From assembly GCA_000182565.2 (NCBI GenBank), contig KQ257459.1: a DNA stretch of 64,000 bases. One strand, given 5' to 3'. Of this stretch, positions 1 to 64,000 are shown in pieces. Within the stretch, counting starts at the first letter, position 1. Every line of letters starts with the position of its first letter. The notes beneath the pieces are model-generated. The model worked only from the letters and a program-made list of their open reading frames with translations, had not been told where the DNA came from and did not search any database. A program made the translations under genes and the position numbers. The stretch is from Spizellomyces punctatus DAOM BR117 (lineage: Eukaryota).

Positions 1-480
1 ATTTCCCTCTTCCGTTGTCGTCCTCGAAAGGTCGGACTTTCCGCTCGGGCTGCTCGTACGTGTTGTTTGGGAAGAACCGCTGGACATGGTCATCTTGCTT
101 CCATTGTTCAAGAGTCTCAGTGAGCTCATTTCGGCCTTTGAAGATGAGGATATCAATGACTTGTTGGTTCTCGATGGAGCGATTTGCTTCGAATTCTCGG
201 CGGAACCTTTGGCGAACCTGGTGTCGAAGTAAAGAGTCAGACCTGTATTATACTGCAGAAGGACTACACCAGCCATTGGTTGTGCTTTTTGCTGTTCATT
301 CCGGGCCTTAATCCTGGTTCCTATATACTACCTTACCTTCCACACGGGATACGGCAGCCTGTACATTTCTACAATGTCAGGAGCCGCTCGGACGCAGTCT
401 CTGAACAGCTGAAGCACGCGCTTCCGCTGTTCCTGGGCATTCCGAGAGATGATGGTAGGAAGCGGTTTAGTTAGAGTCAT
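1..480 (-). CDS. NDUFA6: NADH:ubiquinone oxidoreductase subunit A6 (B14, LYR family); 3' end runs off the window
   Basis: Exon 1 480-337 (MTLTKPLP...RKRVLQLFRDCVRAAPDIVEMYRLP), GT-AG intron 336-218, exon 2 from 217 (VRQRFRREFEANR...VIDILIFKGRNELTETLEQWKQDDHVQRFF), typical of NDUFA6. Confidence 0.9.
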
Positions 481-1715
481 GGTTTGGGTATGTTGCGGTG
501 CGGTATTGGTCCAAATCGCAATCCAAACGCAACTCGCCTTGGTGAAAGTTGAGTCTGCCCCCAAGGCAGTCATGTGACTGGAATCATGTGATCGATCGGT
601 AGCCACATACGCCACTTTCAAGCGCAGATCAATGAGCGCTGATAAAATAGTTGATCCATTGACAGATTCGTTCAAGTAGTGTTTGATCTGCAGTAAGCGC
701 ACGATATCTGTATGGGCAAGGCGCAAAGTAACTCAGCGGTCTTTTTACGAAGAACAAGACAAGTACTTGTATACTGGGTTTGGAACAACCCAACCTGGCT
801 CCGGCATACTCTGTGTGTCCACCTTGTGTTTAAGCAAGACTATCCTCAATCTCAAGCCCCCATATTTCTCTGGTAATTCAAAGACTACATTCTAGAAGAG
901 CCGTTGCACCTCAAAATAAGAGCTCAAAATGCGACTACTCTTTAACATTGGAGATTGGAGATTGATTGCCCATGCAATAATACGGCCACGTGCATTGGTG
1001 CTAAAGAACCCCGGCCACAAAGGCACCATTTATCCATAAGACTGTTTAAATCATTTGTAAACGAGAAATCAACGGCCACCTTCTACAGCAGTGCTGTTTT
1101 GGACAGCTCATACCTTGTATTGATTCGTGGTTGAAAAACAGAAAGATGCCAGAATCCGTTGATCCTCACCTTCCCCCAATGCTCATCTGGCACCATCATA
1201 CTCTGCAATCCTAAAGCATCGTTAAAGCCAATGCTGAATTCCTTTTGTGAAGATTGCAAACAAAACGCCTGTCAACTTACCCTCCTCGTGACTCTGTTGG
1301 GGGGGCGTGTTGACGCGTGACTTGCAGCAAATGGCGCTTGGCACGTCATGCACGACTTACTCTCCTGTCGACTTGCCCATTTCCTACGGTCAAAACCCAG
1401 GTTTCCATTGCGCATTCTCTTACACAACACACAAGGCATTTGTCCAAGTATTTTTGTTGAAAACGCAACTGTTGCTACAGGATAATTGGGCAACCGCATT
1501 ATTTGTTCCCACGCCGCCACAACTTGCTTTGTTTGGCTCGTCCTGGGCCAAGCGTCTTACGGTCTTCAGTTTTTACCCAAGGTAGCCTTCTTCCTTCCCT
1601 TTTTCTTCTCTTTGGCTTTGTTTGCCCACACTCCAACAGTGCGTCGTTGGTCGGTATCCAGACCACCCGCTTTTGCTTTCCCTATAACCCGACAATTTCC
1701 GACCGTCTCCATACC

Positions 1716-2321
1716 ATGGACAAGATGGACTTGACTCTCCCCTTTGGGCCAGACAACCACCAGACCCGCACCTGGAAGCTTGATGAAAGCCGCAAGGAAC
1801 AGGCCCGATCGCTTGCTTCCCGTCTTGGAATTACTTACGCTCCCGGAACTGCTCCACCTTTACCGTCCGCATCTACTCATCCCGAGCTCTACGAACTCGC
1901 TACAACAGCACTCAAAGAGGCAGGAGGTCCACAATTCATTAACCCCGATCACATTACCGCCCGAAAAATGCATGTTACCCCGAATTCTGACGAGAGCATC
2001 TACCTCAACATCCTGGGAGGTCTCGCTGGATACCTGATTTTCGATCTACCAGATGGTCAAGGCGGGTTTGTTCTCATTGATCCAAAGAGGGAACGAACCA
2101 CCGCCTGGCATCCGGAAAGGTCGACACGAGAGGCCGCATGTGTGTGTGGAAGTTTGGTGCTGCGGGAGGCCAAGAGGAAAGGTCTTGCAGAAGTGGATGA
2201 TTTGGCAAATGCGTTGAGCTCCATGGCAATTGATCCCGAGACGGGATTGATGAAGAATTTGGAGGAGGCCTTTGGACACATTGATATTAATTCAGTTACT
2301 AACAAGGTGAGAACCCAATGA
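1716..2321 (+). CDS. Hypothetical protein, 201 aa, intronless; weak cupin-like segment
   Basis: ATG 1716 follows a pyrimidine-rich leader; open frame to TGA 2319-2321; globular-looking composition. Confidence 0.65.
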   Translation: MDKMDLTLPFGPDNHQTRTWKLDESRKEQARSLASRLGITYAPGTAPPLPSASTHPELYELATTALKEAGGPQFINPDHITARKMHVTPNSDESIYLNILGGLAGYLIFDLPDGQGGFVLIDPKRERTTAWHPERSTREAACVCGSLVLREAKRKGLAEVDDLANALSSMAIDPETGLMKNLEEAFGHIDINSVTNKVRTQ

Positions 2322-2999
2322 CCGGACGCTAAGCGGGGTCGCAAGTTATATTTACATTTTATTGGTTCGTTCTATAGGAGCCAGATATAGAAAGCATTAC
2401 ACTTACTCAAGTCGATTTGCCCAGCGTGTCTTCCACCCCGAGCTGGTTGAGCTATCCACATGCTCCCGGTGCAGCGGAAACAAGGGGACACAGGTTATCA
2501 AATCCATGGTAGACAAATCATTTCACTGGTTATCTTGGTACGTTACATGATGACGGCTGCTCAAGAATCCAATATCAACATTTTCGTTCACAGATCGTAC
2601 GAAAGTTCATCGTTAGTCAAGTCATGTTTCTTGTTATTCTCAAAATCGAACCGCAGCGAAGGGGGTATGGGAGGATTGAGGACATTGTGCGGGAACATTT
2701 GTCCTTGTGCTGGCGTGCAGCGACGTGCATTATTGGTGGTGTCAAGGGCTCGTGCAAAAGGGTACATCTCGTGAAGGCGCCCTTGACGTTGTGCAGGGAT
2801 CTTTTATTTTTTTTTCTTCTGTGCGCGAATGGTTTATTGGTAATATAACAGGCTGGACTCTAGCATTCATTCTGACCATTTCAACAAGTATAAGAAAACA
2901 GTATTATTATTTACATGGACATCACAAGTTGAAAAAGCGCAACCATCTGCAAAAGTCGTTGACATCCGCATCTATTGGTCCTCTCTCAATTTATGATCT

Positions 3000-3351
3000 C
3001 TAAGACCTCTCCAATGCCTTCCTCTCCTCCTCTGCGGCGACCAATTCAGGATCCTTTCCTTGGTTGAAATACGCCTTAACAGCTAAATAATCACAATAAC
3101 CGTCAGTATGCGTCCTATTGGCAACCGTGAGAGACTAGAAGCGACCTACCTGGCTTCTTCTCCTCCCACTTTTGTTCCACCTCCAGCTTAGCTTCTTCGA
3201 CAGACTCTTGAACTTTCTGTGCAGTATCTACCGCAGCGAGTTTTGCTGCTGTTGAGGCGTGAGCCGAGGCTTCCGCTGCGTGTTGCGCTGCCACCTTCGC
3301 TTCGACTTTGGCGGTGTTAAGTTCCGTCTTGGGCGTTTGGTAGCTGGCCAT
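3000..3351 (-). CDS. Small hydrophilic Ala/Glu/Lys-rich protein (LEA/hydrophilin-like)
   Basis: Exon 3351-3150 (MASYQTPKTELNTAKVEAKVAAQHAAEA...), intron 3149-3083, exon 3082-3000 (AVKAYFNQGKDPELVAAEEEKALERS*). Confidence 0.7.
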
Positions 3352-3619
3352 GGTGCTATTGTTTGGATTTGATATTTGCTTGTATGTATTCTTGAAAAGT
3401 CGAGGGCTGATTAAAATCGGGGGGGCAGGGGAACCCTTGGACGGTCCTTTTAAAAGCTGCTCGGAGGAATGACGTGGATCGAATACGTAATGCCGTGCAT
3501 GACGTCAGGTCAAGGAATCGCGTGAGTGGCACAGCGCATGTCAAGCCACACCATGGTCCGACCAATACAATAGTGCATTCACAAGCAGCATTTATTTAAA
3601 GGACAAGTTTCTATGAAGG

Positions 3620-4096
3620 CTACTTTAAAGCTTCACGAACATCCATCAATGCTTTTCCTAACAAATTCAACCCCCAAGACCTCCTATCAGCTCCTGCCGC
3701 AGCCCTAGCCGTATACCCGATTCCCCAAATTCTGTCATACGGACTTGCTTCCACAATCTCCTTGCTCTTAGTGCTAAGCAATATTTCTTTCATTCCAGGA
3801 TTTTGCCCAAATTTCAGCATATTGCCATTAAAAACGATGCGATATCTGTGGGCGGCCCATTCGGATTGAACAAAGTTCCTGACACGCTGTCCGAGCGCTT
3901 TGACTTTTACTGGACGTGTTTCCTGAAGGATTTGCTCGGCAATGACCTGGTCGTTGAATAGAACTGCTTTATGGTACATCATGTAGTGTTCGGCTGTTGG
4001 GAACGTGATGCCATCTTCGGTAAAGGGGGAAGGGGCCCATTGGGAAAAGATTCCATGGGGACGCTCAGAGGTCTTCCAAAAGTATACTGCGCTCAT
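3620..4096 (-). CDS. NADAR family protein (YbiA-like N-glycosidase)
   Basis: Motifs FSQW, FPTAEHYMMYHKA, KALGQRV, KFGQN, EASPYDRIWGIG, GLNLLGKALMDVRE; intronless, 158 aa. Confidence 0.93.
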   Translation of the reverse strand: MSAVYFWKTSERPHGIFSQWAPSPFTEDGITFPTAEHYMMYHKAVLFNDQVIAEQILQETRPVKVKALGQRVRNFVQSEWAAHRYRIVFNGNMLKFGQNPGMKEILLSTKSKEIVEASPYDRIWGIGYTARAAAGADRRSWGLNLLGKALMDVREALK

Positions 4097-4565
4097 TGTT
4101 TGTCAATTGATTGTTTTCTAGTAATAAAATGTAGATTGTTGAAGAGACAAGGTGTCTATTGCCCTCCCTTAAATGCACTTTTATTTAGAAAATGTCCAAC
4201 ACTTATCGGATATTTTAGTGTACATTGGCGTGTGACTCGCCCACCACTGTGTGTCAAAGCTGAATTCATTCGTCGGCAACTCTTGAACGCGAATGTGGCA
4301 CAGTCAAACAGTTGGTGGGCAAGTTGCTTATCCAGAATCAAAGTGACGTTGCCACTTGTGTTTATCCTTTGCCAGAGCCTGTTGGTTGGCACATTACTTG
4401 GAGGTATTCCCATACGCCATAATGCAATCTGATGTTGTGGACCCATTTAAACTTGAGATATATTCTGACATAGAGGACAAAAGCCGCTTGTCATAGAAGA
4501 AGAAGAAAAAAAACAATGCTCGTATGGTAGATGCTACGTGCTGGGTACAAAGCACATATAATCTC

Positions 4566-5864
4566 TCATAGAGGAATCGCCACTGCAATGGCGGTCATAA
4601 CCACCCCCGCTATAACAGCCCACACACAGATCCACAGCGTCATCTTCGCTTGCCTACTCAACACCAATGGCTCCTCAACAATTTGGATGACGACCTTACT
4701 CCTAGTAGGCAACTGAGATTTGTCAGGTGAGGGCTGTTTGAGTCTTTTGAAGAATCCCCGTTTGGCGTCTGGGTCAACTTCGGTGACAAGTATTTCTTTT
4801 TTGCGAGCTGCCATTCGAAGGGGACACATTTTACTGTAGACGGCAACGTAGAGGAGACCTGCTGTTGCAAAGAGGGGGAACGCAGAGACGCGAGACCAGC
4901 GCGTCACATTGTTGTGAATCTAAACGTCGGGAGCGAGTTAGGAAAAGGTATATGGCTGGACGATGGATACAGTAGCAGTCGCAAACGTACCAGCAGAGCC
5001 ACTAATAGTACACCCAACAACGACGTCAAAGATGCTGCCACAGTCCGTGAAATCCTTGCAGGCGTCTGCACATTTTGGGCAGCATAATGCATAAATGCCG
5101 GTACACTGGACGTGCCCATGATATCAAGACAGTGCTTGACAACTGGAGCAAATACATCGGGATGTGTAGTACTAGCTGCCTTGTCGCAAATAGATTTGCG
5201 CATGGCAGAAGTGATGTTGAGCTCTTTCGATGCCCCAGTTGTGAAAAAGAGTTGAATGGCGGCATTGATCTCTGTCCGAAACGGTTGTCTTTTAGCATCC
5301 TCTGTACATGTCAGCACGACTTTTTCAGGGGGTGGACACCCGAAAGGCAGCCATTCCGCAGACGCTGTCGCTCCTGTAGGAGGACCATCGGCAGTGAGGA
5401 TAGAACTTTTGAGTGGCGCCGCTCCAACACCGACCCCATTTTGGCTCGTTGAGAAAAGTGCTTTTACGAGATTATCTCCGGTGTGAGCGGTATCTGCTTC
5501 ATTTTCAGCGCTGAAAACAGGGGCGGGTGAGAGCGCACGTTCTGACTCTGGAAGAGCCATAAATCTGTGGCGGTAGCTGATAAACCACTCGAGAACATCC
5601 AGATTTTCTTCTGAAAACTCTTTTTTCTCTACATTACCAAAATGATCATTAGGATTAATGATATACTTAGGTCTGGAATAGGTATCAGGAGCACATACCC
5701 AAATATGTTCTAAAATCGGACAATGACAATGGCGTGCATGTCTTCCCTTGCAGTATTCTAACCAGAATACTTTCGTTATGCAACACATTTAGCTGTTGCT
5801 TTCTCTTCTTTACGTCAAGCGCCGTTTCGACTCCATCGATGGTCACCGCAGTGTGATTAGCCAT
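4566..5864 (-). CDS. RGS-domain protein with C-terminal transmembrane helices (fungal Rax1-like RGS-TM type)
   Basis: Exon 1 from ATG 5864 ends ...ILQGKTCTPLSLSDFRTYL, spliced to EKKEFSEENLDVLEWF...; also QPFRTEI...GASKELNI...TTHPDVF, then about 3 hydrophobic helices. Confidence 0.8.
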
Positions 5865-7083
5865 CTAGTTGCGGTCGCGATACTCGATAAAGTGAAAAGT
5901 TGAAAGCTTGCTTGCTCGTCCAGTTATAGGACATTACCTCGCCAGGTCCTCGGCCCAGCAATAGCAACGATCCCCAAACAAATGTTGCTAAATTTAATCT
6001 TTTTTCGTTTAGGTTCTTCGGTTAGTCCCAATCCCAAGGCAGGATGATCGAGATTATCCAGATCGGCGAATGCAACTCCTACGTATTGTCTTCAACCTCT
6101 GGTAGTCATATATGGCTGAAAGCGCGGCCCCAACAAATCGCAAGCGCGAAATCACAGTTACGACACCGGGGCTTACATCGTAAACACAGCGGCCCAAATG
6201 AGGGTTGCATTTGCAATACCCGATGACTGGTTGTAGATATAACAATAGGAATACAACTTTTTGTTGACCAAACTCATTCTACCGGGTCTCTGGTTTTTAG
6301 GCTCCGGGCTCATTTGGATCGTTGAATGTTGAATGAAGGAGGCTTTCCAATGAACCTCCGTTGAGAAAGCTTATCGTTCTGCTGCTTTGCATGCATGCAT
6401 TCATTTGACGTTGATAATGCTCGTGGAGTCGCTATGGATGGGATCAAGACGGGCAATGGCCGACTCTTGTTGTCGTGCCCTGATGTGAAATACCGCTAGT
6501 GCACAGTGTGAAACCTTTCACCCTCCCTGTTGCTGGACGGGACCGCCTGTCAAAGGAGATTAAAATTGGACGTAGAGACGAGACGTAGAGACGGAGCTCA
6601 CAGCAGCCCGATTCGAGCGTACATACTAAAAACCTTTCTAATAACCAACGGTGATCACCCATGTCCATTTGTGCAGCTTTGCACAGTGATGAACCGGCTC
6701 TTACAGATATTAGTGGTCAAATCCTTTCGATTTTCTCTAGTTCTTTGCACTCATGCCACGGGCAGGCATCCGTAGTCTATGAAACTTTCACCGTATATTC
6801 AAAGACGGACAGTGACTGCCACGTTCAGGCACTGTCCCCGGTTGGGGCTTTGCGTTTTCTATTCAGGATACCTCGTTCATTGCACCAAAAGCCTTTCAAC
6901 ATCAACAAGGGTCGAGCAAGAGCGACTCCATCATGGCACATCTTGAAGGAGCGGTTGATTGGAGGATTTGCGATCGCGTGTCCCAACGGAGGTGGACGCG
7001 TCGCTGGCCTTGCGAATCCCTCCAAGCCCGTGCCCATTTCACACTCTCGCATCCCTTTAACGAACACAGCAAAAAGCCCTACC

Positions 7084-7712
7084 ATGTCGGTCTATCTTCC
7101 TCCGTCCGCGCTCCAAAAGTACCTGCTCTTTGTCGGCACACTGGCGTTTTACAACGGTGCGCAATGCTTCTTCCCCAAAATGCGAGTGACAAGTCGGATT
7201 TACTCGGAAAAGAAGGGTGAAGGTAGGATCGCTGGCGTTATGGTCAGTCTTTGTTGTGGATCGTCTATAATGCTTGTAATCGAACCAAACTTGGACATTG
7301 TAGCGACGGCGTTAATGTCTCGAATGATGGGCCTCTGGACAATTACCTCTGGTCTTGTTCGGGTGTACGCGGCCTGGAATATTCACGACCGAGTGTAGCG
7401 TATCCCTTGTGTTTTTTGGTTTCCTTTTTGTAAGCCTAATATGCTCACACTATGACTTTCCTCTAGGCTGTACAATCTGACAATGTACACATTTGGGTTG
7501 GCACTATTTTCCTTCACAACTGAGGTCTTTGTCTACAAGACGGCAAAGATTTCCAGCCCTGGAGTGTGGCCTGCCTTGCTCATCTCTCGTAAGTGCTCTT
7601 TTTCATTGGATTTTTGCAACACATTTACCGGTTTTACGTCTTGACCACCTTTACATTAGCGATATCATTGGCATGGATGTGGAACTCGTATGCAGATTTT
7701 GTTCGTGGATAA
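7084..7712 (+). CDS. ERG28: Ergosterol biosynthesis scaffold protein Erg28
   Basis: Four exons give ...ATALMSRMMGLWTITSGLVRVYAAWNI...LYNLTMYTFGLALFSFTTEVFVYKT..., the Erg28 signature. Confidence 0.88.
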
Positions 7713-8303
7713 AAGATGTGGGCCAAAGGGATGCATTGACAACCTAGTTACAGGTGCAAAGTTCACCGGGAGGCAAAGAGAGCGACCAGTAGATAGATCC
7801 TGTAGCCCATCGCACACATTTTCGTTTTAGCCATAGTCTAGATGTCCTTTAGAGACGATGAGTCCAGTCATTCTTTTGTGTCAAAGAACAAACAAAGGTC
7901 TTGTTGGAATAAAAGCGACCATCTAGCAAACAATCATCGTCTTGAGGATTCCTTCCGGCAGCGATCGCAGTTTGAAACCTCCAGCCCTTCGTTATCAAAA
8001 CGGCCCAATCATTTCCAACCACGCTTTCAATGGGCTTTGGGCATCCAAATATGGTCATATGAGCTGCGCACGTGTTTTGGCCAACGAACTGCAGGACTTT
8101 CTCCCCTTGTCTTTCACACTGCCGTTTTGGATTTCTTTGCCCCATCCCGTCTTGTGATTTGTGCTAGTAATCGGACGGCTTTTGATCTGCACGCACCATT
8201 TCGCAAACTCGTTTAGAGTTTAGTGCACGAACAGCAGGGGGATTCTTAACCTGTCCATTCTTCTTGATCATCCCGTGTTGTCCGTGATTGCAACTTTTCA
8301 AAC

Positions 8304-11793
<3,490 letters not shown>

Positions 11794-13007
11794 GGGCATT
11801 TAGTTGGCGAATGGACTATCTTGGGGAAAATAGATGGGCCAGAGGGGGGGATAAAATGCTGGGGGGGCTCTTTATTTTTTTTTGTGATACAGACGAAGGC
11901 CCTTTCTTTTGGACTGAGAAGGTGAATGAAGAGGAAGGGTGGGAGGAAGACGTGTATATTATAGAAGGATTTGAAAAATGAGCGAATAGTCAAACAGATA
12001 TCTCCTTGACGTTTTCCATGGTGATTTTATGTTGCTCTTGTACAGTTTTGAAGTTCGCTCCACTCAGTCAGCCACTTGGTTCTCGTCGGCCGACGATAAC
12101 GCTACGGAAACATAAAATCTGTACGTTGCTCATGATCAAGAGCGAGTCTTCCAGAAGCAAGTCTATGAAAGAAATATCTTTGACACCCACTTACCTCTGA
12201 CGCAGAGATGGATGTGTGATGGGCTTTCTCATTTGCGAACAACATAAGCCGCTGTATTGATAGAGTCCCGAGTGCTCAGTAACTTACATTTCAAGTGTTT
12301 AGGCTTGCTCAATGATGGTATCCGTAAAGACTGGGTAAGGGCGCGAGAATACCCTGCATGGGATGGTCAGCGTAAGTATCAATCCTGCTCCCAAAATTAT
12401 GCGTATTTAGTTTTAATGGCTACTTTTATCGGTTTCTGCTCCTTTATGCGTTTCATAGCCCGACGCTCACTCCGGACACAATCAGCAATCGATGAAAAGC
12501 CTCGCGAGCACATGGGAACCATTGCCTACAATTATGATCGTTTCCATAAACCGACACAAAAAGCTGACCCCCTTTTAATAGAATGGGGAAATCAAGATTA
12601 GGGACCACGGCAACTTGAGCGGTTGCGAGATATATAGTCTGCACATCTACAAAAAAAGATTTTGTTGTCGGTTCGATGGCAAGTTCCAAGTTGGCGGGTG
12701 GATGGGTATTGATGGGTGAATCGTAGATTGCGGGGATCCTGCATTGTCATTCCGTCACATTTCGCCACGAGGGAGATGGAACTTACGGATTGTTATCGAC
12801 TTGGGCAAGTGGTTATGGGCAAAGTTTGGAGAGTCCGCCACCAAAAGGTTAATCGAACTTGAGGAGTTTGGTCAGCAGAGGTCAGCGGAGTGTCTTTGGG
12901 AGGCAACCAGTCACTATTTTATGGTATTGTTCAGAACAAAACGTGACTTTGTTTATGTTGGCAGCTATCTGACAATATACGCTCTCGTACCAGCGACGTT
13001 AACCTAG

Positions 13008-15352
13008 TCAAAGACGATTGGCAGGGCCTATCCGAAACAAACGAATAAATACATTAATACTACGATTGGACAAGATTCTAGAAAGAAAATACAATTTGCA
13101 GACTTACCAAGTTCCACTTTTAGTACATCCTTCCCAGCTTTAATCTCACTCAAGGTAGGACACCTGCCCAACCTCAACAACTCACTCACATGACTCACTA
13201 TCGGATCCTTATTCAAACTAGCACAGCCCACAATGTTGTCCCCGTTTGCATACCACGCAACAAATGCCGTGTCCTCTCCCTTCTGTGACTGCAGGTCACC
13301 CTGCACAAAGACAGTCTCAAACGGAGCTGTGCTAACGTATCGCAGGGATTTACCGTACTGCGCCGTCCAAAAGTATGGTGCTTTGTTAAAGGTTTGAAGA
13401 GGCTCCGAACGAGACGAGAGCGCAATATTCCGGGCTACGAGACGCCCAGTGTTGCGTGCTACGTTCCAGTGCTCGATACGGGTTGTTTTGGGATTCATGG
13501 GAGTTGGGAATCGTGCAATATCGCCCACTGCGTATAGTTCTGGGTGGTTGGGTACGGATAGGTTGGGTGTTACGGTTACCGATGAGTCGTCGTTCAGGAG
13601 GACGCTGGGTAGGTAAGTCGTGACGGGGGTCGCACCAATGGCTACAAGTACAACGTCGGCTGGAAGTACTTCACCGGTTGATAAGAGTACTGAGGCGACC
13701 TTTGTGGGATCTACGTCTGTTGTGGTCTGCGGTTGAGTTGCTACATCTTCTCAGCTCGACCTTTTGGAGCATTACCTGACGGAGTAAACTTTTTCGGGTT
13801 TACATTCGCCTTAAATTTCACTCCGTGATCTTCATGCCATCTTCTGACGAATTTCCCAACTTCTTCGCCTAAAACACTTTTCAAGGGTACCTGGGAACCC
13901 GTTGAACACAGTTCAGTATATCATTCTGATAGAAACAAAGCAACTTCGTTACCTCGCTCCTGGCTACGATGGTCACATTGGCCTTGTCATCTTTGGCGAG
14001 AACCGATGCCACTTCCATTCCAATGAACCCGGTGCCGATGATCACAACGTTCGGCTTTTCGAAGGATTTGATGGCTGCAGAAAAGGAAATACTCATGGCA
14101 TTGATACCGATGTGCTGGATGCAGCGAGCTTGTGCTGGGAAAATGCAAGAACAAACCAGAGTGTAAGGCGGTGGCGTCGATGAGAGATCTCAGGTAGTGG
14201 ACATTTTTGAGGTGGTTGCCTTCGATATCGAGAGTCCGTGGCTGTAAAATCATCACAATAATAAGTACGAGAGAGCTGTAGATACGCAGTTTGCAAAGAA
14301 TCGGATTAGACCTGCGATCCCGACGCCAAAACCAAGTACTTGTATTCTTGAACCGTCCCATCCGTCAGTTCAACCTTTCTTCCATCAATATTGACGGATT
14401 TGACCTCCTAATACCATCCGTACATCAGGACGTTTGGTTAAATATTCCGTGAACGATGAAAATTGACCTTGCTGGTGTTGAGTTCGATTCCCCGCTCCTT
14501 ATAGAATTCATCGGGCCTCAGTGCAGCCTTGTCGATTGACACATCGAGTGACTTGCTCAGCTTGGTTCTATCGATGGGAAGGTAGGGTTCTTTGCCATAA
14601 ACAATGATACGACCATCGAAACCGTGCTGCAAGGATATGAAACAGAGGTTCACGAAAGATGCCGGAAACAGTGAGCAAGCCGCCATTTACAAACCTCACG
14701 AAGCGCCTCCGCCGCCGCTTGTCCTCCAGATCCATTCCCGATAATCACCGCGGTGTCCGGGCGACGGACAGGTAAACCTCGGTTGGGAGGAGACCGGTTT
14801 TTTTTCAGCTCTACTCCAGTAATGTCAATGCTTCGTCATCAGAATCGTAACAAACATCCATCGCGGTAACGTACCTTCAGCTGACACGTTAATTAATATT
14901 TGGTCCCCTACCACACGAACATTGAAAGTCTTGAGACAATCCATGGCTGGAGCATCCTCGATATCCCCTGTTTTGATATTAAAGCATGCGCCATGCCAAG
15001 GGCTGCAGCATGTGCAGATGATATGGGCAGCAGCTCAGTTGACGGTAATGTCAACGATCGCCATGATTTCACAGCAGTTCCGTACCAAGTCAATCTTCCA
15101 TCCGACGTTAATACGCCCTTCTCCAAGGGTGCCCCATAATGCGTGCATTTAGCCGATGTAGCATAAATTGTGCCCTGGACTTTTGAAAGAAGGACTTTTT
15201 GCTTGTCCCCCACATCTACAGCCTTCCTACACATATGGAACCCGTTCGCCGTCAACAACCAAATGAGAAAGGTTTCCACATGAATAGCCAACCTACATTT
15301 GCCCATTTTGCAAGTCATTGGGTGTCGAGACCTCTCCTGGGTTGGTGGACAT
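13008..15352 (-). CDS. Rieske [2Fe-2S] plus FAD/NAD pyridine nucleotide-disulfide oxidoreductase (AIF-like, AIFM3 type)
   Basis: [14 protein letters not shown] and CPWHGACFN (Rieske); GxGxx[42 protein letters not shown]; last exon 13027-13008 encodes GPANRL*. Confidence 0.9.
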
Positions 15353-16127
15353 GGTTTTGGACGACAAGGATTGAAAAGAAAGCAGGCGATACACAACGGT
15401 TCTGAAAGTATGCGGGCGGTGTAGGATCTGCTTTATTCTGTGGTGAGGACGTAGCATCAAAAACCCACCAGAGGAAATGGGAGGTTGCAAAGGGGGGAGA
15501 AACCAAAAACGCTGAGCTTTTATAGCTGCCCTTGTTAGACGTTTTTGACGTCACGCAACGGATAGCGCGATCGACGCGTGCTTTGCAAGAGCGACTTTCA
15601 AACAACCTACTTTGCAATAGGCCTAGCCTTCAGGACATGCAATGGAATAACGATAGCAAATGGCAGCCATTTGGATAACGAGTTTTCTTTCAAAGGACAT
15701 GTTCACTCTTTATAAGCGTAAAGAATAGGCTAGTGTGATTGCCAAATAGCACATCCTGCTGCACTTGGCTGAACTGGTCGAGGCTTGTGGCCATGGGCTC
15801 AAAAAAGGGAATCGTGTTGTGGTCTCGATTTTGCTTCCAGTTAAAGGCTGTTCCCATTCAGGACAAGTCCATCACAGGTGCTCCTTCATGCATATCGAAC
15901 ATTGAAAGTTTAGCCATCTTTCCTGATGGTGTTTTTATTGTCTTGGAGGCATCTTTAAATACAAAAAGTGGTTTGGAACACTGCGACGACATGACAAGAC
16001 ATGACGTCAGCAATGCCGATCAAACAAAACCCTGGCAATATATCCTACCTTTCTTCTGCAAATCCAACTGCAAACCCCATCGACCCAACTTTATCAACTA
16101 AAAGCAGAACAGAAAACGGCCAAAAAC

Positions 16128-16496
16128 ATGCCGCGAGGACCCACAAAGTTCGATGAAGCCATGGCTCACGGGGGGAAAATCTCTTACCACCAGAAATCCC
16201 CAACTCAATCCGGCGTCAGTGTGTATGTAACTCTTCCGGACGGAACCCTCAAAAACTTTTCCAATGTCCATCCCGAGCGCGTTGAAGCGTATATTGACAA
16301 AGCTCGGCATCAAGAGAGAGAAGGGTCGCCTCCAAATAAGGACACAGAAACAGATCAGCAGTGGAAGACGGAGCAGTGGATGTTTAGGAAGAAAGAGCAT
16401 CCAGACTATGGTATGAATTTATTCTTTGCCAGCCACAAGGGAGCCCTTGCTAAATGGGCACTTGTGATTCCAGCGACCAAAGATGTCAGTGGGTAA
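16128..16496 (+). CDS. Hypothetical protein, 122 aa, intronless
   Basis: AAAAACATG start context after an A/C-rich leader; no recognisable domain. Confidence 0.55.
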   Translation: MPRGPTKFDEAMAHGGKISYHQKSPTQSGVSVYVTLPDGTLKNFSNVHPERVEAYIDKARHQEREGSPPNKDTETDQQWKTEQWMFRKKEHPDYGMNLFFASHKGALAKWALVIPATKDVSG

Positions 16497-18479
16497 CCAT
16501 TTTAGCGACTTTTGCAATCTGCTGTGTATGTGAGGGGGGGACATGCTGCATCTATTGACAGCTAGGATATGATGCAGTGACTACTGATGACGCTTGCTCA
16601 TTGCGACGATGCCAATCTTCATATAATCTTGACTGAGTCCGCAGATTAACACTCTCGTCATTTTTGCGTCTCTACTTCTTCGGGGCGATTTCAATGTAGC
16701 AAGATACTCTATAATCGTAAGGATGGCCCGTTTGATTAGTTATGACAGCAGGGAGCATTGGCGATGCCGCTCATACTATGCTAGTTGACCATCTGCGATG
16801 TAAGAAGTAACATTTTGCAAGAAAAGAAGGTCACCGACCACTGACGCCACTGTACAAGTATTTGTGAGTACCAACACTTCTGCCTTGTAGGATCCTGGAA
16901 CTGCGCGCAATCGGCCCGCGCTTCTACGTGCAATCCTCGAACTACCCGCGGCGTGTGGGGTTAACCTTCCTGCCGTTCTCGCGGGTCATATTGTCGCTAG
17001 ACCAAAGACGGCGCCCATGCTTTGCGTTTCTCACCGCTCATATTCTCGGTTGATAAAGGTTCATGGCCCGGCGACATACCCGGTGGATACGGCGATAAAG
17101 TCTTTACTCTTCGCGCCAGAAGGACGTCACCCTACTCATTTGGAATGTTCCTGGGTCATATATTTTTGATGTCTCCGAGACACAACTGCCATGTGGGCGA
17201 GCAAGATGGCATGACAGCAGGATCAAAGAAGCCCAACGTACGGATATCAATTCGAATGATATCAGACGAAGAACGCCAGCATAAGTGCTTCACTCCCGAG
17301 CGACGGTGACGGTCGGAACAAAGTTGAGGTTGGTAGTAATAGACATACTTGACACGTTCCTGACTTTTGATATCGTAGAAGTTAGCTCGTAGTATCATAC
17401 TAAAATTCGCTGTGTGTTTTGCTTGATGGCACGTATCACATCTCATGCAGTTCACTCGTACGCACCAGCGACTCACCTCGTGGAAACTCCATGGATATTC
17501 AACCCAAAAGTTGATGCCCTATGACTAGCCGTCATCTGAAGGCTTGCACAAATTGCAGATCCACTTCAAGCTGCTCGCATTATAAGGAGTCTCAGTCCTT
17601 ACCAACCGGCTACGAACCTATTCGGGAGACTGGAATTTCACCTCTAACCGTGCAGCATAGCCGTCTTCCGCTTATGGGCGCAGCCAAACAGTAGGATAGG
17701 ATCAGGAGATAGTACATCTCCATCTATCTTTGGATAAGGAGATATTCATAGCAGAATTCATGCACATACAGCGTGGGACAAGCTGGAATATTATGTGAGA
17801 TTCCGGGAGCAAGCAAAAACCCGAGTCTCAGATCTGAAAAGCCGTGCAAGATTGGACATATTTGAAGGACGTGTAACAAACATTATACTGGGATTTATCA
17901 CTTATGAGACGGTACCTGTGGATGTATCAACTGGATGGCGAGCCTTCCAAAAAGCCGATCAGCTGTCTGCGGAAATATTAGCAAGCAGCTATTACTGCAT
18001 GGTGAAAGAAAAGTCCGCTTTTGTCGGGTTGTTGAAATCGTGCCGAACGGGCGGATTCTCCTGACGGTCCTAGTACGCTTTCCTAGCGAATGTATTTGGC
18101 GAGGATGATGCTTGGTTGAGGTAAGCCCATAGGCTGATAGAGGAGAGCTTTTGCATGAATAAAACTCCAATCCGCTGGGAAAGAGTCGGAAGACCACTAT
18201 TTCTTGGCTGGTACATACCCCAAAGATGTCCTATTTCCCATAACAGCGGTACCAACTGCTGGCCCTTGCCTGATCTGTAAAGCAAAGAATACCTATGGTA
18301 GATGCATGTGTCCATCTTCGTGGCAAAAACTTCCACCCTATCGAAACTCATGTATAAATATTCTGTATTCCTTAAATCAAAAATCGCCAAAGCAAAAAAA
18401 ATACAGGAGCCCAAAAATCACATATTCCCTAGCCATTACGGCACATTCCTTCAACATTACCCACGCCAGGATCCCCAAC

Positions 18480-21400
18480 TCATTTCATGCCAGCGCGATC
18501 TTTGAGATCCCACATGCAGCCATGACATAACATGGCATCCTCCTCCTTCACGTCCCCTACTTTAGTTTTCTTGGCATGGTCTTGCTCTTCTGCATCTTCA
18601 TCACGAGATTTTCGCTTCTTGCGGGTACCGTTTGAAATCGGGACTGGGGCGTGTTCCATTGGTTTATCTGGTTTTAATAGGTCATCCACATTGTGTCCCG
18701 CCTCGCGAATCTGCTCTACAATGTCTTTTTGTTTCCACCACGCTGGAGAAACGGTTTTGTGACATTGCGCGCAAATTCTTGTTATAGATGGATGATCGAT
18801 AAAGGTGTCCAAGAGCGGTGATTGAACAGACTGGCTCATTGCGCCGGATGACTTTCTTCGAGGCGCTTCAGCCGCGGTGGGAGACACGCTTGAGCCCTTC
18901 CTTCCACCGAGTTTAGGGACTTCCAATATGATGGGCGATATCAAATTTTTGACGCTTGGTTCCTCGTGCAACCCGCCTGCGGAACATACATGACAAAGGC
19001 AAGTCCCTTGTAGGGCCATGGAATATGCTCGTTTTTGGCCACTGGTTGTCAGCGGCTTGGTGTTTCGTTTTTGGGACAAGACGAATTCCCGAATTAAAAA
19101 GGGTCGACTGTAGCTGTAATCTAATTCCTCGGGTGGTACATGGGAGTAGTATGGTGTCAAAGACGAGGGTGCCGGTTGGTGAAGAGAGCTTGTTGCTGCG
19201 GCTGTGGCAACAGCTTTGATTGTCTCACCGTGGAACTACGTGATATCGTTTTAGTAAAGTGTGGGGGAATGGGGACTTGAAATTCAGGTCATCGCCTGAA
19301 CCTACTTACCGAAGATACATTTCGACGGTCATGCCTGGGACAATGTGCCAGAGCTTTTAATTCCACCTGAGATGACGATTTTGACAATTTGAGAGATTCG
19401 ATCGTCATTTCCCACCCAGCATATTGCGCACACGTCGCATGAAACGCTACAGAGCAGTTGCGTTCAGAACACGTAATGCAAGCTCCTTCGGGTTGTTTGC
19501 AGATGCAACATAGCTATAAAAAATGTTATTCACCATACTATGTGTGGATGAAATAAACGAACACGAACCTGCTTCCATCGCTTCTTATCAATCAAGCCAA
19601 TACATTCTACTGGCTCCTCCGTTTCAACATTTCCAAACTTTACTTCCGGCATCCAGATCGCACAGGTCAGATGAGCCCAGTTATTTCCGATAGTCCTTTT
19701 CAACGCTGATTCGCGTGGCGAATTGACAATGGGACAAAGTACACATTTATACAGCTAGAAAATACGGTAAGAGTTGTCAAATAACCGCAAGTTTACCAAA
19801 AACGTGAAGGGCAGGACTTACAACTGAGCATTCAGGATGCTGTATATTGCGACATCGGGCGCATTGAAAAGTCGTTTCGATATGTTCCGCAGGCACACCG
19901 TAACATTCTGGGCAAGTAAATGTCAGCACACACCTTGAAGATGTTATACACATGTTTGGCTTAAATGCAAACCTTTGTGAACGCGCAATTTACATCCCAA
20001 ACATGTCAACAAAAGGTTTCCGGGAGGCTCGTACAACTCTGTGCAGACAGCACATGGACGCGGTGCATCCGATTCAGGACTTGAAGGAACAAAATCTTCG
20101 ACAAATGTGATCTTTAGGAGGGAAGATCAGACCATCATTCTGTTGGTAAAGGCACCGTGTACTTGAAATACCTCAGGTAAGGACACTTTTGCGACTGCTT
20201 TTCGGCTCTTCTTCTTGGCCGGTTTCCTTTCACTATCTGACGGTGTTTGCGCATTATCAAAGGAACGTTTACGCTTTATGATCTTCTTGGGAGCTGTTCA
20301 ACAGACCATGTGTCAATTACGAAAAACAACTCTCCTCAAATTCGCAGACATACGCACCACTCTCCCTATTCGCCCTCTTTTGTGTATCACTGATAACTCG
20401 CGTGACACCATATTTGAGATAATGAATACCACAAGCCAAACAAAGGATTTCCTTCTTTAGATCCTTTTGCCGATACTTCCATCTTTGTGATTCAGTTGTC
20501 CAGCAATTGGCACATTCTTTCACACGCCCCTTTCCGGTTGGTGATGGGGGCATGTCGTCTTCGCTCAGGTCCCCATTACTGAGATTACCTTCGGCGTCTG
20601 CCGCACCGTCCATCGCGTGCTTTTGACCTTTGAATCGCTTACTGATGACGAATTAAGCACAGTATTTCAGCCATGTGTTCCAATCCACCGAATGTGGTTG
20701 TGCATTGGTATTGGTTACGCACCTTGGTCGATACTTTTTACAAAATTGCGAGTAAACGGCAGCGTATCGTCGAGACTTCTTCCATTTGTAGAAGAAGGCC
20801 ACCACCTCGGTCATCGGCTTTGCTGGTACCTACGCGGACAAATGAACGTTAACATCTGGGTTTTCCAGCGCCATGTCCACAAAAGACATCTCGTACCTCT
20901 CGGTGCACCAAATGCAATTCATGTCCATACTTGGCAATTCCGCCTTCAAAAGCCTTAATTTCATTTTCTGCCCAATCCACGACACCTAGATCGCGCGCCT
21001 TCAATTCAAGCATAACTTTCAATGCCGCTTCGATATCGTAATCTGCTTTATGTAACTCTGCCAAAGCTCGATCAATAAGGTAATCGGATGATTTCAAAGT
21101 TGACGGCATTTCTTCTTGTATATGCTCCATGTATGCATCCACTTGAGAATAATCAATGTAAACATGATTATTTTTGTACCCTAGAGCAAATTCGCCAGAC
21201 GTACGCTGCTGCTCGCTCATATGCGGTGGCATTTTGAAGACGACTTCCGCAGAGCTACCACGAGAAGGTATCTCCAATTCCTCGTTGACTAAATACCTAG
21301 CTTTAGTAATTGCGGCACGTATGGAATACGGAGAGGCAAACTCACCGTCGGAATCCAACAGCTTCAGTTTGCGCTTGCCTTTGCCGCGTGCCGCGAGTTT

Positions 21401-23514
21401 GGAATTTCCTTTCGCGCTGGAAAGAGGTGCTTCCAGTGGGGGAGTCTCGGTTTGACGACGCTCGCCGTTCCTTAAAGAAGAATGTGAACAACCCACAGAG
21501 AGAAGACGGCGGCTGGCATAAGCGTACCTGCGATCGGCAGTCTCCTCAACGACATTAGGTTGATGTGGTAGTTCGAGAGGCGGTATGTCTGCTTGGTAGT
21601 CGGTACCAACTCTACGACCCCAGATGAATATTCAGCTTACGATAAAATGAAGAAGAAGATCGCTTCCCAACATACCGAGAGCCGCTGGACGTGCGACGAC
21701 CTGTCTCCGGGAATGGAGGAGTCTCAAGGTCCGGGATGTCGGCTTGGTACTCTCCGCCGATTCTAAATGTCGTTATATCACCCGTTCAGATAACTGTGCC
21801 AGCGACAGCAGGGAGATATACACACCTAGAAGCTGATAGGTTGGTGCTGTCTGGCTTCGCTTCAAGATCCGGCAAATCTGCTTGAAACTGCTTTCCAATC
21901 CTAGATGCAGGTGGTTAAGCATTTCACTGTATGTCGTGTATCAATTCAAGTAACTCTGTACCTGCTGGCTGCCTTGGGATGCCCTCTGTCCGGCCCTTCT
22001 TCCGCTGTACCTTTCCAATTAATCGAATGTTGTAATTGAAAATGCAGTACAGCAGCTTACCCAAAATCTCCCTATACTTTGCATATTCACCAAAATACCT
22101 GTACGGCCACATAGGCTTGGCGGCATCTTTGGTCCGGTTGAATGGTAACTCTACCTCCTCCATTGGCACTGGACAGAGCATCATCGCAGCTTGTCAATGC
22201 ACTTTCACAGTGTCCAAAGAGCAAGGTAAAACAAACCTTCAGTTTTGACATCCTCGTCCTCAGATGATATGGCAGAATCGCTATCATTCGATTGCGAAGG
22301 TAAAGAAGATTCCTTCTTCCCAACCTTGCCTCTGCTCTTTCCCAAAGATGTCTTTTCCTCCTCTTCAGCTGCATCCGATGCTTTTTTATTACACTTGGCG
22401 CATTGCCAAGCATATCCTTTGGGTGGTTTCTTTACGATCCCCACACAACCCAAATGGAAGGCAGCACGGCACGCCACGCACTTGATGACAGCTTCATCGG
22501 GATTGCACCATCGATCGCAGCTATTGCACACTCGTCGTTCGGTAAAATCCGAGGCTTTGCCAGCTTCAACGAGAATGAATTGGTAGTCGCTCAGAGCACG
22601 GGATACTTCTCTCGGAAGGTTTTTGACGAGTTCAAGAGGCACCACGTCGTACACTCGATGTGTATATCGGTCGTATACTGTTACAGAGAGCGATATGGAT
22701 TTGTCAAGTGAGGGTTTGCATGACATGGCGAGCATATGACGTACATTGATCATAGTAGAAGCAATCCTCCTCTGCCCGCCATTGCTCCATGTCCTTAACA
22801 TGAGATATGTGTTCTACTTTGCATTTTCCTCGGATGCTCGAAATACTTTAGATCCCAAAAAAACGCTTTTAGTGATCGTACATGCACACACATTGACCAC
22901 AGGACGACGACTCACGGATTAATATCCGAATGCATGCTCGCCAACAGTAATCGAGGGTCATGTTTCTTCCCTCTTCCGCCGGGGAGAACATCTTTTGGTC
23001 TGTAGAACCAGCCTATGCGCGCCACCGTTTGCTTGCCCGGTAATTTCCCCGAGACGAACTCGAGGATACGGCCGACGTAGTAACTGCCAATGTAGGTAAT
23101 ATGAGCGCATCAGTAGGCATGGGAAACAAAGCAGGAGATGAAGGTAGTCTGTACTTACAGCTCATTGGGAATATCGGGCGCCAAATACACGTAGTCTAAG
23201 AAAAATCGGGATATGAAACGATCCAGATATGTGAGCAAAGGCTGAGCCAGCATCTTGTGCATGACTGTTACCAGTCACCCACTAGAGTACTCAAACGTTG
23301 TCATGGTGGGCTGTCTGCTCACAATGATGACATACATACCGTTCAAAGCATAAGTTTCTCCGTTTTTGGCCACTATTTGGGTCACAGCAGCCTTTCCACT
23401 GTTTGCCGAGCCAGCAGCGGAATTCCCACCTCGAGATTTCACCTTGACCGGCGACACACTCTTTCCGTTCACCGGAGTGACGGACAATGGTGCCTTCTTT
23501 TGTGCTTGTTTCAT
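18480..23514 (-). CDS. SNT2: Snt2-like chromatin regulator (BAH, PHD, ELM2, SANT, GATA-type Zn finger, PHD, extended PHD)
   Basis: BAH (YYVGRILEF...IGWFYRPKDV...LLASMHSD), PHD (CVACRAAFHLGC...KPPKGYAWQCAKC), ELM2 motifs, SANT (WAENEIKAFEGGIAKYGHEL), CANC...LCLACG, extended PHD (NNWAHLTCAIWMPEV); many short introns. Confidence 0.9.
21528..21900 (-). repeat. Three tandem paralogous mini-exons encoding ELM2 N-terminal motifs within SNT2
   Basis: Exons 21900-21826, 21762-21676 and 21611-21528, all phase 2-2. Confidence 0.85.
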
Positions 23515-25067
23515 ATCGCAAGCTACGGGTCGTGTAAGAAGATATCTGTCGGGGCAGTGCGCAGAAGGGAGGAGATATGGAGCCCTTTTTTCTTAGTGCG
23601 CGAATCCCCAGATGGGAGCGAGATGGGTTAAAGTTGGAGCACAGAAGGAAGATGCAAGAGTATTGGTAAAAGCAAGTGAAAAGTAAAAGTTCAAGTAGCA
23701 AGTAACGAACAAGAACAAGAACATTAGGCAGACTTCAAATGGGCAAAGCGTTTAAGATTTTGGAATTTTGGGGCTCTCTCCTCTTCGCGTCAACTCGCCT
23801 GCAGTTGTTTCCACAATTTGTCACGGCCTTTTTGGAGACTTCTCTTTTTTTTATTTATTTTTCTAGGTCTTGTTCATTGTTGGCAGCAGGCAGTTGGAGT
23901 AGCATGCTGTCTTTGTGGCCATGTCAGTCTTTTGTTTGTGGTTTGTTTGCAGTTGGAAGAAGCATTTGTACAAAATCGAGTTGGCCAAAGCCCAAAGAAA
24001 AAAAAGAAACGAAACTGCTGACTATTGGTTACGGCACTTGGATTGTTTTGCTCGTTTTAGGGCCCAAGCTCTTGTTGTTCTACTACGGCCAGGGACCAAA
24101 AGTGGACCTTGTTTATTATGAAATACCAGTTATCTATCGGTCAAGATAGCTATTGTGAATGATCGGCCATTCATCTGCACAGATGGTCATTAGAGTGAGC
24201 GACTCGTCAAGTTTTGGAATGATGAAATTGATATGCTGTTGATGGAAAGCCCACCTACTCCACTCGAAAGGTCCCTGGTCCCTGCAAACATGACCGAATG
24301 AACCAATGAACCACAGCGATTAGAATGGAGTTGGAAGCACACATATAGGGACATGGTAACAAGGACAGTCCTGAGGCGATGCGCGGTTTATCGTTATCAC
24401 TGCATCGCTTTTTACATTTCTGAATCCCGAATGTCTTTAAAGTAAGGCAAATGCAGTGTTTGCCCATAAAGGTGCACATCTACATCTGGTCGGATGGGCT
24501 TCCGAATGACCTGGTGTCCTGGTGTCTGTAGGGTGAGCGATGCAGAATGCATAATCGACCAACTCTGAACATTTCATAGCAAAGGCTTTTGCTTTTTCTC
24601 TACGACAGACATGGCGATCACTGAAGAGGATGTGCTTTTATGATGGACCTCTGCTTCTTTCGTGTATTGGGGGAACGCTCACAATACAATGCAACAAGAT
24701 GAGTCCATGTATCCCACCTCCACTTGTTCAAACCCATAACCGAACGTAGTGGCGAGGCGCCAAGATCTCACTGCCCGCCTCAAAGGAGAACCCATCCCAA
24801 AAGCAACTCGAGGGAAGAAGAACGCGCGCGCGGCCGACGTGGACACTTCTGCGGTACTCAGCGTGGCGAAGTTGTAAACCCGCTGCTGTGCAAGTAGAAA
24901 ATACTTAAAAACAGAGGACGACTTTGACATTTGGAGCCGAGGAAAACCAGAGCAACATTAAGAACCTGACGTAGAACCTGCAGTAGATCTCTGACTTTTT
25001 GCCACAGTGAACCTGCCCTGAAAATAGCGATCCTGCTCATATTACAACGCATACGAATACACACGAT

Positions 25068-27295
25068 ATGCCTTTCTGGTCTCTGCCAGCAACATTCACC
25101 ACCCTTTCCCTCCTCCTCTCCACCGCCTTTGCTGATCCCTACCATCCACCACCGCCTTATGAGGACTATTATCGCGATGAATATCCTCAAGATGACTACC
25201 ATCCGAGAATCTTGCGCGTCCCACTGCACAAACCGGACCGCCATCATTCCTCGATTCTGGACAGATTACTTGAGGAGCAGGCGTATGTACTCTGCTTGCA
25301 ACGTTCTGCAGAGAGCTGCGTTTTTTTGATGACTGTCTTTTAGATATATCCGTGAAAAGTACAGCAACCACCCAGCCGTCCGTCCAGCATACCTGACCCC
25401 GACTTACAAGGAGGAGAAGGAAAACCCTGGATACGGACATGGATATGGATACGAACAAAAATACGACGAGTATGACAAATACGAAAAGCCAAAGCCGAAA
25501 TCAAAGCCAAAGAAGAAAAAGGGGCCTGTCTCTGTCCCTGCTGGATTTGACCCGTTTGATTGTGAGTTTGGGTGCGCATATAAGACGTGAGATGATAACG
25601 AAAAACTCACACCGTTGAATGACATAGTTATTGGACAAGTCGAAATTGGCACTCCACCTCAAAAGCTTACCGTCCGCTTCGACACCGCCACGCAGCTCTC
25701 CTGGGTCAAAAAAGCCGCGTACAAGGAAAAGCCCAAAAAGTACGACGACTATAACTCATACGACAAGTATGATGAATACAAAAAAGACAATGACTATTAC
25801 GAGCCCGAGCGCGAGCTTGTGTATTTTGGTTTTGACCCGGACAAGTCGTCGACATGGCAGGACGGAGGCCGTGAAGGTGATCTAGAGTACTATGGCCAAG
25901 AGAAGGTCATAGTCAAAGAAGGGCGAGATGTAGTGAATGTTGGTGGCATTGAAGGTATAGTCTTGTTATGGTCGTCTGATATGAATGTGAGGCTCATGTA
26001 TCTTAATATTTAGCAACTGTCACTTTTGGACTGAGAACACAAAACGAGGTTAGCGCCAATGAGACTGTGGACGGACACTTTGGTACGGATTTGAATTTTT
26101 CCTCGCACTGTCCGCCACAACTAACTTGGTATACTAGGGCTCTCACTGCGTAACCCAGACCTGGACTTTGACCCCTGGCTATACCAAGCAGTCAAGGACG
26201 GTGTATGCGATCCCATTTTTGCTCTGGACCCGCCACCTGTGGAACCGCCCAAAGCGTATGCTCCTCAGCCGACGCCATCGTATGGAAAGCGCGATCAAAG
26301 CTACGATTACTACGAACCGCCAAAGCCCAAGCCGACCACTGCCCAATTATCGATCTGTGGATATGAAGGTCAGATGCCCACCAGGTTTAACCATGTTACG
26401 CAGAGAGGGTTGCAGTATGGGTATGTTTTAATCCCGTTGAGCCGTTATTGACATTCTAAATTGCGAGGGACTAATGGCCTGGTCTTGTTAAAAGATACTG
26501 GCAACTCAACCTGAAGAAAATCAAAGTGGGTCAGAGCCTGGTCCCGCTGGTGAAGGAGTCCCGTGAAGATCCATATGGGTACCAGTCCTACGAGCCCAAG
26601 CAGAAAGAAATCGATGCATTGATTGATACTGGTTCCCCTTTCATCATGCTCCCCAAAATTGCGGTCGATAAGATTCACAAGTTGATTGGCGCTACGTGTC
26701 CAGGTCAGGAATATGGGTACTCTGAATACAAAGATGATTACAAAGACGACTACAAGAAGGATTACAAAGACGAAAAATCCACCCATAGTCGCCGCGCCAC
26801 ATCCATGAACGCTAACAGCACATCTGGATTCTGGCGCTCGCAAACCGGCATCAAATCGCATGACCTTTGCACGGTCCCGTGCGCCTCGGTCCCGAAACTT
26901 GCAAACATCACTCTGACGTTTGACCAAGGAGACTATCCCATCCTCCCCGCGGAATATATTCAAAAAGACCCAGATGATTACGGAAAGCAACAATGTTACT
27001 CGGTTTTTACAACATTTAAGCCAGATAGTGCTGTGCTTAAAGAAGCGCCAAGCGAATTTGGTGAAGTTTTAGCTGTTATTGGTAGGTTATACCATCTATT
27101 TCCATCATTTATTCAAGTTTAATGCCTAACTTTATTGGATTAGGTACATCGTTTACGCAAGCCCACCAAACTGTTTACTATCTGGGTAACATTGGGCAAA
27201 ACCGTAGACGTCGTAGGCAACTGACGGAAGAGAATAGCAGCGAGATTCCAGGGATTGCTATTACGAGGTACTATTCATTGGCATGGAGTCCTTGA
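25068..27295 (+). CDS. Secreted pepsin-like (A1) aspartic protease with Tyr/Asp/Lys-rich insertions
   Basis: Signal peptide; LRVPLHK propeptide; IGTPPQKLTVRFDTAT; FDPDKSSTW; ALIDTGSPFI; TVPC; VIGTSFTQAHQTVY. Confidence 0.88.
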
Positions 27296-29196
27296 TGCGT
27301 GTTGCAATTGTGCTGCGTAGTGTGTTTATACCTAGGTTTGGACATGTATTTGTTTATAGTGTATGTGAGAGATGTAGGTTTCCATTACGGGCTGTGGGGT
27401 GTAAGGTTTTTTTCTTGTTTCTTTTTGATTATATCAGGGTGTGTATGTATATTGGGAGACTTTATAGCCCTTCAACAACTCGGCGTGACCTGAAGAGTAT
27501 GTTTTACTCACGTGACTAAAGATCCCGTGAGCGTGCTGACGCAATGCATAGTGTGGACGTGATTGCAGCTAAAGCACATAAAGAACGGGAATCACGTAAA
27601 ATCACGTGATGCTCTGCCAATCTATCGGTATTAGAATAGACTAGAATGCTAGACTAACGAATTTCGGAATCAAGGGCTTAGTAGGATTTCTCTCGTGTGG
27701 TGGGCTTAGTTACCCGGTTAGAACCAACCGTAATGTATTGCATGTGTAATTGGGCCTAGTAGTAGTTGGTTGGTTGTAAGGAGGGAATTACTTGGCTTTT
27801 CCGAACCGGTTGTCGCTGGTTTATTCCCTGGTGTAGTAGCTAGTGCCACCTCTACACTACACGCATCTTTCTGCTATATAATGAACAAAAGTCATGCAGC
27901 GTTGATGCGCCTACGCTTCCACAATACATTTGTATGTAATGAACCGGAGTAAACACATGATATATAGTAGATGGACGAGTGCTTCCATAGGATATAGATC
28001 ACAATAAGCTCCATCATCCGTATTTAACTTTTGACTTTTCATTTGTCAGGTCTGTTGCCCAGTGGGTTGCATGTACAAGTCGGGTGGCCTCATGCGAGTG
28101 TTTCCCAAGAGCTGATGGTCTCACTGTCCAGAGATCTGTGGTGTGTCATTTGGCCAGTGGCCCAGTTCCAGGAACACGGATGACTATACGTTGTTTGAAG
28201 GAGCTTTTGTCCTCTTGCTGCTGCGGCTGTTATTCGGAGCTTTCATGCGCTTGCAGTTTCGTCAAAGTCTCTTTGGCTACAATCCGCAGACTAGCAAGTC
28301 ACGCGTTCTCAACAAAGACATTTGCTTTGCTGTGAATGGGCATTGTTCCCGTTCTCCGCTAACCGAAATTGAAAACGAATCCACGGTCCTGTTCCCTGCA
28401 CATTAGCGATAACCATGAGCTTGATAATTATTGAATGGACATGAACGACAACGAGCGTCGAGCATCTACATATGAGACGGTAATGTACAAGATGACACTC
28501 TTGTGCCCAAGACATTTTATCACCAGTTCACGGCCTGTCGCCGGAAACACCCGCACATGGCCATGCGTCCTCCGTTTCAACGTACTTGCCCCAACCCTGC
28601 TCGTTGCTTGCAAACATGTTGCATCTTTTGACCATTGGTTGGTTCATGGCAAAAGACCAAGCGCTGACACACAATGAGTCTTCCTAATGGCCTTCCCAGA
28701 ACTGGCAGGGGAGACACCCAACCGTTGAACGCCCCCCGGCTCCAAGCGGTTATCTCGTTGGTATTCATGGATTTATAAGGAATACATTTCAGAATTGCAT
28801 TAAAATGCTCCAGATTTCCCAATCGGCCATCAAATTTGCCGTCAACCGACAATGTGAAACACAGTTTTTGAAAGGGGGTTGGCGGCCATCGTTCCACATC
28901 TGGGGATTTTGCAGCTGAGGCCGGGTTCTCGGTGCAAGTGAGGCGTTGGGTTCGCGCACCTAAGCCACGTGATAAGCATCCAGACTCCGACTCTGTCTCC
29001 GTGTCACCAAAAAGGTTGGGTGATTTTTGTCCCTAAAGCCGTGCTAATTGGAAGCCATGTTTTTTTATTTCTTATTTTCGAAAAAAAAAAAAAAATGGGG
29101 AACAATGGAAGCATTTAAAAGAAGAACAATGGGAGGTTGCCCTTTGAATCCCCCATCAGCCGATCACAACAAACAAAGAGCCCAAAACATAAACAA

Positions 29197-30003
29197 ATGG
29201 CTTGGAATTGGAACACGTTTGACTGGGACAACACAACCCATCGGTTCTTTGCGCTATGCTACTTGGCCGATATGATCGTTTGGCTCTACCGAATCGCAAC
29301 GCGATTCCAGCTCTTCCCTAAATCCGAGCCTTACCCTTTCATTCGAAAAAAGTTTGCCACAACCCTTCTACGAACAATCGTACTCGTCCTGCATATCGGA
29401 TCAGGTGTAACGGAGATTGCTCTCGGATTCGCTGCGTTCTTTACGGGAAATGAAATCCTCGCCAAGATCATTACGGTTGCTGCCCTCGCCTTCCATGTCC
29501 CTACCGCCATCTACATGACACCATTTGTGTATGGAGCCCGCCGTCTCATGCGCCCGGCTTACATGGTGATCATATTCTTCCATGCCTACTGCGCCGTAAA
29601 TCTCTGGTTGAACCCAACGTCAACGGAATGGATCGTTTCGACCATCAGTGTTTTGCACACGTACATTTGGGTTCGGATCTTTTACTTTATCTTTGCAAAA
29701 ACTCAGACGCTTCCCAGTGGCCCCTACACCCTCTCGGTTGTCTTTGCCGGATACGTCACCTTGCCTTACTTTCCCCGCAACGTTGCAAAATACTCGACAG
29801 ATCTCCTCGTCACAACCTTCACCTTGTCGTACGTGACCGTAGAGTTCCTCGTGTACAAGCACATTTTAAAGTACAGCGGAAAGAAATTGGTATCAACGGA
29901 ATTTGATATCGATGACGCGGACCATGAGTTGGTTATCAAGTATGAGACACGGCGGAACGACAAGCATGATGTAATTACTATCGAGACTATTACTGTGAAA
30001 TAG
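29197..30003 (+). CDS. Uncharacterised membrane protein, about 7 TM helices with four intramembrane His, intronless
   Basis: AAACAAATG start; 268 aa with about seven hydrophobic segments. Confidence 0.8.
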   Translation: MAWNWNTFDWDNTTHRFFALCYLADMIVWLYRIATRFQLFPKSEPYPFIRKKFATTLLRTIVLVLHIGSGVTEIALGFAAFFTGNEILAKIITVAALAFHVPTAIYMTPFVYGARRLMRPAYMVIIFFHAYCAVNLWLNPTSTEWIVSTISVLHTYIWVRIFYFIFAKTQTLPSGPYTLSVVFAGYVTLPYFPRNVAKYSTDLLVTTFTLSYVTVEFLVYKHILKYSGKKLVSTEFDIDDADHELVIKYETRRNDKHDVITIETITVK

Positions 30004-30304
30004 GTTGTATTATTATGTATATTTATTAGAGCTGGCTGTTGCGATGTCTATTGTACATAGGGGGTGGGATTTTAGTGTACATTGCATTTGATTATTTAAG
30101 TTGCTATACCAATAGGAACATGGTTTTTTTGGAGTAAATATACTCACTGTTTCATGGATGACTTGAAATGTCAGGAGACGAGAACATTGAGCAAGCGTGC
30201 AAGGAATATTTTCCAGTATGACCAGCTCTGCTCTATTCTTCTAGTATATCTTACCAGCATCTAGCGCATACATCACTCCACAAGGTTATGTTCTATGCAT
30301 TCAT

Positions 30305-31293
30305 CTATCGTTCTACGAGCACCCCGCCTACCCATTCCCCACTCCCAAACTCCATCTCACACGGCAACGACTCAAAGATGCCCACATCATGTGCCAAAAT
30401 CTCCTTTTGGTCCTTGGCAAACCTGCAAAAGAAAGGAGACTTTAACAACTGCATAAATGGATCCAAAATTTGCACAGAAATATAAACCTGAACCTCCCGC
30501 AAAACTTTTTATTCCCAACAAATACGGGCCACCAAATCTGATCGTCCGGCCACATTATGTGAAACGGAATCTTGTCAAGGGAAAACCATTCTGGTCGCAT
30601 TTCCTCGGTCCTTTATTTTGTTTAGCCGTTAAAAAAGGCATATTCACAATTGGGCTGGAATGGAAGACATACTCGGAGACGACACCCTCAAAGGTCTCCC
30701 CTCGATACACATGGACCTCCAATCCGGTCGGGTCACCCTCAAAATGGAACCACTATAAAGCATCATGCTCAGTTAAAAGAAAGTAATCGACACTAGCACG
30801 AGAGAAATCAAGTTTAATCGCAAGAACCTACCAACATCCCCGCTCGCTCCAGGTGGGATACACGTATCCCTGCTTCTTCCTACGACAATTCCACAATATG
30901 AGGACCAGAACATACGGCAATAGAAAGACGGTACGGTATGGAACCTCAAGTTCTCTGACAGCACCCTCGAGTATCGTTTCTCCTTTTTCAACCTTGCCTC
31001 CAAACCTATTTCCAAATCGCCGAAACCCAATGCAAAACGTTGACATCAACATGTCAAGATACGACAAAGAAGAGCCTTGTTCGACAGTACCCATTCCAAT
31101 ACCCAGCCCCAAACCCCCGTTTCTTCATCCCCAATAAAACTCGTCTCTACATTCACAAATAGTTTAGTTTCAGTCTATCAAGCGTTTTTTCCAAACCAGC
31201 ATTCGTCATTTGATACCATACCTCGCCATCGAAATCGCCAAATACAAACACTAACGTCAAGACCTTTTTAGAGGTTATGGGAGAGGTTTCCAT
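30305..31293 (-). CDS. NUDT1: Nudix hydrolase, 8-oxo-dGTPase (MTH1-like)
   Basis: Spliced KKVLTLVFV...[42 protein letters not shown] (Nudix box), EMRPEWF...[10 protein letters not shown]. Confidence 0.88.
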
Positions 31294-34085
31294 GGCCAGC
31301 ATTGCTACAAGAATGTTTTGAAAAAGTCTCGAAAACCGTGTACCTCAAGCGCGCGTTTTGTCCGACATCTCGGCCAAAATTGGGAGAATGTCACCCCAAA
31401 AGCACTTCACACCAAGGATGTCATGCCGTGCCCACCGTAGATACCAACAAGATCAAGCTTCTTTCAAAATACGACTTGCAATCTTGCGGGGTTCTCGACA
31501 ATGTCTTCAAGGTTTAATTATATGTTGGTTCTTTATGTGATATCATTTGTCCAGCACCTTGACGGTTGCCGGAAGCCTTCATAAATATGAATTAGAAAGG
31601 TTACCTACACTTCCTGTTACTCTTTTACACATTCTGTATCCGCAGTATTCTCCAGCACACAGTTTATTAGATGTCGGAACTCTTCCATGTACAGGCCGCG
31701 ATTTACAAGTGCTTCTCCTGACGATATCCCGACTTTATTCAAGTAGTTACAAAAGAAAAAGGGATATGGTATAAAACAAGATACTCTTAGTTCACCGGCA
31801 GAAATAACTACCACTATGGATTCAATATAGCTAGTCCAAAACAAAATCCTGTAATAAAGTAGGTCTATTATCAATCCTATCATCCCGCAGATCATCAGAC
31901 TAAATATGCCGTGTTAAATACGAGTCATTACACTGTTACCCTCATGGAACATACAAATGCTACCTCAAGCGAAAAGTGAGGGCCTCGGTATTTTCGTGAA
32001 GAAAAAGGATCAAGGCACCCATTAGTTTGCCAGCTTCGAATCGCCACTCTTCTCCGAAAAGCTCACATACTACATGGTAACGAATCGCAATATTGAATCC
32101 TGATAATAAGGCAAACCTAAAATATATCTTTCACCGTTTGACGGCAAATGTCCATTAAACCGCTCGTCCGAAAGACGTTATCCTCGATGATGGGTGTCGA
32201 GATTCGTGCTACCTATCTTTGACATGCATAAGATACCATTTGTGCCGCAAAGCATTACTCAACTGATATCCGAGCCCTACTATTTGGACATCGTTCGATG
32301 GGATACTCATCCCGATACCCAAGATACTAATCCTCAAGATTCTCGTTGATCTCAATGAATCCGGATAATCAAAATTCGGGGCCCCCTCCATTGCCATCCA
32401 TAGCACCCGGTTGAAACTAAAAAGATGGGTAATCCGCAGCGACACAACTAAGCGGTTTTGGCCATGGCATAGAGGAGGTTACGACGACCAGTAGGCGAAA
32501 ATCCAAAGATAAATCAAGCTGAAGTCTAGTCCCATATTAAAAGGTCAGGTATTAAAATATGGTATGTAGTACGGCATTTACAATGGAGTTACCCAGGTAT
32601 AGCGACAATGTACATGATGATTGGTAACATTGCTGTGTTGACCAGCAGTCCCGCTGCTACTTTGTGTAGATTCCTTTTATTTCTGGTTTTAAAGAAAAAG
32701 GTCCTGAAAAGCGCTACATTTGAGTAATACTGATAATTGCTCAAAAAAGTCTTGTGAAAAAGTCCGCCTTTGAAAGAAGATTTCCACTTTTGAAGATTCC
32801 AGAGCTGATCATTTGCGACGTGGCCAAACAGCTGCAACATCTCATAGATTTACCTACCAACATTCTGTGGAGATACAGAATAGGCAGGGCATCGAAATAA
32901 AGGTTGAAAAACAAAAATGCATAATGACATCTAAGGTTTTGAAATGGATAATCAACAACAACGTTTCCTCTGTCTATTAGTTACTTTTCAGCGGTAAGAT
33001 GCAAAGAACATGTAGAGCTCTCAGAGACTACATAACCACCCCTTCGAACTCCTATAGACCACACCCTGTGTTTTCCTTTAGAAAGCTAATTGAAAGATAC
33101 ACTGAAAAGGTGGGGTATCACTGCCAATATAAATCCCAGATTCGTTTGAAAGATTCAAGCTTCCAAAACGTATTTGACTTTGATATGAAGCGTTGTAGAG
33201 GTTGCATATTCTTATAAGGAGCGACCACTAAAATCCACCTCTTTTAAAACAATAAGAGTGCAAGCTCACTAATCCCAGCACCATGTTGCTGGTCCAATAT
33301 ACGGATAGGGGCTATACCGCTTGGCATTCAAGAACGACAAACCCTATCACGAAGCATTTTTATCCCTGTTTTTTACAACGATCAATGAAATGCCGTACAA
33401 CCTGCTTTCAAGAAACTTTGTTGCCGAAACTTGTCATTGGGAGAGTTCAAGCCCAGTAGCCGCTAGACCATCAAGCGAGGGGTCATCTGGTGGTAGGTTT
33501 TGTCCGATGGGGCAGGAAGGATGATGGTCAAGGACCCAGCTGGTAACGAGCCCAAAGACGCCAAAAATTGGGTAGGATATTATAAAGTTTCCATTTATCT
33601 ACATCGCCAGGAAACGTAAACGGAAATCCACAAAAACTGTATTGCTCATCAACAGTTCATGAGATGGCGGAAACGTAAAAGTTCAAAGGAAAATCATAAA
33701 GGAATGCTGAAAACGATCCATTTCTCCACCCATCAAACCACACCTAATCAAGCAGACAACACAAGTTCTACCCCCAAACAAGTCTTCTACCCAGTTTCAG
33801 TTAAAACAAAAACAAAAAAAAATGCGTGGAAAAAAAAAACAGAAAAGTATCAATCCCATCCCACCAAAGAACGTCCTCGCTAATCAACGAACCCCTCAAA
33901 TCCCCCAAAAGAAAAAACAGAAAAATGTCGCCATGTCTCGATCTAAAGGATAGAACATGCAAGGGTATAACAGATGTTTGCTTGAACTAACCGAAACCAA
34001 ATGCTTCCCGCCCTAACATATACGCAAAAACAAAGATATCAGCCCAAACTCCTACCGACATCCCGCTCGTCGACGTAAACTCACC

Positions 34086-36512
34086 TTATTCTTCATCAGC
34101 CTCATCCTCCGGTTTGACCTCTTGTGAATGTTGTCTCGCTTCCGGTTCGCCCTCAGGTTCCCCTGAAGATGGTTGAGATCCACTCATCCCCGCAATGCTG
34201 GCAATTTCGACCAAAGCACTCGCCGCCTCGCTCAAAGAATTTTGCATTTCTGCTGAGGCTTCGACGGTCTCTGGGGCCGGGGCAGGTGTGGGTATGAAGA
34301 GTGCCATCATGTTGTGCATATGGTCGGGTGACCTGAAAACAGAACATAAATATGAGTTGCGACTTATCAATATTTCATGACACAATTTTTGCTACGCACC
34401 AACTGTTGATTCCAGGCACCAATCCAACAGAGCGAAACACTGTACAGAAATCTTTGATATTAGGTCCCAAATAGAACATGACAAAACTCTCGTATGGCTG
34501 CGGCAAAGGCGGAGGTGGAGGAGACACCGCTAATGTCGAATGTTTAATTGCCTCCTTCTGATCCCGATCGGTGGATTGATCATGTTCACCATCCGCATGT
34601 TGGGGAGGAGGATGAGGGGCGGGTACATGCGTCATGGGCGGATTGTTATGTCGCAAAATACAGTAAGGATGCTGCAGAATGGGGGTAAACCAATCCGCTC
34701 CAAACTCTGCTTTCAGCAGAAAAAGTCCTTCGACGAACTCTTTATTTGCAAATTTGGTGAAAATGATTTGCAAAAGCCGCTCCAATCCGCCCTCAAACGA
34801 GGCGTGGTGTGAAGTCGGGCTGCCGTAAATCTGTGTTGTCGAGAACGGTCGAATGCCAGAGAGGTTACACCACAGTCGACCAAACCATGACTGCTGTTCG
34901 GCCGCCTTAAAGTCCCGCACTGTTTGCATAACCATATCAAATTGCTGCCCAAGGACCACGTTCTTGCTCAGCTCGAAAATGAAACCATCATTGAAAGGCA
35001 GTCGCGGTCGCGAATTTTCATCCGATAGATCGCCATCGGACAAGTTACTGGTCGTTGCACTGGGCAAAGGTGGTGGAACCGTCACCGGGATAGGAATGGA
35101 TATGGGTGCATTTGGTGGCGGTGGTTGAGTAATTGGCGGGAAATGCATCTCCTGAGATCCATCAGGTTCGGTGCGCCTTCGTTGTGTACATTCTGGTTCA
35201 CCATCTTCGTCGCGGGCATGTTTGCCCGGCTTGGCTGCGTGCACACCATGATGCCCATTAACATGCCCAGGCGTCGAAACAGAACTTCGTCGCCGACTGC
35301 CACTTCCTCCACTGGCTTCCTGGACTCCATTGGCCGACTTGCCATGACCTCCTCGTCCATCTTGTGCCGAACTAGAGCCTTGGGAGAACGTAACCGTACT
35401 GTATGGCGATCCCGAGCCTTCGTTCGCCTTTTCCTGCTCCGCAGCAGATATGCGAGCTTTGGGAACTTTAAGATTATGCTTTTCCAAATACATTTCCAGA
35501 AATGCTGTAGTTATAACGCCATTAGGAGCCTGCCTGCAAACATCCATCCAAGTCTCCACCAATTTCTTTTGTGGGACTTTGGACAGCAGCTGACAATGTG
35601 ACTGATACATGGGGGGCCGATATTCCTTTGACAGCTTTGAAGCAATGTCAGAATAGATCCGGTACGATATTATGTACTCATACGTGGTCGATTTGGAAAA
35701 TCCCAAGTGGGCCTTTGTCCATTCCAAAAATTCCTTTTGGGTTTTCATCAGCTTATCTTCATAATAAAGCTTGTGAAGGGTCTGGCCAATGACCACAAAA
35801 GACGATACATTTTTAGTCTCGTTGAGGATACGCAATTTGTGCTCATCAAGGGCCGCCGCGTCTCCATCGCCCATATTCGGAGGCTTCTGCCACGGTATTA
35901 GCTTGATTTCACTCTTTTTCTTCCCGGACTTTCGTGAGCTTTGTTTGCGTTCGGTATTCGCCGACCGCCGGCTTGCTTCCCGCTCCGGAGAGGGTAAAGC
36001 TCGCTCGAGATGGTCGTGAGAGTCCGTTGCCTGATATTCCTGAATGGTGGGAGATGAAGGGGCGGGTGAAGGGGGTCCTGTTGATGGAAAAAAAAGTTTA
36101 ATCACCGCCATATCAATTCTTGCTACAATCATGATTCAAACCTCGTTTGTTTGCCTTGGCTCTGGTGTCAGTGGGAAGCGGTCGAGGCTTCCGAGGTGTC
36201 TGAAAGCTTTGTTGTCCTATAGACCGTGAGTGCCGAACGCGATCAGGTGTAGGCGGCAAGCGAACTGGACTGAGCTTGTGCAGAGCGTCAAGCAATTCTT
36301 CAGGGTCCGACCGGCAAAGAGGCAAATGAACGCCCTCCGAGTCGACTGAATCAAAACCAGAAGCGTGCCAACCGTCCGTCTCTTGTGCACTCGTCCAAGG
36401 ATCGCTTAAAGTTGGTTGTTGATGAAGCGCAAGAAGAGTCTGCGCGGCGTCGGAAGGCAGGAGGTAGTCTTGCTTGGCTGGAATTTTGACGGAACTGTAG
36501 ACCTTGAAACGG
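34086..36512 (-). CDS. DUF3102-like helical/HTH domain plus phage Dam-type N6-adenine methyltransferase-like domain (probably inactive); true start not located
   Basis: Exons about 36512-36142, 36077-34400 and 34332-34086 joined in frame by GT-AG introns; domain motifs are given in the findings. Confidence 0.75.
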
Positions 36513-37161
36513 CTGCAAGGGCCGTTAAGGTGGGAGGGCAGAACAATGTGTTCACAATAAACAGTCCTCTCTCAAATTTTGTTAACCCGTTTACTGAATG
36601 GGTCCTAGAATATAATGGTAAACCAAGTATATTCAAGGCGTTGTTTTTCCCGACCTGTCGAAAGAAACATGAGAGAATCAGCCAGTGCCGAAGAAAGGGA
36701 CGATGCTCAAGCAACAAACGGCCACCAGACTGTGAGGGACTTTAGCAGCAACACCAAGTCCATTCCCTAAGGGCATACACGACACATTGTTATTGGAGAC
36801 AAACGTCGGAGCACCTTGTCTACCAACATAGACCAAACAATCGTATGGATAGCCCCTATCGACACGACCCGGAGACTCACCTACCTTCTTCACACCGTCA
36901 TGCACAAGACCAAGAAACGACTCGATGCGCACGAGATGGGAACCAAAGGCCGTATGGGAAGAGTAAGGTAGAATAAATGCCTTCAAAGCCCGACCGTCTT
37001 GTCTGGACTCAGTTCGTCCGAATGGCGGCCCCTTTCGGACGAGGACCCAAAAAACTGTTCGCACGCGTCTTTTTTTTGTTTGCTTTTGGGGAGCAGCACA
37101 AGGAGAAAGCCACGGACTGCAAAGGAACTTTCACCAACAAATGGTTTGCAAAAAGGAATGG

Positions 37162-37182
37162 AGACGACGACGACGACGACGA
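37162..37182. repeat. (GAC)n microsatellite; a second imperfect copy lies near 37405-37426
   Basis: gacgacgacgacgacgacga seen directly. Confidence 0.8.
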
Positions 37183-37935
37183 GAAAGAGTAACTCGTTAC
37201 GTATCAAAAGCAAAGTTCAAAAGGTAGAAAATAGAAACCAAAAGTCGCGCTGGTTGGGGAATCCGAAACTCGGGAATTTTGTTTGGTTTCCGCCTCCCAG
37301 TTCGCTTCCTATTCAAAAAGCAACGCAAGCGTCCTTTTATTCTCATTCATAAACACATCTGCACTTGAGTGTTCTCGCCAGCAGTTTAATACCCCAACAC
37401 AGCACGACAACGACGACGACGACGATGGCCAATAAATGCAACTTTTTAGCTTTCTTCTATGTCTGGCCGATTCGGACAAAACGCTTTTCAATCTCGTGTC
37501 ACCTTTGGAGCAGTTTCACGTGACTGATGGTCATGGCTTGAAATGCCCATATTTGGCACGATCAGTTTGTGGCTTGTTGCCTTAGGCTTGCTACAAGGGC
37601 GATGAGAGCAAGGAAAGGAGGATGGACCCCAACGAGTCTAACGGCCATGACGGCGATCCGGTGAAGAGATTGCTATTCCCGGGCGTCAAATAGCAGGTAG
37701 TGGTCCAGAAGATGCATAGCATCCACCTGTAAGCGTTGCCAGCAGTATTATTCTTCTTGATTTCTAGAATGTTAAATCTATCATCGGTCGTATATCATAT
37801 ATTATAGTGTAATTAGTTCAATTTATACAAGTCAACTGCATCGGATTCTGCTTTATCAAAGTCGAATCCGCACCAGATATATACATTCGTCACTTTTCCG
37901 CACTCCATCTCCAGCGGCGATAGTAATCAATTCGT

Positions 37936-38357
37936 TCACTTTGACGCCATCTTGTATCCAGATGTATCAAGGATCTGTGTTCCGCACATTGCACATATTC
38001 CTGTCGTAGTAGTTACATTTTATTCCAAACTATCGATGCCAGCACCTTGCGACCACAGTGATCTCACCATTTTTGTATGCACACCCTTGACAATAATGAC
38101 TTCCCGACTGATGAACTCGACTCTTGCAAATCCGACACTTGGTCTCATAAGGCATGAATTTGTTCTTCTTGGAAGATAAGAGCTTGTTTTCATTCACTTT
38201 GCGGCCTTCAGTGCCTGCTGTTGAATTACGAGATCCCTCTTTCCATTTGTCAGGAGCCGCTAGGGTTGCAAGTTTCTTCTCGCCTGTGATGCAAAGAGTG
38301 TTAGATGGGACAGGACTGAGAATATCGAGCCTATTACATACACTTTTTGCAAACCAT
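37936..38357 (-). CDS. CRIPT: Cysteine-rich PDZ-binding protein (CRIPT family)
   Basis: Three exons give MVCKKCEKKL...PDKWKEG...RKVNENKLLS...CRICKSRVHQSGSHYCQGCAYKNGICAMCG. Confidence 0.93.
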
Positions 38358-38547
38358 TTGGCCTCAATGTGCAATCTGGAGCGTCTTGGCGAGTGGCAAA
38401 GAATCTCAGCATGACAAACGAGGCGCTTACCAACACGTTCAGCCGACTTCGGCGCACGTGACTCGATGACGGCTTTTCAAAGCAACTCGGGAGAACCAGC
38501 CTTGGGACATTACGTCCTTGCATGTCCTTGTCAGCAACGTTAACACG

Positions 38548-39318
38548 ATGCCCGATGTTCACGTTCACGATATGACCCTCCCTGCAGCAACCATAACCGA
38601 CCTCATCTCACAAGTAACATCCCAAATCGCTTCTATCCGAGACGGCCCGAGCATGGACCTCGGCCCAACCGATCTCGTGGAGCAAGCTGGGAGGGCAGCA
38701 CGTCATGCTCGTTACGTTCCAGGTGCGGATATACCATTGTTGCTGGGAGGACGCCGTCCTGTGCGGTCGTCATGGGATGTAGAGGATGATGACGAGGAGG
38801 AAGAGGACAAACCCGACGTGGAAGACGAAGGAGAGGGGGGGAGAGGGCATCCAGGGGCGAACGAGGCATTAGAACGATGGCTCGTTGATTCCACTTTGAT
38901 TGAGCTTGTTACATCCGCCCATCCTCCACCCCTCTTGTTTGATCTTCCCCCCTTTGACTCGACGGCTCGACTGCGACGCCGGTTACGGCGAACTGATCCT
39001 TCAGAGCGGAGCCGGCAAAGCCGATGGCGACGGCGACGGGACCGAGTCCGTGCATTGCGAGGCCTGGATGAGTCTGACCCAGCTGCAGTGGTGCAGAGCA
39101 TGGTGGACGAGATCGAGAAGGCCTTGGCGGAACGATTGGATCCGAATGGGGTACCAAAAGAGGATCCACCTTGCAAGGCCCCGGATTGGGCGCTTTGTTG
39201 GGAGTTGTTGGGCAGATTGGATCGAGTGATTGTTTCGAGGGATGGAGAAAGACCGGACAAGGGGTGCTATGGGGAGGGGTATAGAGCAATATTGGTTGAT
39301 GGGGACGCATGCAGGTAG
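38548..39318 (+). CDS. Hypothetical protein with an acidic tract and an Arg-rich segment; boundaries uncertain
   Basis: About 256-codon open frame divergent from CRIPT; no recognisable domain. Confidence 0.6.
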   Translation: MPDVHVHDMTLPAATITDLISQVTSQIASIRDGPSMDLGPTDLVEQAGRAARHARYVPGADIPLLLGGRRPVRSSWDVEDDDEEEEDKPDVEDEGEGGRGHPGANEALERWLVDSTLIELVTSAHPPPLLFDLPPFDSTARLRRRLRRTDPSERSRQSRWRRRRDRVRALRGLDESDPAAVVQSMVDEIEKALAERLDPNGVPKEDPPCKAPDWALCWELLGRLDRVIVSRDGERPDKGCYGEGYRAILVDGDACR

Positions 39319-39515
39319 AAGAATCACGGGCTGTATTGATGAGGCACACAACGCTTAACTTGAGCAGGAGGTGTTTTATTCTACTTAAAACTATGCCGTC
39401 TAAGAAATCTACGAAAAGGAAACAGGATGAAGCCCTTCTTGGCATATCAAATCATAATAGAGGAAGAGTTCCCGTTCACGGCCATTATCTACAGTGGGAA
39501 ATCCCACGCAAACTA

Positions 39516-40387
39516 CTAGTAAACTCGGTGTTTACCTGTCGTTCTGCCAGCACTGCCGCTAATCGACGCCGGGTCTACACGTTCCCTCTTGGGACTGGCT
39601 TTAGTGTCTACGGCCACACCACCAGCAAATTCGGCCAATGAAAGTGTGCTATTACCACCTCCAGGTGGGGCAAGGTTTCTTCTGCCCGGCTTATGTTTTC
39701 TTGGGCTGAACTCTGGCTGTGGAGGATCATCGTCCCCAAAGGTAATGGAGCTTTGGAAATGCTTTCCAGGAGATGAGACTCGGAGGGAGGCGGGTTTGGA
39801 GCGCGGAGACTCCGTTGGTGATTGTGGGCGTGTTGGCGGAGGCGACGGTGTCTGCGAACCCAGAGCGACAGAGCTTCTGTGTCCTGGATCACCTAGTTGA
39901 CGTTTCGCTGGGCGACGGATCCGTTCGTCTTCCCCTAATGGGACAATGCTCCCTGAAGGCCTAGAGGTGGAGGGAGCCGTGGGCGGAGACGGCTTTGCAT
40001 CCTTTTCCTTGGTTTGTAGGATAGATCCCATGGTACTCTTTCCACCCGGAGATCTCCCACTTTTCTTTGAGATTGACAACTTGTCGATTCCATCTGACAC
40101 GTCCTGCGTGTCATTTCCAAATACTGTGCTTTTATTCTTCCTCCCCTGCCACGGTTCCGTCGCTGTCTTTGGAGGTGTTGCAGGTCGGGACGGCGGTGGC
40201 GTTCGAGCTTCCGCCGCAGCCGCTTGGCTTGTGGATCGCCATGGAACTGAAGTCGTATCGTCACCAAAGACGATGCTAGTGTGTCCACCAGGAGGAGGTC
40301 GACGGGGCTAGTTGGGTATATAGTCAACAACTTCTGGTTTCATGTTTATTTGCAAGCTCAAAAAACGTGGATTCGCTCCCTTACCAT
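39516..40387 (-). CDS. Disordered protein with PGG-xS/T-(I/V/L)-x-FG repeats (Jupiter/HN1/SPIRAL1-like)
   Basis: ATG 40387-40385 directly followed by intron 40384-40308; exon 40307-39516 begins PRRPPPGGHTSIVFGDD. Confidence 0.75.
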
Positions 40388-40674
40388 TCTCGGTTTCCTT
40401 TCGGTCTTCCTCTCGTTCTCGTTTTTACGTATCGATTCCTTTACTCTCAACCGTGTCGACGGACAGACGCTTTGTCGATGGGTCAAGAGAAGATGATAGA
40501 TGTCGTTTCCACTTTCTTGCTGCTCGCAGGGTTGAGCCGCTTTCTTGCCCTCCATTCCTCCCTTTGCCCGAAACGCGTGGCTTAGCATTTTGATGAGTCA
40601 TCTGAGCTCTGTCCCATCGCGTTACAAGCAAAACGTCCTTCTGACCGCGCGTTTGTGGTGAACAATGACTGGCG

Positions 40675-42103
40675 TAAAGGTGGGCTTCCAAGGCCAGAAA
40701 GGCGCATATTCGGAGGGTGCTCTGGTGGAGTTGTTTGGATCTCAGGCACGTTGGGCGGGCAATGCCGTCGAGCCGGTTGGGTTCGAAACGTTTGCCGAGG
40801 TTTGTCGAGTTTGAGTTCAAGATGCTGGAAAAGGCACGGGTTGAAAGGTCTTTTGAAAAACAAGGTTTTCGATGCAATTCAGAACCAGTCTGTGCAGTAT
40901 GGTCTTATTCCCATTGAGAATTCCTCTACGGGAACCTTTCAGTACGTATTGACACGTCATGAATGGTTTCATAAACAGTTCAGTCCGCTCATCCCAGCAG
41001 TTTTACATACGATCTCCTCCTCCGACACTCCTTGTACATTGTAGGAGAATACCAGTACCACGAAAAGCACTGGTAACACGTCCACTACAGAGCATGCAGC
41101 GGTTTGTTCCAAAAACTTACAACAATACAAGTCTTGTAGCACTTCCCGAAGTCAAATTGGAAGATATCACTCAAATCAAATCCCACCCATACGTTATTGA
41201 CCAGTGCCGCAAGTTCCTTGCGAACCTGGATAAACGAATTGCGATTACTCAAGCACAAGATACTGCCTCCAGTGCTGCTAGTATCGAAAGGGAGAAGCTC
41301 ACAACAACGTAGGCAAACTTTTCTGATTACAAGATTTATCCGATAGATCCCACTTAACCCATGCATGCAGAGCAGCTATTGCCGGTGCCCGAGCTGCAAA
41401 TATCTACAATCTCAATATACTCAAAGAAGGCATCGAAGACGATGAGAACACCGTCACCCGCTATGTGCTCATATCCCGTACGCCGATTCAACCGGAACGG
41501 CACCAGGACCCACGAACGAGCATATCGCTATGGCTGAAGAATCAGGTTGGGATGTTCCATAAAGCCATTTCAGCATTTGCGCTGAGGGACATCAAGTGAG
41601 TGTTCACGGTTTGATGTACTTGCCGCGTGAAAGATGATGTTACTGACATCTTATCTTATCGCGGAATGCAGCATCTCAAAGATCGAGTCACGGCCGTCCA
41701 CGAGGTCAATCCAGCTGTCAAAGCCGTGGGAATATGTCCTGGTACGTAGTCATGATATTTTCTGGAAGATCCTTGTCTGTATCCACTCATACTTGATTGT
41801 GTCCCAGTATATTGATGTTGACGGTAGTTCGTTGGATGCACCCCTGGCAAACGCCATAAAGAACCTGGAGGAATTTGCTTCGCATGTGCGCGTCCTCGGT
41901 ACGTTCCTTGAGTCACTGTTCATTTATTCGTACAGAAATGAAAAGGTGGTAATATTTGGCCCTTTTGGCTGTACATATAGGATCGTACCCTCGATATCAG
42001 CCCCCTGCACAGGTAACTACGTGTTTCTTTTGGTATTTAATGAAACATTTACTGATTGCATTTACTGAAGCGGCCCACGGGTGTGTTTGGGATTGGAATG
42101 TGA
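40675..42103 (+). CDS. PHA2: Prephenate dehydratase
   Basis: VGFQGQKGAYSE, IPIENSSTG, SHPYVIDQC, IEDDENTVTRY, ISKIESRPS, WEYV.YID (PDT plus ACT domain); many introns. Confidence 0.93.
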
Positions 42104-42672
42104 GCGGCTGCATGTCGTATTTTCGTTGTACATTTTGGACCAAGTTCATCGCTTGGATGATAATAATTGTACTGCCCACGGTCAATTATATTTGATATAA
42201 GATGTGCCTCAAATTCATTTCTGGGATATCCAACAATCATGTTTTCTTTTTCCCTGCCTTTCTCATTGGCGGACCCATAATATGCCGAGCACAAGTTGGT
42301 CATTCATGTAACGAAAGGACTTATTATCCGGCACCTAGTAGACGTTGCTCGTGAGGTGTTTGCCCCAGGATGGATCGACAATCTATTGTCGTTGAGAAAA
42401 GAAGTTTCTAGTGATACGCATTGAGTAAAGCATCCCCTAAGACATGGGATTCACCAGCGCTCATGTTCGTAAAGCAATAGGTTCCGTTGAAAGGCATCCG
42501 CGCAACCATCGTTGAAATACAGTAACAAAGATGCGCTGGTCGGACGATCGAATTTGCTGATGACTAATAAATGGGCCACGTGACTGTAGGTTCCGCTCTT
42601 GTCGCTCGCACTGCCATAGCCCCCATCTTGCACTGAGATCCCCATCCAAATCCGGCTGAAAGAGTAACCAGC

Positions 42673-43668
42673 ATGACCACACCGAGCACTCACCCACCAA
42701 TAACCAAATTTCCACAAGGACTCGATTCCTCTCGTGTAAAAGCCATCGCCTGGTAAGTCATCTCAATCATTCCAACTCGCTATCATGTCTTCTCACGCAG
42801 CCCCACCAGTGACATGGACGGCACGACTCTTCTCCCCACACACACACCCTCGCCCCGAACTATATCAACGTTCTCCGTCCTCCGCAAAAGGCATCCAGAT
42901 ATTCACATTCTCTTTGCAACAGGGCGGCCGAGATCAGCTGCAGGAAATATATCGCCTTTACTTGCGACGGTGCATAGACCCGTAGGAGTGTACCTAAATG
43001 GAGCGCTGGCAGGCGAAGAAGTTCCTGATGTAGACGGAGGGACAGATCTGGAGGTCTTGTACGAGCGACCTGTCAAGTGTGCTGATGCGCGATGGTACTT
43101 GGATTGGGGTTTAAAGAGGGGATATACCGTTATTGTTTATAGTGGGGACGAAATTTTGACCACAGTGACCAAGGATCCTGTTTTCGATTTTATGAAAGAG
43201 TCCGGTGAGCCCACTGTCCTTGTTCAAAGGGATGTGCAAGAGTTTGTCAATGGAGTAGCGGAAGGCGTTGTCAAAGCCCATAAGCTGGCGTTCGTAAGCA
43301 TGGATCACCAAAAAGTCGATCGAATCCGATCCGAGCTGGACTCTGATACTTTGAGACCAACTTCAACGACCATGCTCGTGCGTACGGGTCCTGAGCGGTT
43401 GGAAGTCATGCACACGGATGCTACCAAAGCTCATGCATTGGCAGTGTTATGCGAGACTGGCAAGCTGGGCGAAGAGGTCGGACTGGATGCAGTCTTGGCT
43501 TTTGGGGATGGGGAGAATGATGTGGAGATGCTTCGTGAAGTCGGGATGGGGGTTGCGATGGGAAATGCAGTCCAGAGGGCCAAAGATGTGGCGGGCTTTG
43601 TGTGTCCTCCAAATGACGAGGATGGAGTTGCGAGAGTTTTAGAAGGGTTATTCCGTTTGTCGGAATGA
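42673..43668 (+). CDS. Cof-type HAD subfamily IIB hydrolase
   Basis: Spliced IACDMDGT, ATGR, YLNGA, ATKAHAL, AFGDGENDVEML, AMGNA, NDEDGVA. Confidence 0.93.
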
Positions 43669-43759
43669 ACATTCTATTGGACTATGGGAAGTAATAGACT
43701 CTGTAAGACTTTCGGACAATTGTACAAGATTATATATCGTATTTGTATTTACACAAAAA

Positions 43760-44886
43760 CTAGAGAGCTGTCCCTCTCTCAAAGTTGCCTTTAATTTCTG
43801 CAGTGTATTTATCATATGATCGTGCAATCTTTTTGTTGAACTGCATATTGCGTTCGTTGATGTAGGTACTGAGGAGGACAAGTCAGCGAAGCCAACCAAA
43901 AGGTCATCAATCGTACGAGAATATACGTACACTTCGTCATCGTCATCAAACGCCCGTCGTCGGGAGAATTTGCTTCGCGCCTGTTCCCTAAAAATCGGTC
44001 AGCAATTCAGTACGGGACGAATTAAAAATGCAGTGTTCTTGAGTGACTGGTACGTACTGCTTCTGTAAATCCTGGACCAGTCTCTCAACCGCCTCCCTGC
44101 TCGGCTTACCGTCCGGGTTCGCATAAGCCAATGAATCTGCATCCCGGTAAAAGCTGCTCTCGCCTCCCTCAGTAGCCACCACCGCTGCACGTTGTTCGGC
44201 ATATTCTATCAAATTGGGTTTCAGCTCTCGGACGAGTTTATCGTACTTTTTGGCCTGCGCTTGGGCGTAATCTGTAAATGCGTTGTTGGCGTTCTTTTCC
44301 TTTTGTTGCTGTTTTTCGTTCCAGGCTTCCACTTGCTCGGCTGTGTAGTGGAGGGCTTTTTGTCGGGCATAATCCTCCCCAGCCATTTCAACCGTCTGTA
44401 AGAGCAAAGGACAAGTTGAGCTTCCTCATCCATCCTAGATACTGCACAACAAACTTGTTCCAACCTCTTTCTCCAGCAATTTTTCCGCCTTTTCCTTCTT
44501 CCTTTCAATTCGCACAGCTTCTCGAGGGTTCTCTTGCTTCTTCCTATACTCTGCTTTGACGTCCTCCCGATTCAATCGTTCCGACTCGCTCTATTTGAAA
44601 GTTCAACTTGTCAGCTGTCCTGATCCCAGCAACCAACTCTCTATGAAATAAGCAGTAAATATACCCGCAGCTTTTTGAGTTTCTTTAGTCTCGCCATTTG
44701 AGCGGCCAATTTTGCCTTTTGGTCCGCTGCGTCATCCTTTGGGGTTTGTACGGGATCTGTTTGTACAGGATCTGCTGTTGTTGAAGTCGCGGTATTTGAT
44801 GTGTTGTCGGATGGTGATGTATCGTCTGGCTGCTGCTCCTGCTGTGCTGGCTCCGTTGGTTCTGTGTGTTTTCTCTTTCTGGCCAT
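43760..44886 (-). CDS. SYF2: Pre-mRNA splicing factor Syf2
   Basis: [16 protein letters not shown]...FTDY...KFSRRR...[35 protein letters not shown]. Confidence 0.92.
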
Positions 44887-45619
44887 TGCTAAAGTTCTGA
44901 TCTTGTTGCAGGCAGCTGCTGCTGCGCACATGCCAAGCTCCTGCATATTTGTTGCCATGGCAACAACGAGTGATCAAATCACCCCTTTCTTGGGTTTCTT
45001 TTCATCCTTTTTGTTTTTCAATGCTTGAGCTTTCGCCCAACTGCCTACGCCGTCAGTTTGCTACACCAACATTGATGAACAAACGGTCACGGATATGGAG
45101 ATGGACTCTGTAGTTTCCTCGCAGCTTTTCCTTGGCTTCTTGGCTTGAAGGGCTGTCACGCCCTAATGTGTGAAAACAGCCCGTCCGTCCATGCCACCAC
45201 CTAGCCAAGCATCAACCCAGCCAGCCAGCAAAGCCAAGCAACGCAATGAAACGTACGAACGCTCATACGCACACAAGACGTGCCCTGCCCTTGCCAAGAA
45301 GCCAAGAGTCCTTGTTCGTCGTCTTGGCCAAAATCCAATGCAAGTCAAACTATCTAATATGACATAAGCAAGAAGGTGGATGTGGCTGGTGTGAGGTGGA
45401 TGTGGCTGTGAATTACCATAAAAGGAAATTGATTGTTGTGGTTGCGCCTCTCATTCAGCCAAGCGGATTTTTATATTCAAAAAGGGCCCCCGTCGTTCTT
45501 CTTCCCATCTTTACGCATCTCATCATCATCGTCATCCTCCTTCTCGCCTTCACAGCAGCCTCCGCGTCCTCCTCCTTTTACCAACACACTCGTTCACACC
45601 CTCTTTACATTTCCTCGAC

Positions 45620-47255
<1,636 letters not shown>

Positions 47256-48147
47256 GCGCGAGGTTGCAACGCGCTGCAGGATGGGCAGGTTTCATTATAC
47301 CGCGCTGCGCTGTGAACAACCAGAGAGTTTTACCTTTATTGTTGTATAATACCAGTTTGCTTCATATATCAATTGGTTCTTCAAACTGTCTCGTGCCTAC
47401 ATGTTTGGTCTTTGTTGATTGTGCTCATGTGCAGGCTCGGAGCAATAACTTTTAGCTGCATGTTTTCTTGCAGATTTTTTGGGTTTCCATTGCAATCCCT
47501 TTTCGTATTTCTCCAGGCAGCTAAACGCAACGGTAATCTGACCGCTGGCGACAATCGTAACTCAACCCCAATCGCTTCCTCGCTCCGTGGATTACGCGCG
47601 GCGAAAGCCGATGCTGTTGTGGAGGAGGTCGGCCGAAAGCGCACATAATAATTGCCACTCTACACACGCTCATGATTACCAGCAACGACGCATTTTTAGA
47701 CTCTGGTCGCTCTGCGGCCGCTCTTCCCAAACGCTTTTCGGACAGCTGCAGTTTCCTCCTCGTGTGTTGACGAGATTTTCTCCGATGCGTACGTAATCTG
47801 CACAGCCATTTTGGATTTCGCCAGGACGGGGGAAACGACCCTCAGGGTCATCCAGGATTTACGCTTGTCTACGGGGGCTGATTTTTTAACTTTGACCCTT
47901 TACGATATCCACGAGAGAGGGTGGGATAGACGTTTTCAGTTTCCGCTTTGCGTTGGGATTCCTACTGTTGAATGTGATGTTTGCTTGGATGGTCAAGTAT
48001 ACTGGGATATGGGACGAATATTATGGTTTTGGAATGTGATGTATGCACAGGGTGCTTCGGTACGGTTTATCAATATATGTTGATGGTCAAGTGGTTGAAA
48101 TTGAAAACTGAATTGCTTTGCTGTTGATGTAGGTGCCTAGTGTAGAC

Positions 48148-50150
48148 ATGGGTGTTGGCGCGAAATTGGGACGAGTTGGACATGTGAGTTTTGGACATTT
48201 GTTACAGCATGATTTTTAAGCATTTTGCGCTGAACTTGAAACTTTTATTACAGCAAGAGCATGATACTGACGCTCAACACCGCTCACGAATTTTATCACT
48301 TTTCCAAACGTTGGACCACAATAAAACTGGATATCTGGACCACGATAACATTATTCGACGGTTTGATGATCTTGCTGGGGCCAAGCGGAGATCTGATCGT
48401 CCTGCTGGAGAGGCTGGTCCGTTAGGGTCTGTGGTCATGTATGCGAGAGAGCTGGTTAAAGAATGTGATAAGACGAGGGATGGGCGGATTACGTTTGCCG
48501 AGTTTGAGCAATTTGTTCGACAAAAAGAGGTGGAATTATTAAAAGTTTTTCAAGAGGTTTGTTTCCTTGTCCTTGGTTGTTTCGGCGGTTTTAGTGAAAG
48601 AGCTTTGCGAGCTTTTTCTGATGATGCCTTTTTTTTCAATTAGATTGATACAAGTGGGGATAATACCATACAAAAGTCAGAGTTGAGGGATTTTGTCAAG
48701 GCTGCTGGTAGGGATATTCTGCATCTGACCTGAAAAGTCTGGATCCTTTTGCTTATCATTGGACTACCTACAGGAATTCACGTAACGGATGCGGAACTGA
48801 ATAATCTAATATCACGATTTGATAAGGATAATACTGGGAGTATAACGTTTGATGAATGGCGGGTAAGTGTTTTCATCTCTGTTTGGCATCACCCAGGGGT
48901 ACACGTTAATCAACTACGATTCAAAGGATTTTCTACTACTTCTTCCCCACGAACCGACCCCTGCAAACATCTTTAATTTTTATAACAGCATCTACAATGT
49001 CGACGTAAATTCTGATTCAATGCCCTTCCCTGAAACTATGACGGATCCAATGGCGGCAAAGCGTTATAGATATTTTGTTTGTGGTGGACTGTCGGGGGCG
49101 GTTAGTCGGACTGTCACGGCGCCCTTGGATCGGTTAAAGGTATGTGAACTTTGAGAAATGTTTGCAATAGATGGCATGTTAAACCTACTGGTTGCCTATA
49201 GGTCCTACTCGTTACCCAAACAACCGTCACCCCCACGACAACGTCAGCAACAGCTGCCACCACCACTCGCTCCAATACCGGCATCATCATGGAAGGCTTA
49301 AAACGAATCTACCATGAAGGGGGCATACGCTCCTTTTACCGCGGCAATGGAATAAACGTCCTCAAAATCGCCCCAGAAAGTGGTGTAAAATTCTTTACAT
49401 TTGAAACTATGAAAAACTTTATCTCGACAGTTGAGCAAGTTGACCATTCTGATCACATTTCGGTTCCTGGACGATTTCTGGCTGGGGGTGTGGCGGGATT
49501 GATTTCGCAATTTACGATTTATCCCCTTGAAACGATCAAAACCCGCATTATGGCTCAAATATCTTCCTCCCCATCGTCTTCGTGTCCCTCCACCTCTCAT
49601 CCACCCATGGCACAGAAACGATTGATAACAAGCACCATCCGGAGCATGTGGGCCGAAGGCGGCCTTAAAACTTTTTATAGAGGTTGTATACCCTCGCTAA
49701 TTGGCATTGTCCCGTACGCTGGTATCGATCTCGGCATATATGAGACACTGCGATCCACGTATGAGGGCCGGTTGAGAGTGAGAACGGGGCGAAAGGATGC
49801 AAAAGTTGGATCCGGGTATTTGTTGGGGTTTGGAGCGATCAGTGCTGCTTGTGGGGCTACGATTATGTATCCGCTGAGTGTAGTCCGAACACGGTATGTT
49901 TGCAGTCGGAATATTTTTTGACGGTATTTTCAAACATTGAATTTTTTACGTCTTTGATTTTAGGTTACAAGCTCAGGGTACTCCCTCCCACCCAATGACA
50001 TACACCTCGACGTTTGACGTGATTCGTAAAACCTACGCTGGGGAGGGTCTACGAGGATTTTACAAGGGTCTAGCGCCAACATTGCTAAAGGTCTTACCAG
50101 CCGTGTCGATCAGTTATGTCGTTTATGAAAAGACCAAGGTGTTGTTTTGA
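48148..50150 (+). CDS. SAL1: Calcium-binding mitochondrial carrier (ATP-Mg/Pi carrier, SCaMC/Sal1 type)
   Basis: EF-hands ([35 protein letters not shown]) followed by three carrier repeats (APLDRLK, YPLETIK, YPLSVVR); start exon inferred. Confidence 0.9.
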
Positions 50151-50772
50151 GAGCTTGGAAGGGGTAGGCTGCGTTTATGAGCTTGGTTGTTAGGTGGTGG
50201 GGTAAATTAAACAGTGGTTATGGGGCTATTTCATTGGAATAGGGGAATATGTTTGACACAGACAATGTAAATATCAATGGAAATGGGGAGTGGTAGATGG
50301 GGACTCTGATGCTCGAAGACCTTGGGGAAAACTCTTGGTGGTGGTTGTATAGATTTTTGACTTTTTTGATTTGGTTTGGTTTGGGGGTTGGTCGTTGATA
50401 CCGGGGGGTTATTTGATCCTTTTTTTTTTTTTTGAAATGGGTGGGTTTTTGGCGATGGTGAAAAGAAGACAAGGACTTGTGTATTTAAGATGTGATAGAC
50501 GACGGATGCCATCTTTTAAAATTTCTATTTCTTTACTTGTTATTTTGGATATCTTCATTTTATCGCTTGGTTTTGGTTTGGGGCCAGGTACATTGCGTGT
50601 GGGTCTGGTTTTTCAATCCGATAATGTGCATGTGGGAAGGGGTTTTTGCTATAGTAGCCTACATAAATATGCCTCTGAGAATATCTGGATATAAATGAGA
50701 GGCATGTTGCAATATATACATCTTTTGCTACCACCACGAACATTACCCTTTCCTCTAGGTCCTTTTCTTTTG

Positions 50773-51953
50773 TCATTTCCACACATCAAGACCCACCTCA
50801 TCCACAAACCCCGAAACCCACTTCCAAACCTTCTGAAGCCTTGCAAGACGTCTCTTGATATCCAATAAGGGTACGAATTGTATTTTGGCGCCAGGAGGGT
50901 AGCCCCACCTCGTTTCTATCTCACATGCGATTGGACACCCATTGACGGTAGTCAAAGCTGATTCGAGTGTTTTGATTTGTTCAGAGAGGATTCGCGTGGT
51001 AGTTAATAGGGCAACGTATTGCCATGATTTACATGCTTTTGAGGCCTGCGCCAGAGATGGTTGATCTTGAATGTGACGATCAAGTTCTGATTGAGCTACT
51101 TGGTCAAATAAGCTGCAAAGGAGTTCAAGGGGGAGGACATCTCGTGCTGGGTGATTGTAATACGTTGATTTGGTTGTGGTGGTTTGAAGGAGTTTGTGAA
51201 GGCGTGTGGATTGGCGGAGGAGGGTTACTGCTTGGGTTTCGGTTTGGTGTCGGTGCGTGGCGAGGTGCTGTAGGATGGCATGGTCGCCATAATATCCTGG
51301 GCTGTAATGGAAAAGTTATAGCAGATAGATAAAAAAAAACTCAAAAAGAAAAAAAAGCAGGAAATGAGAAAAGGAAAAATAAAAGTTACCTTCGTCCAAT
51401 TTCAATCGTTGTTACGGTCAAATCCTTTAAAACCTCCAACGACGACGGCCAAACACCAGCAACCATTCTCAACCCCAACATTTCCCCAATTCCAAAATCA
51501 ACATCCGCGACAAAATCCACTCGGTCCAATTCACTCCACCCCGTTTCCTCAGCAATCTGCTTCAAAGCCTCTGGAGGACCTGGACAAATTACAAGAAACC
51601 TTGTATCGTGTGCCAAGAGTACATGATTGAATGCTTTTTGTGATTGTGTTATGGACCGTGTTTCGGAGGTTAGTTCGTCGGTCCATGTTTGAGTACTATC
51701 GGATTTTAGGCCTAGGAAGGAGAGGAGGCGGAGGAGGTTGGGACATACTTGGCACCAAGGATCCTGGACGATTGGATATTAGTTTTTTTTGTTGTGGGTT
51801 GAAAGCAATGCAAGGTGGATTATTTACTTTGAGGAGGATGACGACCAATTGGGATTGTTGGGTAAGGTTGACCAAGTCTACGGTTTGGCCGTTGATGGTG
51901 GTGAGTTGTGGAGGGAATCGTGCCGTATCCGAAACTCGCGGGCGGACAATCAT
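50773..51953 (-). CDS. Thioredoxin-fold (AhpC/TSA-like, WCxxC) protein with a C-terminal F-box-like motif
   Basis: Exons 51953-51828, 51763-51390 and 51301-50773 join in frame; VVILLKDPWCQVC and LPLELLCSLFDQV...ASKACKSWQYVA. Confidence 0.75.
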
Positions 51954-52421
51954 GTTTTTTGCAACAACCTGCAGAGGGAATGCGTTTGTCCGTGATCTCG
52001 GTGGATTTACGTCAAATACTCCCAGTCGCGTCTTTATGGGTGTCCTGACAGCTTACTTGAGGCAGCCTTTATAAGTTTTCTAAACCAAAGCACAGGTCTT
52101 TATTTTTGTTATTTCCTCGCCCGACTAGATGATTGCATTACCATTTACACATACCAGAATATATGTGCTGTTTGTGGAAAACAACACTACAGGAATGTTC
52201 ATCTATCAATGTAAAAAGTGGAGTAGCCGCGCGAGACTAACCCGCTTACGAAACGCATCTCATCCAAGTTGATAATTGAGGGTCCAAAGGGGCTTTATCC
52301 TCCGGAAACCTGCGGAGGGGTCTATGCTTTCATACCGTTTGTCTTTTTTCATTGATACAAAAGTTGGAATATTTGAACAAACATTGGCCAACTCGAGGGC
52401 CGGTTTTATTTGGAAGCAATT

Positions 52422-53842
52422 ATGGCAACACCTCTCTCGATTCTTCTTCCCTCCGTCGAGTCCCCCATCAACCCAACTCCCCTCTTTCATCTCCCACTCC
52501 CTTTCGACATCAAAGAAGACCAAGCTGAAATCGACCGCGAGTCCGTGCGTCCGATTCTAGAATGGCAGATTGGGCCGGCGTTGGATAGGTTGGGTTCCGA
52601 GCCGAGGCGGGTTTGGAGGTTGTACAGTCGTCTCTGTGAAGGCGGTTCACAGATGGCGAGTGTAACAAAGAATGCTTTGAAGAGTATTTGTGGTGTTGAC
52701 ATTGATGATGAGGTGGCTGGTAGTACTGTATTTATTCTCTGGCTGAATATGTGTACTGACGACAGTTTGTTACAGAGTGCAGCTCTGATCGTTTCCGCAT
52801 ATCGGCTAACATCAGATGGTATGCATACCAGAAATTGCAAATATGAATGTCATTTGCACTGATTCAGTCAATGTCGTTTTCAGATCCAACGACGATAGAA
52901 GACTTTATTCTCGACATCAAGGTAATCTCTCTACCCGCTGTGTGCACAGCGTCCTTTACTCACGTACCTTTTCACAACAGGGAGGCCTCAACCCCACCCG
53001 TTTCGATCTAGTGCGCGATACATACCGCCTCATTTCGAAAGCAGCTAGCAACCCCAAGCAATTCGTTAAAACCGCCAAAGCCCTCTTCAATCCCCTCGGC
53101 CATCCCCGATCAACGGAACTCGGTGCGGATAAAATATTGCAAGAGTTTTGCACATACTGGGCGAGTAACCCATCAGAAGGCGTGGAGATGATTGAGTGGG
53201 AGTATTACTATGCGGGGATATCGGCGGGATTTGAATCGGATGAGCGGTTTGAGAGGATGATGTTTGGGTGCTGGCCGGGTCTGGAGAAAAAGGAAGATGG
53301 GAGTCAGGAGAGTAAAACTGGAGATGCGGGGAGAAGGACAGATTTGGAGCTGGCAAGATGTGAGGTGATGAGAGATAAGAGAAAGCTTGCGGGTCGTGTG
53401 AAACTGTTGGAGGCATTGGGTGAGCTTGTTTCTTGCTCTTTGCATCCATTTTGCAACTCGTTTGACTAAATGTGATCGATTAGTGAACGATTCTCGCACC
53501 TTTCGATCAGCCCTCGACCTCTGTCTTTTGCGACATCCCCCACCTCCTTCCCCACCTGCTCAGCAACCGCTTTGGACGCGAACCTACCTTTGCAACATCA
53601 TATCCCAAATGTATGCACTGGTTGGGTACACCATCTCCACTACTGACGAAGATGAACAACTTATCAACAGTCTCTATCGGAGAGTACTAAAGGAAGCTGG
53701 ATTCAGAGGGCTTGAAGTCAATGGGAAGGGGGGTGCAGGAGGAGGTGGGGTCATGGAGTTGGAAACGAGTCTGCGGAATGCGTTACGGAGAGAGTGCAAC
53801 TTTTTAGAGTACAGAATTGTGGCCAGGGTCGCGCAGATGTGA
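52422..53842 (+). CDS. Calcyphosin-like protein with degenerate EF-hands; 3' end uncertain
   Basis: FNPLGHP...ILQEFC...EWEYYYAGISAGFESDERFERMMFGCW resembles the calcyphosin C-terminal consensus. Confidence 0.65.
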
Positions 53843-54115
53843 TCTTCAAATCCACTTGGCCTTTTACTGCTTTTGTTTCTGCATAGAGAAGATGTGGGTG
53901 GAAGTTGAAGCGTATCGCAGTAGGTAAAGGGAAGGATAATAGGGGACGACAAGGAAGACACTAATGGATTTGCGACACGCTGACGAACCCAGAATATTAT
54001 TCAAGCTTTGAAGAATACCAGGATAATAGTCCACATATAGTTTCGCTCTCGTTTCTATACATTTTGATGCCACATATACAGCCGGTCACATATTTTCCTC
54101 TTGTATGGTCTACGT

Positions 54116-55007
54116 CTATGCCTTGTGCTCATCGACATACGCAGGCTTGATCCTCGAGCTCAAGACTTGCTCAAAAGTAGGATCAACCTGCTCTGAGCTT
54201 GACACATCCATTTTCAGGTCCCTAAACAGAGAAAGTCAACATGGTGGTTATATCGCACAGCTGAAAAATGTTGAGAGCGAACCTGATCTGCCCATCCGAC
54301 AATCTGTAAACCCATGCGTGAACAGTCAAGTCTTGACCCTTTTTCCACGCATTTCGGACAATGTTTGTATGACAAACACCCCGAACGGTTCGTAGTACGT
54401 TCAGTTCGCACATCAAATCAACTTTTTCCTTTGGGTCCTTTACGGCCTCCACTCGTCGTCTGTGCTCCATATAAAAGTCTTTGATGGGTTGCAGCCAGTT
54501 GTCGAGGAGACCGAGTTGTTGGTCGGAGAGTGCGGCATGCACACCTCCACAATTGTAGTGACCACATACGACAATGTGCTTCACCTTGAGAGCTTCAACG
54601 GCGTATTGGAGAACGGAGAGGAGGTTGAGATCGCTCGTGGTAAAGGTGTTGGCAATGTTACGATGTACAAACATGTCTCCAGGACCGAGACCGACTGGCG
54701 AATGTCATTGTCAGCGAGGTCAAAAATACAAGTTGTCTTACAAGCATCCAGAAAACTCACCAATTTCAGTGGGAGGGACGCGAGAGTCACTGCATCCGAT
54801 ATACATGATTTCGGGTGCTTGTCCTTGCGCCAAAGTCTCGAAAAGACCAGGGTTTTCAGCCTGCTTTTGTTTCGCCCATGCCTTGTTGGCGTCCAGCAAG
54901 TGTCCTAGCAATTTAGGACTACTTGTTACAGGCTGGGTAACCTGGTCGGCAACTGGCCGCTCCTCGTTAGGTTTCCCATTTTTTGGATGAAAGATTCCAC
55001 TGAGCAT
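54116..55007 (-). CDS. Beta-class carbonic anhydrase; possible upstream non-AUG extension to 55112
   Basis: GQAPEIMYIGCSDSRVP, FVHRNIAN, LQYAVEALKVKHIVVCGHYNCGG, ELNV; last exon ends VDEHKA*. Confidence 0.95.
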
Positions 55008-55903
55008 GCTGATGTGTCGACGGCCTGATATTGCAGTGTACCGAGATGGGTTGCTCGCAAAGGATCTCAAGAGCGGACACACCAGCCGGCTGCTGGCTTT
55101 TATCAAAGGCAGTTTGAAGGGAGATGGAATGAACCGTTGTAGTCACAACGGCTCGGCAAGTTTGCCCAAATGAAATTGAGACTGTTTTGAAATGTAATCG
55201 AAAGGAACCCTTTATCGTTTCCTTGTTGAGATGAACGTTGAGATGAGCGGTGGGGGGGGAGAAGCTAAATAAGCAAATCGACAACGGAGATAAACGGCCG
55301 GAGCAAAGCAGCAGCAGAAGGAAAAAAAAAAAAAAAGTGAGACAAATGACGAAAGTGTGAAAATCAAAAAGGCAAGTCGCGTGTGTGATTTTAAAAGGTT
55401 GTTGTTTGTGGGGGGGAAATCGGGACGAAACAAGATTGAGTTTATTGGCAAAACGGGATTTGTTTAAAAGGGAAATTGAGTGAAGAAGGAGAATGAACGA
55501 ACGAACAACGACGACGATTATTAAGAAAATGGGGCATTGAAATGACAAGTGTGTTTATTGCCAACTGTGTTTTAGTTTATTATCTTGTCATCTGCATGGC
55601 CCATCTGGCAGCTTCATTTCCTATCGCTCTGCTGCAACACTTGTTTGATCGGAATGGGCCAAACTCTTGAGATCGATCATCTCTCCCTGGAAATCCCTCC
55701 TAGTTTTTAAAAAACCCTTGATGGTTGATGCACTGGGCGCTTTTGGGGGCAACACTTGATGCATTTACAGCAAGCGTTTCTTTAAATAGCAACAGACAGC
55801 CAAGTCATAATGTGTTGCTCTCCAACACCACACTTGTGGAGCGACGCAAACGTCCGTTTATCTAAAAGCACCACATCTATCTGGATAGCTGTGCAAACAG
55901 TCC

Positions 55904-58293
55904 ATGCGTACCACTGTACCGCCATTGAGTGCCAATTTACGCTCCAAAAGTTCCTCCTTGCATGATCTATTGTCAAGCAAAACAGAAACCAACAATGGTC
56001 TAGTCCATGAGCAGACGGGAGAGCAGCAGGAGGATGGTGGGGATATCCCAGCTTCACCTGCCGCCACACATGGAATCCACTCTTGGTCAGATAGCGAGAC
56101 ATCTGCCTACATTTCCTGGATCAATGCACTGCTCCCTCCCACTGACCTCGATCTGGCGCACCTTTTGCCCCTTACGAACGCTGAAACCTTTTTTGACGCT
56201 TGTCGGACCGGTGTCCTCCTGGCCAAACTCTTGGACAAGACCATACCGGGTTCAATACCCATGGAAAGAATCCACCGGAAACCAAAGACTGAGATTCATA
56301 TGCGAGAGAACTGTGGACTGGTCTTGGACGCTTGTCGCAAGGTTGGCGTAAAGACGCTGAATATTGGGCCTGCTGATGTGATGGCCGGTGTGCCGCATTT
56401 GTGTTTGGCATTGGTCTGGCAGATTATCAAGGTATGTAGGATGGGCCAGCGGATTCCAATTTTGCCAGACTCTGAATTCTCACTCCCGGTTTGTTGCAGG
56501 TGGGACTCATGTCCAAAATACAGGTGGATGATCCTTCCGCACCAACAGATCAGCCCAAGTCAAAAGCTGGCACATCTACTCAGGCCGTACCGCAGGACCG
56601 TGTCCTGCTGCAATGGATCAACAGAGAGTTGAAGCGCAATGGATGTCCTCGCTCCGTCTCTAATTTCGGCACAGACCTTTCTGATTCCGAATGCTATGCC
56701 CATTTGCTCTCATCCATTGGAGATGGAGGTGGCATAAATGTTACCGGGGTACTACAAGAAAGGGACTTTTATCGACGGGCAGAGATGGTTCTGGATGCTG
56801 CAGATGCACTTGGGTGCCGATACTTTGTTACTCCCAAAGAAATTGTGGCGGGCAACCGAAAGTTGAGCATGGCATTTTTGGCGGTTTTGCATGAAGCAAT
56901 GATACGATTGGGGAGACATGGCGAGCGGGACCAGGTTGCGAGACACAGGGAGACAAGCGAGACATTCGCACAACAAAGCTCGGAGATCAAGCGACTCAAA
57001 GACGAGCTAGACACCATGCGGGCCAAGATGAAAATAGTAGAGTATCAAAACGCTGAACTCCAGCAATTGGAAGGAAGGGCGATGGGTGAGGTCGGAGGTT
57101 ACAAGAAAAAGGTGGACGCTCTTCAAACCCAGGTGAAGGAACTCTTGGCCGAAAGATCAACTCTAGAGTCCGAAGCAGAAACCGCGCAAGCAGACGCAGC
57201 TGCACTCCGAAAAGAAAATGGCGAACTCCAAAAGAAAACTCGCTCCCTGAAAGAAGAGTCAGGGCTCCTCCGTGCCGAAATCAAGGCCCTTACTTCCGAA
57301 AACCGCTCCCTCCAACAGGAGCTCGACAACCTTTTGCAAGAGCTTCGGGACCAGGCCACGGAGCTTAAAGAGAAGCTTATGGAAGCTGGAGAGACGGTGG
57401 CAAGAATGACAACCGAACGAGTTAAACTTCGTGCAGAGTTGGATGAGATGACCATCGAACGAGCACAGCTCCGTCAGGAAATCGAAGCTCAGACGGCAGC
57501 TAGATATAAATTAGAGGAAGAGCTTGATATGCGACAGCATGAATTGAAACGAATCTCTGTCGTGACGGATTCAGCGATTCGCGAAAAAGAAATGCTACAC
57601 AAACGTGTGTCGGACATGGAGATTGACATTGAAGCCACTGAAGGGCTACTCCAATCCCAGGATGCTCCACCAGAGACCCGAGCAATACAAGTCGGCTTGG
57701 AAGCACTATTAGAAACCGATACAACACCTGCGATTGTAGAGGATCAACTACGATCGTCCACTGCTACTTTATCAACGTCAAAGCGACCTCGCAGTGTGAG
57801 TCTCCTTGCAAGGAACTCGACATCGGATCTGCAACTCCTAGGATCACCATTAGGTCTCCGCTCCAGAGCGTCATCCGTGACAAGCGGGACTAGCACATCT
57901 GATAGACCTCGCGTCCTTCCAGTGGCAGTGCAGATAAAGTGGCTGCTGGATGACAAGGACAAGTTAAAGGATGATTTGGAAAAGGCTTTGAACCGTGTTC
58001 GCAACCTTGAAGAGACGATAAGAATGTTAAAATCTGCGAGTGAAGCTGTTCGGTTGGCGCAAGCCATGGATCCTGTTGCGGATGTAGAGAGGCCGGTTTC
58101 CGAAGTAGTGGAACGGATGGATAAGGTTGGTTATCTTTTATTTTTTGCCTCATGCGATCCTTTCGGAAACTCAAGTTTGAAAATACTGATTCTTTTCCCT
58201 TTCAAATAGATCAATACCGAAATGCGCGCATTGACAACTAGGATTCGAACTAGACATCACCCAACTTCCAAATTGCACACTAGCATGACTTGA
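55904..58293 (+). CDS. Tandem calponin-homology (fimbrin-type) actin-binding domain plus long coiled coil
   Basis: CH1 (ETSAYISWIN...GVLLAKL...HLCLALVWQIIK), CH2 (LLQWIN...NFGTDLSDSECYAHLL...GCRYFVTPKEIVAGNRKL), then heptad-rich region. Confidence 0.85.
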
Positions 58294-58526
58294 TACATAG
58301 GTTTAGGTAGGATTTCAAGCAGATAGACAAAGCCGTAGTTTATTTAGGGATTAGGACCTTATATGAGACAAAGAAGAACTGCTTGCTGTCTCTCAAGTCA
58401 GGTAAACGTCAAATAGGGTAGACCTTGAAGCAACTATTACTTGAACATGTCCTATATCCTGTACCCTTGCCCTATACATCTGACCCATAAAAATATACAC
58501 GTAGAATCCTACCTAAAATACATCTT

Positions 58527-60912
58527 TTAATAAAGACCCTCCCGATGGATTTTAAAGTCCAAATGTCCATCATCTTTCGATCCAATCCCCAACCTGGACG
58601 AATCTACACCTCCACTGCTCACCCCAGACCGATTCATGATCAATGTCGCAGGTTGCGCAATATGCTTTGCAGCCGCCTCAAGTAAGGATACATCCTTGTC
58701 CACTGTGACTGTTGCGATGCTGTAGACCGTTAGAGCTGCTACTGCCATCCAATACAAAAAGACAAGGACCCAAAAGACAATGAGAGGAGCCCAGGGAATA
58801 AAAGTTGCTTGTGTCGGTTCTAAATGTTCTTCGAAAAGTGTTGGACTCGTTGTATGGACTCCGGCTACTTGCGCTAACGATGTAGTTGCGATACTGTGGG
58901 CGTAGGCGTGAAGAACGGATTTTTCGCGGATACCAGGTGGGACGAGGGGACTTGCTTGGCCATTTGTGTACATTCGGGATGTTGTCCCAGCTAATTTAAT
59001 AACATAAAGATGAGTATATGAACTAGTAAAAAAGTAGAAACGACACCCAAGATATATACCATTGAACATTGCCCCGGATACAGCCCAAGTAGCAGACGAG
59101 TTTTGCGGAGCAGGAATCGCCGACACAACCGTCAACCGTCCTTGATTGTTTCGGTATCTCACGGGTTGCAGTACCTGCACATTGCAGACCAACAATCCGT
59201 ACATTCTTGCCCCGCCTGTATGCATAAAGCCCACTATTGTTGTTATGCCCGGCATCAGTATTCAGTTCGCCTTGGTCGACATTCCAGATCATGGACCAAA
59301 AGACAGGGAACGGGTTGTTTGGCTGCCCGCGCTGTTGCAAAGCTGTAAAGGAAGGATCAAATTCTGCGGTACCGGACTGTATATTAGATGGAGATCAATA
59401 TAACACCTTGAACGACAGGTACATACGTCCGGCATTCCATCCGGCTTGTGGGCCTTGACCAACTGTATCCGTCAGTCCCGGCTTCCCCGGACAATTATAA
59501 CCAACAGATCCGGCCGGAGGTCCATTTATGGGTTGGAACACTGTCACATTGCAGACTGGAGTAAGGTTTTCGCAAGTCACCTTGACGCCGGTCGTTTCAG
59601 CTATATAGTTGATGCCCGATGTGTCCCCGGCGGGGAGGAGGAGGGCGGTGACCTCTGGGCTTTGAGGATCAGGATCGTCCAGAGTGCGCACCTGAGCCAA
59701 ATGAAATGTCGTCAGGCTGGTATGGTTAATGAAACTTGGACATCATTCGCAGAAATCCTTTACCATATGCTTCGTGGACATGTTATTAGCGGTCAATAAT
59801 CCGTCATTCCCACCTCGCAAGATATCCATTGCACCTTGGGCATCAGCGCAACTATTGGCTACATACCTCAGGACACAAGGTAAAATCTGTTCACCCCCAC
59901 AATCAGAATAAACTGGTGCCTTCTGGCATTCATCGTCGAGTACCCTGCCCAAAGCTGATGTCACCGTCGGTCGTGACGCTGAGACGGGTACAATTTGGCT
60001 CTGTACAGCAGCATGTAGCCATATGCCTTCCACAATAGCGATAGCGTAGGTTAAAATAACCAGTGGAACAAACATGAAAACCACCACTCGTAGGAGGGAT
60101 GAGACGACTGAGCGAGACGATGTCATGCAATAGAAGAGTGCTTGCATAACTGAAAAGGGGCTTGCCGTTGCACATATGTTGGACATGAGAGTGAACTTTT
60201 GTCTTTTGTCAGTTGGTAGTCTACTGAACAGCAGGCACTTGGTCTTACCTGCTTTGGAGTAGGCAACCGTCGGTACGCTCCATTGTCATTCGATGCAGAA
60301 AATGATGCCTTGAGCCATTGGGAGCTCAAACTGTATGCTAGTGTCCCAGCCAAAAACGGCAATGTCAAGGCCGTGAACCTGTACAGCAGATAAAGTTTCG
60401 TATCATCCAATTAATGACAATCTTGGTTCCTGCAACGTCGTACCTCGACACCAAACTGGTAATAAGCAGCACTCGACCCGCAAATGCTAGAATATACAGT
60501 CCACTTGAATCAACTCTTAAAAAAGTCGCTTGCAGATAAGCAGCTAATGCAAAAGTTGCAGCGTTGGCACGCCATGTAAAGAACCGGAACCGGAAAGTGA
60601 ACATTTCTTCAAAAAGGACAACATACCAAACCCTGCAGCAATGATCATTGTCGTGAATATAATCACAACACTTGGAATCCATATCCGTGAGCGTTTGGCC
60701 TCTGCCGAGTACTGGACGGGATGTTCTTCGATTTGAATGGTGGAAGTTGAGTTGGTATGGCTTGGCTGAAGCCACAGAAATCAATAAAAATTATGGTTTT
60801 AAGGTTGCCCTCCAAATGAAAAACGAAATACGCTTGGATTTTCAGCGCCCTTTTTTGTATTTTCGGCAGTGTCGTGATGTGCGATGTTGACGGGAGCCTC
60901 GGGAGGATCCAT
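58527..60912 (-). CDS. Uncharacterised fungal multi-pass membrane protein with an apparent internal frameshift
   Basis: Multi-exon model from ATG 60912; TM segments (IWIPSVVIIFTTMII, LTLPFLAGTLAY, VFMFVPLVILTYAIAI, IPWAPLIVFWVLVFLYW); LPTPKQ motif; frame change near 59.2 kb. Confidence 0.65.
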
Positions 60913-61245
60913 ATTTGCTCAACTGTTTTCCCAATGTGCTGTCTTTGTCTTGCTTGCGTTGGCAAGTTTTTTTATGTGAAAACCGCTGTTTGTCGTCTGG
61001 CTTGCTCAGTAGGGACCTCTTTGTTTACTTTTAATTTCCTTGACCCTTTTCCGTGTCGGAGGGTTGGCTGTGCACGCGATTTTTGTCACCCAGCGCAAGT
61101 TTCAAAAGACTGTATTTTAGATGGTTTTATTGCTAAAGGCAAGTTATGATAAAGGACGGGAATTTCTGTCTAGAGTTGACACATTCCGTCTAGAGTTGAA
61201 AGCAAATTGTCCAAAGTACGGCATGTTTACATGTTATCTACAAGT

Positions 61246-63015
61246 TCATGAACCAGATGTGGTCCCAAGTGTACGTTCGACCCAACCCTCCAGATACTGA
61301 AGCAGAGTTAATGGCAGAAAACAGACAATACCACAACATGTGTTGCTATGAGATAACCCTTTTGAATCCCCACATTGAACCCGCATCTGAAAAGAATACA
61401 ATGGAAATCAAGAGTTTTGCTATACAAAAAAGGCTCGGGAAAGCATACTTACATATAGCAGCGGTGATACCCTGCAGTAAGAGCTTCATCTCCACAACAA
61501 AACCATATAGTTGGAATCCCTTTGGCGACCGGTCCAAGTGACATAAAAAGCGATGCACTCTCGCCGCCGTGTCCATCTCTGATGGTGTATCTCTGAAACG
61601 ACAAAGGCAGTCGGACAGGAGAATGATTGTACGGCGGACTTCGTCTGTGACACTGGCTAAACTGTATACGACAATAACAAGAGAGAACAAGGACGTTGCA
61701 AAGGCGTGCAAAATCATTGTGGGGACAAGGAATGACGGCAAGTTCCAATTCGAGCTAGTAAACACCTAGAAGAGTGTTTAGGGTTGAATAAAGTACTCGA
61801 CAAGGTATCAAAACAACAGTAAAGGCAGCTAACCAGCAAGATGCCATCGCCCAAATTAATCGCATGGACGATTCCAAAAATTGCAATCGCAAGTGCATTG
61901 GCGGCACAAAACTTGCGCAACTGAGTATCGGCTTTTCGAAAGTACGTCATAAACTCCTCGACATCTTGCGGGGTCGTCAAAGGCACATCGCGGCGAAGCG
62001 TTTGCCATTGGTAACAGAGTCCTTTGCACATAATGTAAACCTGCTCAAAGTGCATGAGGAGCTGAGCCATCATGTTAGAGTTGAATTGTAACTCCTTACA
62101 CGAAAGAGGAATGCATAGGTTGCTCCATCGTAAACGGTCACACCAACAATGTGCAGGAAAGTATAAAGGAACCTGACGCCGCCATGATGAATGTACTTGT
62201 AAATGTCAGAAGGGCTCCATATCCAGATCATTGGCCAAAGAGCTAAACGGGAATCTTAAATATGTAGCGGCAATGGGTTTCTCAATCAGCAAGGTTACAG
62301 TACCTGCATTCTCGTCATCTAGCTGGATCCCCACCGGGACATACCATGATATCGTCGTCCCCAAAAACGCACCCAGGAATATTGCTAATTAAAACAACTG
62401 ATCAGAATCATCCCACGGGTTCAAAAGCACATGTGTAGCATTTCCTCATACCAAACACCAATGTTTCCTCATGCCGCCGTACGGGTGCGAGAAGGCCGGA
62501 TCTTGCTGCCAAGGTAGAAAGATCATTCGGCTTTTGCCCTCGGGTTAAAAAGTGCAGAACGAGGAGGAATATCGACGTCGTCAGGATATAACTACGCAAT
62601 AAAAAAAAACACGAGTTGAAAATAGGTGACGTTTACTGTTTTCCACCTTTTCAAGAACTTACAGCACCAAGGCGAGCTGGCCTAATCCCATCATGCCTTG
62701 AACCGTCATCAACATTCTAATGTAGGCACCCAACACGACGACCACTAAGCACAAGCAGACCACGTTGACCACTTTTGCGATTTTCCGCATCATAGGCCGA
62801 CATTCTAAACATGGGTCCACCCCGAAAAGAAACGCAAGGAAGCGTGCCCCTTTGAACGTCGATAGCGAGACTGCTTGATAGTCTATTGATTCAAGATCCA
62901 ACATGGACCATGTTTTTCTACCCTTGATGTGTGTTCTCCCCAGCGAAAGGGTTTCCGGTGATGCATAGCTCGTCTCTGGATCGCATTCAACGGTTTTAAC
63001 GATGAGGAGAGTCAT
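61246..63015 (-). CDS. Gustatory/odorant-receptor-like (GRL, 7TM ion-channel superfamily) protein; 3' end approximate
   Basis: N-terminal FLAFLFGVDP; multiple TM helices; C-terminal HRFLCHLDRSPKGFQLYGFVVEMKLLLQGITAAIY. Confidence 0.7.
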
Positions 63016-64000
63016 GGTTGGGTGTCTAGCGCTGGTCCATAGGGCTATTAGTAGTTAACTGGGTTAATGTGCAAGGGTTTTTTCGTTATGGGTCGAGATG
63101 CACATCCGCGATCCGCGGTTTTAAATGTTATTTATTTCCTTGCAATAAGCTAGGTTGATTACCCAGCATTCTATTTTTAGGGATTGCCATAAAGTAACAT
63201 TCATGGATATAGAGAAGGGATTGTAATGGTTTGGCAGATCCCTCAAATGCCACAAGTGCGCCCTGCATGGTATTGACGATAATCGTACCAAGGGACCCTA
63301 AATGCTCGAAATGTTTAGGGGTAGCTTTGATTGTCATGCTTAATCCAGTTTCTTTTGAGAAAAACAAATCCCACAATCCTGGATGGTCACCCTGCAAGCG
63401 TTTACAATTCTAGATGTTTGACAATCAGTTCAAATGCAGACAAGTTAGAGGTCCTTTTTTGAATGGAATCAGAAAAGTGTGAAATGTGTAAGAGCTCACT
63501 ACCAATGCACTCCTACACAAAGAGAAAGACTGCGAGCGGGTGTGAACACTCTTGTTCTCTGCACCATGCTTGAGAGACGCGCTATAGTTACAAGAGTGCA
63601 TCACTTCAAAAAGTGCAATATGACAAAAAAAGGCGAGCCCATCGCAACGACGCAGCCGGACAGACCCCAATGTACGGTGGGTATGGGCGGTCTGCGCGGA
63701 TGAAGAAGCAAGCCCACTCTAATGTCCGCAGCGGGACACAACCAGTAATGGTCGGTGGACATGAGCCTTCTGTTCAAAAAGGCGATGGCAGATGGTTAGA
63801 GGAAGAAGCCCAAAGGAAGAACACACCTAGAATGTTGGTTGTCTTGGTTGCCATGACAACAAGAGCACAATTTAGCCATGAAAGGCAATTTGACTACGCA
63901 TTGTAGCACGTGATCTGTCAGTTGGGAAATGGCCCCCATGGAACCCACTTTGCTTGCTTTGCTGGAAGGCTTTCCATCATCGGTCTCACCCCATCTTGTG

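Follow-up and report, generated by a model that had tools for sequence, protein, structure and literature searches.

The C-terminal domain of SPPG_05986, a protein of Spizellomyces punctatus DAOM BR117, is homologous to the PF05869 enzymes, keeps the Rossmann core outside its lost elements and is, very probably, a pseudo-enzyme. The protein belongs to a chytrid-wide family in which the domain is under strong constraint, as a conserved pseudo-enzyme rather than a decaying gene, and complex prediction supports binding between this domain and the paralog SPPG_01607. Rather than being an enzyme, SPPG_05986 probably acts in chromatin as a partner without enzymatic activity. The gene is encoded on the minus strand of the window, which is the whole stretch of 64,000 nucleotides of contig KQ257459.1 that was analyzed.

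Gene Model and Domain Layout

The altered motifs are encoded at 34820-34990 (minus strand), corresponding to residues 382-438 of SPPG_05986 (NDGFIFELSKNVVLGQQFDMVMQTVRDFKAAEQQSWFGRLWCNLSGIRPFSTTQIYG). This segment is spanned by an intact open reading frame of 585 amino acids (34375..36132, minus strand), to which all residue numbers of SPPG_05986 refer. A BLASTP comparison of the frame with the NCBI entry for SPPG_05986 showed 100% identity over 492 residues (87-578), with the annotated match ending in ...GINSW. The annotated coding region (34086..35874, minus strand) consists of exons 34400-35874 and 34086-34332 (stop codon included), the second of which lies within the open reading frame 34086..34385, and the annotated intron between them (34333-34399, minus strand) reads GTGCGT...TTTTCAG in the sequence. 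A 5' intron of 64 nt with GT..AG boundaries was read in the sequence at 36078..36141 (minus strand); one spliced contig from a sequencing run that is guessed to be RNA joins 36076 to 36141, and splicing takes out the first two ATGs of the mechanical frame 34375..36132. Contigs from a second sequencing run displayed zero differences from the window across 34224-34998. About 6% of a third run, of raw RNA-seq, yielded 10 reads, nine of them partial, with depth in 6 out of 30 bins and the motif region uncovered. The gene neighborhood was considered as a clue to function and rejected; the neighbors are RGS, Erg28, P-type ATPase, HAD hydrolase, actin, mitochondrial carrier, and CH-domain genes.

SPPG_05986 can be divided into an N-terminal helix-turn-helix (HTH) domain of the ParB type (35467..35850, minus strand, residues about 95-222), a low-complexity and disordered linker (35008..35466, minus strand, residues 223-375), and a C-terminal pseudo-methyltransferase domain derived from Dam/PF05869 (34400..35007, minus strand, residues 376-578). 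The N-terminal assignment is based on an all-helical AlphaFold model (pLDDT 90), on a Foldseek search of this model against the PDB with ParB/Spo0J/Noc as the top matches (probability 0.99-1.0, E 0.12-0.8, TM 0.47-0.59), and on the family profile, which also matches the N-terminal part of two PF05869-bearing proteins. In a by-eye comparison the HTH resembles the row given for the ParB-HTH of BATDEDRAFT_85509 in the PMC4738411 supplement. The resemblance to classical ParB/Spo0J is restricted to the helical DNA-binding part: Pfam gave no match to the ParB N-terminal (CTP-binding/ParBc) domain in SPPG_05986. A PHROGs scan returned weak matches alone (best E 0.0061, on the HTH).

Homology of the C-Terminal Domain

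A Pfam scan of SPPG_05986 at E ≤ 1 returned no family, and none of the 41 members of its family matched PF05869 or reached the gathering threshold. A profile of the family was searched against 1.84 billion representative sequences and gave 182 matches at E ≤ 0.001. The listed matches beyond the family itself numbered 89, of which 76 were scanned with Pfam and 13 fragments (51-135 amino acids) were left out. Of the 76 remote matches scanned, 39 carry PF05869 (E ≤ 0.01), with the gathering score exceeded in 26 cases; PF05869 apart, no Pfam family recurred among them. A direct hhalign comparison of the C-terminal domain (57 sequences) with 17 NPP[FY]-bearing relatives gave a probability of 99.8% (E 7.9e-28, 154 columns).

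Structure comparisons point in the same direction. Foldseek with the C-terminal AlphaFold model against BFVD gave a top E of 3.3e-5, and the named matches of upper rank are phage N6-adenine methyltransferases. The top rows of VIA-align are likewise N6-adenine methyltransferases, the best being PCIF1 (Z 7.0, rmsd 3.2, 123 aligned), and the scores for T4 Dam (Z 6.9, rmsd 3.4, 112 aligned), DpnM (Z 6.8, rmsd 3.5, 119 aligned), and E. coli Dam (Z 6.3) are all middling. The E. coli/T4 Dam group (group 3 of Iyer and colleagues) is marked by an inserted winged-HTH domain for target recognition and by DPPY. Foldseek against the PDB found no match at E ≤ 0.001 (best M.BceJIV, E 0.19); methyltransferases prevail in this list, all above that threshold. 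A sequence search of the PDB with SPPG_05986 returned SKI2 alone (E at least 3.9), and searches with two family profiles returned low-complexity or chance rows only (E at least 0.083). The original prediction had called the domain Dam-like, and the profile search, hhalign and Foldseek against BFVD agree on this although Pfam is blind to the domain. Kinship with the MT-A70 domain (Pfam PF05063) of AMT1/MTA9 and METTL3/14/4 was considered and rejected, there being no Pfam match. SPPG_05986 is also absent from the tree source of Fig. 1 in PMC12695648, which holds five other SPPG identifiers.

Loss of the Catalytic Motifs

The active enzymes carry the motifs E-WYTP, FDLDPC/A, and G-RVWLNPPY, which the original prediction had attributed to them and which were found both in the supplement alignment of PMC4738411 and in fetched PF05869-positive proteins. 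The remnant of motif I and strand 1 in SPPG_05986 is FDMV (34930..34941, minus strand), aligned with FDLDP[CA]. Across the 57 members of the family the FD is conserved, with F in 56 and D in 53; V/I and L/C/M come next, and there is no DP. The hhalign comparison with active enzymes shows a gap of about 15 columns after FD, equivalent to strand 2 (T/D) and the [D/N]G motif, and the predicted model passes from the first strand (model residues 36-38) to the W.G strand (model residues 55-59) with no strand in between. The SAM-binding element had been described as reduced to FDMV with the following loop missing, and both the lost DP and the gap of about 15 columns agree with this. The reported lack of a W.TP motif was confirmed as well, LPF[ND] occupying the aligned place of the WYTP (axTP) motif in the family. 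Since the DP, the acidic or T residue of strand 2, and the DG are all missing, the canonical SAM contacts are absent, and the domain would be expected neither to bind SAM in the canonical manner nor to methylate.

The remnant of motif IV, WFGRLWCN-LSGIR-PF (aligned with W.G..[FY].NPP[YF]G), is encoded by 34840-34887 (minus strand) and covers W416..F431 (WFGRLWCNLSGIRPF). The W and G of W.G are invariant (57/57) and the WF of GADWF is nearly so. The Asn position is occupied by N in 34 members, D in 21, and C in two, and is followed by L in 53 out of 57 and S/T in 45 out of 57. The PP of NPP[YF] is present in none of the 57 members, and the position after the conserved P near motif IV holds F in 27 members, L in 13, and another residue in 17. 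The claim that the Asn is kept and the motif is split by an insertion holds in the hhalign comparison with the NPP[FY] set, where the Asn residues pair and the PF matches that of NPPF, with an insertion of 4-5 residues between them; against family C, described below, the gaps around motif IV fall elsewhere, leaving the local parse ambiguous. The strands downstream of motif IV, said to be intact, are modelled at pLDDT above 90, and the fold of the C-terminal AlphaFold model is predicted with confidence (pLDDT 84). Overall, the proposal of a pseudo-enzyme with a retained fold is upheld by the loss of DP, strand 2/DG, and PP[YF] in 57 out of 57 members, by the confident model, and by a conservation of the domain far above that of the linker.

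Constraint and Distribution

Constraint was measured as protein identity by region in ten orthologs. Relative to Powellomyces, identity is 86-91% in the domain core and 94% in the HTH, against 35% in the linker, and the difference between core and linker indicates a conserved pseudo-enzyme and not decay. The HTH is 52-94% identical to the ten orthologs and the linker 14-35%, with the same pattern in all ten. Within the domain, the motif window is less conserved (25-44%) than the core (35-56%) in Batrachochytrium, Polychytrium, Cladochytrium, and Kappamyces, and a variable Pro-rich insert (34498..34638, minus strand, residues 499-545) shows 11-38% identity to the orthologs and a pLDDT of 56-69 (model blocks 131-170). 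An alignment of orthologs had been suggested as a check on the altered motifs, and these recur across the 57 members. For the family, referred to as family A, 41 matches were listed with sequence identifiers, 29 of them with organism names, and the named genera number 25. All 29 are from chytrid genera, S. punctatus alone being confirmed in the taxonomy.

Relatives in Chytrids and Sponges

The nearest relatives outside the chytrids form a sponge family (family B; hhalign probability 99.95%, E 3.7e-38) with sequences from Sycon ciliatum (LOC135813898, LOC135820736), Oscarella lobularis, and Corticium candelabrum, all annotated as uncharacterized. Family B shares the architecture of family A and has also lost DP and PP[YF] (FD.S., W.G..WGNF[STC]GP); the motif IV Asn is present in all seven aligned sequences and the C-terminal end reads PGVNSWCNY. 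Unlike in family A, the length of the segment from strand 1 to W.G is kept, with no large gap relative to active enzymes. A further family (family C) consists of the S. punctatus paralog SPPG_01607 and 23 other matches (FDLDPAS, W.G..WLSPPxG). SPPG_01607 keeps FDLDPAS and [DN]G and has SPPxG instead of NPP[YF]. Throughout family C motif IV has S for N/D, and the residue after SPP (L, V, G, S, Q, H, or T) is mostly non-aromatic; judged by these motifs SPPG_01607 may be inactive too. Twelve of the 25 named family A genera are also among the 16 family C genera and 13 are not, an absence that is weak in a word-limited search. In a phylogenetic tree, SPPG_05986 and the sponge family form a clade apart from family C and the NPPY relatives (SH-aLRT 98 for the separating branch).

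According to PMC4738411 (Iyer, Zhang and Aravind 2016), a fusion of a ParB-HTH with a "chlorophyte-type Dam" N6-MTase defines the second family of group 2 clade 2, with members in Volvox, Chlamydomonas, and Batrachochytrium (BATDEDRAFT_85509). This second family is equivalent to family C together with the NPP[YF] set, and its characteristic ParB-type HTH fusion is present in SPPG_05986. SPPG_05986 was not found in the accessible supplement of that study, where the 12 "Spun1" and 9 "BATDEDRAFT" places are other proteins, and nothing was found in main-text literature on SPPG_05986, SPPG_01607, BATDEDRAFT_85509, or the SPPG_05986 family.

Predicted Complex with SPPG_01607

The complex prediction for the SPPG_05986 domain and residues 220-399 of SPPG_01607, computed without alignments, gave a score of 0.71 (runs 0.71, 0.71, and 0.72; best control 0.27). 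A mark of 0.71 is reached by 51 out of 78 solved complexes and 2 out of 108 mismatched pairs in a calibration that is mostly microbial, and among eukaryotes by 39 out of 65 solved pairs without a like older complex and 2 out of 126 unrelated pairs. At least 96% of contacts agreed between the runs, with a pLDDT of at least 81 for the partner. Sequence searches found no relative of solved structure, which makes it less likely that the pass merely reproduces a similar complex already known to the predictor. The predicted interface is formed by fragment residues 113-132 and 207-214 of SPPG_05986 and the equivalent residues 329-350 and 389-399 of SPPG_01607, and its residues are the motifs conserved across all four families. 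In SPPG_05986 it includes the nearly invariant stretch GADWFTPILQHPYCILRH (34648..34701, minus strand, residues 478-495), which is common to active relatives (G..WF...YPHC), and the C-terminal VPGINSW motif within the last strand and helix (34400..34497, minus strand, residues 546-578), a region that all four families share. A pass of this kind does not identify which family member binds, and since the interface is pseudo-symmetric between the paralogs, homodimers of either protein would fit equally. The original prediction had suggested that the domain might scaffold an active methylase; the scaffold part agrees with the predicted complex, and the word "active" is called into question by the SPPxG of the paralog.

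Proposed Function and Alternative Explanations

The reading preferred here, held tentatively and at somewhat less than an even chance, is that SPPG_05986 is a non-catalytic, DNA-bound, dimerizing subunit. SPPG_05986 would be a conserved nuclear-type DNA-binding protein, its C-terminal domain descended from the ParB-HTH-fused chlorophyte-type/phage Dam (PF05869) N6-adenine methyltransferases but catalytically dead. The HTH would deliver the protein to DNA, and the dead domain would have been kept as a dimerization module through a surface formed by G..WF...[HY]P[YH]C and the C-terminal PG.NSW; that the protein acts by dimerization of this domain is the more secure part and is moderately favored. 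The likeliest partner would be the Dam-like domain of SPPG_01607, in which the SAM-side motifs FDLDPAS and [DN]G are intact, with SPPG_05986 as the non-catalytic targeting or regulatory subunit of the pair, similar to METTL14, MTA9, or DNMT3L. A partnership with SPPG_01607 and not with SPPG_05986 itself is nevertheless doubtful. The altered and maybe inactive motif IV of SPPG_01607 weakens the idea of a partner of an active methylase, and with family C in 12 out of 25 family A genera the co-occurrence is partial in the word-limited search. The gene-level 6mApT fraction (PMC12695648 source data) is 0.024 for SPPG_05986 and, in both stages, 0.0003-0.0006 for SPPG_01607. Should 6mA follow transcription, as stated in that study, expression of SPPG_01607 may be low in these stages.

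A stand-alone homodimer that binds DNA as a chromatin or transcription factor, with its dead methylase domain serving dimerization or structure alone and linked neither to a paralog nor to adenine methylation, would also account for a pseudo-symmetric interface built from family-wide motifs, for the 13 named family A genera with no family C match, for a sister family in sponges, and for a SPPG_01607 gene nearly without 6mApT. This is unlikely given that the single pair tested passed, in prediction, as a heterodimer, that the N/D of motif IV (55 out of 57 members, and N in 7 out of 7 of family B) would be superfluous for pure dimerization, and that the absence of family C comes from the word-limited search. 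The same N/D, together with the invariant W and G and the nearly invariant WF of GADWF, might instead form a residual pocket that holds flipped or N6-methylated adenine, making SPPG_05986 a reader of 6mA/ApT that takes its DNA affinity from the HTH. The setting is suitable for such a reader: PMC12695648 describes abundant 6mA at ApT on expressed genes in S. punctatus and chytrids, a 2026 review (PMC13297926) states that no fungal 6mA reader is known, and there are inactive methylase domains for which nucleic acid binding has been proposed, for example the DIRS1 domain (PMC4738411). A reader is rather improbable, however: the family has lost the adenine-holding PP[YF] loop and does not conserve the stacking aromatic, over long distances the motif window diverges more than the domain core, and the sister clade is found in sponges, animals that reportedly lack the AMT1-6mA pathway.

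Compared with these readings and with the preferred dimerizing subunit, an adenine or other methyltransferase that is still active by way of an atypical pocket for the cofactor and a motif IV split into N...PF is very unlikely. The pairing of N and PF across a 4-residue insertion by hhalign and the conservation of N/D would fit such an enzyme, but DP, the acidic or T residue of strand 2, and DG are missing, the PF is not conserved as an aromatic, the loop aligns differently against family C, and there are zero Pfam methyltransferase matches. The original prediction had itself named a decaying pseudogene and a hidden micro-intron restoring NPPF as competing explanations, and the chance of either, or of an annotation or assembly artefact, is negligible. 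Decay is contradicted by the intact 585-codon frame and the conservation of the domain far above the linker, and an artefact by the same altered motifs, which recur colinearly in 57 homologs drawn from many separate assemblies, and by the sequencing-run contigs identical to the window over the motif region. The colinear reading in the homologs also makes a micro-intron unlikely; LSGIR corresponds to 15 nt, far below the 64-67 nt of the introns in SPPG_05986, and its removal would give NPF and not NPPF. No support for decay, an artefact or a micro-intron was found; the RNA coverage of the motif region was too thin for a direct check of splicing.

Significance and Comparison with Known Systems

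SPPG_05986 represents a new, deep-branching case of a pseudo-enzyme in the PF05869 clade, which has hitherto been catalogued in eukaryotes as presumed enzyme only. A more speculative and improbable extension is that families A and B together represent an ancient lineage, within the opisthokonts, whose dead Dam-like proteins still engage DNA adenine, either as a reader or as a subunit of an AMT1-independent complex. If true, this lineage would provide fungi with their first dedicated 6mA/ApT reader or, alternatively, the DNA-targeting subunit of a second adenine-directed, AMT1-independent complex with SPPG_01607. SPPG_05986, SPPG_01607, and the sponge sister family are thereby concrete candidates for non-catalytic players around adenine methylation, and S. 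punctatus is reportedly transformable. If SPPG_05986 is merely a dimeric DNA-binding factor, it would be a neat example of an exapted domain and not much more.

SPPG_05986 shares with the chlorophyte-type Dam proteins the layout of a ParB-type HTH followed by a Dam-like domain, the C-terminal motifs LL[KR]A..G..WF, [YH]P[HY]C, Y.G.N..F, and PG.NSW, an hhalign probability of 99.7-99.8%, and profile matches in both domains. It differs from them in the loss of the defining WYTP, DP, strand-2 T/D, [D/N]G, and NPP[F/Y] and in about 16 extra residues after strand 4 (manual count). A Rossmann core with an abbreviated strand 3 is shared with the phage and bacterial Dam proteins of PF05869, from which SPPG_05986 differs as a eukaryotic and intron-bearing protein that has a Pro-rich insert and a linker both long and disordered and lacks the catalytic motifs. 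Among other methyltransferases, MTA9 with MTA1 and DNMT3L with DNMT3A are inactive methyltransferase partners. Unlike METTL14, MTA9, and DNMT3L, SPPG_05986 belongs to a PF05869-like clade and not to the MT-A70 or C5 enzymes, its pairing is a predicted one, and the activity of its partner is doubtful. If the preferred explanation of a dimerizing subunit holds, its likeness to METTL14 with METTL3, as described in PMC4738411, would be that of a dead paralog that has kept its fold beside a cofactor-binding partner.

Gene Model and N-Terminal Domain

The longest ORF in the window (34375..36132, minus strand, 585 codons) contains the 34820-34990 site, and 492 residues of the encoded protein match SPPG_05986, annotated at NCBI for the chytrid fungus Spizellomyces punctatus DAOM BR117, with 100% identity. 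The annotated start corresponds to M87 of the ORF (35874), the first annotated exon ends with ...GINSW at 34400, and a 67-nt intron (GTGCGT...CAG, 34333-34399) precedes a second annotated exon with its coding end at 34086, all on the minus strand. The 34820-34990 site encodes residues 382-438 and includes FDMV and WFGRLWCNLSGIRPF, so that the translation bears out the altered motifs as written in the original prediction.

A 5' intron of 64 nt (GT..AG, 36078-36141, minus strand), across which a contig of the putative RNA run X2 joins 36076 to 36141, takes the first two ATGs out of the mechanical ORF. Upstream of it (region 36142-36372), the exon has 144 codons open in frame and no ATG. A conserved PPSPAPSSPT...LPSPE motif, which Thoreauomyces, Fimicolochytrium, and Gaertneriomyces proteins carry N-terminally, is located ahead of the annotated M87, so that the actual 5' end and start codon of SPPG_05986 may differ from the annotated ones. 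The G+C content drops to 0.41-0.42 directly downstream of SPPG_05986 (30001-34000), and strongly negative AT skews (-0.25 and -0.16) occur around an actin-like ORF at 44001-48000.

Residues 87-230 of the ORF protein form a helical model (pLDDT 90), which among PDB structures best matches the DNA-binding domains of ParB/Spo0J/Noc (TM 0.47-0.59, probability 0.99-1.0, E values of just 0.12-0.8). DUF3102 is weakly matched by two of the 41 members of family A (SPPG_05986 and its chytrid homologs), and the family A profile also matches the N-terminal part of two proteins with PF05869 (Dam) downstream (P0169 and P0170). By eye, the N-terminal sequence aligns with ParB-HTH rows in the supplementary alignments to Iyer, Zhang and Aravind (2016, PMC4738411). 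The HTH alignment there includes a third Batrachochytrium ParB-type HTH protein, BATDEDRAFT_90358, whose sequence row fits neither family A nor the second chytrid family (family C).

Homology of the C-Terminal Domain to Dam

A Pfam scan of SPPG_05986 returned no family at E ≤ 1, none of the 41 family A members matched PF05869, and sequence searches of PHROGs and the PDB gave nothing usable (no relative with a solved structure was found in the latter). An AlphaFold model based on an alignment of residues 365-578 of the window protein with 40 homologs (pLDDT 84, pTM 0.77) displays an alpha/beta core and one low-confidence Pro-rich loop. The named upper-rank Foldseek matches among predicted viral structures are phage N6-adenine methyltransferases (top E 3.3e-5), matches to the PDB were weak (best E 0.19), and VIA-align scores were middling, with N6-adenine methyltransferases in all of the top rows (PCIF1, Z 7.0; T4 Dam, Z 6.9; DpnM, Z 6.8).

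The decisive support for the proposed Dam homology comes from the sequence profile. The profile of the same alignment matched 182 proteins at E ≤ 0.001 among 1.84 billion representatives, 62 of them at E ≤ 1e-30; these 62 were taken as family A itself. Among the remote matches, 89 rows were listed starting with P0088; a Pfam scan of 76 of them (13 fragments of 51-135 aa were omitted) identified PF05869 in 39 of the 76 at E ≤ 0.01 (26 above the gathering score), with no other family recurring. An hhalign comparison of 57 family A sequences with 17 NPP[FY]-bearing relatives gave a probability of 99.8% (E 7.9e-28, 154 columns), in agreement with the Dam-like nature originally proposed for the domain.

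Loss of Catalytic Motifs under Conservation of the Predicted Fold

The WYTP, FDLDPC/A, and G-RVWLNPPY motifs, named for active enzymes in the original prediction, are present in alignment rows of the PMC4738411 supplement and in PF05869-positive proteins retrieved here. Five PF05869-positive relatives (P0106, P0110, P0119, P0124, and P0168) carry NPPGG instead of NPP[YF]G, which keeps the prolines and lacks the fourth-position aromatic residue.

The hhalign alignment and column tallies over 57 family A members display LPF[ND] in place of WYTP, and the FD of strand 1 (F in 56/57, D in 53/57) is followed by V/I plus L/C/M in place of DP. The segment that holds strand 2 and the [D/N]G motif in active enzymes lacks about 15 columns, and the AlphaFold model contains no strand there. 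W.G is present in all 57 members. At the position of the motif IV Asn, 34 members have N, 21 have D, and two have C, followed by L (53/57) and S/T (45/57) but never by PP (0/57). From the strand of motif IV to the next helix, family A is approximately 16 residues longer than an active relative (own count on the sequences). The suggested splitting of NPPF by an insertion agrees with the alignment to the NPP[FY] set (N over N, a four-residue insertion, PF over PF), but the gaps are placed elsewhere against family C and the F of PF is aromatic in just 27/57 members, so that the split parse is possible but not secure. Downstream of motif IV, EG.FLL[KR]AEFGADWF, HPYCILRH, F.YLGPN..F, and VPG.NSW are near-invariant in family A, with the counterparts LLKA..G..WF, YPHC, Y.G.N..F, and IPG.NSW in active relatives.

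Catalysis by SPPG_05986 appears very unlikely because the cofactor side of the fold is removed and the adenine loop rewritten, an inference drawn from the established functions that PMC4738411 summarizes for motifs I and IV of N6-adenine methyltransferases. The proposed pseudo-enzyme with a retained fold is supported by motif loss in 57 members, the pLDDT of 84, and the conserved core. Identity to ten orthologs is 52-94% in the HTH and 35-97% in the domain core versus 14-35% in the linker and 11-38% in the internal insert (Powellomyces: HTH 94%, core 86-91%, linker 35%, insert 21%); together with the intact reading frame, this rules out a decaying pseudogene under relaxed selection. A hidden micro-intron restoring NPPF is not credible since all homologs share a colinear reading, and the piece removed would be 15 nt (64-67 nt for the introns of this gene) and yield NPF. 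Within the variable insert, many family A members (Rhizoclosmatium, Chytriomyces, Blyttiomyces, and others) share a basic KR.KR patch, possibly a nuclear localization signal, which S. punctatus lacks at the aligned insert (34498-34638).

Distribution of the Related Families

Organism names were available for 29 of the 41 family A matches, and all 29 belong to chytrid genera. Family B shares the architecture of family A and has also lost DP and PP[YF] (W.G..WGNF[STC]GP). Every named member comes from a sponge (Sycon ciliatum with two loci, Oscarella lobularis, and Corticium candelabrum) and is encoded on a contig of 7 to 42 Mb. The sponge proteins P0091, P0180, P0105, and P0181 cover three species of Calcarea and Homoscleromorpha.

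Family C comprises chytrid proteins (including BATDEDRAFT_85509 and S. punctatus SPPG_01607) and one blastoclad protein, retains FDLDPAS and [DN]G, has SPPxG as motif IV, and gives borderline or no Pfam matches to PF05869. BATDEDRAFT_85509 is listed as an N6-MTase in PMC4738411; from their sequences, the family C proteins, including SPPG_01607 (P0184), may be inactive or altered too. Among the motif IV strings compared, the fourth residue of SPPxG is non-aromatic except for SPPY in P0141 (Chytridium lagenaria), and other first residues occur in P0120 (FPPF, Paraphysoderma), P0197 (FPPT, Cladochytrium), and P0196 (HPPN). A fourth group consists of ParB-HTH proteins with a full NPP[YF]G.

A quick, unrooted maximum-likelihood tree of 67 rows (186 of 392 columns retained) separates each group from the remaining sequences by a branch of its own (SH-aLRT 99 for A, 82 for B, 97 for C, and 97 for NPPY), and a branch with SH-aLRT 98 splits C and NPPY from A and B; an A+B clade presumes a root among the enzymes. 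The chytrid-sponge distribution implies either an old opisthokont ancestry with many losses or transfer.

A Putative Non-Catalytic Dimerizing Subunit

The most conserved part of the domain is its C-terminal half. A complex prediction of the dead domain with the Dam-like domain of SPPG_01607 scored 0.71 in three runs versus 0.27 for the best control, a result that does not separate hetero- from homodimers. In calibration, this mark was attained by 51/78 solved complexes versus 2/108 mismatched pairs, and in eukaryotes by 39/65 solved pairs without an older like complex versus 2/126 unrelated pairs. The runs share at least 96% of contacts (partner pLDDT at least 81), and the predicted interface is pseudo-symmetric: GADWF..HPYCILRH and VPGINSW of one chain face the corresponding segments of its partner. 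The model is support, though not proof, for a family-wide dimer interface formed by the conserved C-terminal motifs. Combined with the very unlikely catalysis, the predicted interface suggests that SPPG_05986 would be a DNA-bound, non-catalytic dimerizing subunit.

SPPG_01607 is the preferred but unproven partner. The in silico pairing favors the original idea of a scaffold for an active methylase, but motif IV of SPPG_01607 is itself degenerate, a word-limited search gave no family C match for 13 of the 25 genera named in family A, and the gene-level 6mApT fraction in the source data of PMC12695648 is 0.024 for SPPG_05986 versus 0.0003-0.0006 for SPPG_01607, which may reflect low paralog expression in the sampled stages. 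The other proposal, a 6mA reader, is a minority alternative. Family A retains the motif IV N/D and the aromatic WF, S. punctatus is described as rich in 6mA (PMC12695648), and no fungal 6mA reader is known (PMC13297926), but the loop holding the adenine has disappeared, at long range the motif window is less conserved than the other half of the domain, and the sister family B occurs in sponges, with the AMT1-6mA pathway reportedly lost in animals (PMC12695648).

Comparison with Known Dam-Like Proteins

No mention of the locus tags SPPG_05986, SPPG_01607, and BATDEDRAFT_85509 was found in the main texts of the literature searched, and the examined parts of the PMC4738411 supplement contained neither SPPG_05986 nor any other family A protein. 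The chlorophyte-type Dam family is defined there by axTP, DP, the strand-2 T/D, [D/N]G, and NPP[F/Y]. The distribution of dead Dam-like proteins across chytrids and sponges is unexpected. Measured against the published record, SPPG_05986 adds to a known eukaryotic Dam-like family a new variant that is both strongly degenerate and deeply conserved.
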